A stretch of 64,000 nt of DNA from the NCBI GenBank assembly GCA_963676395.1, contig OY781066.1, positions 2,240,001 through 2,304,000 of the forward strand. Direction: 5' to 3'. The translations under genes and the position numbers were made by a program. This DNA is from a bacterium. Its GTDB lineage: Bacteria > Fidelibacterota > Fidelibacteria > Fidelibacterales > Fidelibacteraceae. Within the stretch, counting starts at the first letter, position 1. Each line of letters opens with the position of its first letter. The notes beneath the pieces were generated by a model. It worked only from the letters and a program-made list of their open reading frames with translations, made no database searches and was not told the origin of the DNA. This document shows positions 1 to 64,000 of this stretch, in pieces.

Positions 1-6
1 GCATTA

Positions 7-1182
7 TTGCATTTTGTTGAGCTAATATTATTTTGTGATAACATATATTTTACACAAATTGAAGGTGAAAAAACAGTTCCTCTTACTAGTAAAATAATTG
101 AATCGTTAATGAAATATGGATGTATTCCAAAAGATAATTTTAATTCTTGTATGTTAAAACCAATAAAATCGAAATATGACGATCATTATGATTTTCATGT
201 AGTCGCGGCAAATAAATGTGCAAATATATTGTATACATTAAAGAATGACAATTTGTTTAAGCAACTACCTAAGTATTTTGATTGTGCTTCTCAACCAGAT
301 GGAGTTAGAATAGACAATATATATAAATTATTAGAATCAAAAGACATTCACGAACCCATTTCTAATGAGTTTTTGTTAGAATTAATTAAGGATGATTTTG
401 TATTGGGTTCCACAAAATCAATTCTTTTTAGTAGTCGAGAATTGCAATTACAGCTAAAACAATTATATAAAAAACCAAATTTTCAATATGATTATTTATT
501 TAGAACAATGTTTAGGATTAAAGCTAATGAGGCTATAGCAAATAAGTTTAATTGCATTTATTCACCGGCACCGCAAAGAGCTATATTTGATCAAATAATC
601 TACAGATCTATATTATCAGATATGAATAAATCAATTTTATCGATCAGAAATGAATTGGGCTTGCGTAAGTATTTTGATGGAGTTTTTAAAAAATATGTTA
701 TAAGCGAGGAATATCCATTTCCTGCTCTTGTGATTGGTATTTTATTAGAGAATAAATTAAATGAACCTATAGAAATGTTGCAATGGGCTTGTAAATATCG
801 TGAGGAAAGCAATGAATTAAACAATATACGAATGTATATAAATGAACTAGAGCGTTTAAATATGACTGGAAATTATTCTGATCAAAAAAACGTTAAAGAT
901 AATATTAAAAATGTGATATATGAAGTAAGACAAAATTTAGATAATAATTTTGTTAAATCAATATTTAGATCATCTCTAAAAAATTTCTTAAGTTTGATTA
1001 ATGTTAACAATGATGGCAATATGACAGATGAAGAAATTGATAATTATTTAAGGTTATTTCGCTCAAAAAAATATGAAAAGATATTACCAACAAATTTTTT
1101 ATCAATTATTACTAATAACTTATTATCTGAGTCAGAATTAGGAGCATGGCTTTCAAGCTCCTTAAAAAGAGAAATATATTAG
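7..1182 (+). CDS. Hypothetical protein, probably 5'-truncated by the window edge; first visible gene of the AT-rich cluster
   Basis: 391-aa ORF whose frame is open back to base 1; no recognisable motif. Confidence 0.75.
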   Translation: MHFVELILFCDNIYFTQIEGEKTVPLTSKIIESLMKYGCIPKDNFNSCMLKPIKSKYDDHYDFHVVAANKCANILYTLKNDNLFKQLPKYFDCASQPDGVRIDNIYKLLESKDIHEPISNEFLLELIKDDFVLGSTKSILFSSRELQLQLKQLYKKPNFQYDYLFRTMFRIKANEAIANKFNCIYSPAPQRAIFDQIIYRSILSDMNKSILSIRNELGLRKYFDGVFKKYVISEEYPFPALVIGILLENKLNEPIEMLQWACKYREESNELNNIRMYINELERLNMTGNYSDQKNVKDNIKNVIYEVRQNLDNNFVKSIFRSSLKNFLSLINVNNDGNMTDEEIDNYLRLFRSKKYEKILPTNFLSIITNNLLSESELGAWLSSSLKREIY

Positions 1183-1229
1183 TAAAATATTATTAATATT
1201 ATTTGGAAAAATTAGATAAAGAGGTCAAA

Positions 1230-1595
1230 ATGAGAAAATTAAAATTTATAATTGATTTGGGTGATTTAGGTAACGATATCGATCCATATGAATTTCAACA
1301 GTTTTTAAAACAATCTAATTATTTGACAACTTGTAAATATTGTCATATTGACAATAAAGATGAAAACGATTTGAGAAGTAAAGATCTTTCGTTGGCAATA
1401 GAAATAACCCTATATGTGATGCCTGTAGTAGAAGGTTCTATTGATTTGATTCAGGAACTTGATGTTAATACATTTATAGATCTACTATTAAAATTAAAAG
1501 GGATTAAAGAGGGACTTGATTTTGTTAAAAATTGTATAGTTGAAGTTAAAGACAAAAATAATGGTAAAATTAGATATGTTGATAAAAAAAAATAA
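1230..1595 (+). CDS. Small hypothetical protein, tentatively EACC1-like (effector-associated constant component)
   Basis: GAGG Shine-Dalgarno before ATG 1230; ~121 aa with central hydrophobic segment LSLAIEITLYVMPVV; overlaps the start of the caspase gene. Confidence 0.5.
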   Translation: MRKLKFIIDLGDLGNDIDPYEFQQFLKQSNYLTTCKYCHIDNKDENDLRSKDLSLAIEITLYVMPVVEGSIDLIQELDVNTFIDLLLKLKGIKEGLDFVKNCIVEVKDKNNGKIRYVDKKK

Positions 1596-3378
1596 GGTAA
1601 AAGATTATGCATTTGTGTATGGAGTGAATGGTCATGAATTAAAATTTTCTGAAATAGATGCATATGATTTTGGAAAATTTTTGATGACTAAAAAATACCT
1701 TAATTATCAGGTGAAGTTTGGTGATAATTGCTATAAAAATGATTATGGTTTTCTATCACAATTCGAAGAAAGGATAAAAGATCTAGAACCTAATTCAAGG
1801 CTTTTATTTTATTTTTCTGGTCATGGTGTTTTTGAAGGAGATCCAAAACAATTTAGTTTTGAAATTGGGAGAGATGAATTTTGTTCATTTAATAGTTTGA
1901 TAAAATCAATTAAAAAATCTGAGGGTGCTTTACAAGAAATATTATTTATTTTTGATTGTTGTCATGCACATGTTATTAAACATGAAATTGAACATTTAAA
2001 TATTATAGATAGTAATAAAGCAAGAATAACTGGTGTGGATTATCAAAAGAGATATCATATACTACTTCCTACAAATTACATTAAAACAGAAACATATGAA
2101 GCATTAATAGATTCCGATAGTTCTTTTACTAAAAATATATCAAAAACAATTGATAAAATAGCTGTTGATTTTTTAAATAAAACTGGGAAAATTACAATCA
2201 AGGATATTAAAGATGCTTACCCTAATCAAAATGATCTTACTAATAGCCCTACCATTCTTGATAGCTTGAATGATGATTTTGTAATCGGTAAAATCGGAGA
2301 ACGGAAATTTGATAAAACATATATTGGTGATAGGGCTTCTCAAATAAACGAATATCTTAATGCATTCAGTGTTGCAGATAATGTTTCTAAAAAATGGACA
2401 GTTAAAGTTCCTTATGGTCCTCATAGTATAATTAAACTTCAAGGACGTTTGTCTAAAATTATAAAAGAACAAGATGAAGAATTTGAAGAATTTGATAAAA
2501 AAGCGGAAAGGAAATATTTTGATGCTATTCAAAATCCTGAATTAGCGCTAGTCAGTAACGCAATATATACATTTCCGTTTTTTATGACTCCATCAAGATT
2601 ACCGTTTTGGGGGGTAATTCCTTATGGGTATCATTTGGCACTAGGAATTTTATATAAAAAAGGCAAAAATAACATTAAATCATTTTCAGAAGAATATTTT
2701 AATAGAGAAATTGTGTTGAGATACAAATATGAACCTAGTAGTAGAGAACAAAAAGAATACAGTGCAATTAAAGATTATCATTGGATCAATGAACTTATTA
2801 ATGGAATTATAGTAAGTGATGTTAAAGGAAAGATTTATTCTAATTCTGGTTATATGTATAGTGAATTAATTCCTCTATTAATTAATTCTTCCCAGGTTGA
2901 TTTTACGCTTGAAAAATTAAATGAATATTTATATGTCATACCAGTTTCTTCAGAGCGAGTAAATAATTATATTTACCCTAAAGAATGTTTGTTAAAAAAA
3001 CATGCAATTGAAAATATTATTGTAGATTATATGGAGGGTAGAGAAAGAAATATTACCCCAACTATTAATGATATCACAATTTTTGATCTTGCACATAAAA
3101 AAAACTTAATTGAAGTACTTAAGCGCAGAGGACTAGAAGAAAGTTATGGATTAATTAGCATGTATCATAATCTCAATATACCGGTTGGTATTGGATTTAG
3201 TTTGAAATCATACAAACTGTTTCAAGATAATAGAAATTTGTGGTCAATGTTGGAAAATGAAGTTAGGGAGTTTTTTATAGAGGCACCTAATAATTGCAAA
3301 TATAATAAGCAAAGAAAAAGAAGAATATTATCGGAATTAAATGATATTGGTATTAAAATAAATTTAAATAACCATTAG
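1576..3378 (+). CDS. Caspase-like (peptidase C14) protease fused to a C-terminal type-2 periplasmic-binding-protein-like (amino-acid-binding) domain
   Basis: Caspase motifs AFVYGVN, LLFYFSGHG (catalytic His) and FIFDCCHA (catalytic Cys); C-terminal PFFMTPSR..PYGY..ALGIL, DITIFD and IPVGIGF align with the adjacent SBP; start could be 1540, 1561 or 1576. Confidence 0.85.
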   Translation: MLIKKNKVKDYAFVYGVNGHELKFSEIDAYDFGKFLMTKKYLNYQVKFGDNCYKNDYGFLSQFEERIKDLEPNSRLLFYFSGHGVFEGDPKQFSFEIGRDEFCSFNSLIKSIKKSEGALQEILFIFDCCHAHVIKHEIEHLNIIDSNKARITGVDYQKRYHILLPTNYIKTETYEALIDSDSSFTKNISKTIDKIAVDFLNKTGKITIKDIKDAYPNQNDLTNSPTILDSLNDDFVIGKIGERKFDKTYIGDRASQINEYLNAFSVADNVSKKWTVKVPYGPHSIIKLQGRLSKIIKEQDEEFEEFDKKAERKYFDAIQNPELALVSNAIYTFPFFMTPSRLPFWGVIPYGYHLALGILYKKGKNNIKSFSEEYFNREIVLRYKYEPSSREQKEYSAIKDYHWINELINGIIVSDVKGKIYSNSGYMYSELIPLLINSSQVDFTLEKLNEYLYVIPVSSERVNNYIYPKECLLKKHAIENIIVDYMEGRERNITPTINDITIFDLAHKKNLIEVLKRRGLEESYGLISMYHNLNIPVGIGFSLKSYKLFQDNRNLWSMLENEVREFFIEAPNNCKYNKQRKRRILSELNDIGIKINLNNH

Positions 3379-3395
3379 CTGTAGGAGAATTAAAT

Positions 3396-4328
3396 ATGGT
3401 TGAGTTAAAAGAAAATCTTAAAAATAATCGTATGATGAGAAATGGTCGTTTTGCTATAGTATTCTCAATAATAGCCTTTTTTATAAGTTTATTATCAATA
3501 TTAGCTTTTACTCCTAATAATAAAATATCAGATAAAAATAATTATATCGGTGTATTTCAAGAAATTAAGAAACACAAAGTATTAAAAATTGGATACGGAG
3601 GTTTCCCTCCATATACAATAGTAAATCCAAATGTTAAAAATTCTGAGGATGAAGTAACCGGGTATTCTATAGATTTAATTAAGGAGATTGCTTCACTAGC
3701 ACAACCGGAGTTGGAAATCGAATGGGTAAGATTTAGTTGGGAAACTATTCAAACTGAGTTGAATTCCGGGAAATTTGATATAATAGCAGATCCAGTATAC
3801 CAAACTATTCCTAGAGCATTTGAATTCGATTTTACAATGCCTTATGCGTATTTTGGTATTGCTGTAGGTGTGGTAAACAAAGATGATGATAGATTTAATA
3901 CATTTTCAGACTTAGATAGAGATGATATAATAATTTCACTTGCAAAAGGTTGGACAACATCTGAGTATGCTGAAAAATATCTTGATAAACCAAAATTTCA
4001 TTTTATTTCTGCAACGGGTGATGCTTTTAATCAGCTTGATGATGTGATTCTAGGGAGAGCTGATGTTGCATTAAATGATGTACCTACAGTTGTACAATAT
4101 GTAAATGCCCATTCTGATGTAGTCAAAAGCGTTTTTATAGAGAATCCACCTTCTAGCGTACCCGGCGGTTTTGTAGTAAGAAAAGGAGAAGTTGATTTAT
4201 TAAACTTTTTGAACACTTCACTATATATACTTATGGCTAATGGTACACTTGAGAGACTAGATGAAAAATGGGAAACATACCACCATATACCAATCAATAC
4301 TAAAGTACCTGGCAGTGGTATAAAATGA
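3396..4328 (+). CDS. Polar amino-acid ABC transporter substrate-binding protein (SBP family 3), N-terminal membrane anchor/signal
   Basis: LKIGYGGFPPY, GYSIDL, SGKFDII, TIPRAFEFDFTMPY, GRADVALND, GTLERLDEKW; AGGAG RBS. Confidence 0.93.
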   Translation: MVELKENLKNNRMMRNGRFAIVFSIIAFFISLLSILAFTPNNKISDKNNYIGVFQEIKKHKVLKIGYGGFPPYTIVNPNVKNSEDEVTGYSIDLIKEIASLAQPELEIEWVRFSWETIQTELNSGKFDIIADPVYQTIPRAFEFDFTMPYAYFGIAVGVVNKDDDRFNTFSDLDRDDIIISLAKGWTTSEYAEKYLDKPKFHFISATGDAFNQLDDVILGRADVALNDVPTVVQYVNAHSDVVKSVFIENPPSSVPGGFVVRKGEVDLLNFLNTSLYILMANGTLERLDEKWETYHHIPINTKVPGSGIK

Positions 4329-4340
4329 TCGGTTATATAT

Positions 4341-5015
4341 ATGCTAAATTATAATTGGGACTTTTCTTTTCTTCTCAGCTATAGAGATGCTTTCTTAAAT
4401 GGTATAGTGGTAACACTTTATGTCTCGCTTATGTCGTTTATAATTGGTACTATTGTTGGCATATTATTTGGTATGTTGATTAAATATATCAAACGGAATT
4501 ATATATTATTATTAATTAATGATGCAATTCGTGCTATACCAATGTTAGTTATGATATTTTTTGTATATTATTTTCCTTTCAAAGCATTATTGGGAATTAA
4601 TCCTCCTAATGCCTTGTATTCCTCAATTATAGCAATTAGTATAAGTCAGGCAGCTTATACCGCTGATATTGTTAGATCGGCAATAAATTCAGTATCATCC
4701 AAAACCATTCAAGGAGCCAAAGCATTAGGTCTGAAAGAAGTTGTTGTTCTTAGATATATAATTCTTCCCGATATAATTAGGCAAACGTTACCTGCGCAAA
4801 TAGCCTTTCTAATTGGCATTTTTAGATTGTCAAGTTTGGCATCAGTTATTGGTGCAAATGAAATCGTATTTGTAGCTCGTACAGCAATATCACAAAATTA
4901 TCGTTCTTTGGAGGCATGGATTGTTGTTGCAATAATTTATATTATATTAATATTGCCTTTAACATTCCTAAGTAGACGCTTAGAAAATTCAAAATGGTTA
5001 AAACGAAGATGGTAA
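4341..5015 (+). CDS. Polar amino-acid ABC transporter permease (HisM/GlnP family)
   Basis: IRAIPMLV, AAYTADIVRSAINSV, EAA-loop QGAKALGL, ILPDIIRQTLP, SSLASVIG. Confidence 0.93.
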   Translation: MLNYNWDFSFLLSYRDAFLNGIVVTLYVSLMSFIIGTIVGILFGMLIKYIKRNYILLLINDAIRAIPMLVMIFFVYYFPFKALLGINPPNALYSSIIAISISQAAYTADIVRSAINSVSSKTIQGAKALGLKEVVVLRYIILPDIIRQTLPAQIAFLIGIFRLSSLASVIGANEIVFVARTAISQNYRSLEAWIVVAIIYIILILPLTFLSRRLENSKWLKRRW

Positions 5016-5773
5016 ATAAAGAATTAATTTTAAAATGTAAGGATATTCAACATTCTTTTGGCTCGAATAAAGTTTTAAACTCATTAAACTTGGAATTGGT
5101 TAAAGGAGAAATAAAAGCAATTATTGGTGCTAGCGGTTGTGGAAAAACAACTCTATTAAAAAATATTAACTTGCTAATACCACCACAAAAGGGTGAATTG
5201 CAGTTATCAAAACAAGTTTATTTTAATAATGGTGAAATAATTTATGAACCATATGAATTATGTAGAAGTATTGGATTGGTTTTTCAGGATTTTAATTTAT
5301 TCCCGAATTTAACATGTCTAAATAACATTACTTTAGCTTTGATAAAGAATTTAGGATTTACAAAAGAAAATGCAACAGAAACATCCCTAAGAATTGCTGA
5401 AAAATTACATATACAAGATGTGCTTAAAAAGTATCCTGGGGATTTAAGTGGAGGTCAGGCTCAAAGGTTAAGCATTGCAAGAGCAATAGTACTGAAACCT
5501 AAAATATTATTGTTAGATGAGATTACTTCTGCTTTAGATCCTAATACTACACAAAATGTTATTGATGCAATAAAAGATGTTAAACTATTACTTCCAGAAT
5601 TATCAATAATTATTGTAACTCATCATATACAATTTGCTGAAAGATTTGCTGATAATATTGCATTTATGTTCGATGGTAGAATTATTGAAGAACTACCTGC
5701 GAGAGAATTTAGTACGAATTGTAAGAATTCTAAAACGCAAGAATTCGTTAAAGTGGTCGCAGGAATTCATTAA
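5009..5773 (+). CDS. Polar amino-acid ABC transporter ATP-binding protein (GlnQ family)
   Basis: Walker A GASGCGKTT, VFQDFNLFP, LSGGQAQR, LLLDEITSALDP, VTHH; alternative start 4994. Confidence 0.93.
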   Translation: MVNKELILKCKDIQHSFGSNKVLNSLNLELVKGEIKAIIGASGCGKTTLLKNINLLIPPQKGELQLSKQVYFNNGEIIYEPYELCRSIGLVFQDFNLFPNLTCLNNITLALIKNLGFTKENATETSLRIAEKLHIQDVLKKYPGDLSGGQAQRLSIARAIVLKPKILLLDEITSALDPNTTQNVIDAIKDVKLLLPELSIIIVTHHIQFAERFADNIAFMFDGRIIEELPAREFSTNCKNSKTQEFVKVVAGIH

Positions 5774-5777
5774 AAAT

Positions 5778-6800
5778 ATGTTTATTAAAATTAATAATTG
5801 TGAATTGCCTATAATTGAGAGTTTTATTGCTGATAATTCCAATAATATTTATTGTCATAATGTTTCAAGTGATGTTAGGCAAAGTAAATATTTTGATTTT
5901 ATGTGTTTTTATCTGTTTTTTATAGAATATGAGAAGAACAATATTGAAAGATATAAGGCAATACTGAAATTACTTGATACTTGCACTATTGGAAAATTTA
6001 TAGCGGGATTTCTTCAGAACATTCCAAACAATAAATTAAAAAACTATTTATCAGTTTGGCCCCAGACCAATATAGCCATTGCAGAATCTCAATTGATTAA
6101 AAATGTTTTCAAAGGAATTTTAGATGAATTTGGGAATGTCAGATATAGTCTGACAGATATTGGTACAGGAGATGGAGTGCTTTTAAAGGAAATTATTGAT
6201 ATGTTTTATGAAAAAGGCTATCCATATCTTAAAGTTACCGCAATAGATCAAAATAAAGATTTATTATCTCTTGCTATGAATGAAATCCTTAATTATAAGT
6301 CTAGTTTAAATGATTTGAATATAGTGCATGGAAACATGTTTGAAATAAAGTACGAAAAATATTTTAATAATGATGATATTAAAATAATCAATGCTTCATC
6401 GGTTCTCCATGAATTACCGAGAAGGGATAAGATTACTATGCTCGAAAAACTTAAAAAATATTCTGATATTATTGTTATATGTGAGCTTGAAAGTAATCAT
6501 GATATTGAATGTGTTGCTTGTATTCCTTTATTGTTGTCAACATATAATTTTTATAGTGCTTTAATTCATGATACTTTGGAATCTGACATAGATAGAGGTA
6601 TGTCAAAAAATTATATACTAAATTATCTCATTAAAGAACTTTTCGATATAAATACTAAGCCTTATCAAGATAGAGTTAACTATCATATGACAAAAAATCA
6701 ATGGTTAGATATATTTAGAATATGTGAATTTGATGTTAAAATACATGAAAAATCAATTTCGAATGATAAACCAAAAATTAATGTTTTCGTACTGAGGTGA
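5778..6800 (+). CDS. Class I SAM-dependent methyltransferase, bacterial GRAS-like
   Basis: SAM motif LTDIGTGDG, LKVTAID, INASSVLHEL, ELESNHD, FYSALIHD, RVNYHMTKNQW; ATG 5778 lies just after the ATPase stop (ORF track extends to 5634). Confidence 0.75.
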   Translation: MFIKINNCELPIIESFIADNSNNIYCHNVSSDVRQSKYFDFMCFYLFFIEYEKNNIERYKAILKLLDTCTIGKFIAGFLQNIPNNKLKNYLSVWPQTNIAIAESQLIKNVFKGILDEFGNVRYSLTDIGTGDGVLLKEIIDMFYEKGYPYLKVTAIDQNKDLLSLAMNEILNYKSSLNDLNIVHGNMFEIKYEKYFNNDDIKIINASSVLHELPRRDKITMLEKLKKYSDIIVICELESNHDIECVACIPLLLSTYNFYSALIHDTLESDIDRGMSKNYILNYLIKELFDINTKPYQDRVNYHMTKNQWLDIFRICEFDVKIHEKSISNDKPKINVFVLR

Positions 6801-7555
6801 AAATGGTAAGAAAGATTATTTGTTTAATTATTATGCAAATATTCGTTATAAATATTTTGTTTGCTCAAGTTAATGAGTCTTCTACAGAAATAAGTAATAA
6901 TAGCTTTCAATTTGGTGTTTCAAATTATACGGTTTCAAAATATATTCCACGATCTGGCACTCAAGTCGGGCTTGGATCGGCAAATCAAACTTTAGGTTAT
7001 TTATCATATAAAAACCTAACCATATATTTTTGGATGAATTATGGATTCCCGGATGAAACGATAACTGAATTTGATTATGGAATTGAGTACAAACATAATC
7101 TTTATTCAGATACTCATTTAGGTGAAATCAGTATAGTGGGTGGTGCACACAAGTATATTTTTCCTGTAGCCCAATTGAACAACTTTATATTAGAAGGAAA
7201 AATACTTTATAATGGTATTTTAAAAACAGATATTCTCTATACGCATTGTTTTAGAAGTAATAACGTTGATTCAGGAAGTAGAATTTATATTGAATTGCGA
7301 AAACCAGTAATATTATTTGATAAATCATTTCAAATTCAATTAATTCCATTAATGTCAAGTGCATATCATTGGGGTTTTTATGGTTGGGAAAAGTGGGGGC
7401 AATTAACTGCTGGAATCAAGTCAAAGTTTGTTTTCGATAATATCTCTATAATTGCATACGCAAATTATCAATATAGTTCAGATGATATTAGTATAGGGCA
7501 TGTAACTGAAAAGTTATTCCCATATTTTGGAATTGGAATAGAATATAATAAATAA
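6797..7555 (+). CDS. Outer-membrane beta-barrel protein, TorF / TIGR02001-like putative porin
   Basis: Signal peptide (..ILFAQ), VSKYIPRSG, TEFDYGIEY, alternating beta-strand pattern, C-terminal YFGIGIEY; GTGA overlap with upstream stop. Confidence 0.6.
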   Translation: MKMVRKIICLIIMQIFVINILFAQVNESSTEISNNSFQFGVSNYTVSKYIPRSGTQVGLGSANQTLGYLSYKNLTIYFWMNYGFPDETITEFDYGIEYKHNLYSDTHLGEISIVGGAHKYIFPVAQLNNFILEGKILYNGILKTDILYTHCFRSNNVDSGSRIYIELRKPVILFDKSFQIQLIPLMSSAYHWGFYGWEKWGQLTAGIKSKFVFDNISIIAYANYQYSSDDISIGHVTEKLFPYFGIGIEYNK

Positions 7556-7583
7556 CTTGGGAACAAAACGATAAGGATAAAAA

Positions 7584-8363
7584 ATGGAAACAAAATATAA
7601 AATACATATTGGATATATATTTGCTATTCTCTTAGCAGTAATAGTTTATTTATCTGTTAAAGATTTTTCAAGTAATCCTGAATTAGTTGATTATATTTCA
7701 TTTGCGTCAACTGTCGCATCTTTAATTCTTGCTCTATTAGCAATTATTTATTCTTTTGTTTCGAATAATGCACTTTCGAAAAATATCGGAATTATTAATG
7801 AAGCAACAACAAATTTAAAAGAGAATTCTGATAGTCTAGATAGAGTATCAAAAGTTATTATTCATGAAATTCCTAATGCGATAAAAGAAATGGATCAAAA
7901 ACTAGATAGTACGCAAAACCTTGTCAATAATTTAGGATTAAATGATGAAAATGATAAGATTTCTCCCCATAAAAATTCAACATCAAAACTTACTATGGTG
8001 CAAAAGTTTATAGATGTGTCATCATTAACAGGATTATTTTTGATTTATGCGGTGTTTTTAGCGAATTATAAAAGTTTACCATTAAATATTGAAGAAATAG
8101 CTGTTGAGATTGGTCAGAGTAACGACGAATATGTATGGGGGTATTTTGTTGCATCTTCTTCCGCGGGGTTATTTGATTTTAATGCTAAGGATAAAGTATG
8201 TAACATTAAAACTATCCATTCTGAAATTAAAAAAGATGACCTAATTGAAAAAATTTCACTTAGAGGAAAAGAAATAGAAAGAAAAATTAAAGCGGATAAT
8301 CCCGATTCATCATATAGTTGGAAAAATAAATTTGAAGCAATTGAAAAGTATTTTGAAGATTGA
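7584..8363 (+). CDS. Hypothetical membrane protein (two N-terminal TM helices, coiled coil, C-terminal domain)
   Basis: Two hydrophobic helices, then heptad-like region; AAGGA RBS. Confidence 0.75.
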   Translation: METKYKIHIGYIFAILLAVIVYLSVKDFSSNPELVDYISFASTVASLILALLAIIYSFVSNNALSKNIGIINEATTNLKENSDSLDRVSKVIIHEIPNAIKEMDQKLDSTQNLVNNLGLNDENDKISPHKNSTSKLTMVQKFIDVSSLTGLFLIYAVFLANYKSLPLNIEEIAVEIGQSNDEYVWGYFVASSSAGLFDFNAKDKVCNIKTIHSEIKKDDLIEKISLRGKEIERKIKADNPDSSYSWKNKFEAIEKYFED

Positions 8364-8388
8364 TCTTAATTTCTTTGCTGATTAAATT

Positions 8389-8421
8389 AAAAAGGCTCCA
8401 AACTCTGGAGCCTCTTCGTTT
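8389..8421. terminator. Likely bidirectional intrinsic terminator between convergent genes
   Basis: AAAAA-GGCTCCA-aactc-TGGAGCC-tcttcgtttt. Confidence 0.6.
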
Positions 8422-8500
8422 TAAATATGATTTTTTATTTTACTTCATTCTGTAAGCATTATCCTCTACTTCACTCCTTCGGAGCTTCGAAGTGCAAGCC

Positions 8501-11056
8501 CTATCTTCTATAGTTATTATTAAGCAGCTCGTCAATTTTTACAAACTGATAATTTTTATCTGTCAGCTCAACCACCAATTCATCCAACTCATCATAAAAA
8601 TTCTCCGTCCTTTTTGGATCAGCACCAATATGCATGAGTAATATAAAGCCATTTAATCCATTGTTTTCTTCGTAGATCTTAATCGATTGGTAGATCTCGT
8701 CGTTGGCGTGGTAGCGTTTTCCTTGGTCGGGAGTGGTATAGTCGGTGTGGGAAAGGGTGCCGGGCGTATAGTTGATAAGGGTAAGTTCTTCCTGATAGGT
8801 CCAGAGGGCGATATCCTGGTTATACCATTCGTAGGGTGGTAAAAAGTAGTGGGCATCTTGCTTGTTGATGCCAAACTTTGCCATTTCGGCGTAGTTGGCG
8901 GCAAGGTCGCTTTTGATTTTTTTTTCACTTACATTCAGGGTGCGGGCATTGTCCCATTTGTTGTAAAGCAAATGTTTGTTGCTGTGGGCGCCCATGTAAT
9001 GGCCATCGGCAACAAGTTGTTCGATCACATCCTTGAATTCCGGATTGCGGTAAAAATCGCCGGTAAAGAAGAAAGAAGCCTTGACATTATGGGCTTTGAG
9101 GGTGTCGGCAATGATCTTGCCGCCGTCGGCAAATTCGTGACCTGTAAACACGAGCGCGATCTTCTTTTCGTCGGTGGCGCCTCGGACGATCGCTCCGTGG
9201 GCATCGGTTTTGTTTTTACTGATCTTTGATCCATTATCCAATGAAGATAGGTAGTAGATCAAACAAGCGGTTCCATCCATGGTGGGTTCGTTAGTACTGT
9301 AGTCACCGGCATCATCGTGATACACGGCCACATCGCTTTGGAATTCGGCATATTCGTCTTCATCGAAGAGTTTAAGCCATTTGAGATTATTGTAAATGCT
9401 ACCATAAACCGGACCGTCAATGAGTCCGCCCGGAATGGTCATGTCGTATAAATGTGTTAACGACGAGTGTGGATCAACCGGTGTATCGGCGTTTACAGGC
9501 AAGCCGACGATCATACTCGTTCCCCAAATATTGCATCCAAAAAGCCAATCACGCAGCGCCGCTTCCATTTCATCGTATTTATGATCGTTCGATAATTTTT
9601 TATAAAGATCGATCTGGGATAGCGTTGCGGTAACAAAGTTATTCGAACACCAAACAAAGGGGATACCGATCAAGAATGGATTGTCTTTACCACGTTCATA
9701 AATGTTGTTCAATCCGAAATCGTAATAATATTCCAGCTTTTCTTTTTCATGAAAACCCGGAGCTGAGGCGGCAGTATAGTGCCCCGCATTAAAGAAAGGA
9801 TACCATTGATAATGACGAGCCGTATCGGCACCCATCCAGGGTGTAACCGGTTCCAGGTCGGCATATTTAACCACTTCATTCTTGAAATATTTACGACCGG
9901 TCATGCGGTAAATTTCCGCAGCGGCCAGTTCCATATCATCTACCCAGTTGTCTTCTTCATAAAAATAGGGTGCGGTGCACGGAGCGGTCTGACAGGCACC
10001 GGGATACTGCTTACCAAAGGCATAGGCCAGTTGTGCGCGGAGTTTTAAGCTTTCGGCATAGCGGGGATAGAATGCTTTTAAAACGCCTGAGCCGGCGGCA
10101 AAAGCAGAGGAGAATTTACCTGCCGTACTGGCTGTTCCTGTGGTACGATTCTTGTTTTCGAATAGTCCTTGTACCTCGCCGGAGCAGAAATAAACAGGAC
10201 GACCTTCATATTCATCGGAATATTTGGTGGTATCTTCGGTGGGAAGCCTGAAACCCGCATGATCACGATCATCGGCGATCTGATTGAAAAAACGATCGGG
10301 AGCAGGATTCATGCGGCAGAGCCAATCCATGCCCCATTTGGCTTCGTCGATCACATCCGGAATACCGTTGGCACCGGGCAAGCCTTTTGCATTGTAGGCA
10401 TCACCAAAAGCGTCAGGGTGTTCACGGTAGGCAAGTAGCATTTGATAGACCGCATTGGCGGATGTTGCCGTATATTGCAGGTAATCGGAGGCATCGTGCC
10501 AACCGCCATGTACATTGATATATTCGCCTTCGTGACCTTTTTCGTAGACGATAAAACCATCGTTGGTGTGGCAACTGTCATTTAAATAAGGATTAAAACC
10601 ACAACGTTGCTGACGCATGTATCTAAGCAAGAAATCAGCCGTGCCGTCGTAAACATTCTCGGCAATACGAAAGGTGGGGGATTCTACGCCGCCGGCACGA
10701 ATAAAATAGTCGCCTTCACCGGTGAAATTCGTCAATTTAAAGCGCAGAGTATTCTTGAAAGGGCCGTATTCACCTACGGAATCAATGTCAGAACTCTCTA
10801 GAACGATTTCCTGAGTTTTGGCATTGATAAGCTGGAAACTTTTAGGGGAATTAACGCTATCTTTTGAACAATAAACCGGTACTTTGATATCATTGGGACG
10901 GTAACCGAGTTGGTTTACACGGATCCATGCGTTGACCGCTTGGGGAACTGTTTCGCTTTTTTTAAAGAGATTGCAGGAGCTGAGGACTAAGATTAAGATT
11001 AAGCCCAGTGCCAAGTAATAAGCTGCTTGCAAATTTCGAGAATGTTTTGTCTTCAT
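8501..11056 (-). CDS. Lipoprotein: Ig-like (CelD_N) + glycoside hydrolase family 9 + C-terminal polysaccharide deacetylase (CE4/NodB-like) domain
   Basis: Lipobox LSSC; IRVNQLGY; GGWHDASDY; DYSTNEPT; then VFTGHEFADGG, GAHSNKHLLY, FLPPYEWYN, ILLMHIG. Confidence 0.9.
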   Translation of the reverse strand: MKTKHSRNLQAAYYLALGLILILVLSSCNLFKKSETVPQAVNAWIRVNQLGYRPNDIKVPVYCSKDSVNSPKSFQLINAKTQEIVLESSDIDSVGEYGPFKNTLRFKLTNFTGEGDYFIRAGGVESPTFRIAENVYDGTADFLLRYMRQQRCGFNPYLNDSCHTNDGFIVYEKGHEGEYINVHGGWHDASDYLQYTATSANAVYQMLLAYREHPDAFGDAYNAKGLPGANGIPDVIDEAKWGMDWLCRMNPAPDRFFNQIADDRDHAGFRLPTEDTTKYSDEYEGRPVYFCSGEVQGLFENKNRTTGTASTAGKFSSAFAAGSGVLKAFYPRYAESLKLRAQLAYAFGKQYPGACQTAPCTAPYFYEEDNWVDDMELAAAEIYRMTGRKYFKNEVVKYADLEPVTPWMGADTARHYQWYPFFNAGHYTAASAPGFHEKEKLEYYYDFGLNNIYERGKDNPFLIGIPFVWCSNNFVTATLSQIDLYKKLSNDHKYDEMEAALRDWLFGCNIWGTSMIVGLPVNADTPVDPHSSLTHLYDMTIPGGLIDGPVYGSIYNNLKWLKLFDEDEYAEFQSDVAVYHDDAGDYSTNEPTMDGTACLIYYLSSLDNGSKISKNKTDAHGAIVRGATDEKKIALVFTGHEFADGGKIIADTLKAHNVKASFFFTGDFYRNPEFKDVIEQLVADGHYMGAHSNKHLLYNKWDNARTLNVSEKKIKSDLAANYAEMAKFGINKQDAHYFLPPYEWYNQDIALWTYQEELTLINYTPGTLSHTDYTTPDQGKRYHANDEIYQSIKIYEENNGLNGFILLMHIGADPKRTENFYDELDELVVELTDKNYQFVKIDELLNNNYRR

Positions 11057-11217
11057 TATTATCCTTATGCCTTCGTTCTATATAATTTAAATATCCAACA
11101 AGGAACATCGATATGTCATTTGTGAAGTCTTCGAATATCAAAGATGGATGTTTCTTGTTCGTATGTCATTTTTCGCATTTTTCAATTATCTCTGTCGAGA
11201 ATTAAGTTTAATTAACC

Positions 11218-11706
11218 TTAATCCTTAAGCTGCTTCTCAAGATCAAGTAATACGCGTTTAATATCCAATCCCCCCGCAAAACCTGTTAATTTACCATTCT
11301 TGCCGATAACACGATGACAAGGAATGATAATGGGAATAGGGTTTTGACCAAGCGCTAAGCCGACGGCACGCACTGCGTTTGGGTTTCCGATAGCTTTGGC
11401 CACTTCACTATAACTTCGTGTTTCACCATAGGGTATGTTAGCACATTCTTGCCACACGGCTTTTTGAAAATCACTGCCGTGAAGTTCCATTTGCACTGAG
11501 AATTTAACATTCTTGCCGGAAAAATATTGATCTAGCTGATCTTCGAGCGCTTTAGCATTCTTGCCGGAAATAGATAGGGAAGGTTTTTGAACAAGCTTAC
11601 TTAAATAATTTTTTTGAAAAGGGGAAAATGAAATGGCAAGAATCGAATTATTTTGTCTTGCGATTGAAAGTTTAATGCCCTGTTTTTCGTAGCTTGTTAC
11701 TTGCAT
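11218..11706 (-). CDS. ogt: Methylated-DNA--protein-cysteine methyltransferase
   Basis: IPYGETRSY, AVRAVG, active-site IIPCHRVIG. Confidence 0.93.
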   Translation of the reverse strand: MQVTSYEKQGIKLSIARQNNSILAISFSPFQKNYLSKLVQKPSLSISGKNAKALEDQLDQYFSGKNVKFSVQMELHGSDFQKAVWQECANIPYGETRSYSEVAKAIGNPNAVRAVGLALGQNPIPIIIPCHRVIGKNGKLTGFAGGLDIKRVLLDLEKQLKD

Positions 11707-12607
11707 GCATGTCTCGATGTTTATATTCCGTAATGAAAATACCCGTGAAGATCAAGAGCATGCCAATATAATGATTAAGGCTTAAAAGTTCACCATAAAA
11801 AATGTATCCCAGAAAGACGGCTACAAGGGGCGTGAGATAGGCTGAAAGTGCCAATTTGACCACCGAAATATGCTGTAATAGCCAAAAGTACAAGAAAAAA
11901 GCCATGGCGGAGCAGATGATACCAAGATATAACTCAGAAAAAATTAATTTTGGCGTTAACGTAATGCTTGGAATTCCTTCAAGCACAAAGCTTGAAGCAA
12001 GAAGCAAGATAGCTGCGAGTCCCATACCAAAGGTATTTAAGATGAGTGGATCCAGATCCTTTCCATCACGCTTGATAAGCACATTGGGCAGGGAGTTGAC
12101 CAGCACGGAACCGAGAATAAAGACAATGCCAATCATTTGAGTGCTTTCGTTATCAAGCATACCTTGTGAGTAGAAAAGAAGGATGATACCTACTAGTCCG
12201 ATAAGCAATCCCAATAGCTTTTTAAGCGTAAAGGGTTCTTTTTTAGGCATAAGTATGGATGAAAAAAGCGCTACCGCAAGCGGGAAGAACGAAAAAATAA
12301 TGCTGGCCAAGCCCGCATTGATATGCTGCTGACCCAGAAGTGAAAAAATATGTCCTAACCCCATCATAAATACAGCATACATAACAATAAGGTAAATATG
12401 TCGTTTTTCGAGCTTGAATTTGGGTCTGCGGATGAGCATCACGATCACAAACACCAGCGCCCCGATGCTTTGCCTGATCGCACCTATCCACAGCGGAGCT
12501 AAGCCTTCCTGCAGGGCCATTTTGTTGAATATCCAGGATGAGCCAAACATAAAAACGTTTGCGAAAAAGGCCAGATATAATATGATGCGAGCAGGCTTAG
12601 TGGGCAT
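11672..12607 (-). CDS. EamA/DMT family transporter
   Basis: About 10 TM helices in two EamA repeats; GSSW, AGLASII, YLTPLVAVFLG; probable start MPTKPAR at 12607. Confidence 0.88.
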   Translation of the reverse strand: MPTKPARIILYLAFFANVFMFGSSWIFNKMALQEGLAPLWIGAIRQSIGALVFVIVMLIRRPKFKLEKRHIYLIVMYAVFMMGLGHIFSLLGQQHINAGLASIIFSFFPLAVALFSSILMPKKEPFTLKKLLGLLIGLVGIILLFYSQGMLDNESTQMIGIVFILGSVLVNSLPNVLIKRDGKDLDPLILNTFGMGLAAILLLASSFVLEGIPSITLTPKLIFSELYLGIICSAMAFFLYFWLLQHISVVKLALSAYLTPLVAVFLGYIFYGELLSLNHYIGMLLIFTGIFITEYKHRDMHASNKLRKTGH

Positions 12608-13445
12608 GCAGAGCTTTCTTGAGGGCTTTGCCGGTATTGCGCATATTTTCCAACCAATTTTCATTCAAGGGATCAAGAGCAATCACATGGGCATCGATCT
12701 CCTTGGCGATCACATCAAGCTGTTCGGAGGAAAATTCCTTTTGTACAAAGATTACATGAATATCGTGTTCTTTTGCATGCTCGATAAGATGTGCAAGCTG
12801 CTGAGTGGATGGACCTTTATGCTCGTGACGGATAGAGGCTTGCTTAACACCGTAATCACGACAAAAATAACCCCAGGATGGGTGGAGTGTCATAAATTCA
12901 CCACCTTGCACCTCTTTTAGATCATTTTTTAATTCTTCATCCAGTTTGGTGATATCCTTCAATAAAGCTTGAAGATTTGTTTCGAATTCATCTTTACGTT
13001 CAGGCCAGATAGCTGACAATTGCTCACTGATCCTTATGGCAGCAACTTTCATATAGCGCGGTGAAAGCCAGAGATGCGCATCTCCCGGGATAATATCCAT
13101 GTTTTCAGCCATGGAAACCGTTAGAACTTCGGGATGTTCTTTGAGGTAGGCGTTAATATGCTTCAGCTCAAAATGGAAATTGGGGTGACCGTTTTTTACA
13201 TAAAGTTTACACTCATGCAATGATCTCACTTGAGCCGCTGTTGGCGCATAGGTGGGAGGAGCAGAGCCGGGGGGGATCATGATGGTCACCGGTGTTGCTT
13301 CACCGGCAATGCGTTTTACCAAGTAAGCCTGCGGAGGGATACTTACGCAGATATCGGTTGTGGGGGCCGTTTCGCAAGAAACGGTAATAAGGCTCATCAT
13401 TATAATGAGCGCAAGAATGATGATTTTGTATGTGTTGTTTTTCAT
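12597..13445 (-). CDS. Zn/Mn ABC transporter substrate-binding lipoprotein (ZnuA/TroA family)
   Basis: Lipobox TVSC, VSIPPQAYLVKRIAG, DAHLWLSP, HPSWGYF, LDPL. Confidence 0.9.
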   Translation of the reverse strand: MKNNTYKIIILALIIMMSLITVSCETAPTTDICVSIPPQAYLVKRIAGEATPVTIMIPPGSAPPTYAPTAAQVRSLHECKLYVKNGHPNFHFELKHINAYLKEHPEVLTVSMAENMDIIPGDAHLWLSPRYMKVAAIRISEQLSAIWPERKDEFETNLQALLKDITKLDEELKNDLKEVQGGEFMTLHPSWGYFCRDYGVKQASIRHEHKGPSTQQLAHLIEHAKEHDIHVIFVQKEFSSEQLDVIAKEIDAHVIALDPLNENWLENMRNTGKALKKALHAH

Positions 13446-13673
13446 GATGTATTATATGAAAAAAATACAAATTGGAGAAGAAAAATTCTTTAACGGAATC
13501 AAGACGCAGCGTTGCTATATCTCGGACAATAAATCGATTTTTACATTTGTTCTATATAATGCGTGACAACCAAATGAGTCGCAACCCTGCTACAACTTAA
13601 TATTATGTTGTTTCAATTACATTGTAATGATAAAAGCATATCATTTTTCAATTTTCCATTATAAATTATTCGC

Positions 13674-14933
13674 ATGAAATTACGATATAAATTAATCATC
13701 ATATTTTCTTTATTCATTGCCACTCTCAATGCCGGTATTCTTATCCCCATGGATAAAAATCAAAGCAATCATCTTAAAGCTTACGGAATTGCTTTTTATG
13801 CTTTGCAACAGGGAATTGATGTAGAATGGCTTTTAAATTATCAGGGCGGATCCTTCTATTTGGATTATCGGCAAGCCATTGAAAAAGAATGTCTGTTACG
13901 CGGTGTTTCTTTCAAGAAAATCTCATCGAGCGATTATTCGGCCATCAGTGCGGAGATAGAGGTCAATAATATGAGTGTGGTACTTCTTGAAAAAGCACCC
14001 GAGATCGCCGTTTATACGCCGCCAAATAAGCTTCCTTGGGATGATGCCGTGACGATGGCACTGACCTATGCCGAGATCCCTTATGAAAAGATCTACGACA
14101 GAGAAATATTAAAAGGTGATCTAAGTAAGTACGATTGGTTACACTTGCACCATGAGGATTTTACGGGACAATACGGAAAATTTTACGGTAATTATCGTAA
14201 TGCCGCATGGTACATTCAGGAGCAGCAAACTCAGGAAGCCCTTGCGGCAGAATTGGGGTTTGCCAAGGTTTCTAAATTAAAACTGGCGGTAGCAAAGAAG
14301 ATCGACGCCTATGTAAAGGGCGGTGGGTTTTTATTTGCCATGTGTGCGGCGACGGATTCCTATGAAATCGCTTTAGCGGCCGAAAACACCGATATCTGCC
14401 ATCCTGTTTTTGATCATGATCCCATTGATCCTGATTATGCCTCACATATGGATTTTACATCCGATTATGCTTTTAAAGATTATAAATTAAAGACCGATCC
14501 GAATATCTATGAATATTCCGATATCGATATTCCTCCTTCATATCAAGGACTGAGTCTGGATCCCTCGCGGGATTATTTTTCGCTTTTTGAATTTTCTGCA
14601 AAATTCGATCCCGTACCGACCATGCTGACCCAAAATCACGAATCCCTGATCAAAGGTTTTATGGGACAAACGACTTCTTTTAACCGTAAACGGCTTAAAA
14701 AACATGTCCTGATCATGGGAGAAAGCAAAAATACAGATCGCGTGAAATATATTCATGGAAATGCAGGTAAGGGTACCTGGACTTATTATGGTGGGCATGA
14801 TCCGGAAGACTATCGACACTATGTCGGAGATCCGCCAACCAATTTAGACCTCCATAAGAATAGTCCCGGCTATCGCTTGATATTGAATAATGTGCTTTTC
14901 CCGGCAGCTAAGAAACAGGAAAGAAAAACGTAG
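13674..14933 (+). CDS. Conserved secreted protein of the FCB-group family often labelled asparagine synthetase B (GATase-like fold, function unknown)
   Basis: LIPMD..QSNHLKAYG, WLLNYQGGSF, WDDAVTMALTYAEIPY, DWLHLHHEDFTGQYGKFY, SPGYRLILNNVLFPAA. Confidence 0.8.
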   Translation: MKLRYKLIIIFSLFIATLNAGILIPMDKNQSNHLKAYGIAFYALQQGIDVEWLLNYQGGSFYLDYRQAIEKECLLRGVSFKKISSSDYSAISAEIEVNNMSVVLLEKAPEIAVYTPPNKLPWDDAVTMALTYAEIPYEKIYDREILKGDLSKYDWLHLHHEDFTGQYGKFYGNYRNAAWYIQEQQTQEALAAELGFAKVSKLKLAVAKKIDAYVKGGGFLFAMCAATDSYEIALAAENTDICHPVFDHDPIDPDYASHMDFTSDYAFKDYKLKTDPNIYEYSDIDIPPSYQGLSLDPSRDYFSLFEFSAKFDPVPTMLTQNHESLIKGFMGQTTSFNRKRLKKHVLIMGESKNTDRVKYIHGNAGKGTWTYYGGHDPEDYRHYVGDPPTNLDLHKNSPGYRLILNNVLFPAAKKQERKT

Positions 14934-15141
14934 TAATTGAGAATTTAATTATTAGATGTGTTATTGATCATGCATATTTATTTTATAAACCTCAATAAAT
15001 TTGCTTCATTTTAGCTTTCACGGAGGGGGAACTCACGACAAATCGAATGTATTTTGGTAATATAGAAATGAAAAATATTGTGTCTTTACAGGAACATTAA
15101 AACACATAAAAGCTAAATACTACAGCAAAGGATATTTTGAA

Positions 15142-15852
15142 ATGATTACAAGCAACAATCGTCCTATCATCGGTGTGAATTCAAGCTATATGGAAGATGC
15201 CCATAAATGGTATAAAGTCCCGGTCAATTATATTAATGCCATTTATAATGCAGGCGCTTTACCTTTGATCATTCCATGTAATCCCTCAGCGGAAGAGTTG
15301 GATGCATACATTGAGATCATTGATGGTATGCTGTTTACCGGCGGGGCCGATTATCCGGCAAGTCTTTATGGCGAAGAAGCGGATGATAAACTTGAACCAA
15401 TGGATAATAAGCGTGCCGAAACGGATATGATTCTGGCAAAAAAAATCCTCGAAGAAACCGAAATTCCTGTTTTGGGGATCTGCGCGGGCCATCAACTTCT
15501 TGCTATTGCTAAAGGCGGAAAACTCATTCAGCACATACCGACAGCGAAAGATCATGAAAAAACCGGAGATACGGAGCATCGTATTACAATAAAAGGTGGA
15601 AAATGGCTAAAAAGCATTTTCAATGAGGACAGTATTATTGTAAATTCCAACCACCATCAGGCAGTTATGCTCCATCCTTTTCCTAAGGACTTCGAGTTGG
15701 TTGCCACAGCGGATGACGGTGTTGTTGAGGCTATGGAACTAAATGAAAATCGTATGGTTTTAGGGCTGCAATGGCATCCGGAACGTACAAAAAATAAAGA
15801 ACATACGAAGATGATCTTCGATTTCTTTGTTACTCAAATAAAAGAAAGGTAA
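15142..15852 (+). CDS. Gamma-glutamyl-gamma-aminobutyrate hydrolase family (peptidase C26, class I GATase)
   Basis: LFTGGAD, PVLGICAGHQ, VNSNHHQA, LQWHPE. Confidence 0.92.
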   Translation: MITSNNRPIIGVNSSYMEDAHKWYKVPVNYINAIYNAGALPLIIPCNPSAEELDAYIEIIDGMLFTGGADYPASLYGEEADDKLEPMDNKRAETDMILAKKILEETEIPVLGICAGHQLLAIAKGGKLIQHIPTAKDHEKTGDTEHRITIKGGKWLKSIFNEDSIIVNSNHHQAVMLHPFPKDFELVATADDGVVEAMELNENRMVLGLQWHPERTKNKEHTKMIFDFFVTQIKER

Positions 15853-15860
15853 AATCGCGT

Positions 15861-18800
15861 ATGAAACGCATTGCTATTTATGCACTTACATTGTTGACAC
15901 TTGTTACACTTATTTCCTGTGCAGGAGGTGCGCAAAGCGTTATAAAAGATGTTCCAAAAGAGTATGAAGGCAAAGGCAGGCGAGTTCAACAAGCTTATGC
16001 TGCCGCGCAAACCTTTCTTGATAACTGTAAAAAAGGAAAACTGAACGACGTCCAGATGGTTTCTTATGCCGGTCTGGATACCTTGGTTTTCGACAAAAAA
16101 GCCAAAACTCTCGATCTATACTTTGATAAATATTTTGCTCGTCGTCCCTTTCGAGAATTGGGCGTTGCAAATATGTACGAAGATCTGAGCATCGAGCTGG
16201 GTAAGTCTTTTCGAGGGTATACATTGACCATGTATTCGACCGGTGTTCCCATTGAGCAACTGGTTCCAAATTATTTTATTCAGGATCCCGCAAATTACGA
16301 TACCAGCAAAATGATCATTCCGGCGCCGGGTGTTGAGCCTATCGTACGCAACAATTCCAAACCTTTTGTACCCTCTAAAGGTCTTTATGGTCGACACATT
16401 GCACTTTGGAATTCTCATGGCTGGTATTACGAAAATTCTCTGCATCGTTGGGAATGGCAACGTGCCAGAAACTTCCAGACGGTTGAAGATATTTATCCTA
16501 CAATATATGTTTTACAGTATTTGGTACCCATGCTGGAAAATGCCGGCGCCAATACCTTTATTCCTCGTGAACGTGATTATAATAAGAATGAAGTGATCGT
16601 CGACAATGATGATCCTGCCAGCGGTTACACCGAAAACGGTCGCTGGTCAGAGGGCGGTATAGGTTTTGGCCCCGGAAATGCTCCCTATAAGAGCGGCGAT
16701 AACCCATTTGAAATGGGGACCTATCGTCGTCGTCCCGCCAATGATCAGTTTGCCTCGGTAGAATATGCTCCCGAGATCCCCGAAAGCGGTGAATATGCCG
16801 TTTATATTTCATATCACCATGATCCCACAAACGTTGATGATGCCAAGTATACGGTTTATCATGCCGGTGGTCGAACAGAGTTCCTTGTTAACCAGCAAAT
16901 GGGGGGTGAAACGTGGATTTTTCTGGGTAAATTTAAATTTAACAAAGGCGGAGAAAATAAAGTCATTGTTAAAGCCAACCGCTTAAGTCAAAATAAATAC
17001 ATTTCTACCGATGCGATTAAATTCGGTGGTGGTATCGGTGATGTAGAGCGAGGTGGAATGACCTCCGATCGCCCTCGTTGGCTCGAAGGTGCCCGTTATT
17101 ATTTACAGTATGCCGGTATGCCTGAGATGGTTTATAATATTCATCAGGATACGGTTGACTACAACGATGATTATAAATGTCGTGGCGAATGGGTGGATTA
17201 TCTTAGAGGTGCTCCTTTTGGTCCAACAGCCGATAGAGAAGCGGCCGGTTTGGGCATTCCCATTGATATGAGCTTTGCTTTTCATACAGATGCCGGTACA
17301 ACCCGAAATGATACCGTTGTTGGAACCTTGTTGATCTATTCCAGTCGAGGCGGTAAAACCAATTGGGACGCTCCCGGCGATTCTGCCGAAGTAACTTTCC
17401 CGGATGGACAGTCTCGCTATACCAACCGTGATTTAGCTGATTTGATACAAACACAGATCGTTGATGATATTCGTGCCAAATACGATGAAGCCTGGAACCG
17501 CCGCGATATGTGGGATGCGGCTTACAGTGAAGCTTGGCGACCCAATGTGCCTACAACACTGCTTGAATTGCTTTCTCATCACAATTTTCTTGATATGAAA
17601 TTCGGGAATGACCCTCAATTCCGTTTTGATGCTTCCCGTGCCATATATAAAGGTATTCTCAGGTATATGTCGTTGCAATATGGTTTTGATTATGTTGTAC
17701 AGCCATTGCCGCCAACTCATGTTGCCGCCGAGGTTTTGCATGGTAAGGTCATTCGTATTAAATGGCAGGCAAAGCGTGATCCGCTTGAACCGACCGCTAT
17801 GCCGACTAAATATATGGTTTATACCCGTAGAGATAATGGCGGTTGGGATGATGGGATTCTCATTAACGGTAATCAGTGTATGATACCATCAGTTAATGAT
17901 AATGTGGTATATAGTTTTAAAGTCACCGCTTTAAACGATGGAGGCGAAAGCTTCCCCTCAGAGATCGTATCAGTCTGCAATGTACCTGATGGCGAAAAAG
18001 TTCTTATCGTAAATGGTTTTGATCGTGTCTCGGGACCGGCAACATTGGAAAGCGATCAATATTTAGGCTTTATGGATTCTTGGGAAAAAAGTGTTCCCGA
18101 TGGATATGATCTTGGTTATATCGGAGCTCAGTATGATTTCGATGCCAGTTCAAAATGGCTGGATGATGATTCTCCCGGGAACGGCGCTTCTTATGCGAAT
18201 ATGGAAACGGAGGTTATTGTCGGTAATACCAAAGATTATTGTATTTTACACGGCAAAGCCATTAAAGCTGCAGGATTTTCATTCGATTCGGCTTCCGATG
18301 AGGCTATTTCTTCGGGATTGATCGATCTTGAAAATTACAAATACATGGATATTATTTACGGAGAACAAAAAGCAACACCTTGGCCCAAAGATAATGGTAA
18401 AAAACCTCGATTTAGAGTTTTTCCTAAAGCTTTTATGAGTGCGGTTGAAGACTTTACAAGCATGGGCGGGAATGTATTTCTCAGTGGCGCTTATGTAGGC
18501 ACGGATCTTTTGGGAGATACCACAAAAATGAACTTTGCCAATAATGTTTTAAAGTATCGTTGGCGAACAGATCATGCCTCAAAATCGGGTAATGTGTATT
18601 CTGTAAATAGTGCACTGTTGGGCGACAATAGTAAATATCGATTCATTACAGAATTTGATCCTCAAATTTATGGTGCCGAAAATCCCGATGCTCTTGAAGC
18701 CGCTAAAGGTAGTGGTGGCTTAACCGTAATGCGTTACAGTGAAAATAATGTTTCGGCAGCTGTGGCTTACAATGGTGAAAATTACAATACTTTTGTTATG

Positions 18801-18941
18801 GGCTTTCCTTTTGAATGTATCAAATTAGAAAATGAAAGAAACTCATTGATGAAACGAATACTTGAATTTTTTAAAAAGGATTTAGATATTAAGAACGACT
18901 ATTCTAAGGATGGTAGAAAGAAATCATCGGTGAATAAATAG
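15861..18941 (+). CDS. Large lipoprotein with amidase-like, golvesin/xanthan-lyase-like and fibronectin III domains
   Basis: Lipobox LISC; GRHIALWNSHG, WEWQR, AFHTDAG, LLELLSHHNF, FN3-like VYSFKVTALNDGGESFPSE. Confidence 0.75.
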   Translation: MKRIAIYALTLLTLVTLISCAGGAQSVIKDVPKEYEGKGRRVQQAYAAAQTFLDNCKKGKLNDVQMVSYAGLDTLVFDKKAKTLDLYFDKYFARRPFRELGVANMYEDLSIELGKSFRGYTLTMYSTGVPIEQLVPNYFIQDPANYDTSKMIIPAPGVEPIVRNNSKPFVPSKGLYGRHIALWNSHGWYYENSLHRWEWQRARNFQTVEDIYPTIYVLQYLVPMLENAGANTFIPRERDYNKNEVIVDNDDPASGYTENGRWSEGGIGFGPGNAPYKSGDNPFEMGTYRRRPANDQFASVEYAPEIPESGEYAVYISYHHDPTNVDDAKYTVYHAGGRTEFLVNQQMGGETWIFLGKFKFNKGGENKVIVKANRLSQNKYISTDAIKFGGGIGDVERGGMTSDRPRWLEGARYYLQYAGMPEMVYNIHQDTVDYNDDYKCRGEWVDYLRGAPFGPTADREAAGLGIPIDMSFAFHTDAGTTRNDTVVGTLLIYSSRGGKTNWDAPGDSAEVTFPDGQSRYTNRDLADLIQTQIVDDIRAKYDEAWNRRDMWDAAYSEAWRPNVPTTLLELLSHHNFLDMKFGNDPQFRFDASRAIYKGILRYMSLQYGFDYVVQPLPPTHVAAEVLHGKVIRIKWQAKRDPLEPTAMPTKYMVYTRRDNGGWDDGILINGNQCMIPSVNDNVVYSFKVTALNDGGESFPSEIVSVCNVPDGEKVLIVNGFDRVSGPATLESDQYLGFMDSWEKSVPDGYDLGYIGAQYDFDASSKWLDDDSPGNGASYANMETEVIVGNTKDYCILHGKAIKAAGFSFDSASDEAISSGLIDLENYKYMDIIYGEQKATPWPKDNGKKPRFRVFPKAFMSAVEDFTSMGGNVFLSGAYVGTDLLGDTTKMNFANNVLKYRWRTDHASKSGNVYSVNSALLGDNSKYRFITEFDPQIYGAENPDALEAAKGSGGLTVMRYSENNVSAAVAYNGENYNTFVMGFPFECIKLENERNSLMKRILEFFKKDLDIKNDYSKDGRKKSSVNK

Positions 18942-18970
18942 GATATATTACACGTCTCGGACATAAAGAA

Positions 18971-19714
18971 ATGAAGATAAATCAATCCACATATTTAAAG
19001 TTAATAGTAGCACTTATGCTATGTACATCGCTTTTTGCAAAGGATCCCGGCTTGAATGCTTTTTATCAGGGAGATTACAAAAGTTCGTCGGAATATTACG
19101 AAGCCAGATTAAAAAAGGATCATAATAACGAAAAGATCATGTACAATCGCGGAACAAGTGCTTTAGCCGAAAAAGATTACGAAACGGCTCAGTCCATGCT
19201 AAGACAAAGTTTGTCTGCTTCCGATGAATCGCAGTTGGCAAAGAGTTATTATAATCTTGGTCAGATAGCCTTGCAACAGCAAGATACGGAAGAAGCGCTT
19301 GAAAATTTTAAAAAATCAATGCTTTATGATCCCGATGATGTTGATGCCAAGATCATGTATGAACATTTGCAACAACAAATGAAGCAACAGCAGCAGCAAC
19401 AGCAAGATCAAGATCAACAGAACGATCAGGATGAGCAGAATGATCAGGAAAAGCAAGATCAGGAACAAGAAAAACAGGACCAAGAGCAAGAAGAGCAACA
19501 ACAAGATCAGCAGCAGGATCAACAACAAGAACAAAAACAGGATCAACAGCAGGAATCTCAGCTGAGTGAAGATGACCTGAAGGGGGAAGACCTGAGCAAA
19601 GAGCAGGCAAAGAATATTTTAAATGCCATGAAGGAAGATGAAAAAGAATCAATGAAAAAACTGATCTTAAGTCAGGCAAAATCTAAAAAGATCAAAAGAA
19701 GTAAAGAATGGTAA
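18971..19714 (+). CDS. batC: BatC-like TPR protein with Gln/Asp/Glu-rich linker
   Basis: TPR motifs YNRG and YYNLG, Q-rich tract, C-terminal QAKNIL..KEW; directly upstream of batD. Confidence 0.75.
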   Translation: MKINQSTYLKLIVALMLCTSLFAKDPGLNAFYQGDYKSSSEYYEARLKKDHNNEKIMYNRGTSALAEKDYETAQSMLRQSLSASDESQLAKSYYNLGQIALQQQDTEEALENFKKSMLYDPDDVDAKIMYEHLQQQMKQQQQQQQDQDQQNDQDEQNDQEKQDQEQEKQDQEQEEQQQDQQQDQQQEQKQDQQQESQLSEDDLKGEDLSKEQAKNILNAMKEDEKESMKKLILSQAKSKKIKRSKEW

Positions 19715-21399
19715 AAAGACTAAATATCATCATTTTATTTGTGTTGGCTGCCACCACACTTCTATGGGGACAAAAGGTCACCTGCAGTATGTCTAAAACA
19801 AATTTCTCTATGCAGGAAGAAGTGAAGATCATTTTCACTTTTGAAGATATCAGAAATGCTCCCCGAGCCGTTGACCTGAAATTACATGATACCTTTTCAA
19901 TAGTCGGCGGTCCTTATTCCTCATCAAATTACTCATGGGTAAATGGCAAATCAACTTCTACAAATACAGTCAGTTATGATCTTATTCCCCTAAAAAGCGG
20001 TAAGATCAAGATACCCTCATATGAATTTAAGATTAAGAATAAAGTTTATAATACTGATGCTTTTTCCGTAAAAATAAGCAAAGATATTGTGAGCGAGAAT
20101 ACAGGTGAAGAAGATATGCCAAATATTTTTCTCCGAACCGTCTTGAAGAAAAAGGAATATTATCAGGGCGAATGTTTTACCCTGGAGTATCTCTTGTTTA
20201 CCGCTGAGAATGTTGTTAATTATACCACAAATCCCGTTTCAACGCTTGAAGGGTTTATTGTTGATGAGTTTGAATTGAATTCATCTCCCGTTACGAGTAA
20301 GCGTATTATCAATGGCAAAGAGTATCTTGTCGCAAGTATTGCTTCCTTAACATTAACACCCACAGAGATCGGGCAGGTGATCTTACCGGTTAAAGCCTTT
20401 AGGATATCACTTAAAAAGCGTGGACAAAGCAGAACAGTGTTCGATGATCCTTTTTTTGGTGTCAGTACTAAGGATGTCAATATTGTCGCACCTATTGATA
20501 CCATACAGATATTACAGCTTCCTGATTACGCCGGACCTTCTTTTAGTGGGGCTATCGGCGAGTTTACAATGAATGTCAGCATCGATTCATTGCTTATACT
20601 TGAAAATCAAGCAACGGCATTGAATGTGGAATTAAGTGGTCATGGGAATATGGGACACTTCACTTTTCCGGGACAGGAATTCGGAAACAATTTTGAAGTC
20701 TTTGAACCCAAAGTGAAAGATAATTATAAATTTAAAGGCTATGATTATGTCGGAAAACGAGCATGGGAATATGTTCTGATCCCTTCGCGTCCCGGTATTT
20801 ATAAATTTGATGACATCTTGTTTACATTCTTTTCACCCAAGAAGAAACAATATGTTACCCTGCGAGGTGAAGTCCCTGCGTTAAAAGTTGTTTCTCATAA
20901 TGAGATCGAAGGAGATTACGATTCAAAGCTTACTCCCGAAGAAGTTCGCTTGCTTTCCAAAGATATCCGATTTTTACAAATGCAGGAAAAATACACCCGA
21001 TCGATTGACGATCACCCTCTGGAAAATAAAAAGATCTGGATGTTTTTCTATTTTTCCGCTTTATTGTTAGTGGCAATGTTTGTTCTTGAATTGAATACTA
21101 TCTATAGAAAAAAACATATGGGTTCAATCAGGTATCGCAACGCCTTTAAAACTGTCATCGCACAGCTGCAAAGCATTGATGATGAGACAGAAAGCAGTAT
21201 AATGCTGGATGTTATTCAAACGGCCTTTATGCAATATTTGCAGGATAAAAAGATCCGGCAATTTGATTATCCTGAATTAGAGGACATTATTAAGACTATG
21301 GAAACCTATAAATATGCTCCCGGTTCACTTTCGCATGCTCAATTGAATGATTTAAAGGACCAATGTTTAACAATGATTGAAAAAATGGAGGAAGTATGA
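19708..21399 (+). CDS. batD: BatD family protein
   Basis: SSNYSWVNGK, FSGAIGEF, LSGHGN, FEVFEPK, YVLIPSRPG, C-terminal TM. Confidence 0.85.
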   Translation: MVKRLNIIILFVLAATTLLWGQKVTCSMSKTNFSMQEEVKIIFTFEDIRNAPRAVDLKLHDTFSIVGGPYSSSNYSWVNGKSTSTNTVSYDLIPLKSGKIKIPSYEFKIKNKVYNTDAFSVKISKDIVSENTGEEDMPNIFLRTVLKKKEYYQGECFTLEYLLFTAENVVNYTTNPVSTLEGFIVDEFELNSSPVTSKRIINGKEYLVASIASLTLTPTEIGQVILPVKAFRISLKKRGQSRTVFDDPFFGVSTKDVNIVAPIDTIQILQLPDYAGPSFSGAIGEFTMNVSIDSLLILENQATALNVELSGHGNMGHFTFPGQEFGNNFEVFEPKVKDNYKFKGYDYVGKRAWEYVLIPSRPGIYKFDDILFTFFSPKKKQYVTLRGEVPALKVVSHNEIEGDYDSKLTPEEVRLLSKDIRFLQMQEKYTRSIDDHPLENKKIWMFFYFSALLLVAMFVLELNTIYRKKHMGSIRYRNAFKTVIAQLQSIDDETESSIMLDVIQTAFMQYLQDKKIRQFDYPELEDIIKTMETYKYAPGSLSHAQLNDLKDQCLTMIEKMEEV

Positions 21400-22175
21400 G
21401 TAAAAAATATCTGTTAATACTTCTTCTGCTCTTTTCGCTGTGTTCGCTTTATGCTGTAAACCTGCAAAGAGAAACGACCTTTAAAGAAGGTGTATCCGCT
21501 TTTGCGGCTGAAGATTACGAAAGATCGATCAATATTTTTCTGGGACTAATGAACGAAGGCGAAATTTCCTGGGAATTATACTATAATTTAGGAAATGCCT
21601 ATTATCGCAAAGGTGAGCTCGGAAATGCCATTCGTTATTGGGAAAAGGCTAAAGTTATTTCACCCTCGCAGGAAGATATTATTTATAATTTGAACATTGC
21701 CGAGCAACGACTTATCGATAAAGTGGTTCTACCGAAAATATTTCCATTGTTTAAGTGGTATCGCGATCTACGTGCCCGTGTAGATGTGGCAAAATTTATC
21801 TTTATTATTGGAGTACTGCTTTTTGTTGCTTTACTGGCTTTGGCATTTCTTAAGTATTATGGCAAGAATGCTAAAGCGCCACGAAAACTGCTTATTACAA
21901 TCGTGATAGTATCTTTGAGCTTTGGTGTTATACTAACAGCCGTTGCCTTGGATGCCGGTTCCAATAGAAAAGACCAACATCATGCCATAGTGCTTGAAAA
22001 TACTGTAAATATTTATTCGGAACCCGATGAAAGCTCGACTATTCTTTTTATTCTGCATGAAGGCTCCAAAGTAAAAGTAAATAAGAAAATTGAAGACATC
22101 TGGATGAATATTTCTTATTTTGATGATAAGATAGGTTGGATAAAAAGCGAAACACTTGGAGAGATCGAAGAATGA
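21396..22175 (+). CDS. batE: BatE-like TPR + TM + SH3 protein
   Basis: LYYNLGNAYYRKGELGNAI, two TM helices, LFILHEGSKV..GWI. Confidence 0.85.
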   Translation: MSKKYLLILLLLFSLCSLYAVNLQRETTFKEGVSAFAAEDYERSINIFLGLMNEGEISWELYYNLGNAYYRKGELGNAIRYWEKAKVISPSQEDIIYNLNIAEQRLIDKVVLPKIFPLFKWYRDLRARVDVAKFIFIIGVLLFVALLALAFLKYYGKNAKAPRKLLITIVIVSLSFGVILTAVALDAGSNRKDQHHAIVLENTVNIYSEPDESSTILFILHEGSKVKVNKKIEDIWMNISYFDDKIGWIKSETLGEIEE

Positions 22176-22615
22176 AAAAAGCAGCATTGGTGGTTACTAT
22201 ATTTTTGATCTCGACATTCCTATATGCACAAGTGATCCAACAGGAATTTTTAAATCCTCAAAAAGTTCGAAAAACTTATAAACATAGAGAATTTCAGCAG
22301 ATCCTTTTTGCTGATGATGAAGTCTTTAATAATGATCCGGCATCCCTGGAAAAAGAATTTATTGAGACATCAGGATATAGGATCCAATTAATCTCGACTC
22401 AAAATCTTTCCGAAGCGATCTCTGTGAAAGTTGAAGCCGATTCTTTGTTTACTACACCGGTATATGTGGATTTTGAGCCTCCTAACTACAAAGTTCGAAT
22501 CGGGAACTATCTCTCGGCCGATGAAGCCGCTGTGATGCAGGAACGGATGCAAAAACGAGGTTTTAAGTTTGCCTGGGTGGTCCCCTCTAAAATTGTAATT
22601 GCAAGAAACAAATGA
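22172..22615 (+). CDS. SPOR domain protein
   Basis: GYRIQL, PPNYKVRIGNY, GFKFAWVV; ATGA overlap with batE stop. Confidence 0.85.
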   Translation: MKKAALVVTIFLISTFLYAQVIQQEFLNPQKVRKTYKHREFQQILFADDEVFNNDPASLEKEFIETSGYRIQLISTQNLSEAISVKVEADSLFTTPVYVDFEPPNYKVRIGNYLSADEAAVMQERMQKRGFKFAWVVPSKIVIARNK

Positions 22616-23712
22616 CAAAAAGATACATGATCATATTTCTAGTCCTGATTACTGTATCGGGACTCTTTGCTATAGATGAGGCCTTTCATAAAGGCTATGA
22701 TCTCTTTTATAATTATCATTTTGAAGAAGCTGAAAATTACTTTAAAGAGAAAATGAAGGATGCAGAAGATCCTTTTCCGTATTATGCTTTTTATTCTTAC
22801 AGTAAGATCCGGTCATCATTGGCCAATGCGGAATATTCTACGGCCATGGACGAAGCGGATAAGGTGATTCACACCTATCGTCCTGTTTTTGAGAGTTATT
22901 TGCAACAACATCCCGACGATGTGAACGCTCAGTTCTTTTATACCGCACTTCTTGCAGGAAAGATGCGCATTTATTTGAATAAAATGGCTTATATGGATAT
23001 TCTTAAAGAAGCGCCACGGATTTTGGCAAATAAGGTGAGTATTGATAAGTACAGTAAGGGAGAATTCCCCGAAATGGCTTTTGGGACCGGCGCATTTGAT
23101 TATTATTTATCAGTGGTCGGTGCAAATCTTGGTTTAGCCGGTATATTTACCAATACCCGCAGTGATGGACTTGCCGATTTATCCTTCGCTTATAAAAATG
23201 CCGAATATACCAACTGGGAAGCTGCTATTGTACTCATGTATGTTGATCTATATGATAAGATGGATTACGAAGCCTGCGAAGTGCTTTATAAAGACTTTTT
23301 AGAAAAATATCCCAATAATTTAGAGGTATTGTCTATTGCTGCCGAGGCTTCATTTTATCAAGCTCGTTGGCGTGAAGGTGATATTTATCTAAAACATATT
23401 AAGAAATTGTTAAATCATGGTATTTTAAGGAATGATAAAGGCTGGGTAGCTAAAATAAAATTTCTTGAAGGAGTGCGAGCCATGCTAAAAGAAGAGCATG
23501 TCCAGGCTCTTGAATACTTCAATGAAGCCTATGAAATGAATGCCATTGAATATTCATGGTATCAAGCTATTATTCTTAAATATACCGGAGATATTTATCT
23601 TAAAATGGGATTTGTAAGAACCGCTAAGCTATATTACGAAGAAGTCGCTAACGGTATTGAGATATCCCCGCATGTGAGAGAAGCGAAAGATTTGCTAAAA
23701 ACCCTCAAGTAA
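22612..23712 (+). CDS. Secreted TPR-like protein
   Basis: Signal peptide and helical repeat pattern. Confidence 0.7.
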   Translation: MTKRYMIIFLVLITVSGLFAIDEAFHKGYDLFYNYHFEEAENYFKEKMKDAEDPFPYYAFYSYSKIRSSLANAEYSTAMDEADKVIHTYRPVFESYLQQHPDDVNAQFFYTALLAGKMRIYLNKMAYMDILKEAPRILANKVSIDKYSKGEFPEMAFGTGAFDYYLSVVGANLGLAGIFTNTRSDGLADLSFAYKNAEYTNWEAAIVLMYVDLYDKMDYEACEVLYKDFLEKYPNNLEVLSIAAEASFYQARWREGDIYLKHIKKLLNHGILRNDKGWVAKIKFLEGVRAMLKEEHVQALEYFNEAYEMNAIEYSWYQAIILKYTGDIYLKMGFVRTAKLYYEEVANGIEISPHVREAKDLLKTLK

Positions 23713-23845
23713 ATTCTGAATTTTAATTAACGAGTATAGATTTAATATATAGAATATAATTCTCTGAATTTTTCTTTTTGTCAATATTTCTGCCAAAATG
23801 ACAAAATCCCCTTGATTATCACAAATATCCTCTCTAATTTCTTGC

Positions 23846-25003
23846 ATGAGAAATATTGAACAAAAATACGGAATTATCGGTGGATCACAGGCGATCAAAG
23901 AGGTGATAGGAGTTGTCGAGCAGGTAGCGCCATCGGATATCTCTATCTTGATCTACGGTGAAAGTGGCGTCGGGAAAGAATTGGTAGCCAAAGCATTACA
24001 TGATCTTTCCCTGAGGAAACACGCAGAATATGTTATTGTAAACTGCGGAGCTATCCCTGCCGGTACGATCGAATCGGAATTATTCGGTCACAAAAAAGGC
24101 TCTTTTACCGGAGCTGTTGAGAATAGAAAAGGTTTTTTTGAAACAGCTGATAATGGTACCATCCTATTGGATGAGATCGGTGAATTGCCTTTGGAAACAC
24201 AGGTTAAACTTTTACGAACCCTTGAACAAGGCGAGATCACCCGTGTGGGGGAAAGTCAGGCGAAAAAAGTCAATGTACGCGTGATTGGAGCAACCAATCG
24301 TGATTTGCAGTCCGAAGTAAGTCAAGGTAAATTTAGACAGGATCTTTACTTTAGGCTAAAAACCATCATGATCCGAATACCGCCGTTAAGAGAACGAAAA
24401 GAAGATATCCCTATGTTGGCTGAACATTTTATGATGCGTTATGCCGATGAACATAATCTTGCATATAAACCGATTACACCGCAAGCAATGGCACTGATCG
24501 AGGAAGCCAAGTGGGAAGGTAATGTACGTGAATTAAAGAATTTTATACAGAGTGTATTCGTATTAGAGCACAATAATATGATCCAGGCTTCTACTGTTTC
24601 ACAGCATTTAAGTCCAATGCATGAACCGTTGATGTACGATACCCGTTTCCCGGTTCCGGTAAACAAAGAAGCCGATGTGGTTGATAGAGAATTGATTTTA
24701 AGGCAATTGTTTTTTATTCGTCAAGATATTGAAGAGATTAAAAATAAGTTGAGTGATCTGGAGCCTGATGGTGACTTTGTTGCTGATAGGGTAAGGGATA
24801 TTAGTAATATTCTTAATGCAAATGTGCACAATGAAGTTCAGGTGGAGCTTCCTCAACGCTCAAAAACAATGCAAGAGATAGAAAGAGATACCATTAAGAA
24901 AACCCTGGATAGATTTTACGGCTCAAAACGAAAAACCGCTCAAGCGCTTGGTATGAGCGAAAGGACATTGTATCGTAAGATCAATGAGTATGATCTTAAT
25001 TGA
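23846..25003 (+). CDS. Sigma-54-interaction AAA+ / Fis-HTH transcriptional regulator lacking an N-terminal sensor domain
   Basis: GESGVGKE, ESELFGHKKGSFTGA, LDEIGE, FRQDLYFRL, WEGNVREL, LGMSERTLYRK. Confidence 0.92.
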   Translation: MRNIEQKYGIIGGSQAIKEVIGVVEQVAPSDISILIYGESGVGKELVAKALHDLSLRKHAEYVIVNCGAIPAGTIESELFGHKKGSFTGAVENRKGFFETADNGTILLDEIGELPLETQVKLLRTLEQGEITRVGESQAKKVNVRVIGATNRDLQSEVSQGKFRQDLYFRLKTIMIRIPPLRERKEDIPMLAEHFMMRYADEHNLAYKPITPQAMALIEEAKWEGNVRELKNFIQSVFVLEHNNMIQASTVSQHLSPMHEPLMYDTRFPVPVNKEADVVDRELILRQLFFIRQDIEEIKNKLSDLEPDGDFVADRVRDISNILNANVHNEVQVELPQRSKTMQEIERDTIKKTLDRFYGSKRKTAQALGMSERTLYRKINEYDLN

Positions 25004-25025
25004 CAATTAGGAATGAAAAGTTAAG

Positions 25026-25220
25026 ATGGAATGTAAAAAGGAAAATAATTTAAAGAATTGTTCATGCACATATCCCTGTACTCGAAAAGGGATGTGTTGT
25101 GAATGCGTAGAATATCATAGATCCAATCGGCAGATCCCGGGATGTTTTTTTCCTGCTGAAGCTGAAAGAACATATGATAGATCTTATGAGTATTTTGCGG
25201 AACTTGTTATTAAGGAATAA
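25026..25220 (+). CDS. Small Cys-rich protein (DUF6485-like)
   Basis: CSCTYPCTRKGMCCECVEYH..IPGCFFP..ERTYDRS. Confidence 0.75.
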   Translation: MECKKENNLKNCSCTYPCTRKGMCCECVEYHRSNRQIPGCFFPAEAERTYDRSYEYFAELVIKE

Positions 25221-25288
25221 GATTTAAGCCAACAGCCCACAGCTGATAGCCGAGGGCTGATAGCTAATAGCTAAATAAGGAAAACAAC

Positions 25289-25810
25289 ATGATCATAGTA
25301 TACACCGGTGACGGTAAAGGGAAAACATCTGCGGCTTTGGGTACGGTTCTCAGGGCTAGCGGTTATCATAAAAAGACGTGTATCATCCAGTTTATTAAAG
25401 ATGGTACGCAATATGGTGAACATCATGCTTTAGAGCAAGGCTTGGGTGACTTTGTGGATGTCTATCAAGCCGGCATAGGTTTTTATAATCTCCCCGGTGA
25501 TGAACATTCCGAAATAGATCACATTAAAGCAGCGGCTGAAGCGATGGTTTTTGCTAAAAAGAAAATGAAAGATAAGAGTTATGATATTCTTGTTTTGGAT
25601 GAAATCGTTACCGCTATGAGTGTTAATCTTGTCAGTGAAGAAGACATTCTTGCCTTAATAAAGAAGTTACCTAAAAAACTGCACCTTATCCTGACCGGTA
25701 GGGGAGCCAGCGACGCATTGATCAAAGCGGCTGATCTTGTAACGGAAATGCGTGAGATCAAGCATCCTTTCCAAAAACAGGAACCAGCAGTGGAAGGAAT
25801 AGATTTTTAA
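25289..25810 (+). CDS. btuR: Cob(I)yrinic acid a,c-diamide adenosyltransferase (CobA/CobO/BtuR)
   Basis: VYTGDGKGKTSAALG, IQFIK, LVLDEI, LTGRGA, ADLVTEM..IKHPF..GIDF. Confidence 0.9.
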   Translation: MIIVYTGDGKGKTSAALGTVLRASGYHKKTCIIQFIKDGTQYGEHHALEQGLGDFVDVYQAGIGFYNLPGDEHSEIDHIKAAAEAMVFAKKKMKDKSYDILVLDEIVTAMSVNLVSEEDILALIKKLPKKLHLILTGRGASDALIKAADLVTEMREIKHPFQKQEPAVEGIDF

Positions 25811-26880
25811 TGGAAAAATTTGAAAAGGGAGTATCCCTGTTTGAATATAAAAGTGCTGATCCATCGGTGATCGAAGAGATTAAAGCTCTAAAAGAAGAGC
25901 TAAAAGATGATCTTGTCATTTTAGGACATCACTACCAACGTGATGATGTTATCCAATTTGCCGATGTGCGCGGCGATTCGCTTGTACTGAGTCAAAAAGC
26001 TGCTGAAATGGATAAAAAACATATTGTATTTTGCGGTGTGTATTTTATGGCGGAGTGTGCAGATATTCTTACTTCCGATGAGCAAAAGGTATATTTACCC
26101 GATCTTCATGCCGGATGTGCTATGGCCGATATGGCAAAATTGGCTGAGGTTGAAATGATTTGGGAGCATCTGACTCGCAATAGCGATGTGAAGATCATTC
26201 CAATTACCTATATAAATTGTTCTGCAGATATCAAATACTTTGTCGGAAAGCACGATGGCATTATTTGTACATCTTCCAATGCCTCTAAAATATTTGACTG
26301 GGCCATGGAGAGAGGGGAAAAGCTTTTATTCCTGCCTGATCAATATTTAGGCAAGAATACCGCTATTGCGAAAGGTATAGCGCAGGAAGAAATGTTTCTG
26401 CTGGATAGATTTCCGGATAAAAATGCTATTGAAAGAACGAAAGTCTTTTTGTGGAACGGTTATTGTAGCGTTCATAAGCGCTTTAAATTGAGCGATGTTG
26501 AAAAACGCAGGGCAGAATACCCGGGCATTAATATCGTCGTACATGGTGAATGTACGGATGATGTGGTCGCGGCTTCAGATGCATTCGGTTCTACCGCAGC
26601 TATTATCAAGATGATCTCCGAAGCGGAAAGTGGATCGGTTTGGGCGGTTGGCACCGAACAGCATCTTGTTAGAAGGATCATGAACCAACATCCCGATAAA
26701 ACCATCGTTCCTTTATCGGAACATGGTTTTCAGTGTGTTACAATGAACATGATCTCAGCGGAAAAATTATTGGAAACATTAAAAGAAATTAAGAATAAAA
26801 AAGAAGATCATCTGATCGAAGTCGATAAAGAGATTAAACACTTTGCCAAAACCGCTCTAGTGCGTATGTTAAACCTATGA
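25810..26880 (+). CDS. nadA: Quinolinate synthase A
   Basis: ILGHHYQ, GDSL, FCGVYFMAE, AGCAMADMA, YINCSA, CTSSNA, PDQYLG, CSVH, C..M. Confidence 0.95.
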   Translation: MEKFEKGVSLFEYKSADPSVIEEIKALKEELKDDLVILGHHYQRDDVIQFADVRGDSLVLSQKAAEMDKKHIVFCGVYFMAECADILTSDEQKVYLPDLHAGCAMADMAKLAEVEMIWEHLTRNSDVKIIPITYINCSADIKYFVGKHDGIICTSSNASKIFDWAMERGEKLLFLPDQYLGKNTAIAKGIAQEEMFLLDRFPDKNAIERTKVFLWNGYCSVHKRFKLSDVEKRRAEYPGINIVVHGECTDDVVAASDAFGSTAAIIKMISEAESGSVWAVGTEQHLVRRIMNQHPDKTIVPLSEHGFQCVTMNMISAEKLLETLKEIKNKKEDHLIEVDKEIKHFAKTALVRMLNL

Positions 26881-27617
26881 TTAAAAAAGCCATTGCCATT
26901 TTAACTCTACTGACGATCATTCTGACAAGTTGTGCTACCAAATCCTATGTCAGGCTCGAAAACGAACGCATCCAAAACGAAAGCGTGGCTTCCGATTCTA
27001 CTTTAATGGTGGAGATATTGAATCGCAGTGATCGACAAGATTATGTCAGAGATTCACTTTTTTATGATTTAAGTAATCAAACACAGAGCATTATCATTGA
27101 TTTGATGGGTGAATTATATTACAAATCATACCAAATTGATTCTTTGGAAAGCAAATTGGCAAATCAGGCAGTGTTTTTAGATAGCATTACTACCGATGTA
27201 ACGAATTTGCAAAAGCTTGAGAGTCGTTTTGGAGATGCCGATTATAGTATGTACGATTTATCTCAAATATCCGCTAATCTAGATTCTCTCAATTCCAATC
27301 AAAAGTATCTTTCTCGTGAATTACAGTACATGATTCGTGATCTTGGCTTGATTGAACGAAATTTGATGGATATTATGAATTATTCAATAAATTCCATGAA
27401 AAACCGTTTGAACACTTCTACAGCTATGATGAATCATGCTTTGTATCACCATAATGCGACGGCTTATAAACTGATCATGGTATATTTAATGACTAACAAT
27501 TCATCGGATCCCAATGAATTGCTGACCTATATTGATTCCGTATATTCTCTGGGCCCAGCTCTTGATACAATTAATGTATCATTTGACCTGCCGAGCGATT
27601 CGAGTTCTATAAAGTAA
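26877..27617 (+). CDS. Hypothetical lipoprotein with coiled-coil character
   Basis: Lipobox LTSC; ATGA overlap with nadA. Confidence 0.7.
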   Translation: MIKKAIAILTLLTIILTSCATKSYVRLENERIQNESVASDSTLMVEILNRSDRQDYVRDSLFYDLSNQTQSIIIDLMGELYYKSYQIDSLESKLANQAVFLDSITTDVTNLQKLESRFGDADYSMYDLSQISANLDSLNSNQKYLSRELQYMIRDLGLIERNLMDIMNYSINSMKNRLNTSTAMMNHALYHHNATAYKLIMVYLMTNNSSDPNELLTYIDSVYSLGPALDTINVSFDLPSDSSSIK

Positions 27618-27818
27618 AAGTGGTGACCTGCCAACCGGCAACGGAGGAAAGCGAAGGGTCATATAATTATGGATGATTATATCAAAGTATTATCCCGTAC
27701 TATGTGCGGGTTTTTCGATTTTGTTGTATTTTCAATTCAATGCATATTTAAAATATGAGTGGATTTTGTTTCATATGCATTAACGGTATTCCAAGAAAAG
27801 GTCCATGTTGATAGATAT

Positions 27819-27844
27819 AAAAAGCCCCGGTATTTTACCGGGGC
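27819..27844 (-). terminator. Intrinsic terminator of the S46 peptidase gene
   Basis: GCCCCGGTA/TACCGGGGC stem with A-run on the + strand (U-tract on -). Confidence 0.7.
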
Positions 27845-27864
27845 AATTCGTAACCTTTAGGTCA

Positions 27865-29970
27865 TTATATGCCCATTTCCTCCAATATCCAATTTCCACC
27901 TGCAAATTCTGAGGTAATAAAAAGGATATAGCGGATGTCGACAGCAATGGTGCGTTGAATAATCGGTTGAAATAACCAATCCGATGTCATGGCTTCGTAG
28001 TTTCCGTCAAAAGCCAATCCGATCAATTCTCCTTTGGCATTCATGATAGATGAACCACTATTTCCGTTGGTAATATCTGTAGTGAGCAAAAAGTTAACAG
28101 GTACATCGCCTAATTCGGGGTCTATCCATTTATTTTTAGATTTAATTTGACTAAGTTTTGCCGGCATGTCAAAGGGTTCTTGTCCGGTATTCTTGGCAAT
28201 GACCCCCGCTAATGTTGTAAATGCCTGATAATAAACGGCATCTTTGGGCGAATAGCCTTCTACTTTTCCATAGGTAAAGCGCATGGTTCCGGTTGCATCC
28301 GGATATTGGGGAGTATCTCTATAGATCGCCAATAATTCCATATACTGTTCGCGTACATCGTTTAAACGAGCTTCCCAATTGCGTGTTCGTTGTTTTTGCT
28401 CAAGTTTTGGGGCGTATAGTGAAATAGCGAACTGGATAATAGGATCATCCAAAGCTTCGATTCTGGATGCCGACATAGATAAGAGCTTATTAACAAATTC
28501 AGGATCTTTGAGTTTTGTTTTCTTGTAAGCATTGTTTACAAAGGTGTGAGCATTTTCCGGAAGTTCAATATAATACTCTTTGTTCAGTTTTTTTGCCTTG
28601 TTGATGGCATATTGTAGGACAGCCTTATCGTTACCTTCGTGAAAAGAGTAGAAACGATAGGGGAGCTGTTGTATATACTCATGAATGCGTTTTTCGGAGA
28701 AGTCAGGGTCACGATCAGCCTCGGGTTTATCCCGCTCTCTTGCCATTTTATAGGCATATTCGGCAAAGTCGTAAAGCAGACCGCTGTTATAGCCGAAAGT
28801 ATTCAGCATTTTATCATATTCGTTGAATGATTCCTTTTCTTTGATCAGCTCATTCATACTGTCAAAAACATGTGAATAGCGATTTCTAAGCTTATTATTG
28901 CCGTTTACATATTTCCTGATTTCATCTTCTTCGGCTTTATGCATCCCGATAAAATCAACGGCTTCAAAGCCATCAATATTACCCTGATATTTTTTCATGC
29001 TGTTATTGATGCCTGCATGTCGGCTAGAAAGCAATAATTTTGCTTTGGGATCTTTGTCGTAGATATTCTCAATAATCTCGATATAGTCTTTGTATTCTTC
29101 AATTTTAGGCTGGTATTTATACTTAATGGTATGCTCGATATCCGTTGAGGTGCGATAGCGCGTTGTAACGCCGGGGAAGCCGATAATAAAGGCGGGATCG
29201 CCGATCGATAGATCATCTTTGGCAACTTTCAGGTAAGAATTGACCATCAACGGGACATTATCTTGGGAATATTCTGCCGGATTACCGTCAATATCCTGAT
29301 AAACACGGTAGAAAGTAAAATCCCCCGTATGCCTTGGCCACATCCAATTGTCGATATCACCACCGTATTTGCCGATAGAAGCGGGTGGTGCATAAACGAT
29401 ACGGACATCAAGGTATTTTGTGTAGGTATATTTTCGGTATTCTCGACCTTCGAACAGCTTTACCACTTTGCAGTAAACGTAGGGACTGTTTCCTTCGGTC
29501 TCTTTTATGATCTCTCTGATCTTTTTCTTGATCATTATTTCGCGTTGTGTCAGATCGGAGGCTTTTCGTACGGCCTTGAAGATATCTTTACTTACATCCT
29601 GTATATCCTGGAGTACATAGGCGTATTGACCCGGAGCAGGGAGCTCCTGGGAGTAATTATTGGCAAGAAAGCCTTCTTTGATATAGTCTTTTTGATCTCT
29701 GGCGGAAGCTCTTTGCAATGAACTGTAGGCGCAGTGATGATTGGTTAATATCAAACCTTTAGGTGAAACAAAAGCTGCCGAACAACCGCCAAGCCAAACG
29801 ATGGATCGGTGTAACGACGGACCGTTTTCTTTGTATATTTCTTCGGCTGAGATATTAAAGCCTTTGGATTGAAGATCGAGGTCTTTAATCTGAGACATCA
29901 GCCACATACCTTCATCGGCTGAAAGTAAAGAAAAAACAATAATTAAAGTGATGGCAATACGCTTCTTCAT
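27865..29970 (-). CDS. S46 family dipeptidyl peptidase, DPP7-like
   Basis: ADEGMW, LTNHHC, DNWMWPRHTGDF, DITNGNSGS; FDGN (Gly, as in DPP7) rather than FDRN (DPP11). Confidence 0.93.
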   Translation of the reverse strand: MKKRIAITLIIVFSLLSADEGMWLMSQIKDLDLQSKGFNISAEEIYKENGPSLHRSIVWLGGCSAAFVSPKGLILTNHHCAYSSLQRASARDQKDYIKEGFLANNYSQELPAPGQYAYVLQDIQDVSKDIFKAVRKASDLTQREIMIKKKIREIIKETEGNSPYVYCKVVKLFEGREYRKYTYTKYLDVRIVYAPPASIGKYGGDIDNWMWPRHTGDFTFYRVYQDIDGNPAEYSQDNVPLMVNSYLKVAKDDLSIGDPAFIIGFPGVTTRYRTSTDIEHTIKYKYQPKIEEYKDYIEIIENIYDKDPKAKLLLSSRHAGINNSMKKYQGNIDGFEAVDFIGMHKAEEDEIRKYVNGNNKLRNRYSHVFDSMNELIKEKESFNEYDKMLNTFGYNSGLLYDFAEYAYKMARERDKPEADRDPDFSEKRIHEYIQQLPYRFYSFHEGNDKAVLQYAINKAKKLNKEYYIELPENAHTFVNNAYKKTKLKDPEFVNKLLSMSASRIEALDDPIIQFAISLYAPKLEQKQRTRNWEARLNDVREQYMELLAIYRDTPQYPDATGTMRFTYGKVEGYSPKDAVYYQAFTTLAGVIAKNTGQEPFDMPAKLSQIKSKNKWIDPELGDVPVNFLLTTDITNGNSGSSIMNAKGELIGLAFDGNYEAMTSDWLFQPIIQRTIAVDIRYILFITSEFAGGNWILEEMGI

Positions 29971-30203
29971 ATAAAAATACTCCTTATCTCTTACGGTGCT
30001 AAATGTAAGGGTTTAATGCCTAAATGTGAAATGGAAATTAATAAGTAATGATAGATTTTATATTAAATATTTGTAGGGTCAGAATATGAGTAATACGAAT
30101 GGTTTAAACCATCTGCGGTACTTTGTGGTTAAGCCTTGCATTAAGATTCATGATTCGATACTTATAAGTCGAAAAGCCAGAATTTAGAATCTGGGATCAT
30201 TAT

Positions 30204-31142
30204 TTATTTTTGAACCCTAATATTTAACATCATTCTCGCTTTTTTTGCGTATAATTTACTCAATTCATTTTTCCAAGAGGTCTTATCCAAAGCTGTAATG
30301 CTGATTTTTATGTTTTTCGATTCAAATTCGATGAAGGCTTTGATGTGGGCGATGACGGCATTTTGTGATCTAAGCTTAGATAGAAGGGTTTCTAGATCTC
30401 GGATGATGGTTGGAAAAACATTATTCTCGTCAGTATAGTCCCTGACTTTTTCTTCCCAGACCAGTTTGTCCAATGCTAATGAATGTGCTTTGGCATCGAA
30501 ATGATTATCGGGCAATAAAGGAACAGTCTCGGACGAAATTGCTTGATACCAATTTATAATATCATCATTGTTTTGAGCGCTTTGAAGCAAGATACGTTTA
30601 TGAGGATACATGGATACGAGTTCATCTTTTAATGTATTGATATCCACTTTAGATAATAAATCAAATTTATTGATAATAAGAAAGTTAGACTCTCTTATCT
30701 GAGCTTTGAATGTACTGCTTACCGAATCGGAAAAGGGAAGGAAATACCCCTTGATCAAGCGTAGCATGAGTCTGGCATCCACGATGGCGGATAGTGAATC
30801 GGGATGGTGATCGGATCCTTCGATAAGTGGTTGCATTACGCTGCCCACCAGATTGGCGGCCGAGCCAATGGCTTCGGCAAAGACGATATCCGGATCGACA
30901 TTATCTTTGAGGTCATCAAGTTGTTTGACCATATCTTGATAGTGTGAGCAAAAACATCCGGATTGCACTTCGGTTGAAGGAATATCAGCGGCACGTATAA
31001 AGGCGGTATCAACCAGATATTTTCCTTGATCATTGGTAATTACGGCAACTGTTTTGCCTTGAAGCATGAGATGCTTACAACAATTGATGATACTGGTGGT
31101 CTTACCGGCGCCCAGAAAACCTGTAACAAGGTGTAATTGCAT
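30204..31142 (-). CDS. CobW/HypB/UreG (G3E) family GTPase / metallochaperone
   Basis: TGFLGAGKTT, ITNDQG, GCFC, EAIGS, INKFD. Confidence 0.88.
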   Translation of the reverse strand: MQLHLVTGFLGAGKTTSIINCCKHLMLQGKTVAVITNDQGKYLVDTAFIRAADIPSTEVQSGCFCSHYQDMVKQLDDLKDNVDPDIVFAEAIGSAANLVGSVMQPLIEGSDHHPDSLSAIVDARLMLRLIKGYFLPFSDSVSSTFKAQIRESNFLIINKFDLLSKVDINTLKDELVSMYPHKRILLQSAQNNDDIINWYQAISSETVPLLPDNHFDAKAHSLALDKLVWEEKVRDYTDENNVFPTIIRDLETLLSKLRSQNAVIAHIKAFIEFESKNIKISITALDKTSWKNELSKLYAKKARMMLNIRVQK

Positions 31143-31143
31143 G

Positions 31144-32490
31144 TCAGATCAATGTTTTGATATACGTAACAAATTTATCGTGTTGAGGTATGATCGAGGA
31201 GGCGTATAGTTTACCGTTTACATAGATAGCCGGCAAATTCTTGATCCCCATTTTTTTTACTCTGGCCACATTTTCGGGCTCGGTGATCTTGTATTCGATA
31301 AGCTCAATTTTATCCTCAAAGATAGGTATGAGTCTTGTTGCGGCGGCTTTACAGTAGGTACAGGCGGCGCAGGCGGCAGAATCGATGGTGAAAACTTCAA
31401 TCAAGGGTTTAGTCAGATTATTGTAATCGGGCAACTCAATTTCTATTTCGACATCTTTTTTGGAATAATTTTCAAGCATTTTACGATAGATATCAGGGTT
31501 TCGCAAGGTTTCAATGACGGCAATGGTATTTTCGACAGGTGTATCGTAAGGCATATCGCAACCGGGGGATATGATCAGATGTTCATGCTCAACCGTATCT
31601 AAAAAATCCAGCATGAATTTCGAATTATCCTGTTGGTTTCCCAGTAGCATTACGGTTGTAAGCGGAATGTTACCACCGATAACGATGTTGTGAGCATCGG
31701 TAACTTTTTTGGCTTCAATCATATTGATGTTTTCATCAATGGAGATCATATCCGGTTTAGTTTTACACATTACATCCATGTTCTTGCTGGCATCACCACA
31801 AACAAACAGACAAGAATGAATGTTTTTATTTTTGATATGAGAAAATAGATCCGAAAGTGGTTCATGTAGGAATTGCTCAAACATTTCCGGTGAGATCTGC
31901 GAAACTACCGGATCAACCACTGCGATCACATCCATGCCGGCTTCAATATAGAGGTCGCTCATGGTTTTCGCCACCTCTGTACAGTAGTTGATCAATGCCT
32001 GGACCTTTTCTTCTTCCATGTAAGTGTCCATAAACAGTTCGGCACCACGTAGATGGGTAGCAAGGGTGAGGGGTCCGCAAATAAGCCCGTAAAGCGCAGT
32101 CGTATTACCTACAGAGGCTTTCATACGCCTCATGACGTCCAATATGATAGGTATTCTACCATCTTCGGCTGTGATCTTTTGCTCGGGAACGCTCAAGTCC
32201 ATCATCAAAGGATGAGATACGACCGAAGGAGGACAATCTTCTGCCCATAAAAGATCGCAACCCAGTATTTCGGCTTCAAGTTGAAGATCGAATATAACCG
32301 GTTGTCCATCAGGAGTATAGACCTCATGAACTCTCATTAATGATTCGTAGAATTTATCGGCGTTTTTGAGTACTTCTTCGGCTGAATAGCCGCATAGTTT
32401 ACCGGCATGTACGCCCGCAAAAGGTACCCAGGGAAGCGCATCGGCTTTCTTGCCTGCTAACGTTTGCAGGATGCGTTCTTTACCTGTCAT
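31144..32490 (-). CDS. Uroporphyrinogen-decarboxylase / MtaA-CmuA family methyltransferase with C-terminal thioredoxin-like domain
   Basis: PWVPFAGVH, FDLQLEAEILGC, GPLTLA, FVCGD, GGNIPLT, SPGCD; C-terminal DSAACAAC..NLPAIYVNG. Confidence 0.85.
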   Translation of the reverse strand: MTGKERILQTLAGKKADALPWVPFAGVHAGKLCGYSAEEVLKNADKFYESLMRVHEVYTPDGQPVIFDLQLEAEILGCDLLWAEDCPPSVVSHPLMMDLSVPEQKITAEDGRIPIILDVMRRMKASVGNTTALYGLICGPLTLATHLRGAELFMDTYMEEEKVQALINYCTEVAKTMSDLYIEAGMDVIAVVDPVVSQISPEMFEQFLHEPLSDLFSHIKNKNIHSCLFVCGDASKNMDVMCKTKPDMISIDENINMIEAKKVTDAHNIVIGGNIPLTTVMLLGNQQDNSKFMLDFLDTVEHEHLIISPGCDMPYDTPVENTIAVIETLRNPDIYRKMLENYSKKDVEIEIELPDYNNLTKPLIEVFTIDSAACAACTYCKAAATRLIPIFEDKIELIEYKITEPENVARVKKMGIKNLPAIYVNGKLYASSIIPQHDKFVTYIKTLI

Positions 32491-32517
32491 GATCTCTCCG
32501 TTAAGGATTAATACTGC

Positions 32518-33243
32518 TTATTTGTTGAAATTAAGGATGCGTTTTGCCTCTTGGACATAATCCTTTTCTAATTTGAAATAGACCCTTAAATATTCAAGAG
32601 CTTTTTCTTCGGAGTTGTATTTCTCAACATTGCCTTCGCTACGGACCTGAACATAATCACCATTGATATAGATGAATTTGTTGTTAATGGTCATTGATGC
32701 CACGATACTGTTGATGTAATCGAATGATTTTGTCCAATAGAGCATGAATTCATCACTATCGACCGGCTTAATGCTAAAGCTATAACGATCTTTTTTTATC
32801 CCTCCGGCGATGGTTCTTAATGTATATTTGCCTTTTTCATCCATGGTGATCTCGAAATCTATGGGTGAATTAGGATTTGAGGTGATACTGTCACCCGTAA
32901 GTAGAATGGGATCATTGATCAGGTATCCCGGATCTACCAGATATAGTTCACTATTGTAAGCGATGATACAAAAGAAATGAGGAAATGATCGACGATGAAT
33001 ATCGGCTTTAACCGGATAAGCATTAATGCCTTCCATGCGTAATGTGCTAACCAAAAGATTTACCAACGAAAAACAGGTTCCACCGTAGTTATTCTCCAGA
33101 TGCTCACTTAACACCGTTTTTGGCATTCTGGGGCGCTCAAGAGAAGGTTTTAAAAGTTGATGTATTTTAGAAACATTCTCGTAGGGGATCTTTTTAAGGA
33201 CCGAAAATATCTGTAGATCTTTTAATTCACGTTCTTCTTTCAT
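32518..33243 (-). CDS. Arylamine N-acetyltransferase family protein
   Basis: IPYEN, GGTCF (catalytic Cys), His, YLVDPGY. Confidence 0.8.
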   Translation of the reverse strand: MKEERELKDLQIFSVLKKIPYENVSKIHQLLKPSLERPRMPKTVLSEHLENNYGGTCFSLVNLLVSTLRMEGINAYPVKADIHRRSFPHFFCIIAYNSELYLVDPGYLINDPILLTGDSITSNPNSPIDFEITMDEKGKYTLRTIAGGIKKDRYSFSIKPVDSDEFMLYWTKSFDYINSIVASMTINNKFIYINGDYVQVRSEGNVEKYNSEEKALEYLRVYFKLEKDYVQEAKRILNFNK

Positions 33244-33587
33244 GTGGGGAATTTAAATAAAAACATTTCAATATGAAAATTGAAAATTGAGAGTTAAGAA
33301 TTTAATTGAGAATTGCTTGCATATCTGTAGCTTTGGGGATGAGAGATGAATAGGTGGAATATTTTAATAAATGTAACAATCATTTTGGAATAATATGAAA
33401 TACGGAGCTTGAAAGGTCGTGAATCCTCCTTACGCCTCATTATACTTAGCTGTAATTGTTTTAAAATATTCGATTGGGCCGCGATGAACCTAATATTTTC
33501 GAGCTTATCCCATTAAAATGATTTCATGTTAGGTTTTCAATGAAATTTCTTTGAATAAAAATTCACATCCATTAAATTTATCCCACT

Positions 33588-34040
33588 ATGAATAAAAAAA
33601 TACTCAACGTAATCAACAAATACGAAGGACTAAAGGGTTCAGCCATTCCGATTCTACAGGAAGTTCAGGAGATCGAAGGCTACATTTCGAAGGATACAAT
33701 TCGTGAGATAACGGAACATACAGGTATTCCTTCGGCTGAACTTTACGGGATTGCCACCTTTTACTCCATGTTCCGTTTAAAACCGCAAGGACGTCATATT
33801 ATTCGTGTGTGTAAGGGGACTGCTTGCCATGTTTCCGGTGCCGATAATTTGGCCTCGATGTTAAGAACCCTTCTTGAATTACCTGCCGGTGAAAACACGA
33901 CGGATGATGGTCGCTTTACTCTGCTTGAAGTAGCTTGTCTCGGTTGTTGCTCTCTGGCTCCGGTGATCATGATCAATGAGGATACTTACGGGAAGTTGGC
34001 TTCCGACAAACTTGCAAAAATTTTAGACAAATACGAATAA
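33588..34040 (+). CDS. NuoE/HydC-like [2Fe-2S] subunit (StnA-like)
   Basis: LQEVQ..GYI, ATFYSMF, VCKGTACH, VACLGCC.LAP. Confidence 0.92.
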   Translation: MNKKILNVINKYEGLKGSAIPILQEVQEIEGYISKDTIREITEHTGIPSAELYGIATFYSMFRLKPQGRHIIRVCKGTACHVSGADNLASMLRTLLELPAGENTTDDGRFTLLEVACLGCCSLAPVIMINEDTYGKLASDKLAKILDKYE

Positions 34041-34044
34041 TATT

Positions 34045-35796
34045 ATGATGATCAAAGAAATCAAAGTTGGAATGGCGAGTTGTGGACTGGCTGCGGGTGC
34101 TCAGGCAATTTATGATGCTTTAGAAACATCGCTGCCCGAGTCTGTAAAGCTTAGTAAAACAGCTTGTATCGGCTTCTGTTATGCAGAACCCATGCTCGAA
34201 ACCGTCGATGATGAAGGTGTCAGCCGTTATTACGGATATTTAACACCTCGCGATCTTGAGGGTTTTGGCAAGAATGAGCCTCCTGTTAAAAAATTAATCA
34301 TTTCACAAAAAGAAGAGGCTCCCGGTAATAAAAAATTGGCTCGTCAGGTGCGTATTGCTACCCGTAACTCAGGGATGATAGATCCCGATGATATCGAGCA
34401 GTATGTCGCACGTGAGGGTTACAAAGCGCTGGAAAAAGTTTTAAAAGAGATGGATCCTCAGTCTGTGATCGATGAAGTCAAAAATTCCGGACTGCGCGGT
34501 CGTGGTGGCGCAGGTTTTTCTACCGGATTGAAGTGGCAGTTCGCTCATGATGCTCAAGGAGATAAAAAATATATCATCTGTAATGCCGATGAGGGTGATC
34601 CCGGCGCATTTATGGATAGAAATCTATTGGAATCCGATCCTCACGCCGTACTGGAAGGTATGGCTATTTGTGCTTATGCCGTGGGTGCCGATGAAGGCTA
34701 TATTTATTGCCGTGCCGAATATCCTTTAGCGGTTCGCCGACTAAAAAAAGCAATCTTGGATGCTATGGATAAGGGGTATTTGGGAGACAAAATATTCGGC
34801 TCTGATTTTTCTTTGAAATTAAAGGTTAAAGAAGGTGCAGGTGCCTTTGTTTGTGGTGAAGAGACTGCTCTGATCGCATCTATCGAAGGTCAACGAGGTA
34901 TGCCTAGATTGAGACCACCGTTTCCTGCGCAATCCGGTCTGTGGAAAAAACCTACGAATAATAATAATGTCGAAACTTACGCCAATATCGCCTGGATCAT
35001 CAACAATGGTGCTGAAGCTTATGCCGCTTACGGAGTGGGCAAGTCTCGCGGAACAAAAGTATTCGCGTTAGCGGGAAAAGTGAAAGAATCCGGGCTGGTG
35101 GAAGTGCCTATGGGAACCACGTTGCGTGAGATCATTTTTGATATCGGTGGTGGTATCAAGGATGACCGACCTTTTAAAGCCGTACAATTGGGCGGTCCTT
35201 CCGGTGGTTGTGTACCCGAAGAGTTACTGGATACCTCGGTGGATTACGAATCCATTGCCGAGATCGGTGCTATTATGGGTTCCGGTGGTATGGTTGTCAT
35301 GGACGAAACCACTTGCATGATCAATATTGCTTCTTTTTTCTTGAATTTTACGCAAAATGAATCTTGCGGAAAGTGTACTTTTTGTCGTATTGGCACCAAG
35401 CGCATGTTGGAGATTCTGCAAAAGATCCAGGCAGGAGAGGGCGTTTTGGAGGATATTGACAAGCTGGAAACCTTAGCGGAGCAGATCATTGCTTCATCTT
35501 TATGTGGATTAGGAAAATCCGCACCGAATCCGGTTTTATCGACTTTGCGCTATTTTAAAAATGAATATCTTGCGCATATAGAAGAAAAACGCTGTCCTGC
35601 TTTTGTATGTAAAGACCTTATCTCGTTTGAGATCAATGAGGAAGCATGTACGGGATGTACACTTTGTGCACGAAAATGTCCGGTAAATGCTATAGAAGGC
35701 GTGGCGAAAGGTCCCCATACCATCGATCAGGATAAATGCATTTCTTGCGGTGCATGTTTTGATGCATGCCGTTTTAATGCTGTATTACGAACTTAA
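34045..35796 (+). CDS. NuoF/HydB-like FMN/NADH-binding bifurcating subunit (StnB-like)
   Basis: GLRGRGGAGF, CNADEGDPGAFMDR, GAFVCGEETAL, ESCGKCTFCR, C-terminal 2x[4Fe-4S]. Confidence 0.93.
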   Translation: MMIKEIKVGMASCGLAAGAQAIYDALETSLPESVKLSKTACIGFCYAEPMLETVDDEGVSRYYGYLTPRDLEGFGKNEPPVKKLIISQKEEAPGNKKLARQVRIATRNSGMIDPDDIEQYVAREGYKALEKVLKEMDPQSVIDEVKNSGLRGRGGAGFSTGLKWQFAHDAQGDKKYIICNADEGDPGAFMDRNLLESDPHAVLEGMAICAYAVGADEGYIYCRAEYPLAVRRLKKAILDAMDKGYLGDKIFGSDFSLKLKVKEGAGAFVCGEETALIASIEGQRGMPRLRPPFPAQSGLWKKPTNNNNVETYANIAWIINNGAEAYAAYGVGKSRGTKVFALAGKVKESGLVEVPMGTTLREIIFDIGGGIKDDRPFKAVQLGGPSGGCVPEELLDTSVDYESIAEIGAIMGSGGMVVMDETTCMINIASFFLNFTQNESCGKCTFCRIGTKRMLEILQKIQAGEGVLEDIDKLETLAEQIIASSLCGLGKSAPNPVLSTLRYFKNEYLAHIEEKRCPAFVCKDLISFEINEEACTGCTLCARKCPVNAIEGVAKGPHTIDQDKCISCGACFDACRFNAVLRT

Positions 35797-35811
35797 AAAT
35801 ATTAGAGAATT

Positions 35812-38712
35812 ATGAAAATATACCTCAATCATAAAGAAGTCCAATGTCAAGAAGGTCAAACCATTCTTGAGGTCGCACGTGAGAACGGGATCTCGATTCC
35901 CACGCTTTGTCACGAACCCGAGTTGAACGCCTACGGTTCTTGTTGGGTTTGTTCGGTTAAAGTTGAAGGAATGCGTGGATTTGTAACATCCTGCGGTACC
36001 AAGGTTCGTGAGGACATGAGCGTGATCACCGATTCACCCGAGGTGAAAAAGGCACGTAAAACAGCTCTTGAGCTCCTGCTTTCGGATCATTATGCCGATT
36101 GTGAAGCACCTTGTAAGATCGCCTGCCCGGATCATGTGGATATCCAAACCTATGTATCGCTTATCGCCAATGGTAAATTCAAAGAAGCCGTTGAGGTGAT
36201 AAAGAATAATCTGCCACTGCCTATGTCGGTTGGGCGTGTGTGTCCCGCATTCTGCGAAATGGAATGTCGCAGGAGCTTGGTAGATGAACCCGTGGCCATT
36301 CGCCAGTTAAAACGCTGTGCAGCTGATTTGGAATTGGATTCGGATTGGTATTTTGTTCATGATAAAAAAGAAGATAAGGGCAAGAAAGTTGCTATTGTTG
36401 GTGCCGGACCTGCCGGTTTAACCGCCGGATATTTTTTAAGCACCGAAGGCTATGGTGTGGATATATTTGAATCTTCACCTCAGGCCGGAGGTTGGTTGCG
36501 TTACGGTATTCCCGAATATCGATTGCCCAAAGCTATTCTTGATAAAGAAATTGATATCATGTGCAAGAATGGCATGAATATTATTTACAATACGAAAATG
36601 GGCAAGGATGTCTTTTTAAAGGACTTGTCCAAAGATTATGATGCCGTGTTTGTGGGTATCGGTGCGCAGTTGCCTTCGCCTATGCGAGCAAAGAATGCCG
36701 ATATCGAAGGTTGTCTGCTGGGTGTGGATTATCTGAGAGCCGTCGCCATGAACCAAGCTCCCGAACTAGGCAAGAAAGTTGCCATTGTGGGGGCCGGGGA
36801 TGTGGCCATTGATTGTGCACGAACCGCTTTGCGTTCAGGTGCCGATGTGACGCTCTTATACCGTCGCACGCGAAAGGAAATGCCCGCGGAGACTTATGAA
36901 GTCGATGCCGCCGAAGAAGAAGGCGTAAAGTTACAATTTTTGATCAATCCTATTGAAATGATAGATAAGGATGGCAAGCTGGATAAGGTGGTCATTGAAA
37001 AAATGAAATTGGGTGAACCCGATGACAGCGGAAGACGCAGACCCGAGGCAACGGGGGAGTCTTACGAAGAAAAATTTGATTCCATTATTGCTGCGATCTC
37101 GCAAAAATGTGATGTAAGCTGGCATGGCGACGATAGAAATAAAGTTGAACACGAACTGGAACTTTCTAAATGGAATACGGCGGAATCCGATGCCGAAACC
37201 ATGCATTGGAACGATAATGTTTTTGCCGGTGGTGATTTTCGTGTAGGACCCGCGACCGCCATTGAAGCCGTAGCTGACGGCAAGATCGCAGCTATGAGTA
37301 TTGATCGTTTTCTGCGCGGTGAGATCATGGCCGGAACGCATAAGTTCAATTCACGCAAATCCGATAAGATCAAAGATATGGATCCCGAAGAATTTGCCGA
37401 GATCCCGCGTAAAGATCGGCTCAAAGCCCGCGAATTGGGCGTGACTGAGCGCGAATTAAATCATAAAGAGGTGGAAGCTAGCTTTGGACAAGAAGAGGCC
37501 TCAGAAGAAGCCGGACGCTGTTTGGAATGCGGTTGTATGGTAAACACCAGCTGTTCCTTGAGAGAATACTCCACAGAATATGAGGCTAATCAGGACCAAT
37601 ATGCCGGTGAGCTGACCAAGCACCCCATTGATGAATCGCATCCTTTTATCTTGCGTGATGCCAATAAATGTATCAATTGCGGGCGCTGTATCCGTATTTG
37701 TGCCGAAGTGCAAGGACCTGCGGTTTTGGGGTATATCTATCGCGGATTTGCCTCGGTGGTCGGACCCGAATTCGGTGAAAAGCTCGAAGACACCGTCTGT
37801 ACCACCTGCGGAAAATGTATCGAGGTTTGTCCCACGGGAGCCTTACTACCTAAAACCAAGCATTATAAAAACAATCCGACCTATTTTACATACCGCGATT
37901 CCCGCTGTAGCGAATGCGGCGCCGCCTGTTATGTGACGATCCAGGAAGAACATGATACTGTTTTGCGTGTTGACGCCAAAGACGATAATGATTTTAACGG
38001 ATTGAACCTTTGTTATAAAGGTCGATTTGACTGGCAGAATCTTGATGTTCAGCTGAGCGCTGAGGATTTAAATAGCTTAGACGTACCGGAAGGTACCGTA
38101 ATGAACATTTCGCCTGCTATGAGCAACGAAATGATCAAAGAAGCGCTCTCCTATGCCAAGGATAAAGGTTTAGAGGTTGTTTCCTGCGAACTCACAGCCG
38201 ATCCTTGTGAGGACTATGCAGAGCTTAAAGATTTGGACGAAGTCGAAGCACTGGTATTGGTTGGACCCTTGAATCAAATGATCAAAGCTAAGGCGCGTAG
38301 CTTACAGCTTAAAGGTGCCAAGATGATCGTGGTCAATCAACTTGACGACAGATTTAATGGGCTTGCCGATGCCGATCTCTCCGATCTGGCCTCACTCGAG
38401 ATCGAAAAAGACGTCAAAACCTTGTTTATCTACAATCGCGAAGAACTTGATATGGACATGAAAAACGAGATCAACACCCTTATGTCCAAACTCGATACCG
38501 CCAAAGCCTGGGTCAACTCAGCCTACCTCAACACCCGCGGATTGGAAAGCTTCGATGTAAAAGCCGTTGAAGAGCTTGATACCGCCAATGTGATCGTCTG
38601 GGGTAAAACACCGGATAATTGCTATGCCGATAAGGTCTGGCGCTTGCTCTTGAAACCGTTCCATGTGAAAGGGACAGTGATTACAGACTTTGGTGAGGAA
38701 ATAAAGCTATAG
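35812..38712 (+). CDS. Large FeS/FAD subunit: NuoG-like [2Fe-2S] + GltD-like NADP(H)/FAD domain + ferredoxins + degenerate molybdopterin-like tail (StnC/NfnA-Bfu-like)
   Basis: IPTLC..GSCWVC, GRVCPAFCE, GAGPAG, YGIPEYRLP, GAGDVAIDCAR, YRRTRKEMPA, CINCGRC, CTTCGKC..CP, CSECGAAC..LC.KGRF. Confidence 0.85.
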   Translation: MKIYLNHKEVQCQEGQTILEVARENGISIPTLCHEPELNAYGSCWVCSVKVEGMRGFVTSCGTKVREDMSVITDSPEVKKARKTALELLLSDHYADCEAPCKIACPDHVDIQTYVSLIANGKFKEAVEVIKNNLPLPMSVGRVCPAFCEMECRRSLVDEPVAIRQLKRCAADLELDSDWYFVHDKKEDKGKKVAIVGAGPAGLTAGYFLSTEGYGVDIFESSPQAGGWLRYGIPEYRLPKAILDKEIDIMCKNGMNIIYNTKMGKDVFLKDLSKDYDAVFVGIGAQLPSPMRAKNADIEGCLLGVDYLRAVAMNQAPELGKKVAIVGAGDVAIDCARTALRSGADVTLLYRRTRKEMPAETYEVDAAEEEGVKLQFLINPIEMIDKDGKLDKVVIEKMKLGEPDDSGRRRPEATGESYEEKFDSIIAAISQKCDVSWHGDDRNKVEHELELSKWNTAESDAETMHWNDNVFAGGDFRVGPATAIEAVADGKIAAMSIDRFLRGEIMAGTHKFNSRKSDKIKDMDPEEFAEIPRKDRLKARELGVTERELNHKEVEASFGQEEASEEAGRCLECGCMVNTSCSLREYSTEYEANQDQYAGELTKHPIDESHPFILRDANKCINCGRCIRICAEVQGPAVLGYIYRGFASVVGPEFGEKLEDTVCTTCGKCIEVCPTGALLPKTKHYKNNPTYFTYRDSRCSECGAACYVTIQEEHDTVLRVDAKDDNDFNGLNLCYKGRFDWQNLDVQLSAEDLNSLDVPEGTVMNISPAMSNEMIKEALSYAKDKGLEVVSCELTADPCEDYAELKDLDEVEALVLVGPLNQMIKAKARSLQLKGAKMIVVNQLDDRFNGLADADLSDLASLEIEKDVKTLFIYNREELDMDMKNEINTLMSKLDTAKAWVNSAYLNTRGLESFDVKAVEELDTANVIVWGKTPDNCYADKVWRLLLKPFHVKGTVITDFGEEIKL

Positions 38713-38716
38713 AAAT

Positions 38717-38822
38717 TAATCCCCGAGCATGGTCGAGGGGATTATCAATAATAACCCCGGGTGAAACCCGGGGTTTTTTATTCCCTTGCATAAATCAACC
38801 CTGAGCGAAGTCGAGGGGTTGA
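38717..38822. repeat. Two REP-like palindromes of the CCC(T/C)GAGC-N-GTCGA(A/G)GGG type
   Basis: taatccccgagcatggtcgaggggatta (38717-38744) and tcaaccctgagcgaagtcgaggggttga (38795-38822). Confidence 0.55.
38753..38779 (+). terminator. Intrinsic terminator after the oxidoreductase operon
   Basis: AACCCCGGG-tgaaa-CCCGGGGTT-TTTT. Confidence 0.75.
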
Positions 38823-38831
38823 CCTTTTCTC

Positions 38832-39003
38832 TTACTTTTCTTTTTCCGCAAAAGAAAAGTAACAAAAGAAAGCTCGCCGCTGCACCTCCTTTGGCTAAAA
38901 ATCTTCTTCACTCGGGAAAGCTTGAGAGGTTCACTTCGTTCACTGCCAAGCTTTTTAATCCCTCGATCATCAGATTTTCTTAACGCGTCGTCTCTGAGGC
39001 GGC
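38832..39003 (+). repeat. ~170-bp structured repeat, copy 1
   Basis: Homologous to the reverse complement of 43122-43294; nested hairpins with compensatory changes. Confidence 0.85.
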
Positions 39004-39437
39004 TTAGAATATGAGATTGGGTAAGTACTTAAAAAATTTATAGCATTAAGGTCACAATTTGTGACCTTAAAAATGCATGAGGTAAGATATAGCGTCTCTC
39101 GCATACAATTGTTTTCTTAAACAAAGACCCCGACGAGGTCTAATAACAGTATAATAGGTGTTTCCTTTCCTTGCCCTTTTTCCACCCGCGTTGAGTTGAA
39201 TTGATTCTAAAATAGTATTTTAAATATACTTTTGTATAGTATGCTTAAACCATTGACAAATTAGCTATGCAACTCAGCGCGGGTGAGGGTTTGGAGGAGG
39301 ATGGTGCTATATTCTTCTTCGATCCCTCCGGGATCATTATTAAGCAATGAACGAAAATTTAAACAATCAAGTTGTTGAATTTTATTTAAATAAATTCTAA
39401 ATTAAATATGTAAAATAATATAATTGGGAGATTCAAG

Positions 39438-40253
39438 ATGAAGAAAATTACATTCACTATTTTTATTGTGTTTACATTGTTTTCATGTACTACTTATTAT
39501 CAAATTTATAATGTTACACCATTCAATGAAATGGAAATTCATGACGATTACATAGTTTTCGAAAATGAAGATTGTAGAGTTTTGTATGATATGTGGGCAG
39601 AAGGTGGAAGTTCGAGTTATATGCTTTTAAATCTAACTGAAGAAAACCTTTACATCCATTTAGATGAATGTTTTTTTGTGCTTAATGATTATGCCTATGA
39701 TTTGTTTAAGGGACGAGAATTTTCAAGTAACTATGATAGATTAATTGCTGCAAGCCAAACTGAAAAATCGACCGCTAATGTAACTGGTTTAAATAACTTC
39801 AAGCTATTACAGACAAATCAACTATCAATTACAAATACACTTTATTCAAGTTTGCAGGTAGGGAAGGAAATTCGATATAAAGAGAAAAAAGTAATTTGTA
39901 TTCCTCCATTTACATATAAAATGATTCCAAGTTATAATATTCAAGATAGAATTATTAAGTACTGTGAAATGGAAGAATATCCTAATGAGAATAAGGGTTC
40001 TACATTAGAATTTACTGATGAAAATACTCCTTTATTATTTGAGAATATTATTTCCTATAGTCTAGATTCAGTAGAGAATTTAAAAAACAAGATAAGAAAT
40101 TCCTTTTATGTAGATGCGATTGAGAATTATCATAAAAATTCCATTTTTGAACCATATGATATTATGGATTGTGGAAAAGTGGTAGAAAGTTCAAAATATA
40201 ATATTATGATGGCTCCTTATAGGTTTTATAATGTTTATGGGGTGGATGAATAA
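39438..40253 (+). CDS. Hypothetical lipoprotein (AT-rich)
   Basis: Lipobox LFSC, GGAG RBS, 271 aa. Confidence 0.75.
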   Translation: MKKITFTIFIVFTLFSCTTYYQIYNVTPFNEMEIHDDYIVFENEDCRVLYDMWAEGGSSSYMLLNLTEENLYIHLDECFFVLNDYAYDLFKGREFSSNYDRLIAASQTEKSTANVTGLNNFKLLQTNQLSITNTLYSSLQVGKEIRYKEKKVICIPPFTYKMIPSYNIQDRIIKYCEMEEYPNENKGSTLEFTDENTPLLFENIISYSLDSVENLKNKIRNSFYVDAIENYHKNSIFEPYDIMDCGKVVESSKYNIMMAPYRFYNVYGVDE

Positions 40254-40306
40254 ATTCGATAATAGTTTGAAATTACAAGTTGTATTTTACTAGCAAGGAG
40301 ATATAT

Positions 40307-40927
40307 ATGGAAGTATTGTCAATAATAAAAGATATTTTACTTGTACTTACAGCGATTATTGCAAATTATATAGGTATAAGGGCATTATTATCGTGGAAGA
40401 AACAGCACAGAGAATTAACTGAATATGATATTGCAAAAAAACTTCTGAAATCAATTTATAGATTGAAAGAAGCAGTAGAAAACTCTAGAGATAGATACAT
40501 ATACTTTCCTCCTCGTTCAAGCTCTGACCCTGAAGAGAGAATTACAGAAACCAAAGAAAAGAGAACATGGAATGGTCTATTTGATTACTATAATCAACGT
40601 ATTAATCAAATAATTAAAACTAAATCAGATGTTAGAGGTAATCTGTTTGAGGCAGAAATAATTTGGAATAAAGAAGTTCGGAATAAAGTAGATCCACTAC
40701 TGAAAATGGCTAATGAATTAATAAATGCTATAGACGATTATGTCGGCGCAAAACATCCAGATACTCATAAGGATTTGAGAGATGAAGTAATAAGGCATAA
40801 CAGACCTCTTGTTTATTCACATAGTAATATTGAAAAAGATGCTTATAGAAAAAATTTCGAACAAACAATTGAAGATATCGAAGAGTATTTGAGACCAAAG
40901 ATAAAGAAATTTCATAATAAAGAATAA
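40307..40927 (+). CDS. Hypothetical protein with N-terminal TM helix (AT-rich)
   Basis: AAGGAG RBS before ATG 40307; helical soluble domain. Confidence 0.75.
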   Translation: MEVLSIIKDILLVLTAIIANYIGIRALLSWKKQHRELTEYDIAKKLLKSIYRLKEAVENSRDRYIYFPPRSSSDPEERITETKEKRTWNGLFDYYNQRINQIIKTKSDVRGNLFEAEIIWNKEVRNKVDPLLKMANELINAIDDYVGAKHPDTHKDLRDEVIRHNRPLVYSHSNIEKDAYRKNFEQTIEDIEEYLRPKIKKFHNKE

Positions 40928-41012
40928 AGTATAGCTCCCTGAACGTGAGAATGGTTGGGGGTAAGATTCTTTGATGATGAAGGATTCCCAAAACAAAATA
41001 CAAAGGAGTAAT

Positions 41013-41759
41013 ATGTCTCAAACGAAAAATAGCATTTTAGGTAGGCAATCTACAGTTCGGAATGCATATATTATCATGATAGTTCTTTCGGTTATTATTA
41101 TTTTAATTGGATTAATACTATCTTCTTTGGTTCCGGATAAATTCAGTACTATCGTTGCGGTGGTGGTCGGGGGTGCTTTTAGCTTTGTTGCCTCTATGGT
41201 AATCCAATTATTTTCCTCAAAAGAACAATATGAAATGATAAGATCAGTTACAATTAATGCAGAGGGTGTTCAATCTTTACCAGATTCTTTTTATAGATTA
41301 AAATGGTTTGCCCATGCAACAAAGTTAGCAAATGAAGACGGGCAACAAGATACTCATTGGCGAATTTCTCCTCTTGTAAAGTCAGGTACATCTGGTCAAA
41401 GGTTTTCCTCGTATACTTTAGATACAAACAATTTAGTTGGTGATAAAATTTCTTATACATTGACGTGTATAGGTTTGCAGGGTTGTGTAATAGGTGTCAT
41501 ATCTAAAGAGAATGAAACAACATCCTCTCTAATTTTAGACACAGCAGTACCAGATGCAGGTGTTTTTTTTGGAGCGGCTTATTTGACAGATTGGGACAGT
41601 GAAAGAGACTTAACATTAATGATCGTAGGCACATCTGAAATTTCAGAATTGGAAGATCTTCCGGAATCAATAAAAAATGCATTTAAACGGTGGTATGGTA
41701 AAATGGACTGGAGAGTAGAAGATGCTTATAAAACCTTTCCATTTAATAATAAAGAATGA
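41013..41759 (+). CDS. Hypothetical protein: two TM helices + beta-rich C-terminal domain
   Basis: AAGGAG RBS before ATG 41013; two hydrophobic helices, then a run of short strands. Confidence 0.72.
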   Translation: MSQTKNSILGRQSTVRNAYIIMIVLSVIIILIGLILSSLVPDKFSTIVAVVVGGAFSFVASMVIQLFSSKEQYEMIRSVTINAEGVQSLPDSFYRLKWFAHATKLANEDGQQDTHWRISPLVKSGTSGQRFSSYTLDTNNLVGDKISYTLTCIGLQGCVIGVISKENETTSSLILDTAVPDAGVFFGAAYLTDWDSERDLTLMIVGTSEISELEDLPESIKNAFKRWYGKMDWRVEDAYKTFPFNNKE

Positions 41760-41949
41760 TAAAATTCCCCTCAACCCTAGATGCTCTAGCCGATCTAAAC
41801 TCTCAGCTCTCAGATGAGGGCAACGAAAAGATCCTCAACTTTGGAGATGATGAGTTAGTAACTCTATCCCATATGTTCATGGGACAACAGCTATAAAAGC
41901 AAGAGTAATATAATGTGTAATTAATTATCATAAATCATTGGAGAAAAAT

Positions 41950-42174
41950 ATGGTAGATTTTAGTTTGGAAGCATCATCAAAAAGAATTTATATTTCAAAA
42001 TCTAAAGAGTATTTCAAAGAAGTTTTAAGTTCATATTTAAATTCAAATTATCGTGCAACTATTGTAACACTTTATTCAGTTTTTATATGTGATGTGGTTT
42101 TTAAACTCCAGCAATTGAGGGATTTGTATAATAATGTGTTTAACGTCAGCCTAAAGTGGACAATAATAAGGTAG
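41950..42174 (+). pseudogene. Probable N-terminal fragment of a longer accessory (HEPN-like?) protein
   Basis: GGAG RBS; KEYFKEVLSSY.N.NYRA.IV.LYSV..CD..FKLQ.L.DLY resembles the start of longer hypothetical proteins but stops after ~74 aa. Confidence 0.45.
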
Positions 42175-42223
42175 GAGTTAAGGGTAGAACAGTGCTAAAC
42201 ACAGGAAAATATTAAGGGAATTT

Positions 42224-42949
42224 ATGAAAACCATCAACACAATCCTCTTCGATCTAGACGCCACCGTCCTTCCCATGGACATGGACACCTTCGTCCAAAA
42301 ATACTTCCATGAAATGGCCATTCATTTTCACGATTTGATTGATGGTCGGGAATTGGCAAAAATAGTTATGACTTGCACAGAGATCATGGTGAAAAACACT
42401 GAAGACCGACGCAATGAGGCCGTCTTTTTTGAGCATTTTGCCAAAATGATCGAGGGTGATGTCAAGGTCTATCAGGATCGTTTCGATACCTTCTACGATA
42501 GCGGCTTTTTAAATGCCGAGGCTGCCACCTTAAAAAATGAGGATATGATCAAGTCGATCAAACTTTTGAAGGGAAAAGGCTATACCTTGGCCCTGGCCAC
42601 CAATCCACTCTTTCCCATGAAAGCCAATCACCATCGCGTGCGCTGGGCGGGTCTGAGTCCGGATGATTTCTCTTACATCTCATCCATAGAAAATAACAAC
42701 TATTGTAAACCCCAGCTCGACTATTACCGCGAGGTGCTGAGCGCCATCGGCAAAACTCCCGACGAATGCATGATGGTCGGCAATGATGCCCTCGAAGACA
42801 TGATCGCCGGTAAACTGGGAATTAAAACCTGGTTGATCGAGGATCACATGCTGAATAAGCATGGAGTGGAAATCCAGGCCGATGAGCGTGGGAGTTATGC
42901 GGATTTCCGTGCTTTCGTTGAAAGAATGCCGTTTATCAGTGGTGAGTGA
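42224..42949 (+). CDS. HAD family hydrolase
   Basis: ILFDLDATVLP, LATNP, CKP, MMVGND..EDM. Confidence 0.9.
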   Translation: MKTINTILFDLDATVLPMDMDTFVQKYFHEMAIHFHDLIDGRELAKIVMTCTEIMVKNTEDRRNEAVFFEHFAKMIEGDVKVYQDRFDTFYDSGFLNAEAATLKNEDMIKSIKLLKGKGYTLALATNPLFPMKANHHRVRWAGLSPDDFSYISSIENNNYCKPQLDYYREVLSAIGKTPDECMMVGNDALEDMIAGKLGIKTWLIEDHMLNKHGVEIQADERGSYADFRAFVERMPFISGE

Positions 42950-43030
42950 TGGGTTGTGAGTGCCCAAGAAAGAGTGTACGAGTCGATTGAGTATTGAGAT
43001 TAAGATTAAGCTAGAATTGAGTATTAAGTT

Positions 43031-43058
43031 GTAGGGAACGGTCGCGACCGTTCCCTAC
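43031..43058. repeat. GTAG-type REP palindrome
   Basis: Perfect 28-bp palindrome gtagggaacggtcgcgaccgttccctac. Confidence 0.75.
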
Positions 43059-43121
43059 GCCATATTGACTAAATTAAAACAGGTATGAAATATCTAAAAT
43101 AACTCAACCACGTATTTTGGG

Positions 43122-43294
43122 GCCGCATCGCGACGACGCGTTAAGAAAATCTGACGAGAGAGGGTTAAAAACCTTTGGTAGTGAAATGAAATGGAACATT
43201 TCAAAGGTTTACCGAAAGAGGAAGATTTTTAGCCTAAGGAGAGCCAGCGGCGAGTTTCTTTTGTTTCTTTTCTTTGACGGGCAAAGAAAAGAAA
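43122..43294 (-). repeat. ~170-bp structured repeat, copy 2 (inverted relative to copy 1)
   Basis: Reverse complement shares caaaagaaa..ctcgccgctg..ggctaaaaatctt..tcagattttcttaacgcgtcgtc..gcggc with 38832-39003. Confidence 0.85.
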
Positions 43295-43306
43295 GGATAT
43301 ATATTC

Positions 43307-43414
43307 TTGATCGAAGATCATTTGCTGAATAAACATGGGGTAGAGGTTGTGGCGGATGAGAAGGGGAGTTATGCGGATTTCCTGCGCTTTGTGGAAAATC
43401 TGCTTGCTAAATAA
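43307..43414 (+). pseudogene. Diverged duplicate of the 3' end of the HAD hydrolase gene
   Basis: Translates LIEDHLLNKHGVEVVADEKGSYADFLRFVENLLAK*, versus LIEDHMLNKHGVEIQADERGSYADFRAFVERMPF at 42833 onward. Confidence 0.85.
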
Positions 43415-44448
43415 GGCTTAATGGTAAAAATGGGGGGCTATTTGGCCAAAAAATGGTCTGTTAATTTAGTTTTCATTTCATCCTTAATTCCAGCATGATT
43501 TCTTAGCTTTGTTTTTAATTCAGTAAAGTTACCTTCCAGTAGATTTGTTGTGTTTGGGATATGTAAATCAGGGTAATCTTGGAAAGTAAAAAGATAAGGT
43601 GTGTTTGTCTTTAGGCTTCGATAAGCACTTCTCAATCTTTTGTGAGTATAATGCCACTTACCCGTAATTGGATTAACCGTTTTTTCTTTCAAATAATTTT
43701 GCCATTTTTTATGCCAATGATCTAATATGAAGATCCAAGATGTTTTATCAATGTTTTTGAGTTGGTATGATATTTCTTTGAGCTCATGGCCGGCCGGTGT
43801 GCGTGGATTCAGTGTTAAATAACGCCTTATGATAGCCTGTTGGTGGAAGTGACACATTTGGATAGGGATTTCTGCAAACGCCTTAAATAAGCCTCTTCTG
43901 CCGTCACAGACGATAGCTTTATTATCCATCCTCTCATCTTTAGCAAACCAATACCTTGTTTGTAAAGATCAATTGTTTCTGTCTTGATGTACCGCCAATC
44001 AAGATTCTTTTTACTATACGCATCTTTAAATACCATGACACCAAAGCCTCGTCTGAAGTAGCTACTATCCATAATGATCACTGTATCTGAAGGTTTGTAA
44101 TCGGGGATAGTGACTTGATGATCTGCTAATTTTGATCGGATTGTTTTAATGCTTAAATGATACTTTTCTGATAACTGTCGTAAGCTTTGCTTGCCTTCAA
44201 AATAATCAACGAAAAGACTGTGAGATATTTTTTTTCTTGGTCTTGATTTGCTGGAGAATCTGTGGTGACAATCGTTGCATTTATAGCTCTGTTTTCCCCT
44301 CTTCTTTCCGTTCTTTTTGGTGCTATTTCCACCACATTTTGGACATCTTTTTAGCCATCTTTTTATTTAAAAAATAAGAAATCTTATTTAATAAACTATA
44401 AATCAATTAATTATAGCGTTTTTAGCCCCCCCTTTTTACCATTAAGCC
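43415..44448 (-). mobile_element. Insertion sequence, IS256-family variant with N-terminal Zn-ribbon transposase
   Basis: 26-bp terminal inverted repeats ggcttaatggtaaaaatggggggcta / tagccccccctttttaccattaagcc; 8-bp direct repeat CTAAATAA at 43407-43414 and 44449-44456. Confidence 0.92.
43438..44358 (-). pseudogene. Transposase (Zn ribbon + HTH + DDE), frameshifted near 43920 and lacking an in-frame ATG
   Basis: CPKC..KKNG..YKCNDC, IIMDSSYF, VCDGRRG, QMCHFHQ, IPNTTNLLEGNF split over two frames. Confidence 0.82.
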
Positions 44449-44781
44449 CTAAATAATAAATAATGATTCTTGCAGATGTACAGGCGGGGCTGGACCCGCC
44501 CTATTGATCAAATGCAAGAATTTCGATCCTGTCAATACCCTTCATTTTTTACGATTCCACGATTAAACGATTCCGCGATTAAACTTTTTTAAAAATAATT
44601 CACAATTTATTAGGAAACCCGCTTTTATAAAGCTATAATGCCATCCTAAGGATATTTTGTATAGAAAAGATAATTTCACACCTATATAAGTTAACAAGAA
44701 TGTTGTCCTGCTGTCATTAGACTCCGTGCGTAAGTTTTATGATAGCTAATATGATTATTACGCATCGATAAAGGAATAGAC

Positions 44782-45051
44782 ATGAACATCTATGTAGGAA
44801 ATTTAAGTTACGACGTCACAGACAATGATTTACGCAACGCTTTTGGCGAATTTGGTAGCGTAAGCAAAGCTAACATTATCATGGACAAAATGACCGGAAA
44901 ATCAAAAGGTTTTGCGTTCATCGAAATGGATAATGATGCTGAAGGTCAAAAAGCCATTGATGAATTGAATGGTGCAGATCTTATGGGTCGTAACCTAAAA
45001 GTAAATCTTGCTCGCCCTCGCGAAGAACGTCCCGCACGTAAAAGCTGGTAA
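44782..45051 (+). CDS. RRM (RNP-1) RNA-binding protein
   Basis: NIYVGNL (RNP2), KSKGFAFIEM (RNP1), GRNLKVN.ARPR. Confidence 0.95.
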   Translation: MNIYVGNLSYDVTDNDLRNAFGEFGSVSKANIIMDKMTGKSKGFAFIEMDNDAEGQKAIDELNGADLMGRNLKVNLARPREERPARKSW

Positions 45052-45056
45052 GCATT

Positions 45057-45082
45057 GTAGAGACGCAAGATCTTGCGTCTAC
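45057..45082. repeat. GTAG-type REP palindrome
   Basis: gtagagacgcaagatcttgcgtctac. Confidence 0.65.
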
Positions 45083-45095
45083 ACAAATTATAATT

Positions 45096-45120
45096 AAGCT
45101 CCCAATTGGGAGCTTTTTTT
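45096..45120 (+). terminator. Intrinsic terminator after the RRM gene
   Basis: AAGCTCCC-aatt-GGGAGCTT followed by T-run. Confidence 0.8.
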
Positions 45121-45273
45121 GTTTATGGGATATTTTTAGTATTAAGATTTAGATTGAGTCGGAAATTATAATAAGACGTAGGGAAGGGCTAGACCCGGCG
45201 GGGATTCCCAAGGGCAGGCTTAGCCCTGTCTCTGCATTTAAATCATCTTATTATAATTTATTTAAAGACAAAC

Positions 45274-45303
45274 AAAAAAAGGCTCTCGAATGAGAGCCTT
45301 TTT
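45274..45303. terminator. Bidirectional intrinsic terminator (end of aminotransferase gene)
   Basis: A7-GGCTCTC-gaat-GAGAGCC-T5. Confidence 0.8.
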
Positions 45304-45318
45304 GAATATAATCAATAA

Positions 45319-46389
45319 TTACAGTTTGCTTGCAAGCATATCCAAGTATTCTTGAAGAACTTCAGGCTTGCGATCTGCCATATGAGCAATACGGAAAGTT
45401 TTACCTTTCAGTGATCCGTATCCATTAGAAAGAAGGTAGCCTTCTTCACCGGCTGCTTTAGCAAGTGCGGCAACATCAATGTCGCGTGTGTTCTTGACGG
45501 TTGTCACAGTGTTTGAACGGTAACCTTCGCCTGCGAGCAGTTCAAAACCATTATCCAAGGCCCATTTGCGTGCTGTTTCGGCCATGGCGGCGTGACGGGC
45601 ATAGCGGGCTTCCTGACCTTCTTCTTCAAGGATATATTTCAATTGAAGATCCAATGCAAACATATGAGGAATACTTGGGGTGGTAGGATATTGATAAGGT
45701 TTGGTTTTAACAAATTTGTGTAAGTTTACATAGTCAAAGTAAAAGCCGCGGTTCGGAATGCCTTTGGCCTTTTCGATAGCTTCTTCTGTAACAGATGCAA
45801 TTGCCATGCCCGGAGGCAGTCCAAGACATTTCTGTGTGGATGTAATACAAACATCAATTCCCAGTTTGTCGACCTCGATCTTAACGCCTCCCATGGATGA
45901 AACGGCATCAACACACCAGATAACATCAGGGTATTTTTTCTTAACTTCCGCAATGGCTTCAACGGGGTTCATAATACCGGTTGACGTTTCATTGTGTGTG
46001 ACACAGAAAAGATCGTATTTGCCCGTTGCAAGATATTCATCTACAACTTCAGGTAGGGTAGGGTTACCCCATTCGACTTCAACTTTGTCTACGGGAATGC
46101 CATTGACTTCAGCAAGCTGTGCCCAACGGTTACCAAAGGCTCCTACTGAAAAAACCAGCGCACGTTTTGCCGTAAAACAGCGAACGGCACCTTCCATCAT
46201 ACCTGTACCTGAGGAGGATGATAGCAAAATTGTGTTATCGGTGTAAAACAATTTCTGAAGATTCAGCGAGATACGTTCCTGTAAAGCTGAAATGTCTTTG
46301 GTACGGTGACCGATCATCGGTGTTGCAAAGGCGTCCAGGACTTCCTGTCTTACATCGACCGGGCCCGGAATAAAAAGCTTTTTAGCCAT
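45319..46389 (-). CDS. Class V PLP aminotransferase (alanine-glyoxylate / serine-pyruvate family)
   Basis: LFIPGP, IGHR, SSGTG.ME, HNETSTG, VDAVSS, STQKCLGLPPG, FRIAHM; probable start 46389. Confidence 0.92.
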   Translation of the reverse strand: MAKKLFIPGPVDVRQEVLDAFATPMIGHRTKDISALQERISLNLQKLFYTDNTILLSSSSGTGMMEGAVRCFTAKRALVFSVGAFGNRWAQLAEVNGIPVDKVEVEWGNPTLPEVVDEYLATGKYDLFCVTHNETSTGIMNPVEAIAEVKKKYPDVIWCVDAVSSMGGVKIEVDKLGIDVCITSTQKCLGLPPGMAIASVTEEAIEKAKGIPNRGFYFDYVNLHKFVKTKPYQYPTTPSIPHMFALDLQLKYILEEEGQEARYARHAAMAETARKWALDNGFELLAGEGYRSNTVTTVKNTRDIDVAALAKAAGEEGYLLSNGYGSLKGKTFRIAHMADRKPEVLQEYLDMLASKL

Positions 46390-46650
46390 GGTTGTTCCCT
46401 TTCTGTTTAATGTTTTAACCACAAACAATTATACGAATAATAATTGTTTCTATCAATAGTAATTCGATAAAAATGCAAAAAAGATAACAATTAACAATTA
46501 GAAGAAAGATAATGCAAATGAATGTTCGGTATCAGGTGCTTGAGAATCAGTAACTTGTGTAATCTTCGTAAATGAAATTAGACAGGCTTTATATTATTTC
46601 AAAGGAGAAAATTTATTTGGTAAAGGGAATGGTTCCTTACATGACAAGCG

Positions 46651-47223
46651 CTAGACAGATTTTAATATTAACTCGTCGAGTTTTCGCTTTGGAACATGGT
46701 GCACAGAGGCATCATCCCGATAATAATTAATATCTTCCTTTATGTCTTCGATCACGATCTTTTCCCCGGGCGTGCCCAGAGCGATAGCGATGGATATCTC
46801 GTAGTTCTCATCAATATTAAAAAGCTCACGGACCGCTTTTCGTTTGACGGAACCGAGAATGCATCCGCCAAAACCATTCGCAACAGCGCTAAGCAGAATA
46901 CTTTGCGCGGCAATACCAACATCCATCAGCTCAAATTGAGACGGATTTTTGGGTGTAAGGATCAAGATGTAAGATGTGGGACGTTCGTTTATAGCGGGAC
47001 CGGGCCAGTTTTTTAAAGCACCCGCCCAAGCTGTGTTGATAAATAGATCATCGCAGGCTTGCTTGGAGCTAACCAGGATAAAGCGAAGCACCTGAGCGTT
47101 GCGTGCGGAAGGGGAGAGGCGGGCAGAATTGACCAGATCACGCAGAGCTTGATCATTTAGCACGGGGGTCTGCTTAAAACGACGAAAAGAACGATTGGAT
47201 TCGAGAAGGTCTTTGATGTTCAT
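46651..47223 (-). CDS. Nitroreductase family protein
   Basis: NRSFRRF, ARLSPSARNAQ, DVGIAAQSILL, GFGGC, HHVPKR. Confidence 0.9.
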   Translation of the reverse strand: MNIKDLLESNRSFRRFKQTPVLNDQALRDLVNSARLSPSARNAQVLRFILVSSKQACDDLFINTAWAGALKNWPGPAINERPTSYILILTPKNPSQFELMDVGIAAQSILLSAVANGFGGCILGSVKRKAVRELFNIDENYEISIAIALGTPGEKIVIEDIKEDINYYRDDASVHHVPKRKLDELILKSV

Positions 47224-47300
47224 ATGTCCTCCTAATGATCATAGATTTATGAATCCCGATTCTTGATTTGAAATTTTACAATTTGAAGTCTGGATTTTCT

Positions 47301-47897
47301 TTATTTATTCATCTGTAAAAATCGACGAATGATCTCTTCCGTCGATAATTTCTCATCTTTTTTTACATGTTTATCAAGCACGGTTTGTACCTGGGATTTT
47401 TTATAGCCCAAGGCTACCAGCGCCAAAACGGCATCCTTGATATGTTGTGCAAGCGGAGAATCTTGTGACATCCCGGTGATTTGTGTGACTTCATCATCGC
47501 TGATCTTATCTTTTAATTCAAGAATGATTCGGCGCGCTGTTTTATCGCCAACGCCGGGGGCGCGTTTTACGGCTGCAACATCACCCTGAAGTATAAATTC
47601 CATCAGTTGGTCATAACGGATGCCCGAAAGGATGTTTATGGCCTGTTTAGGGCCTATACCGGAAAGTGAGATCAGTTTATCGAACATTTTACGTTCTTTG
47701 GACTCTATAAAGCCGTATAGCTGCAAGATATCTTGTCGGATATGCAAATAGGTGTGGATCTTACAATCGCTTCCTACAGAGCCTAATTTTTCGTATGTAT
47801 ACAGCGAAATTGTACATTCGTAACCTATGTTGTTCACATTCAGAACAAGAAGGTTGGGTTCTTTGGTTTCGATCTTACCGTGGAGAAAGTGTATCAT
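47301..47897 (-). CDS. ruvA: Holliday junction branch migration protein RuvA
   Basis: VNNIGYE, LYGF, SGIGPK.A, PGVGDKTARRIILELK, ALVALGY. Confidence 0.95.
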   Translation of the reverse strand: MIHFLHGKIETKEPNLLVLNVNNIGYECTISLYTYEKLGSVGSDCKIHTYLHIRQDILQLYGFIESKERKMFDKLISLSGIGPKQAINILSGIRYDQLMEFILQGDVAAVKRAPGVGDKTARRIILELKDKISDDEVTQITGMSQDSPLAQHIKDAVLALVALGYKKSQVQTVLDKHVKKDEKLSTEEIIRRFLQMNK

Positions 47898-47958
47898 AAG
47901 ATTTCCTCTTTATTCATGAGAATGCAGGGAACGGTTAAAACCGTCCCTTACAAAGAGA

Positions 47959-48447
47959 TTACTTTATCTTCAATCCATATTTCAGTGTATTATAATGCGC
48001 TATCGCAACAGCCAAGGCATCGCTTACATCCATTTTTCCTCCCAATGAAGGCAATTTAAGCATTTTTATGACCATATATTTAACCTGTTCTTTTGAGGCT
48101 GATCCAACACCGGTGAGGGCTTTTTTTACTATGGTGGCCGGATATTCATGGAGGGGAAGTTGTTTCATTTGTCCCGCAAGCATCAATACGCCGCGTGCAT
48201 GCCCAAGTTTTAAAGATGTTTTAGGATTGATGTTGGAAAAGGTTTCTTCAATGGCAAAGGCATCCGGTTTGTAGTCGTCAATGACTTCACAACAGGATTT
48301 ATATAGTATTTCAAGTTTTTCCGGAAAATCATAGGCCTTAGATGTAGATATTTCGCCGGCAGCGATAAATGAGAGCTTTGAGTGCTCAACCTTGATCACT
48401 CCATAGCCCGATGTATTTAAACCCGGATCTATTCCAAGAATTATCAT
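47959..48447 (-). CDS. ruvC: Crossover junction endodeoxyribonuclease RuvC
   Basis: ILGIDPG, AIEETF, LGHARG, VKKALTG.G.ASKEQV, DVSDALAVA. Confidence 0.95.
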   Translation of the reverse strand: MIILGIDPGLNTSGYGVIKVEHSKLSFIAAGEISTSKAYDFPEKLEILYKSCCEVIDDYKPDAFAIEETFSNINPKTSLKLGHARGVLMLAGQMKQLPLHEYPATIVKKALTGVGSASKEQVKYMVIKMLKLPSLGGKMDVSDALAVAIAHYNTLKYGLKIK

Positions 48448-49193
48448 TCGCTGATTTGTGCCATGATCTCTTCGGGAATCTCTGAATTGTCCCAGGCGTT
48501 CTGGACATCATCATGATCATCCAAAAGATCAAAGAGTTTCATGTATTTACTGGCCTGATCGACATCTTCGATTTTAACGGTCGTACCCGGGATCTGCTCG
48601 ATGGCGGCATGGACGATCTCGTAAGTTTCTTTTAATGCTTCATGTACATTGTTAAAAGAAGCTTGATCTGTCAAGATAGTGAAGCTGTCGCCGTCTTTAG
48701 ATATATCTTCAGCGCCGGCTTCTAACGCTTCCATCATCAATTCGTCTTCATCCACACTTTCTGCTGCAACGATAATATTACCTTTGCGAGAGAAATTCCA
48801 GTTCACGGAACCGGTTTCGCCAAGGTTCCCGCCGTGTTTTGACAGTAAATGTCTTATCTCAGCAACGGTTCGCTGTTTGTTATCTGTCAACACTTCCAAC
48901 ATAATGGCGACACCAAAGGGACCGTAGCCTTCGTAGGTAATCTCTTCATAGTTAACGCCTTCAAGTTCGCCCGTACCTTTTTTGATCGCGCGATCGAGTG
49001 TGTCTTTGGGAACGTTTGCAGCACGAGCTGCTATAACTGCAGTACGCAAACGAGGATTTGAATCTATGTCACCGCCACCGATCTTTGCGGCAACGGTAAT
49101 TTCTTTAAGAATTTTAGTCCATACTTTTGCTCTTTTTGAATCTTGAGCAGCTTTTCTGTGCTTAATATTTGCCCACTTACTATGTCCGGCCAT
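48444..49193 (-). CDS. yebC: YebC/PmpR family protein
   Basis: MAGHSKWANIKHRK, NPRLR, YEGYGP, TDNKQRT, DDVQN. Confidence 0.95.
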   Translation of the reverse strand: MAGHSKWANIKHRKAAQDSKRAKVWTKILKEITVAAKIGGGDIDSNPRLRTAVIAARAANVPKDTLDRAIKKGTGELEGVNYEEITYEGYGPFGVAIMLEVLTDNKQRTVAEIRHLLSKHGGNLGETGSVNWNFSRKGNIIVAAESVDEDELMMEALEAGAEDISKDGDSFTILTDQASFNNVHEALKETYEIVHAAIEQIPGTTVKIEDVDQASKYMKLFDLLDDHDDVQNAWDNSEIPEEIMAQISE

Positions 49194-49474
49194 ACTTTTT
49201 TCCTTGTACTAATCGTTAATATTTTTATCTGCTAAAAATAAGCTTTAAAAAACTTAAATGCAAATCGTAATTGGTGTGTAGGCTTCTCATTAAGCAATAC
49301 ATAGATTAATATCTACAGTAAATTACGTTGTTGAATTTTAAATACAGTGTTTAAGTTTTATTGTAATTGTGATAATTGTTCGCTTACTGTCAGAATATCA
49401 GGCAAATACCGCATTGCGTAATTAAATGTATTTGAGATATTTGTTATATGGTATCTCTAAAATCACATGGTAAT

Positions 49475-49502
49475 AAAAAACGCCTCGTTTAAACGAGGCG
49501 TT
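49475..49502 (-). terminator. Intrinsic terminator
   Basis: A6-CGCCTCGTTTAAACGAGGCG downstream of the 49525 gene. Confidence 0.7.
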
Positions 49503-49524
49503 AATTTATTCTTGTACTCAGAGC

Positions 49525-50034
49525 TTATTTTCTAACTTTTTTCTTAACGACAGTTGTATCAAGATCTGTAACTTGCAACTGTAGTTTTTCGATGTCGCGT
49601 GTCAAGTTCTGTAACTGCTGTGTTGCACGAATGTTGTTCTGTGTGACTGTACGACGTAGGTTGGTAAGTTTCCTGTCAACATCGTCTGTGCGTGAACGTA
49701 ATTGTGCAGCGCTGGCATCAAGTACTAAACCCAATGAGTCAATTCTTGTGTTGATATAGAACATATCGCTTGAATGTTGATCTTTGAATTCATTCAAATT
49801 CTTTTCTAAAGCTAGAAAGCGTTGGCTGTTCTGATTGATATGTTTTCTATGGCCGATAAGGCGAACATCAAAATCATGAAGATCATCCGTATATCCCTGA
49901 TATTTATCTACAATACCATCGGAACGTTTGTCAATAGCAGTCAAACGCTTATTAAAACCGGTTTGTGTAAAGTACATAAATCCTAGTGCAGCAAAGAGAA
50001 GGACCCATAGAAGAGACATAAAAAACTTTTTCAT
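49525..50034 (-). CDS. Hypothetical membrane-anchored coiled-coil protein
   Basis: N-terminal TM, heptad pattern, AGGAG RBS. Confidence 0.75.
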   Translation of the reverse strand: MKKFFMSLLWVLLFAALGFMYFTQTGFNKRLTAIDKRSDGIVDKYQGYTDDLHDFDVRLIGHRKHINQNSQRFLALEKNLNEFKDQHSSDMFYINTRIDSLGLVLDASAAQLRSRTDDVDRKLTNLRRTVTQNNIRATQQLQNLTRDIEKLQLQVTDLDTTVVKKKVRK

Positions 50035-50455
50035 TATTTACTCCTAATTTCAAATAAAATATTCATGTCGATAACAAGACAAAAAGTAATTAAAAGAATA
50101 TGCAAAAGCAATAGATGATGTGTAAAATTGTAACAAAAATTTCATGCATACTTTAAGATAGTGGATTATTGCCATAGTTTTGGTATAAACACACTCAATT
50201 GTCAATTATGAATTATTTTAAGTTTAAAAATGTGCCATACGTCACACGTTCTAATTGACAATTGTCCGCTTGCCCTAAATAACGTAAATTCAGGACTACA
50301 AAATGAAATATTCCGATTATCAAAAATCAACAATAACACCCGATATTGAATCTAAGCTAAGATATTCTCCCAATAATTTCGATTTCATGATATTTCCTGA
50401 TTTTTAGAAAACATCTGAATAGTTTAAATCATCTAAGTCACCGCTTACAGTCATA

Positions 50456-52216
50456 TTAATGGTGAACTTCTTTTTCTTCATAATTTATTTTTCCTAATTG
50501 CCGTTCTATCATTTTCGCAAAAATACCACCTTGCTCTTCCAGCTCTGAAGGTGATCCGCTTTCGGAAACCCTGCCATTTTCAAGAACAATAATTTTATCC
50601 GCATTGGCCACCGTTCGCATTCTATGAGCGATAATCAATACCGTCTTATTGCGAATCAGTGCCGAAATACCTGTTTGTATCTTTGTTTCATTCTCCACAT
50701 CAAGCGAGGCGGAAGCTTCATCCAACAAAACGATCGGCGCATCTTTCAACAATGCCCGTGCAATGGATATTCGCTGACGCTCACCACCAGATAGGGTTTC
50801 GCCGTTTTCGCCTATAACGGTTTGATAACCACCCGGCATTTTATTAACAAATTCATCGCATTGTGCCAGTTTTGCTACCCGCATGACATCTTCATCACTG
50901 GCATCACGTTTACCAATACGGATATTGTCCATCACCGATGTATTAAACAATACAACATCCTGAAAAACAATTGAATAATTTTTTAACAATATCTCTGGAT
51001 CAATCTTACTGATATCCTGATTTCCAAGAAGAATTCTTCCCGAATCAATATCCCAAAATCGTGCAGAGAGTTTGGCCGATGTGCTTTTACCACCTCCAGA
51101 AGGTCCCACCAATGCCGTGATCTCACCCTGTTTCGCCGTAAACGACACATTATGTAAAACCTGTTTGCCCGTTTCGTATGAAAAATCAACCTTATCAAAT
51201 ACAATATCATAATTGTCCGGATTGAAAGCTTTACTTCCCCGCTGAATCGGAAGCGCTTCCATTTCATTCACACGATTGATACGGACATCAAGAAAGAACA
51301 AAGCAGCCATATTGTTAAATACTTCACTTATTGGATTATAAACGCGGGAAGCGATCATCAGAAAAATAAGATAAACAAACAGATCCAAGGTACCTGCCGA
51401 CAGAAGTTTCGCACCTACGATCACAACACTAGCCAGTCCAAGTTTCAATAAACTCTGCGCTGAATTGACCAGTCCGCCGGCCAATAGTTCTCCACGTACC
51501 AGTTGCTTTTCGTATATAGCAACTTTTTCATGTAAAGTGTCAATATAGGCATTTTCCTGATTGTAAGATTTGATCTCCTGAACAGCATCCAGTCCTTCCT
51601 GTATGTGTTCACTGACATCTCTTTTCTTCAAATAGAGCGAAATATTTTCCTTGTCGAGTTTTTTCTTTGCGATAAGAATAATAACAGCCGCAAACGGCAC
51701 AACCCAAAACAAAGCAAATGATAATTGCCAATTATAAAAGAATAATCCAATCGCGATCATGGCAAGACTCAACACAGAAGCAAGCAATTGAGGTACTGCG
51801 TGTGAAAATGTATGTTCAAGATCAGTGCAATCAGTCATGATCGTTGAAGTAAGATCGGAAAGGTTTTTTTCTCCAAAAAAGGCTAACGGAAGGATCCGTA
51901 ATTTTTCCGCAAGTGAAATCCGGCGATTAGCGCTTTCATCATAGACGGTTGTATACGTGCTTCGGTACTGAAACATGGCAATGACATACATGATTAGCAT
52001 AAAAATAACGCCAAGTATGATATAATACCCTATGCCATTAAATGCCGAAGCGGGAATTCCCAGTACCGGGCGGAGATAATCTTCCAGAAAGAAGAAAAAT
52101 AAGACAGCCGGCAACATCAACGCGATATCAAGCAAAATTGTAAAAAAAGTTCCTTTTAAAAAATCTTTTGCACCCTTGCGTGAAAGCGCAAGTCGTTTTT
52201 CCAGTACCTTAAACAT
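50456..52216 (-). CDS. ABC transporter fused permease/ATPase (YbtQ/IrtB-like)
   Basis: TM domain, GPSGGGKST, LSGGERQR, LLDEASASLD, IAHR; probable start MFKVLEK at 52216. Confidence 0.9.
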   Translation of the reverse strand: MFKVLEKRLALSRKGAKDFLKGTFFTILLDIALMLPAVLFFFFLEDYLRPVLGIPASAFNGIGYYIILGVIFMLIMYVIAMFQYRSTYTTVYDESANRRISLAEKLRILPLAFFGEKNLSDLTSTIMTDCTDLEHTFSHAVPQLLASVLSLAMIAIGLFFYNWQLSFALFWVVPFAAVIILIAKKKLDKENISLYLKKRDVSEHIQEGLDAVQEIKSYNQENAYIDTLHEKVAIYEKQLVRGELLAGGLVNSAQSLLKLGLASVVIVGAKLLSAGTLDLFVYLIFLMIASRVYNPISEVFNNMAALFFLDVRINRVNEMEALPIQRGSKAFNPDNYDIVFDKVDFSYETGKQVLHNVSFTAKQGEITALVGPSGGGKSTSAKLSARFWDIDSGRILLGNQDISKIDPEILLKNYSIVFQDVVLFNTSVMDNIRIGKRDASDEDVMRVAKLAQCDEFVNKMPGGYQTVIGENGETLSGGERQRISIARALLKDAPIVLLDEASASLDVENETKIQTGISALIRNKTVLIIAHRMRTVANADKIIVLENGRVSESGSPSELEEQGGIFAKMIERQLGKINYEEKEVHH

Positions 52217-53981
52217 GTTGTACCCCCTTTCCGATGGTCCATTGCACCGATCGTTTGTATTCATTCCACATTGAAAAATACAACCCTTCTTTTTTCAGTA
52301 ATTCCCAGTGCGTACCGCGTTCATCAATTCGACCTTCATTTACAACTAAAATGGTATCGGCATGTATAACACTACTAAGGCGATGAGCGATCATTAATAC
52401 GGTTTTACCCTTTGTAAGCTTTTTGAGCGCTTCCTGTATCAGATGTTCATTCTCAGGATCAGTAAACGCCGTCGCTTCATCCAAGACAACGATTGGAGCA
52501 TCTTTTAAAATAGCTCGCGCCAGCACAATACGCTGCTGTTCGCCGCCGGAAAGATAGGTTCCGTCAACTCCAATTCGCGTATTCAGTCCATCAGGAAGTT
52601 TTTCAATAATCTCCCGGCACTGAGCCATATCTACAGCTTTTTCAACCTCTTTCAGAGATGCTGAAGGATTCCCATATCTGATATTATCCAATAAACTTGT
52701 TTTAAATAACTTTGTATTTTGAAAGACAAAAGACACATGCTCCATCAATTGTTTCGGATGGATATCTTTTACATTAGCATCACCGATGCTCACAACACCT
52801 TCATCAACATCCCAGAAACGGGGAACCAATCTTGCAATTGTAGTCTTTCCACTCCCGGACGCACCCACTAATGCCACCGTTTTTCCATCCGGAATGTAAA
52901 AATTCACATCGTCCACGGCTTTTTTATCTGCTCCGGGATATGTAAATGAAACACCCATAAAACTTATATTGTGGGCAGCAATGGATTTCGGCGTTGCCGG
53001 GATAGGCAAGGGTTCGATGTCAATCAGCGTTTCCATTCTGTTGATCGCTTCACTAGCCTGACCTAAAGCTTGATTAAGGTACATGCTTTTCATAATGCTT
53101 TGTGAAAAAATGGGTGTGATCAGAACATACAGGAATAGATTAAGCAAAACACCGGCATAATCACCGGAATGGCCGATCAGAAGAATGGCGACAGGTATCA
53201 GAAAAAAAGCAAAGCTATTGATAATAACCGTATATGCCGACATAGGAATTTCCCACATTTTAGTATATTTAAATACCATATTTCTGTATTTCAGAATACT
53301 CTTGTAAAAATTTTTAAAAGAAAATACCGTTTGTTGGAAAACTTTAACTACCGGAATACCCCGTACATATTCAACAGCTTCCGTGTTCATTTCTTCTAAG
53401 GAATTCATATAACTTTCCATAAAATATCGACCTTTTTTACCCATCATAAATCCCATGATAAACATAGAAATAACAATAGGCGAAAGGCAGGCCAATCCAA
53501 GCCGCCAATCAAATATAAAGATTAACAAAACAGCAATGATAGGCATGATGAAATTTCCGGCAAGATCAGGCATCTGGTGTGCTAAAAAACCATGAGTAAT
53601 GCTTGCATTATCATCAATGATCTTGCGAATACGACCACTGGTGTTGTTGTCAAAAAAACCAAGCGGCATGCGAATGATCTTTTCCATAGCAGACTTTCGC
53701 ATATTGGCTTCAACCCGAAATGCTGCTAAATGCGAAAATGACAAAGCCATGAAATACAGCAGAACACTAAGAACAGCTAAACCCGCCGCCCACCAAGCGT
53801 ATGTATTAATAAGAGCAGCGGAGTACGAAATTCCCGAAGCAAATAATTCGCGAACAATAAACCATATTAAAACATATGGTGCCATGCCCGCAAAGGTACT
53901 GAGAGCGGACAGTAAAAGCGCACTCGGTAGAAGCGCTTTTCTACCAGTCATGTATTTTTGTAATTCAAATAATGTTTTCAT
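52209..53981 (-). CDS. ABC transporter fused permease/ATPase (YbtP/IrtA-like)
   Basis: SHLAAF, LAHQMPD, EYVRGIPVVK, GASGSGKTT, LSGGEQQR, LDEATAFTDPENE. Confidence 0.9.
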   Translation of the reverse strand: MKTLFELQKYMTGRKALLPSALLLSALSTFAGMAPYVLIWFIVRELFASGISYSAALINTYAWWAAGLAVLSVLLYFMALSFSHLAAFRVEANMRKSAMEKIIRMPLGFFDNNTSGRIRKIIDDNASITHGFLAHQMPDLAGNFIMPIIAVLLIFIFDWRLGLACLSPIVISMFIMGFMMGKKGRYFMESYMNSLEEMNTEAVEYVRGIPVVKVFQQTVFSFKNFYKSILKYRNMVFKYTKMWEIPMSAYTVIINSFAFFLIPVAILLIGHSGDYAGVLLNLFLYVLITPIFSQSIMKSMYLNQALGQASEAINRMETLIDIEPLPIPATPKSIAAHNISFMGVSFTYPGADKKAVDDVNFYIPDGKTVALVGASGSGKTTIARLVPRFWDVDEGVVSIGDANVKDIHPKQLMEHVSFVFQNTKLFKTSLLDNIRYGNPSASLKEVEKAVDMAQCREIIEKLPDGLNTRIGVDGTYLSGGEQQRIVLARAILKDAPIVVLDEATAFTDPENEHLIQEALKKLTKGKTVLMIAHRLSSVIHADTILVVNEGRIDERGTHWELLKKEGLYFSMWNEYKRSVQWTIGKGVQHV

Positions 53982-54109
53982 GTTTGTTTTCCATTTTTCT
54001 TTCTTGTGTTCTCGTCATGACCACAATCGGGGATGGAAGAAAATCTTACCATCCCCAACAAAATAACCTAAGGAGAAATAATAATTATCACAGGCAGGCT
54101 TTGGGGCAT

Positions 54110-56533
54110 TTATTTAATTTCCAAGCTTATACCGCCATAAACCATTCTACCATACATGGGTGCATACATAAAGGCTGCATCGTCAAGATACTTTTCATTC
54201 TGTATGTAATCGAAAATATTATCTACGCCCGCATAAAGCTTAAAATATCCGAAACTCTTTGATACCCGGGCATCCACAAGCATAAATGGATCCGTTTGTT
54301 TGATCTTGGATTTATCACCAAACTCGGGATCGATATCTTCATTATAATAATCGATATACATCCTGCCCTGATAATCTCCTGTTATAGAAATACTCCATGT
54401 TCCCGGTTTGTATTCAAAACCGATATTTCCGGTAGTTTCCGGCATACGGGAGATATATTTACTTATGTCTTCATACTCCGTACCGATCCAATCACCACGA
54501 ACTTGATCATATTCACCATGATTGTAAGTAAAATCAATACTCAAATTTAAATGTCGGAATATGTTTACTGTAAACGATGCTTCAACTCCCTGTACAGTCG
54601 CATCATCAATATTTTCCCACTGGTAATCATAACCCAATGCAGCAACTGCATCTATTGCATCGACAAAACCAATCTTATTTTTCAAATCCGTGCGGAATAA
54701 ATTCAAACTCAAACGTGCTTTGTCTCCGTAATAATCGGCAGATAAATTGTAGCTGACAGAAGTTTCCGCTTTAAGATCCGAAGATTTCCAAACTCGCGGC
54801 GAACCACTACAAAGATGCAGATCTTCAGAGAATCCATAAGGAGCCCGGAAACCTGTACCGACGTTTACTCTAACCGTCAGAGATTCCGAAAGAAGATATT
54901 TCACGGCAAGCCGAGGATTTACGACGCTTGTATCAAATGATGTGGCAGGGAAAATATTCGTTTCAAAAACCTGTTTGTCGGCAGCATATTCCTCGGAGGA
55001 GCTGTGGCGATCCAGGCGAACACCGGGAACAACAGTCAAAGCAGGACTTACCACCCATTCATCCTGGACATAAGCTCCGAATTCTCGTGCCGATTTATTG
55101 CTCGTTGATCGATATGATTCTCCATAATAATCACTTTCTCCATCCACGACCACATACATTCCGGATTCTTCCAATGCATCCGAATAAGCTTGGGCACCGA
55201 ATAACAAGGTATGTCCGTCTAGTTTAATACCATAATTCAATGTTGCGGTAAATGAATTTTCCCCGGCAAGATAAGGACGCATATCTCTCAAATCAGGTAC
55301 ACTGTCATGATGAGTTGCCATATAATCTCCAAGAAAAGAATCATTCGTTGCATTTCGGTTATGATTCACAAAACCCACCGAGAAATTTAAATCGGAATTA
55401 TTTTTAAAGATCTTTGTGTAATCCAACTGGGTTTCATAACGCCGAGTTTCAATAGATTCGGTTCCATCTGTCAGAGGATTTTTGTAATAATCATCTGTGG
55501 TTGTACCGCCTTTTCTCAGTTCATTGATCACCTTCCCGGAAACAATCAACTTATCATTATCAAAAAGTTTATTATACAAATAAAGGTTAAAGCCGGCATT
55601 GGTTAAATTGCTTTCAACACGGTCGGAGATACCATCGGGTATCTTAACTTCTTCCGCTGTCGCTCCCTCACCGGTTTCATCAACAGCATCTCCTGTTACA
55701 TGTTCGGCAAAGATATTAAGGCCCATATCTCGTTTTTCGTTTCTCATGGTTGAAAACACATTGAAACGATTTGTGTTATAACTACCCAATTGTACATTAA
55801 TTTTCGTCGAAGGTATTAGAGAGGGTTCCTTGGTGATAATATTGATCGCACCGGCAACAGCCGAACTACCGTATAATGCCGATCCGGCACCTTTTACGAT
55901 CTCAATCCTGTCAACATCGACCGTTCCGATCTGCTGAAGCCCATATACACCCGCTAACCCTGAATATAAAGGCTGTCCGTTAATCAACACTTGGGTGTGT
56001 TCAGAACCCAAGCCCTGCATTCTTATCATGGTAAAATTGCAATATTGGCACTGACTTTCAACCCGAATTCCCGGCAGTCCTTCCATTGCTTCATAAAGAT
56101 TAGAGGCATTTTTATTCTCAATATCCTTTTCTGTGATCACTTCGGTTCTTACGGGAACATTCTTGACATAATGACCGGTTCTTGTACCTGTTACCAATAC
56201 ACGGTCAAGCTCAAGAACATCTTCTTCAAGAATAAAATCCAGAATTAATGTTTCATTTGCCTCTAAAACAATTGTTTTTTCAAATGATACATAACCGATT
56301 GCGTTTACAGCAACGGTATATTTGCCCTCAGTGAGGCCTGCTAACTTATAATATCCGTTTCCATCTGCCGCAGCTCCAAGATACGAATCTTTAATGATCA
56401 CATTGGCATAGGGTATGAATTTCCCACTAACCGACGATTTGACCGTCCCGCTTATCTCCGTATTGGTAGATACGGAGGCTGCAGTCGCCAGTGACATCAT
56501 CAGAAGCATGAATAAAGCAGTAACTTTTTTCAT
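54110..56533 (-). CDS. TonB-dependent receptor with N-terminal carboxypeptidase-regulatory-like domain
   Basis: Signal peptide, VLVTGTRT, CQYC plug motif, IEIVKGAGSALYGS.AVAG.INIITK, C-terminal GVDNIFD..GR..YGG. Confidence 0.92.
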   Translation of the reverse strand: MKKVTALFMLLMMSLATAASVSTNTEISGTVKSSVSGKFIPYANVIIKDSYLGAAADGNGYYKLAGLTEGKYTVAVNAIGYVSFEKTIVLEANETLILDFILEEDVLELDRVLVTGTRTGHYVKNVPVRTEVITEKDIENKNASNLYEAMEGLPGIRVESQCQYCNFTMIRMQGLGSEHTQVLINGQPLYSGLAGVYGLQQIGTVDVDRIEIVKGAGSALYGSSAVAGAINIITKEPSLIPSTKINVQLGSYNTNRFNVFSTMRNEKRDMGLNIFAEHVTGDAVDETGEGATAEEVKIPDGISDRVESNLTNAGFNLYLYNKLFDNDKLIVSGKVINELRKGGTTTDDYYKNPLTDGTESIETRRYETQLDYTKIFKNNSDLNFSVGFVNHNRNATNDSFLGDYMATHHDSVPDLRDMRPYLAGENSFTATLNYGIKLDGHTLLFGAQAYSDALEESGMYVVVDGESDYYGESYRSTSNKSAREFGAYVQDEWVVSPALTVVPGVRLDRHSSSEEYAADKQVFETNIFPATSFDTSVVNPRLAVKYLLSESLTVRVNVGTGFRAPYGFSEDLHLCSGSPRVWKSSDLKAETSVSYNLSADYYGDKARLSLNLFRTDLKNKIGFVDAIDAVAALGYDYQWENIDDATVQGVEASFTVNIFRHLNLSIDFTYNHGEYDQVRGDWIGTEYEDISKYISRMPETTGNIGFEYKPGTWSISITGDYQGRMYIDYYNEDIDPEFGDKSKIKQTDPFMLVDARVSKSFGYFKLYAGVDNIFDYIQNEKYLDDAAFMYAPMYGRMVYGGISLEIK

Positions 56534-56591
56534 TTTTTTCCTTTCATTTATTAATATGTTTTTGATCTTAAGATACTCAAGAATAAAAAAC

Positions 56592-56663
56592 GAACAGTGT
56601 TCACCATTATGTTAAAAAAATATCTCATTATGGAACAATATTGTTTAATAGCGAACAGTGTTC
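56592..56663. promoter_or_regulatory. Two copies of palindrome GAACAGTGTTC upstream of the TonB receptor (candidate TetR operators)
   Basis: 56592-56602 and 56653-56663; a third copy lies upstream of tetR. Confidence 0.65.
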
Positions 56664-56686
56664 TCTCGCAAATAAAAAAATATTAT

Positions 56687-57313
56687 TTACTTAGAATTTA
56701 AAAAATTGCACTCCTTTAATCCATCATATCCTCTGGATATGAATATTAGCATTTCCTGAATAAAGATAACCATGTCATCATAAGAAATATCGTGCATTAG
56801 AATTTCTGTGATCATATTAAAAAGCATTGACGCAATATTATGAATACAAAATCCCGAAATACGGCAATACATATGCCCCTCAGTTTCTACAGATCTTCCC
56901 AAATATTTCAATGATATTTCAGTATACTTTTCGGTCAGTTCTTCTTTATATTTTTCGTAAGAAGAGCCGTATGATTGAAACTCCAATAGCCTTAAGATTT
57001 CCCGGTTTTTATCAATAAAACGAGCAATCTTTTCAATACTATCAATATCTAGGTTCAAATAGTTATTTTTACTTGCAATATTATTATTTTGTTTCAAATC
57101 ATTAAGCGATTTATCAATTGTATCTGTTATCGGCTTAACAATGTAAGAGAATAATTTATCTTTATTGCTAAAGTAATTATATACATTGCTGACCGATACA
57201 CCAACTTCTTTGGCAATGTTGCGCATGGAAGCGCTTTGATAACCTTTTTCAACGAACTCGTTTTGAGCTGCATTGATGATTCTGTCTCTGATATGGTCTT
57301 TCTTTATTTGCAT
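56687..57313 (-). CDS. TetR/AcrR family transcriptional regulator
   Basis: IINAAQNEF..KGY..ASMRNIAKEVGVSVSNVYNYF.NK..LF; probable start MQIKK at 57313 (ORF track 57334). Confidence 0.92.
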   Translation of the reverse strand: MQIKKDHIRDRIINAAQNEFVEKGYQSASMRNIAKEVGVSVSNVYNYFSNKDKLFSYIVKPITDTIDKSLNDLKQNNNIASKNNYLNLDIDSIEKIARFIDKNREILRLLEFQSYGSSYEKYKEELTEKYTEISLKYLGRSVETEGHMYCRISGFCIHNIASMLFNMITEILMHDISYDDMVIFIQEMLIFISRGYDGLKECNFLNSK

Positions 57314-57338
57314 GTGTTTTATTACATACCCCATTAGT

Positions 57339-57349
57339 GAACACTGTTC
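57339..57349. promoter_or_regulatory. Candidate TetR autoregulatory operator GAACACTGTTC
   Basis: Same palindrome as the two copies upstream of the TonB receptor. Confidence 0.6.
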
Positions 57350-57525
57350 TTTTTCAACAAGACAATTTTAATATGATATATTTTCTAAGTCAAGATATTT
57401 TAGTAATTAATTTTCTATCAGTTTTCATCGGGTAAAAACTGGGGGAGTATGTTATCCGGTTTTATTCATATATTCACTTACGATCAAATTCTCATATCTT
57501 TTTTCATTCGCTCGATATCGGTCAT

Positions 57526-57684
57526 TCAATTCTTAATCTTCTGCTCCTGCTCACGTTTATTGAGTATCTGTGCTGCTATATGATGCGTTACAGGGTCTTT
57601 ATCATTTATAAAATCAGCTATTCCCCTATAACACTGGATAGCGTATTGTTCAGCGTTTAAATTTTGGTTTAAAATTGCTTTAAC
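57526..57684 (-). pseudogene. C-terminal remnant of a ferritin-like (Dps-like/bacterioferritin-related) gene
   Basis: VKAILNQNLNAEQYAIQCY..IADF..DKDPVT..IA.QIL resembles the last helix pair of DpsL-type proteins; no N-terminal half. Confidence 0.5.
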
Positions 57685-57795
57685 GCATGAAATGATAGAT
57701 TTTAAATGTGAATATTTATTTTTCAGCAAATAAGAAATTCTAATAAATGATGGTGTGTGAATCTAGAAAAATTGACAATGCAGAATAATTTATAA

Positions 57796-59802
57796 TTATC
57801 TTTTGTTTTTCTGCTTCCTCAATTCCAATATCTCATCCCTTAATCTGGCTGCTGTTTCAAATTGAAGGTCCTTAGCGGCTTCCTGCATTTGAATGGTGAG
57901 GCGTTCGATCATGTCCATGGTTTCCAACTTGCTCATGGATCTCATCTTGCGCTCGGCCTTGCTGTCAGGTTTATAGTCGGTTTTCATATCTGCAATAGAC
58001 GTGATATTATTGATCTCTTCCGCACTTTTGTAGATAGTTTTGGGTGTCATGCCATGTTTTTTATTATAGGCTATCTGGATCTCTCTGCGACGTTTTGTTT
58101 CATCTATGACCGATCGCATAGCATCGCTCATTTTATCTGCGTAGAAGATAACCAAACCCTCTGAATTTCGTGATGCACGACCGGCTATCTGAAATAATGA
58201 GCGTTCGGAGCGAAGGAATCCCTGCTTGTCGGCACCAAGAATGGCTACCAATGATACTTCCGGAAGATCAAGACCTTCTCTAAGCAGATTTACACCGACG
58301 AGGACATCAAATTCGGCCATTCTTAGCTCTCTGAGAATGACCACGCGCTCCAAAGCGTCAATCTCTGAGTGTAAATAGCGTACACGGATATTGATATTCT
58401 TTAAATAATTGGAAAGATCTTCGGATTCTCGTTTGGTTAGGGTGGTGACCAGTACGCGTTCTTTTTTCTTTACCCGTTGCTGGATCTCATGAATGAGGTC
58501 GTCGATTTGCCCTTCGGTGGGCCTGACATTAATATTAGGATCCAGTAGACCTGTAGGGCGTATGATCTGCTCCACAACCACACCTTGAGATTGTTCTATT
58601 TCGTAATTCGAGGGAGTGGCCGATACAAACACCGTTTGATTTAGCATGTCCTCAAATTCATGAAATTTTAAAGGACGGTTATCGAAAGCAGAAGGCAAAC
58701 GAAAGCCATGTTCTACCAAAACTTCTTTGCGAGATCTGTCACCATTATACATGGCGTGTATTTGTGGGATGGTTGCATGGGATTCATCAATAATGGTAAT
58801 AAAGTCTTCTGGGAAAAAATCCATAAGTGTAAAAGGCCGTTCTCCCGCTTTGCGAAGAGTAAGGTGTCTGGAATAATTCTCAATACCCGAACAGTATCCC
58901 AATTCCTGGATCATTTCTATATCGTAGTTCGTTCGTTGTTCAAGTCGTTGTGCCTCTAAAAGCTTTCCGTTTTGACGAAGATCATTTAGGCGCTCTTTTA
59001 GTTCTTGCTTAATATTTTGCATGGCAATTTTAACCTTCTCGGCATCTGTAATAAAATGACGAGCCGGATAAATGACAGCAAATTCCACTTCTTTTATTAC
59101 CCTTCCCGTAAGTGGTTCGATTATAGAGATCGCTTCAATTTCATCACCCCAGAACTCCAAGCGAATAGCCGAATCTTCGTAGGCCAGGTAAATTTCAACG
59201 CTATCACCTCGAACTCTAAATGTTGAACGCGAAAAAGAAACATCGTTTCTGGAATAGTGAATGAACACCAATCGACTGAAGAGATCCTTGCGGGTTATAC
59301 TTTCGCCTTGGCGCAAAACAATAATTTGTTTTTCATAGTCTTTGGGAGACCCAAGACCAAAAATGCAGGAAACAGATGCGATCAAGATCACATCTCGCCG
59401 TCCCAAGAGGGAGGTTGTGGCTTTTAAACGAAGTTTTTCTATTTCGTCGTTTATATCGGAATCTTTTTCAATATAAGTATCGGTTGTTGCGATATAGGCT
59501 TCGGGTTGATAGTAATCGTAATATGAAATAAAGTATTCAACCGCATTATCCGGGAAAAAACTCTTAAACTCACCGTAAAGCTGGGCCGCCAATGTTTTAT
59601 TATGCGAAATAATAAGCGTAGGCTTTTGTACTGCCTCGATCATTTTGGCCATCGTGTAAGTTTTACCGCTTCCCGTTATACCAAGAAGGGTCTGAAAAGG
59701 ATCACCATTGTTAATCCCCTCAACCAATGATTTAATGGCTTCGGGTTGATCACCCGAAGGTTGGAAAGGGGAGTGCACTTTTAATTTTTTGTCTATAAAC
59801 AT
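57796..59802 (-). CDS. uvrB: Excinuclease ABC subunit B
   Basis: [60 protein letters not shown]. Confidence 0.97.
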
Positions 59803-59870
59803 TCTTTATTTTATTTCCTGTATTTCAATAGACTTGGGCTTAACTCAAAGCTAATGAATAATTCCGGGTT

Positions 59871-61223
59871 TTACTCCTCAAACGCTGCCAAAATATCTTT
59901 CATCATCTGGTTATTACTGAATTCGCTTTTATCCGAATAACCCAATCTTACCACAACAAGATCCTTGGAGGGTACCATAATGATCCATTGGCCATCATGT
60001 CCTTGACAAAAATAAGTATCTTTCGGAGCATCTGGCATTTTTTCGCCTGAGGCATTCAGCCAAAAGTATGAGCCATATACGCCATTTGAAGCTTTAGCTG
60101 GAGTAACCGTATAATCAACCCAACCTTCGGGGAGAATGCGTTCACCTTCCCAAATACCATCATTTAAATATAACAAACCAAATCGGGCAAAATCACGAGC
60201 CGTCGCGTAAATATATGAGGAACCGACAAACGTACCTGAGGCATCGGTTTCGAAAACGGCGGATTTAATATTGATCTTTGAGAATAGCTCATCATAGGGG
60301 AAGTTTAAATATGCTTCATCATTATCAAAAAGGTTTCTTATTGCTAGAGATACAAGATTGGTTGAACCTGAGGAATAATTCCATACTGTTTCCGGTGCCG
60401 CTACAACTTTTTTATTGGCGGTATATGAACCGAAATCTCCAACTTTATGAAGCATAACGTTAACATCGGATTCGTTACCGTAATTTTCTTCCCATTCAAG
60501 CCCCGAAGCCATGTGCATCATGTTATTCCAAGTAATCTTGGCGTGTTCATCTTTTTCCCAACCGGGCATCATAATGGGATCATTGATGTCAATTTTACCC
60601 TCTTTGCTTAAAATACCCACCATTGCATTGGTAAAACTTTTCGCCATGGACCAGCTGAGTAGGCGAGTATTGACATTAAAACCATCAGCATAATCTTCGG
60701 CGATTAATTCGCCTTCATGAACAACCAAAAGTGCCCTTGTGCCAAGATAGGGGATTTCGTTACTAAAGGCTTTATCATACGCATTTGCCAGTGTTTCGTA
60801 ATCTACGTTACCGTGCATATGGTTGATAACCTGATCACCCACGGGCCAGAGTCTTGAATAATCCATGTCAGTATTGGATTTATATCGTAAAGACGGTCGG
60901 TTAAGCACATCTTCTTCTTTGTACTTACGAACAATGGTGCAACCATGATCTTCGTTGTATACAACCTTTGATTTACGCCAAAGAAAACGAGATGTAACGG
61001 ATTGTTCCTCCATATTAACTTTGTTCTTGGTATACTGAATAAATGAGAAATTTAGATCGACCGCTTCAATATCCTCTTGTGTGCGATCTGAAAGAAAAAC
61101 CCCGGAAGCTAAACCTTTAGCGGCATATCCGGTGATAATGGGTAGGAGGGGATTTAAATACAACGCAGCAGCAATGAGAATGACCACTAGGACGCTGAGC
61201 GTAATGAGTAATGCTTTTTTCAT
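59871..61223 (-). CDS. Serine hydrolase, beta-lactamase/6-aminohexanoate-dimer-hydrolase-like
   Basis: SWSMAKS (SxxK), WNYSSG, ARDFARFGLLYL, GHDGQ, LVVVRLG. Confidence 0.88.
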   Translation of the reverse strand: MKKALLITLSVLVVILIAAALYLNPLLPIITGYAAKGLASGVFLSDRTQEDIEAVDLNFSFIQYTKNKVNMEEQSVTSRFLWRKSKVVYNEDHGCTIVRKYKEEDVLNRPSLRYKSNTDMDYSRLWPVGDQVINHMHGNVDYETLANAYDKAFSNEIPYLGTRALLVVHEGELIAEDYADGFNVNTRLLSWSMAKSFTNAMVGILSKEGKIDINDPIMMPGWEKDEHAKITWNNMMHMASGLEWEENYGNESDVNVMLHKVGDFGSYTANKKVVAAPETVWNYSSGSTNLVSLAIRNLFDNDEAYLNFPYDELFSKINIKSAVFETDASGTFVGSSYIYATARDFARFGLLYLNDGIWEGERILPEGWVDYTVTPAKASNGVYGSYFWLNASGEKMPDAPKDTYFCQGHDGQWIIMVPSKDLVVVRLGYSDKSEFSNNQMMKDILAAFEE

Positions 61224-61328
61224 GAGATGCTCCTTTATTTTTTTTATTTCCTATATACCGTGGATAGAAATCCTAATTTATTGTATGGGCGATTCGGAAA
61301 CCGTCTTTACGGTATCAAAAATTTCTTC

Positions 61329-62021
61329 TTAACTTTTTGATCCTTGTTTTGCAAGGGTATCAGCATATTCATTCCATTTATTGCCAGTATGGGCTGCAAC
61401 TTTATGAAAGTGCAAAGTGATAGGTTGCTTGAGCATATAGGCTTGATAGGCTTGAGTAAGTTCTTTATTGGCTTTCCATTTTCCGGTGGCCCACATTTCA
61501 ATGCCTTTATAATCATAGTATATATGCAGGTCTTTTATATTATTATTTTTTGCCCAGGAAACGCTTTCGATTGCGGCTTTGAGCTCTCCACCAATCTGAT
61601 AGTGTTCCTCATATTTATCATCCATTTTTCCTGATATTTTATGAATAATGCGTTCTCCATCGAGGATAACCGCTCCGTAACCGATCACTTTATTTAAAAA
61701 TGAACCGTCCACATAAGCGGAGATCACTCCCTTCTTGGCTTTGGGAGCGGCATTATGCTGAAATTCTTGCCATTTTTCAAGAACTAAATCCTTATAAGAA
61801 GCTATTTTGATCTCCTGGCATGTTAATTTGAAACTTTTCTTTTTAGGACTGTAGTATAAACTGCCTTTTCCAATATATTGGCCTGCAGTGTGGAGGTCTA
61901 TTTTTGCAACATAATCCCGAGTTGCATCAATATCTAGAACAGCTGTAAATTCATTCTTTTCCAAGAATGCGGCAAATTCACGAGCTTTGGGTATGGTTTT
62001 ATCCTGGTGTAAGTAATTCAT
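61329..62021 (-). CDS. Ribonuclease HI family protein with extra N-terminal domain
   Basis: AYVDGS, GEL.AA, YYDY.GI..W, KVAAHTG.KWNEYAD.LAK. Confidence 0.88.
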   Translation of the reverse strand: MNYLHQDKTIPKAREFAAFLEKNEFTAVLDIDATRDYVAKIDLHTAGQYIGKGSLYYSPKKKSFKLTCQEIKIASYKDLVLEKWQEFQHNAAPKAKKGVISAYVDGSFLNKVIGYGAVILDGERIIHKISGKMDDKYEEHYQIGGELKAAIESVSWAKNNNIKDLHIYYDYKGIEMWATGKWKANKELTQAYQAYMLKQPITLHFHKVAAHTGNKWNEYADTLAKQGSKS

Positions 62022-62174
62022 CTGATAAATATAGAGAATTTAGTAGCCAGAAGCTAGAATTCAGTAGTCAGAATTTAGTAGTTAAAATTTAGCAAGTAAT
62101 AGTGATCTGTCAATTTTAAATCATAAATCTGTTTTCCACTAACCTAAGCACTATATTTGCCTTGCATCCTACGG

Positions 62175-63326
62175 CTAACGAATTTCTAAATCATCCTTTT
62201 CGGGTAATTCCGGAAAAGAATTATGCGGTTCCAATTGATACCAATAAGCGACGGATGAGATATCGTCTTTTAGCGGTAAATATCGACCGCCGGAACGCCA
62301 ACCCAGTGCTTGCATGGTAATTTTTAATTCTTTTTCAAAGCGAATGGGATCGGTGATGTGCCATCGATACATACCGTAACGTGTAATGGTTTTTGTCCAG
62401 CTCTTTGGATGTGGTGGATAATGGAAAAATCCGGCGTAGGGAGTAGAATAATCCGTATAGTGTCTTTCGCCATCATGATCTTGGGTTAAAAAACTGTATG
62501 AACCGCAGAAATAATCTTCAGTTCCCGTACCGCAGATGGTCGGGAAGTCGGTGTCTCCATCCATATAAACTTTGATCTCGCCTTCACCCCACCAGCCATC
62601 ATTATTTGACTGCCAGGTCATGTAGGTCCCCACATAGTGACCTTTGCCCTTTATTCCATCCACAATAGTATAGACTTCTTTGTAGGGGAGAGGATTTACA
62701 CGACGAAATTGAGCGTGAAAATATGCGGCATCCTTTGGGATATCCGTTAAGGTATAATCAACCTGATAAAAGAGACGCATATCTTTTTCTGCAATATTTT
62801 CTACTGTGATTTTACAGGATTTTCTGAATGGCATGATCCAATAGCAATTGAATGCCGATCCCGGGTTAACGCAAACCGGGATAGATGTTACTTGTTTAAA
62901 ATAATAAGCCGAAGCAAAGAAATCCCCCAAAGGAACTTCGACGGACGGTTCTTCTTCGCCATCCCAATACATTCTAAGTATGGCAAAACGCCAATCTCCG
63001 GTAGGAGTTAACCAAATATGTTGAATAGCTCCGGAGCCTTTAATATCAGCCATTATTTGAGTTTCACCGGAAGGAATAACATAATATGGATTCACTTTCC
63101 AACCTTGTCCAAGATCTCTTGCAGCATGAGCCGCAGACCCTTCTTCAAGTGTTATCATGCCACCTTTACCGGGTTCTCCAGTTGGGTGCTCAGGTGATAT
63201 CGATCTGCTTTTAGCATTTGAAACCTTGATAAGATCATTAAGATCTGCCGTCAATCCATTAAATGAACTTGCAAAAAGAACTGTGCTCAATAATATGACG
63301 CATAAAATGACAGTCGATTTTTTCAT
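62175..63326 (-). CDS. Glycoside hydrolase family 172 (DUF2961)
   Basis: SRSISPE.PTGE.GKGG, GAIQHIW, YWDGE..PSVE.PLGDFF, WWGEGE.K, GTGTEDYF, DDISSVAYWYQ. Confidence 0.9.
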   Translation of the reverse strand: MKKSTVILCVILLSTVLFASSFNGLTADLNDLIKVSNAKSRSISPEHPTGEPGKGGMITLEEGSAAHAARDLGQGWKVNPYYVIPSGETQIMADIKGSGAIQHIWLTPTGDWRFAILRMYWDGEEEPSVEVPLGDFFASAYYFKQVTSIPVCVNPGSAFNCYWIMPFRKSCKITVENIAEKDMRLFYQVDYTLTDIPKDAAYFHAQFRRVNPLPYKEVYTIVDGIKGKGHYVGTYMTWQSNNDGWWGEGEIKVYMDGDTDFPTICGTGTEDYFCGSYSFLTQDHDGERHYTDYSTPYAGFFHYPPHPKSWTKTITRYGMYRWHITDPIRFEKELKITMQALGWRSGGRYLPLKDDISSVAYWYQLEPHNSFPELPEKDDLEIR

Positions 63327-63538
63327 ACTTAACTCCCAATTTGTTTAAATAAGACGAAAGAATTTAAACGTAACTGTAATATAAAAAAAGTATAAATTAA
63401 AAAATTATTAAAATTCAGGTAAAAATAATCCAAGGAGAACATATTATTTTAGGGATTAATTGCTTGAACGAGTTTAAATAGGGATACTACTTTTTTAGAA
63501 AGAAAGCGCTACGAGCATGCCGGTTTTATTACAGTTTA

Positions 63539-63994
63539 TTACTTGTAGTAGACATTTGGCAGCTGAGTTGCTACTGTTACTTTTGAGTTTTTCTTGATAT
63601 AGGTGATTAAACCTTCGCTGCCTCTTGGGATGACATAATCAATGTGATCTTTCAGACTGATCAGCTCGGTCATGGCAACACGATCAGTTGTGGGAATCAA
63701 AGTTATTAGAGCTCTAGGTAAATTATGAGCTTCCAGTACATCACCCAAAATAGAAACCGATGCCGTATTCGTATGGAATCCTTCTTTACCGCCTCGTAAT
63801 ACAATAGTATGCCCGGCCGTAAATGCCTGAATTGACGCCTCAATACTGATATAGGGTCGGGATTCGTAAACGACGGCATATAAGGAAGCCTTGGGGATAT
63901 CACGACCTTCATCATCTTGCAATACAAGGTTTTTATTATTAGATGCGTAAGCTTTTGCACAGGCGGTTAAATTGAACAGACGTTCATCATTCAT
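63539..63994 (-). CDS. Gamma-glutamyl phosphate reductase (ProA)-like protein, divergent and ending before the catalytic domain; may extend beyond the window
   Basis: YESRP, LRGGKE, IDYVIPRGSEGLI; stop codon where ProA continues into the catalytic GxCH segment. Confidence 0.65.
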   Translation of the reverse strand: MNDERLFNLTACAKAYASNNKNLVLQDDEGRDIPKASLYAVVYESRPYISIEASIQAFTAGHTIVLRGGKEGFHTNTASVSILGDVLEAHNLPRALITLIPTTDRVAMTELISLKDHIDYVIPRGSEGLITYIKKNSKVTVATQLPNVYYK

Positions 63995-64000
63995 ATGAAG

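Follow-up and report, generated by a model that had tools for sequence, protein, structure and literature searches.

We describe a gene that encodes a caspase-like peptidase joined to a predicted cytoplasmic domain resembling type II periplasmic binding proteins (PBP2-like, hereafter PBP2L). It lies in a 64,000-nucleotide stretch of bacterial DNA (the window) and heads a mobile cassette that also encodes an ABC importer and a methyltransferase. A caspase and a cytoplasmic clamshell at the head of such a cassette suggest that a small molecule taken up by the importer controls the protease, and we consider it reasonably probable that such a molecule binds PBP2L and thereby switches the attached output domain. 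A full-text literature search found no published description of the caspase-PBP2L architecture or of the cassette, and PADLOC holds no model of this system.

Organization of the locus

The fusion gene and the features around it, all on the plus strand, are as follows.

1..1182, plus strand: 3' part of an orphan gene of 424 aa whose start lies 92 nt upstream of the window, co-oriented with the fusion gene (L001 14908-16182)
1203..1595, plus strand: orphan gene of 130 aa, co-oriented, its 3' end overlapping the start of the fusion gene (ORF list)
1576..3378, plus strand: fusion gene of 600 aa, caspase-like peptidase plus predicted cytoplasmic PBP2-like sensor domain (ORF list)
1603..2295, plus strand: predicted caspase domain (clan CD, C14-like), residues ~10-240 of the fusion protein (Pfam, PADLOC, Foldseek, catalytic dyad)
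2392..3360, plus strand: predicted PBP2-like (Venus-flytrap) domain, residues ~273-595 of the fusion protein (AF2, Foldseek, VIA)
3396..4328, plus strand: membrane-anchored family-3 solute-binding protein (SBP) of 310 aa, TM helix at residues 19-37 (SBP_bac_3, E 1.8e-24)
4341..5015, plus strand: ABC importer permease of 224 aa (BPD_transp_1, Pfam E 2e-16)
4994..5773, plus strand: ABC ATPase of 259 aa (ABC_tran, E 5e-31)
5778..6800, plus strand: class I SAM-dependent methyltransferase-like protein, 340 aa from ATG 5778 (Methyltransf_31, E 4e-6)
6797..7555, plus strand: secreted protein of 252 aa with a signal-like N-terminal segment, Gly/aromatic-rich (homologues, hydrophobic N-terminus)
7584..8363, plus strand: final gene in the low-GC block, product of 259 aa with three hydrophobic segments (TM segments)
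8393..8413, plus strand: terminator-like hairpin that closes the co-oriented block and the low-GC island (terminator scan)

The fusion gene is a single plus-strand open reading frame that stops at 3378 and has three candidate starts, TTG 1540, ATG 1561 and ATG 1576, the last of which lines up with the start of the homologue P0002 in an alignment. Its product is predicted from sequence to be soluble and cytoplasmic: because no hydrophobic segment was found in it (maximum 19-residue Kyte-Doolittle mean 1.08), it appears to have neither a signal peptide nor a TM helix, as the initial annotation had claimed. That annotation had also placed an SBP directly downstream, and the gene at 3396-4328 indeed encodes one, which is one of only two SBP_bac_3 matches in the genome. 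The cassette SBP has AncCDT-1 as its nearest solved sequence (E 7e-31) and is 42-70% identical to 15 other cassette SBPs; the TM anchor is present in 16/16 of these proteins. The permease and the ATPase are likewise related to their counterparts elsewhere, at 48-70% and 41-56% identity to 10 cassette permeases and 10 cassette ATPases, respectively.

As listed, the methyltransferase ORF uses TTG 5634 as its start, which makes it overlap the ATPase gene. In 8 other cassettes the corresponding position holds a homologous gene (E 3e-15 to 5e-35); a DIGxGDG motif is invariant throughout, and the best PDB match is the methyltransferase MM_2633 (E 6e-7). We considered a GRAS identity for this protein and rejected it: PF03514 stayed below threshold (E 5.7e-4 and 19.3 bits for the window copy, E 7.7e-5 and 22.2 bits for that of locus L017, against a cut-off of 27), and a profile of the methyltransferase family searched against the PDB returned ordinary class I methyltransferases and no GRAS entry. 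An article on bacterial GRAS proteins by Zhang, Iyer and Aravind, which appeared in Bioinformatics in 2012, is said possibly to discuss the neighbourhoods of bacterial GRAS-like methylases.

The 252-aa secreted protein, which matched no Pfam or NCBIfam model, has a homologue in the corresponding place of both L010 and L013 (36-41% identity, E 1e-39 to 1e-43); it is possibly an outer-membrane beta-barrel, and a secreted beta-rich protein is added in some Bacteroidota-type copies of the cassette. Membership of the 259-aa protein encoded at 7584..8363 is uncertain: it gave a weak match to SLATT_4 (E 0.006) and had no homologue in the other cassette loci. The GC content of positions 1-8420 is 0.277, compared with 0.398 for the rest of the window. 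The hairpin at the end of this island is one of a number of terminator-like sites in the region that does not exceed shuffled expectation, and neither did the results of a promoter scan of the region. Upstream, the 130-aa orphan matched no family in Pfam, NCBIfam or PADLOC, the 424-aa orphan likewise had no family match, and neither has a homologue in the other cassette loci. The larger of the two has only 2 homologues among 5.8 billion clusters, and an ESM Atlas look-up returned only 'hypothetical protein' clusters for it. We have considered both orphans as candidate substrates of the caspase.

The caspase-like half

The N-terminal half has the fold of a caspase-type cysteine peptidase and keeps the His83/Cys129 dyad intact; its predicted activity is proteolysis. 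The catalytic His83 lies in an FSGHG motif (nt 1822-1824) and the catalytic Cys129 (nt 1960-1962) in a DCCH motif whose cysteine pair, Cys128/Cys129, occupies nt 1957-1962. In the AF2 model of the full-length protein (pLDDT 83.2, pTM 0.73), His83 comes right after the strand at residues 75-81 and Cys129 right after the strand at residues 121-127, and residues 147-156, beyond the cysteine strand, form a low-confidence insert. The intact dyad reported in the initial annotation was confirmed, as both residues are invariant in the alignment with P0002 and PF00656 (Peptidase_C14) scored above its cut-off, a marginal pass at 22.5 bits against 21.4 (E 1e-4, residues 20-152). The PADLOC 'caspase' model also matched (E 3e-7), and homologues outscored the fusion protein for Peptidase_C14 (E 7e-13 for P0002, 1e-6 for P0003 and 2e-8 for P0004). 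When the full-length model was searched with Foldseek, the matches, all at probability 1.00, included MALT1 (3v4o, TMt 0.62), caspase-3 (7xn6, 0.65), the yeast metacaspase Yca1 (4f6o, 0.54) and GSU0716 (3bij, 0.58).

The PBP2-like half

A linker helix at residues 247-262 leads into the C-terminal half, which is modelled as a type II PBP (Venus-flytrap) fold closest to family-3 SBPs and the ligand-binding domains (LBDs) of ionotropic glutamate receptors (iGluRs). A non-PBP fold would have spoken against the earlier proposal of a PBP2-like domain here; instead, the AF2 model of this half is confident (pLDDT 85.8, pTM 0.87), and Foldseek matched it only to type II periplasmic-binding-protein folds, the best being mostly family-3 SBPs and iGluR LBDs, with GlnPQ SBD1 among the top matches (E 5.5e-5). 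A VIA search of 48,161 chains agrees, since all of the top 50 rows are type II PBP folds with Z 8.2-10.4 and 196-240 aligned residues that cover most of each target (199/212 residues of 2pyy, for example). The structural matches also include the PBP-fold enzymes Thi5 and cyclohexadienyl dehydratase, and MltF.

Across the PBP2L family ten residues are invariant (Y280, F315, F333, P334, R341, E430, D504, H531, G538 and G540). Four of them, R341 (nt 2596-2598), E430 (nt 2863-2865), D504 (nt 3085-3087) and H531 (nt 3166-3168), are invariant in 15/15 diverse PBP2L domains, and R140, T187 and D228 are invariant in 16/16 cassette SBPs. In family-3 SBPs such as HisJ, LAO and GlnBP, an Arg and an Asp hold the alpha-carboxylate and alpha-amino groups of the ligand. 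In the PBP2L model R341 follows the third strand, and D504 is an acidic residue that follows a lobe-2 strand; from this matching topological position we predict that the two would serve as carboxylate and amino holders. R341, E430, D504 and H531 presumably occupy the loops, and the beginnings of helices, with which class F SBPs touch their ligand, a mapping made from SBP structures. A homodimer prediction for the PBP2L domain scored 0.01 against a mark of 0.42, a value uninformative on binding either way.

By sequence, the two families could not be connected. BLASTP of the C-terminal half against the neighbouring SBP gave E 0.073 over 74 residues at 24% identity, which is not significant; a 45-sequence PBP2L profile reached a probability of 0.2% in hhalign against that SBP and 0.3% against a profile of the 16 cassette SBPs, a comparison run in global and local modes and negative in both; and hmmsearch between PBP2L and the SBPs gave ~0 bits in both directions. 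No Pfam or NCBIfam SBP model matched the C-terminal half at E up to 1, PDB sequence searches with it returned no match, looking up the domain in the ESM Atlas yielded nothing usable, and a whole-genome scan with PF00497 found two places, neither of them the fusion ORF. The initial annotation had aligned the C-terminal half, motif by motif and in order, with the adjacent SBP. That alignment has no statistical significance (BLASTP E 0.073, hhalign below 1%, HMM ~0 bits), yet the motifs it picked are the conserved ones of both families and occupy corresponding points along the succession of strands and helices in the model. As no sequence relationship to SBPs is detectable, the case for an amino-acid-like ligand comes solely from fold and topological position.

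A putative sensor family with exchanged N-terminal modules

Among the 149 non-self proteins listed, 44 matched the C-terminal half. Their N-terminal partners show that the caspase is one of several: 13 of the 44 matches listed carry Patatin, 3 carry Peptidase_C14, 3 carry an HTH-type domain and 25 carry nothing that we recognised. The caspase-PBP2 architecture proposed earlier recurs (3/44 matches listed), with the correction that the caspase is not the sole partner and that patatin is the commoner one (13/44). One caspase (P0002) matches caspase_w_EACC1 (E 5e-18). The patatin halves match the CBASS lipase model NF041079 (E 2.5e-10 to 7e-7) as well as PADLOC phospholipase effector models, in both cases below curated cut-offs. 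P0043 combines PBP2L with HTH_31 (E 3e-9), the only solid HTH among the PBP2L proteins, and a further subtype, at loci L003, L009 and L011, is anchored by an N-terminal TM helix. By eye we had also read the N-termini of short variants (L014, L017, L018, L006 and L020) as RHH or HTH domains, a reading that Pfam did not support at E up to 0.1. No Pfam model matched the C-terminal domain in any of the 44 matches listed, and NCBIfam and PADLOC are likewise without a model. PBP2L thus behaves as a portable sensor module and represents a sizeable family that has no model in Pfam, NCBIfam or PADLOC.

Conservation and spread of the cassette

The cassette is conserved, rare, patchily distributed across phyla and horizontally mobile. 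An SBP_bac_3 gene lies directly 3' of the PBP2L gene in 4/5 genome loci and 16/17 metagenome loci (20/22 in total), the permease and ATPase genes then follow in all loci long enough to show both (3/3 and 7/7), and a homologous methyltransferase gene comes next in 8 of those 10 long loci. This synteny (SBP in 20/22, permease and ATPase in 10/10) strongly supports the link between the fusion and the adjacent importer that had been proposed from the single locus. It also makes it very improbable that the fusion protein works alone beside an unrelated amino-acid transporter. Chance proximity has in its favour only the view from one locus and the lack of detectable sequence homology between sensor and SBP; against it stand an adjacency kept across at least four host groups, SBPs that are closely related to one another and all carry the TM anchor, and loci that are not copies of one recent element, the identity of their PBP2L domains to that of the window being 22-38%.

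Conservation differs between the components. Across cassettes, identity is 42-70% for the SBP and permease, compared with 22-38% for PBP2L and 21-30% for the methyltransferase; the better conservation of the SBP and permease fits one shared imported core molecule. Unusually conserved transporter parts, strict synteny with the transporter and the membrane-tethered PBP2L subtype with its N-terminal TM helix (L003, L009 and L011) would also suit a PBP2L that has no free ligand and responds to the ABC transporter itself, by docking on its cytoplasmic face or by reading its transport cycle; the effector would then answer transporter activity or interference with it. MalK-MalT and the flux-sensing Bce-type systems are the comparison here. 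We judge such coupling distinctly improbable: the invariant PBP2L residues are polar or aromatic and are predicted to lie at canonical cleft positions rather than on a surface patch, the ATPase is a bare 259-aa nucleotide-binding domain with no regulatory domain for docking, and the conserved methyltransferase would be left without a role.

The hosts of PBP2L belong to diverse phyla and to at least four groups (Balneola, Niveispirillum, Bacteroidetes and Planctomycetaceae), and 0/400 other genomes of the window's own phylum contained a PBP2L. Some copies are flanked by transposases, an integrase, a recombinase, T4SS genes, AbiEii or HepT; others (L002, L008 and L019) have housekeeping flanks, and the neighbourhoods are not consistently defence islands. 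A scan found no PBP2L relatives on viral contigs.

In another account, a conjugated or modified amino acid is imported and PBP2L presents the substrate, or is itself catalytic, feeding a hydrolase (a caspase-type amidase or patatin-type esterase) that frees a usable product. Both recurrent partners of PBP2L are hydrolases, several loci have ordinary metabolic flanks, PBP-fold enzymes and MltF occur among the structural matches (MltF, cyclohexadienyl dehydratase and Thi5 being the analogues), and the nearest solved relatives of the SBP lie on the cyclohexadienyl-dehydratase lineage. We nevertheless regard such a pathway as rather improbable, because PBP2L is also found on an HTH domain (P0043) and on a bare TM anchor, which better fit a sensor, because conflict systems supply the closest counterparts of the caspase and patatin domains (caspase_w_EACC1 and the CBASS lipase), and because a rare, patchy and mobile spread would be unusual for a nutrient pathway.

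Proposed mechanism

Sensing of an imported molecule, the reading we favour, follows the order of the cassette: PBP2L protein, membrane-anchored family-3 SBP, permease, ABC ATPase and SAM methyltransferase. The outward-facing SBP would capture a small amino-acid-like molecule, which the ABC importer would carry into the cytoplasm, and the methyltransferase might make, mature or erase its active form. The molecule would then dock in the PBP2L cleft, which the invariant Tyr280, Arg341, Glu430, Asp504 and His531 are predicted to line, and closure of the clamshell would switch the attached output domain, here the predicted protease. The analysis itself shows the two folds, the dyad, the cytoplasmic location, the exchange of effectors, the conserved gene order and the mobility. 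We infer that PBP2L binds a small molecule, that the adjacent importer supplies it and that binding activates rather than inhibits the output, as we do the biological role, for which cell suicide, defence and signalling between cells are candidates.

A more specific version casts the cassette as an externally triggered cell-fate switch. The importer, together with an outer-membrane channel in diderms, would take up an amino-acid-derived signal from other cells, for example lysed or infected kin; the fast-evolving methyltransferase would set or erase its active form; and the fast-evolving sensor would fire a caspase, patatin or other output, giving community-level suicide or alarm signalling without a nucleotide second messenger. 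In this full form the idea is speculative, and we think it unlikely.

Comparison with known systems

Ligand-gated bacterial death effectors, in CBASS, Thoeris, Pycsar and type III CRISPR, answer nucleotide messengers made inside the infected cell, and SAVED-CHAT is a signal-activated caspase-like protease. In type IV Thoeris, according to a recent report, a TIR protein is paired with a caspase-like protein (10.64898/2025.12.08.692795). The fusion protein resembles the proteases of SAVED-CHAT, CRISPR, CBASS and Thoeris in coupling a clan CD caspase fold, by fusion or as a separate partner, to a sensor of small molecules, and it shares with SAVED-CHAT, CBASS and Thoeris effectors an effector slot that can be exchanged for patatin-type lipases. 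It differs from the latter in its sensor, which has a predicted type II PBP fold in place of a SAVED, CARF or TIR-product receptor. SAVED, CARF, cyclase and cas genes had no match in the fusion protein, its neighbours or the related loci, and a TIR partner, the mark of type IV Thoeris, had none in the window cassette or its flanks. With an ABC importer and a methyltransferase linked to the sensor and no signal generator nearby, the signal would be of external origin or methylated rather than a nucleotide messenger. The patatin halves of other PBP2L fusions resemble CBASS lipases of the CapV type, but these fusions have no CD-NTase partner and their scores fall below curated cut-offs.

With family-3 (class F) SBPs and iGluR LBDs, PBP2L shares a type II fold of two lobes (Z up to 10.4 over ~200-240 aligned residues), and by topological position its invariant Arg and invariant acidic residue would lie where those proteins hold the alpha-carboxylate and alpha-amino groups; the joining of a clamshell to an output module is a further parallel with iGluRs. 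Unlike family-3 SBPs, PBP2L has no SBP_bac_3 profile or sequence match, and the fusion protein is predicted to be cytoplasmic, with no signal peptide. PBP2L also carries ~100 extra residues in lobe 2 that the SBPs and iGluR LBDs lack, and its output is an enzyme rather than a transporter or a channel.

LysR-type regulators offer a functional parallel, in that a cytoplasmic type II PBP sensor drives an N-terminal output, and some PBP2L proteins have an N-terminal HTH. The effector-binding domains of CatM and BenM match PBP2L with Z 8.9 and 8.4, a likeness at the level of the fold only, and no LysR_substrate or LysR HTH profile in Pfam matched the fusion protein. In contrast to these regulators, the output attached to PBP2L is a protease or lipase and the gene is tied to a dedicated importer.

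The inferred logic, in which a dedicated or shared ABC importer feeds a cytoplasmic receptor with or without a modifying enzyme in between, has counterparts in bacterial communication. The Lsr system for AI-2 combines ABC import, modification by LsrK and sensing by LsrR, and RRNPP and arbitrium systems combine import through Opp with a cytoplasmic receptor. Unlike the Lsr and RRNPP systems, the cassette is built from unrelated protein families, and its outputs include potentially lethal enzymes and not just transcription control.

Implications

In the cassette, a Venus-flytrap sensor with a dedicated importer and a methyltransferase is tied to effectors of the caspase-like and patatin kinds. 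PBP2L is a sizeable unannotated sensor family whose clear invariant residues can be mutated, and the cassette, a compact six-gene unit transferable to a laboratory strain, makes the idea of sensing an imported molecule directly testable. If that idea is true, an imported external signal, or a methylated amino-acid-like one, would stand upstream of a caspase, and a glutamate-receptor-type clamshell that governs a caspase would be of evolutionary interest.

The fusion gene and its island

The fusion open reading frame runs on the + strand to a stop at 3378, with candidate starts at TTG 1540, ATG 1561 and ATG 1576; the last, which yields 600 aa, aligns with the first residue of P0002, which retains the caspase half and is the nearest homologue over the full length. 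Genes in the surrounding region (~1–8420) are all co-oriented, and its GC of 0.277 lies below that of the remaining window (0.398) and of the 2.34-Mb genome as a whole (0.381).

Features of the low-GC region
1–1182 (begins 92 nt before the window), +, orphan gene, 424 aa
1203–1595, +, orphan gene, 130 aa, its end overlapping the fusion gene start
1576–3378, +, fusion gene
3396–4328, +, TM-anchored SBP_bac_3 protein
4341–5015, +, permease
4994–5773, +, ABC ATPase
5778–6800, +, class I SAM methyltransferase
6797–7555, +, secreted protein, 252 aa
7584–8363, +, 259-aa protein with three hydrophobic segments, last gene of the island
8393–8413, terminator-like hairpin at the end of the region

Profile searches, including PADLOC, returned no family match for either orphan protein, and comparison across related loci revealed no conservation of the two genes with the downstream cassette; the 424-aa protein has just two homologues (46–50% identity) among 5.8 billion clusters. 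At the other end of the island, the 259-aa protein has no homologue in the other related loci and weakly matches SLATT_4 (E 0.006), SLATT-type domains being a kind of membrane effector domain found in conflict systems. The T9SS sorting domain is matched 74 times in the genome, which indicates a Bacteroidota-type diderm host.

A caspase-like half joined to a periplasmic-binding-protein fold

Pfam Peptidase_C14 matches the fusion protein narrowly above threshold (22.5 versus 21.4 bits) and the PADLOC caspase model matches it at 3e-7. In three homologues (P0002, P0003 and P0004) the C14 matches range from E 7e-13 to 1e-6; those to the NCBIfam model 'caspase, EACC1-associated type' range from 5e-18 to 2e-9 and are all under that model's cut-off. 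The dyad residues His83 (SGHG) and Cys129 (DCCH) are invariant in the alignment with P0002, and in a full-length model (pLDDT 83.2, pTM 0.73) each is preceded by a core strand, with a low-confidence insert (residues 147–156) after the catalytic-Cys strand. Foldseek finds this model to resemble MALT1, yeast metacaspase, caspase-3 and the bacterial GSU0716 protein (TMt 0.54–0.65).

The C-terminal half is matched by none of the Pfam, NCBIfam or PADLOC models, and a PDB sequence search with it returned nothing. The initial annotation had aligned its motifs with the neighbouring SBP; this alignment is not significant (BLASTP E 0.073; hhalign 0.2% and 0.3%), and hmmsearch gave ~0 bits in both directions. 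The type II PBP (Venus-flytrap) fold proposed there is nevertheless borne out by a confident model and by two structural searches that agree on it. Built from a 45-sequence alignment, the model of residues 221–600 has pLDDT 85.8 and pTM 0.87. Among its top Foldseek matches in the PDB (lowest E 5.5e-5), GlnPQ SBD1, proteins that bind glutamine, arginine, glutamate or opines, and iGluR ligand-binding domains predominate. TM-scores are low and rmsd is high, which would fit hinge differences and ~100 extra residues predicted in lobe 2. In a Foldseek-independent search (VIA) against 48,161 chains, the best 50 rows are type II PBP folds only (Z 10.4 to 8.2), including LysR effector-binding domains (Z 8.9 and 8.4); since best Z scores of 7–8 are common for unrelated models, the argument for the fold rests on the uniformity of this list and the agreement of the two methods. 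Most of these alignments span nearly the whole target domain. We refer to this sensor-domain family as PBP2L. It has its fold in common with family-3 SBPs, iGluR LBDs and LysR effector domains, but the fusion protein differs from SBP_bac_3 members in that their profile does not match it and their extracytoplasmic location does not apply to it.

PBP2L carries varied output modules

Searched with a profile, a set of 1.84 billion representatives yielded 2,647 matches (E ≤ 1e-3). Of the 149 listed matches other than the protein itself, 105 align to the caspase half only and 44 to the C-terminal half; the N-terminal modules of these 44 are Peptidase_C14 (3), Patatin (13), HTH-type (3; HTH_31 at 3e-9 in one, the two others weak) or unrecognised (25). 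The patatin halves are CBASS-lipase-like, with scores under curated cut-offs. In a further subtype (L003 665–2596, L009 1491–3520 and L011 550–2599) the PBP2L protein has a TM helix at its N-terminus, and a gene for a conserved 4-TM protein (206–222 aa, 28–35% identity between loci) lies just 5' of the PBP2L gene.

Fifteen diverse PBP2L domains have in common the invariant residues Y280, F315, A324, F333, P334, R341, G346, G357, E430, D504, H531, G538, G540, G592 and I593. In the secondary structure of the model, Y280 comes after strand 1, R341 sits between strands three and four of lobe 1, E430 is at the start of the helix that succeeds the first strand of lobe 2, and D504 is at the end of a lobe-2 strand. 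By strand order, we take these four predicted positions to correspond to ligand-contacting elements of class F SBPs (HisJ, LAO, GlnBP).

A conserved importer–methyltransferase cassette

Pattern-seeded scans recovered 22 related loci, 5 from species-representative genomes and 17 from metagenomes, a set that under-samples the true range of the family because discovery relied on two peptide patterns, and in which near-duplicates (L016/L017; L019/L004; L021/L022/L006) bring the number of independent loci nearer to 17. In 4 of the 5 genome loci and 16 of the 17 from metagenomes, the gene directly 3' of the PBP2L gene encodes an SBP_bac_3 protein, the exceptions being L005, a weak match lacking an adjacent SBP gene, and L020, where the contig ends ~200 nt past the gene. 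Permease and ATPase genes come next in all 10 loci of sufficient length, and a methyltransferase homologous to that of the window (E 3e-15 to 5e-35) is present in 8 of these 10. The notion that fusion gene and importer are neighbours by chance is contradicted by these counts, and we give it almost no weight. Two other loci, L010 and L013, also carry the 252-aa gene.

A TM anchor is present in each of the 16 cassette SBPs, which also have many invariant residues in common, including Y73, T74, R140, T187 and D228. Identity to the window's proteins is 42–70% for the SBP, 48–70% for the permease and 41–56% for the ATPase, a reversal of the usual ABC transporter order, in which the ATPase is the better conserved; PBP2L (22–38%) and the methyltransferase (21–30%) diverge fastest. 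The nearest solved relative of the cassette SBP is AncCDT-1, a reconstructed amino-acid-binding ancestor (E 7e-31). Apart from the cassette SBP, the source genome has a single SBP_bac_3 match, in an 809-aa ORF (C1:2014025–2014402).

Sub-threshold matches to the plant-type GRAS family were seen for the methyltransferases of the window (5778–6800, E 5.7e-4) and L017 (11219–12358, E 7.7e-5), and one member of the set formed by these two and L009 5914–6966 matches an EgtD-like histidine methyltransferase family (E 2e-6); such sequence matches hint at a small-molecule or amino-acid substrate. In L008, a patatin-type cassette, an ADP-ribosylglycohydrolase gene (12377–13297, E 1.5e-45) directly follows the methyltransferase gene.

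Distribution and genomic context

Cassette hosts include Balneola, Niveispirillum and Bacteroidetes, Phycisphaerales and Planctomycetaceae MAGs. The source genome holds one PBP2L copy; none was detected in a sample of 400 further genomes of its phylum, 21 of them of the same genus, or in a scan of viral contigs.

Flanks of cassette loci
L003: IS66 and another transposase
L010: rve integrase and IS200
L009: TrbC pilin
L018: serine recombinase, T4SS coupling protein, HepT and AbiEii
L002, L008, L019: ordinary housekeeping genes
L001 (the source genome's stretch reaching upstream of the window), 13215–14553: AAA/ABC-type ATPase like GajA, PtuA and LmuB (PADLOC E ~2e-7), adjoining the window copy upstream
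L001, 3661–10861 (G000:C1:2228661–2235861): second co-oriented low-GC block, 4–11 kb upstream of the window

These mixed flanks, of mobile-element, toxin, defence and housekeeping genes, mark the cassette as a mobile, accessory unit and tie it only in part to defence islands. The GajA/PtuA-like ATPase appears to be split between two overlapping ORFs (151 aa and 323 aa) and is probably a frameshifted defence ATPase. The second block encodes an FRG-domain protein, an Opp-type ABC ATPase, an SBP_bac_5 protein, two permeases, a SIR2_2 protein and a radical-SAM/SPASM enzyme. Here another importer adjoins a conflict-type effector (SIR2), possibly as a parallel import-and-sense or RiPP-linked system.

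Proposed mechanism

Structure prediction, conservation and synteny lead us to favour, with some confidence, a model in which the cassette is an import-and-sense switch. The conserved outward-facing SBP and importer would supply a small amino-acid-like molecule, whose active form the methyltransferase would make, mature or erase; the PBP2L cleft would bind it, and clamshell closure would control the N-terminal module, here the caspase-like protease. The structural matches of PBP2L include PBP-fold enzymes, as would suit an uptake-and-hydrolysis pathway with the PBP fold as substrate presenter or as catalyst; we regard this as unlikely. We think it similarly improbable that PBP2L reads the transporter itself rather than free ligand.

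In its logic, the proposed switch resembles the import-dependent cytoplasmic sensing of the Lsr and RRNPP systems, but the cassette lacks their defining features. The proposed signal-gated caspase-like effector has counterparts in SAVED-CHAT, although the cassette has no SAVED, CARF or cyclase component, and in type IV Thoeris (10.64898/2025.12.08.692795), from which the cassette differs by having no TIR component. Profile searches of the cassette, its flanks and the related loci found no SAVED, CARF, TIR or cyclase components. A full-text literature search of incomplete coverage found no description of the caspase-PBP2L architecture or of the cassette. New here are a sensor family that lacks annotation and a conserved cassette that had gone unremarked; the kind to which they would belong, ligand-gated effectors, is already known.

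The nearest relatives of the caspase and patatin halves are conflict-system versions, and the fusion of one sensor to varied outputs is the pattern of CARF, SAVED and WYL sensors in conflict systems. Together, these sequence relationships favour a role for the cassette in suicide, defence or alarm, while for the HTH outputs of PBP2L a signalling circuit would fit equally well.
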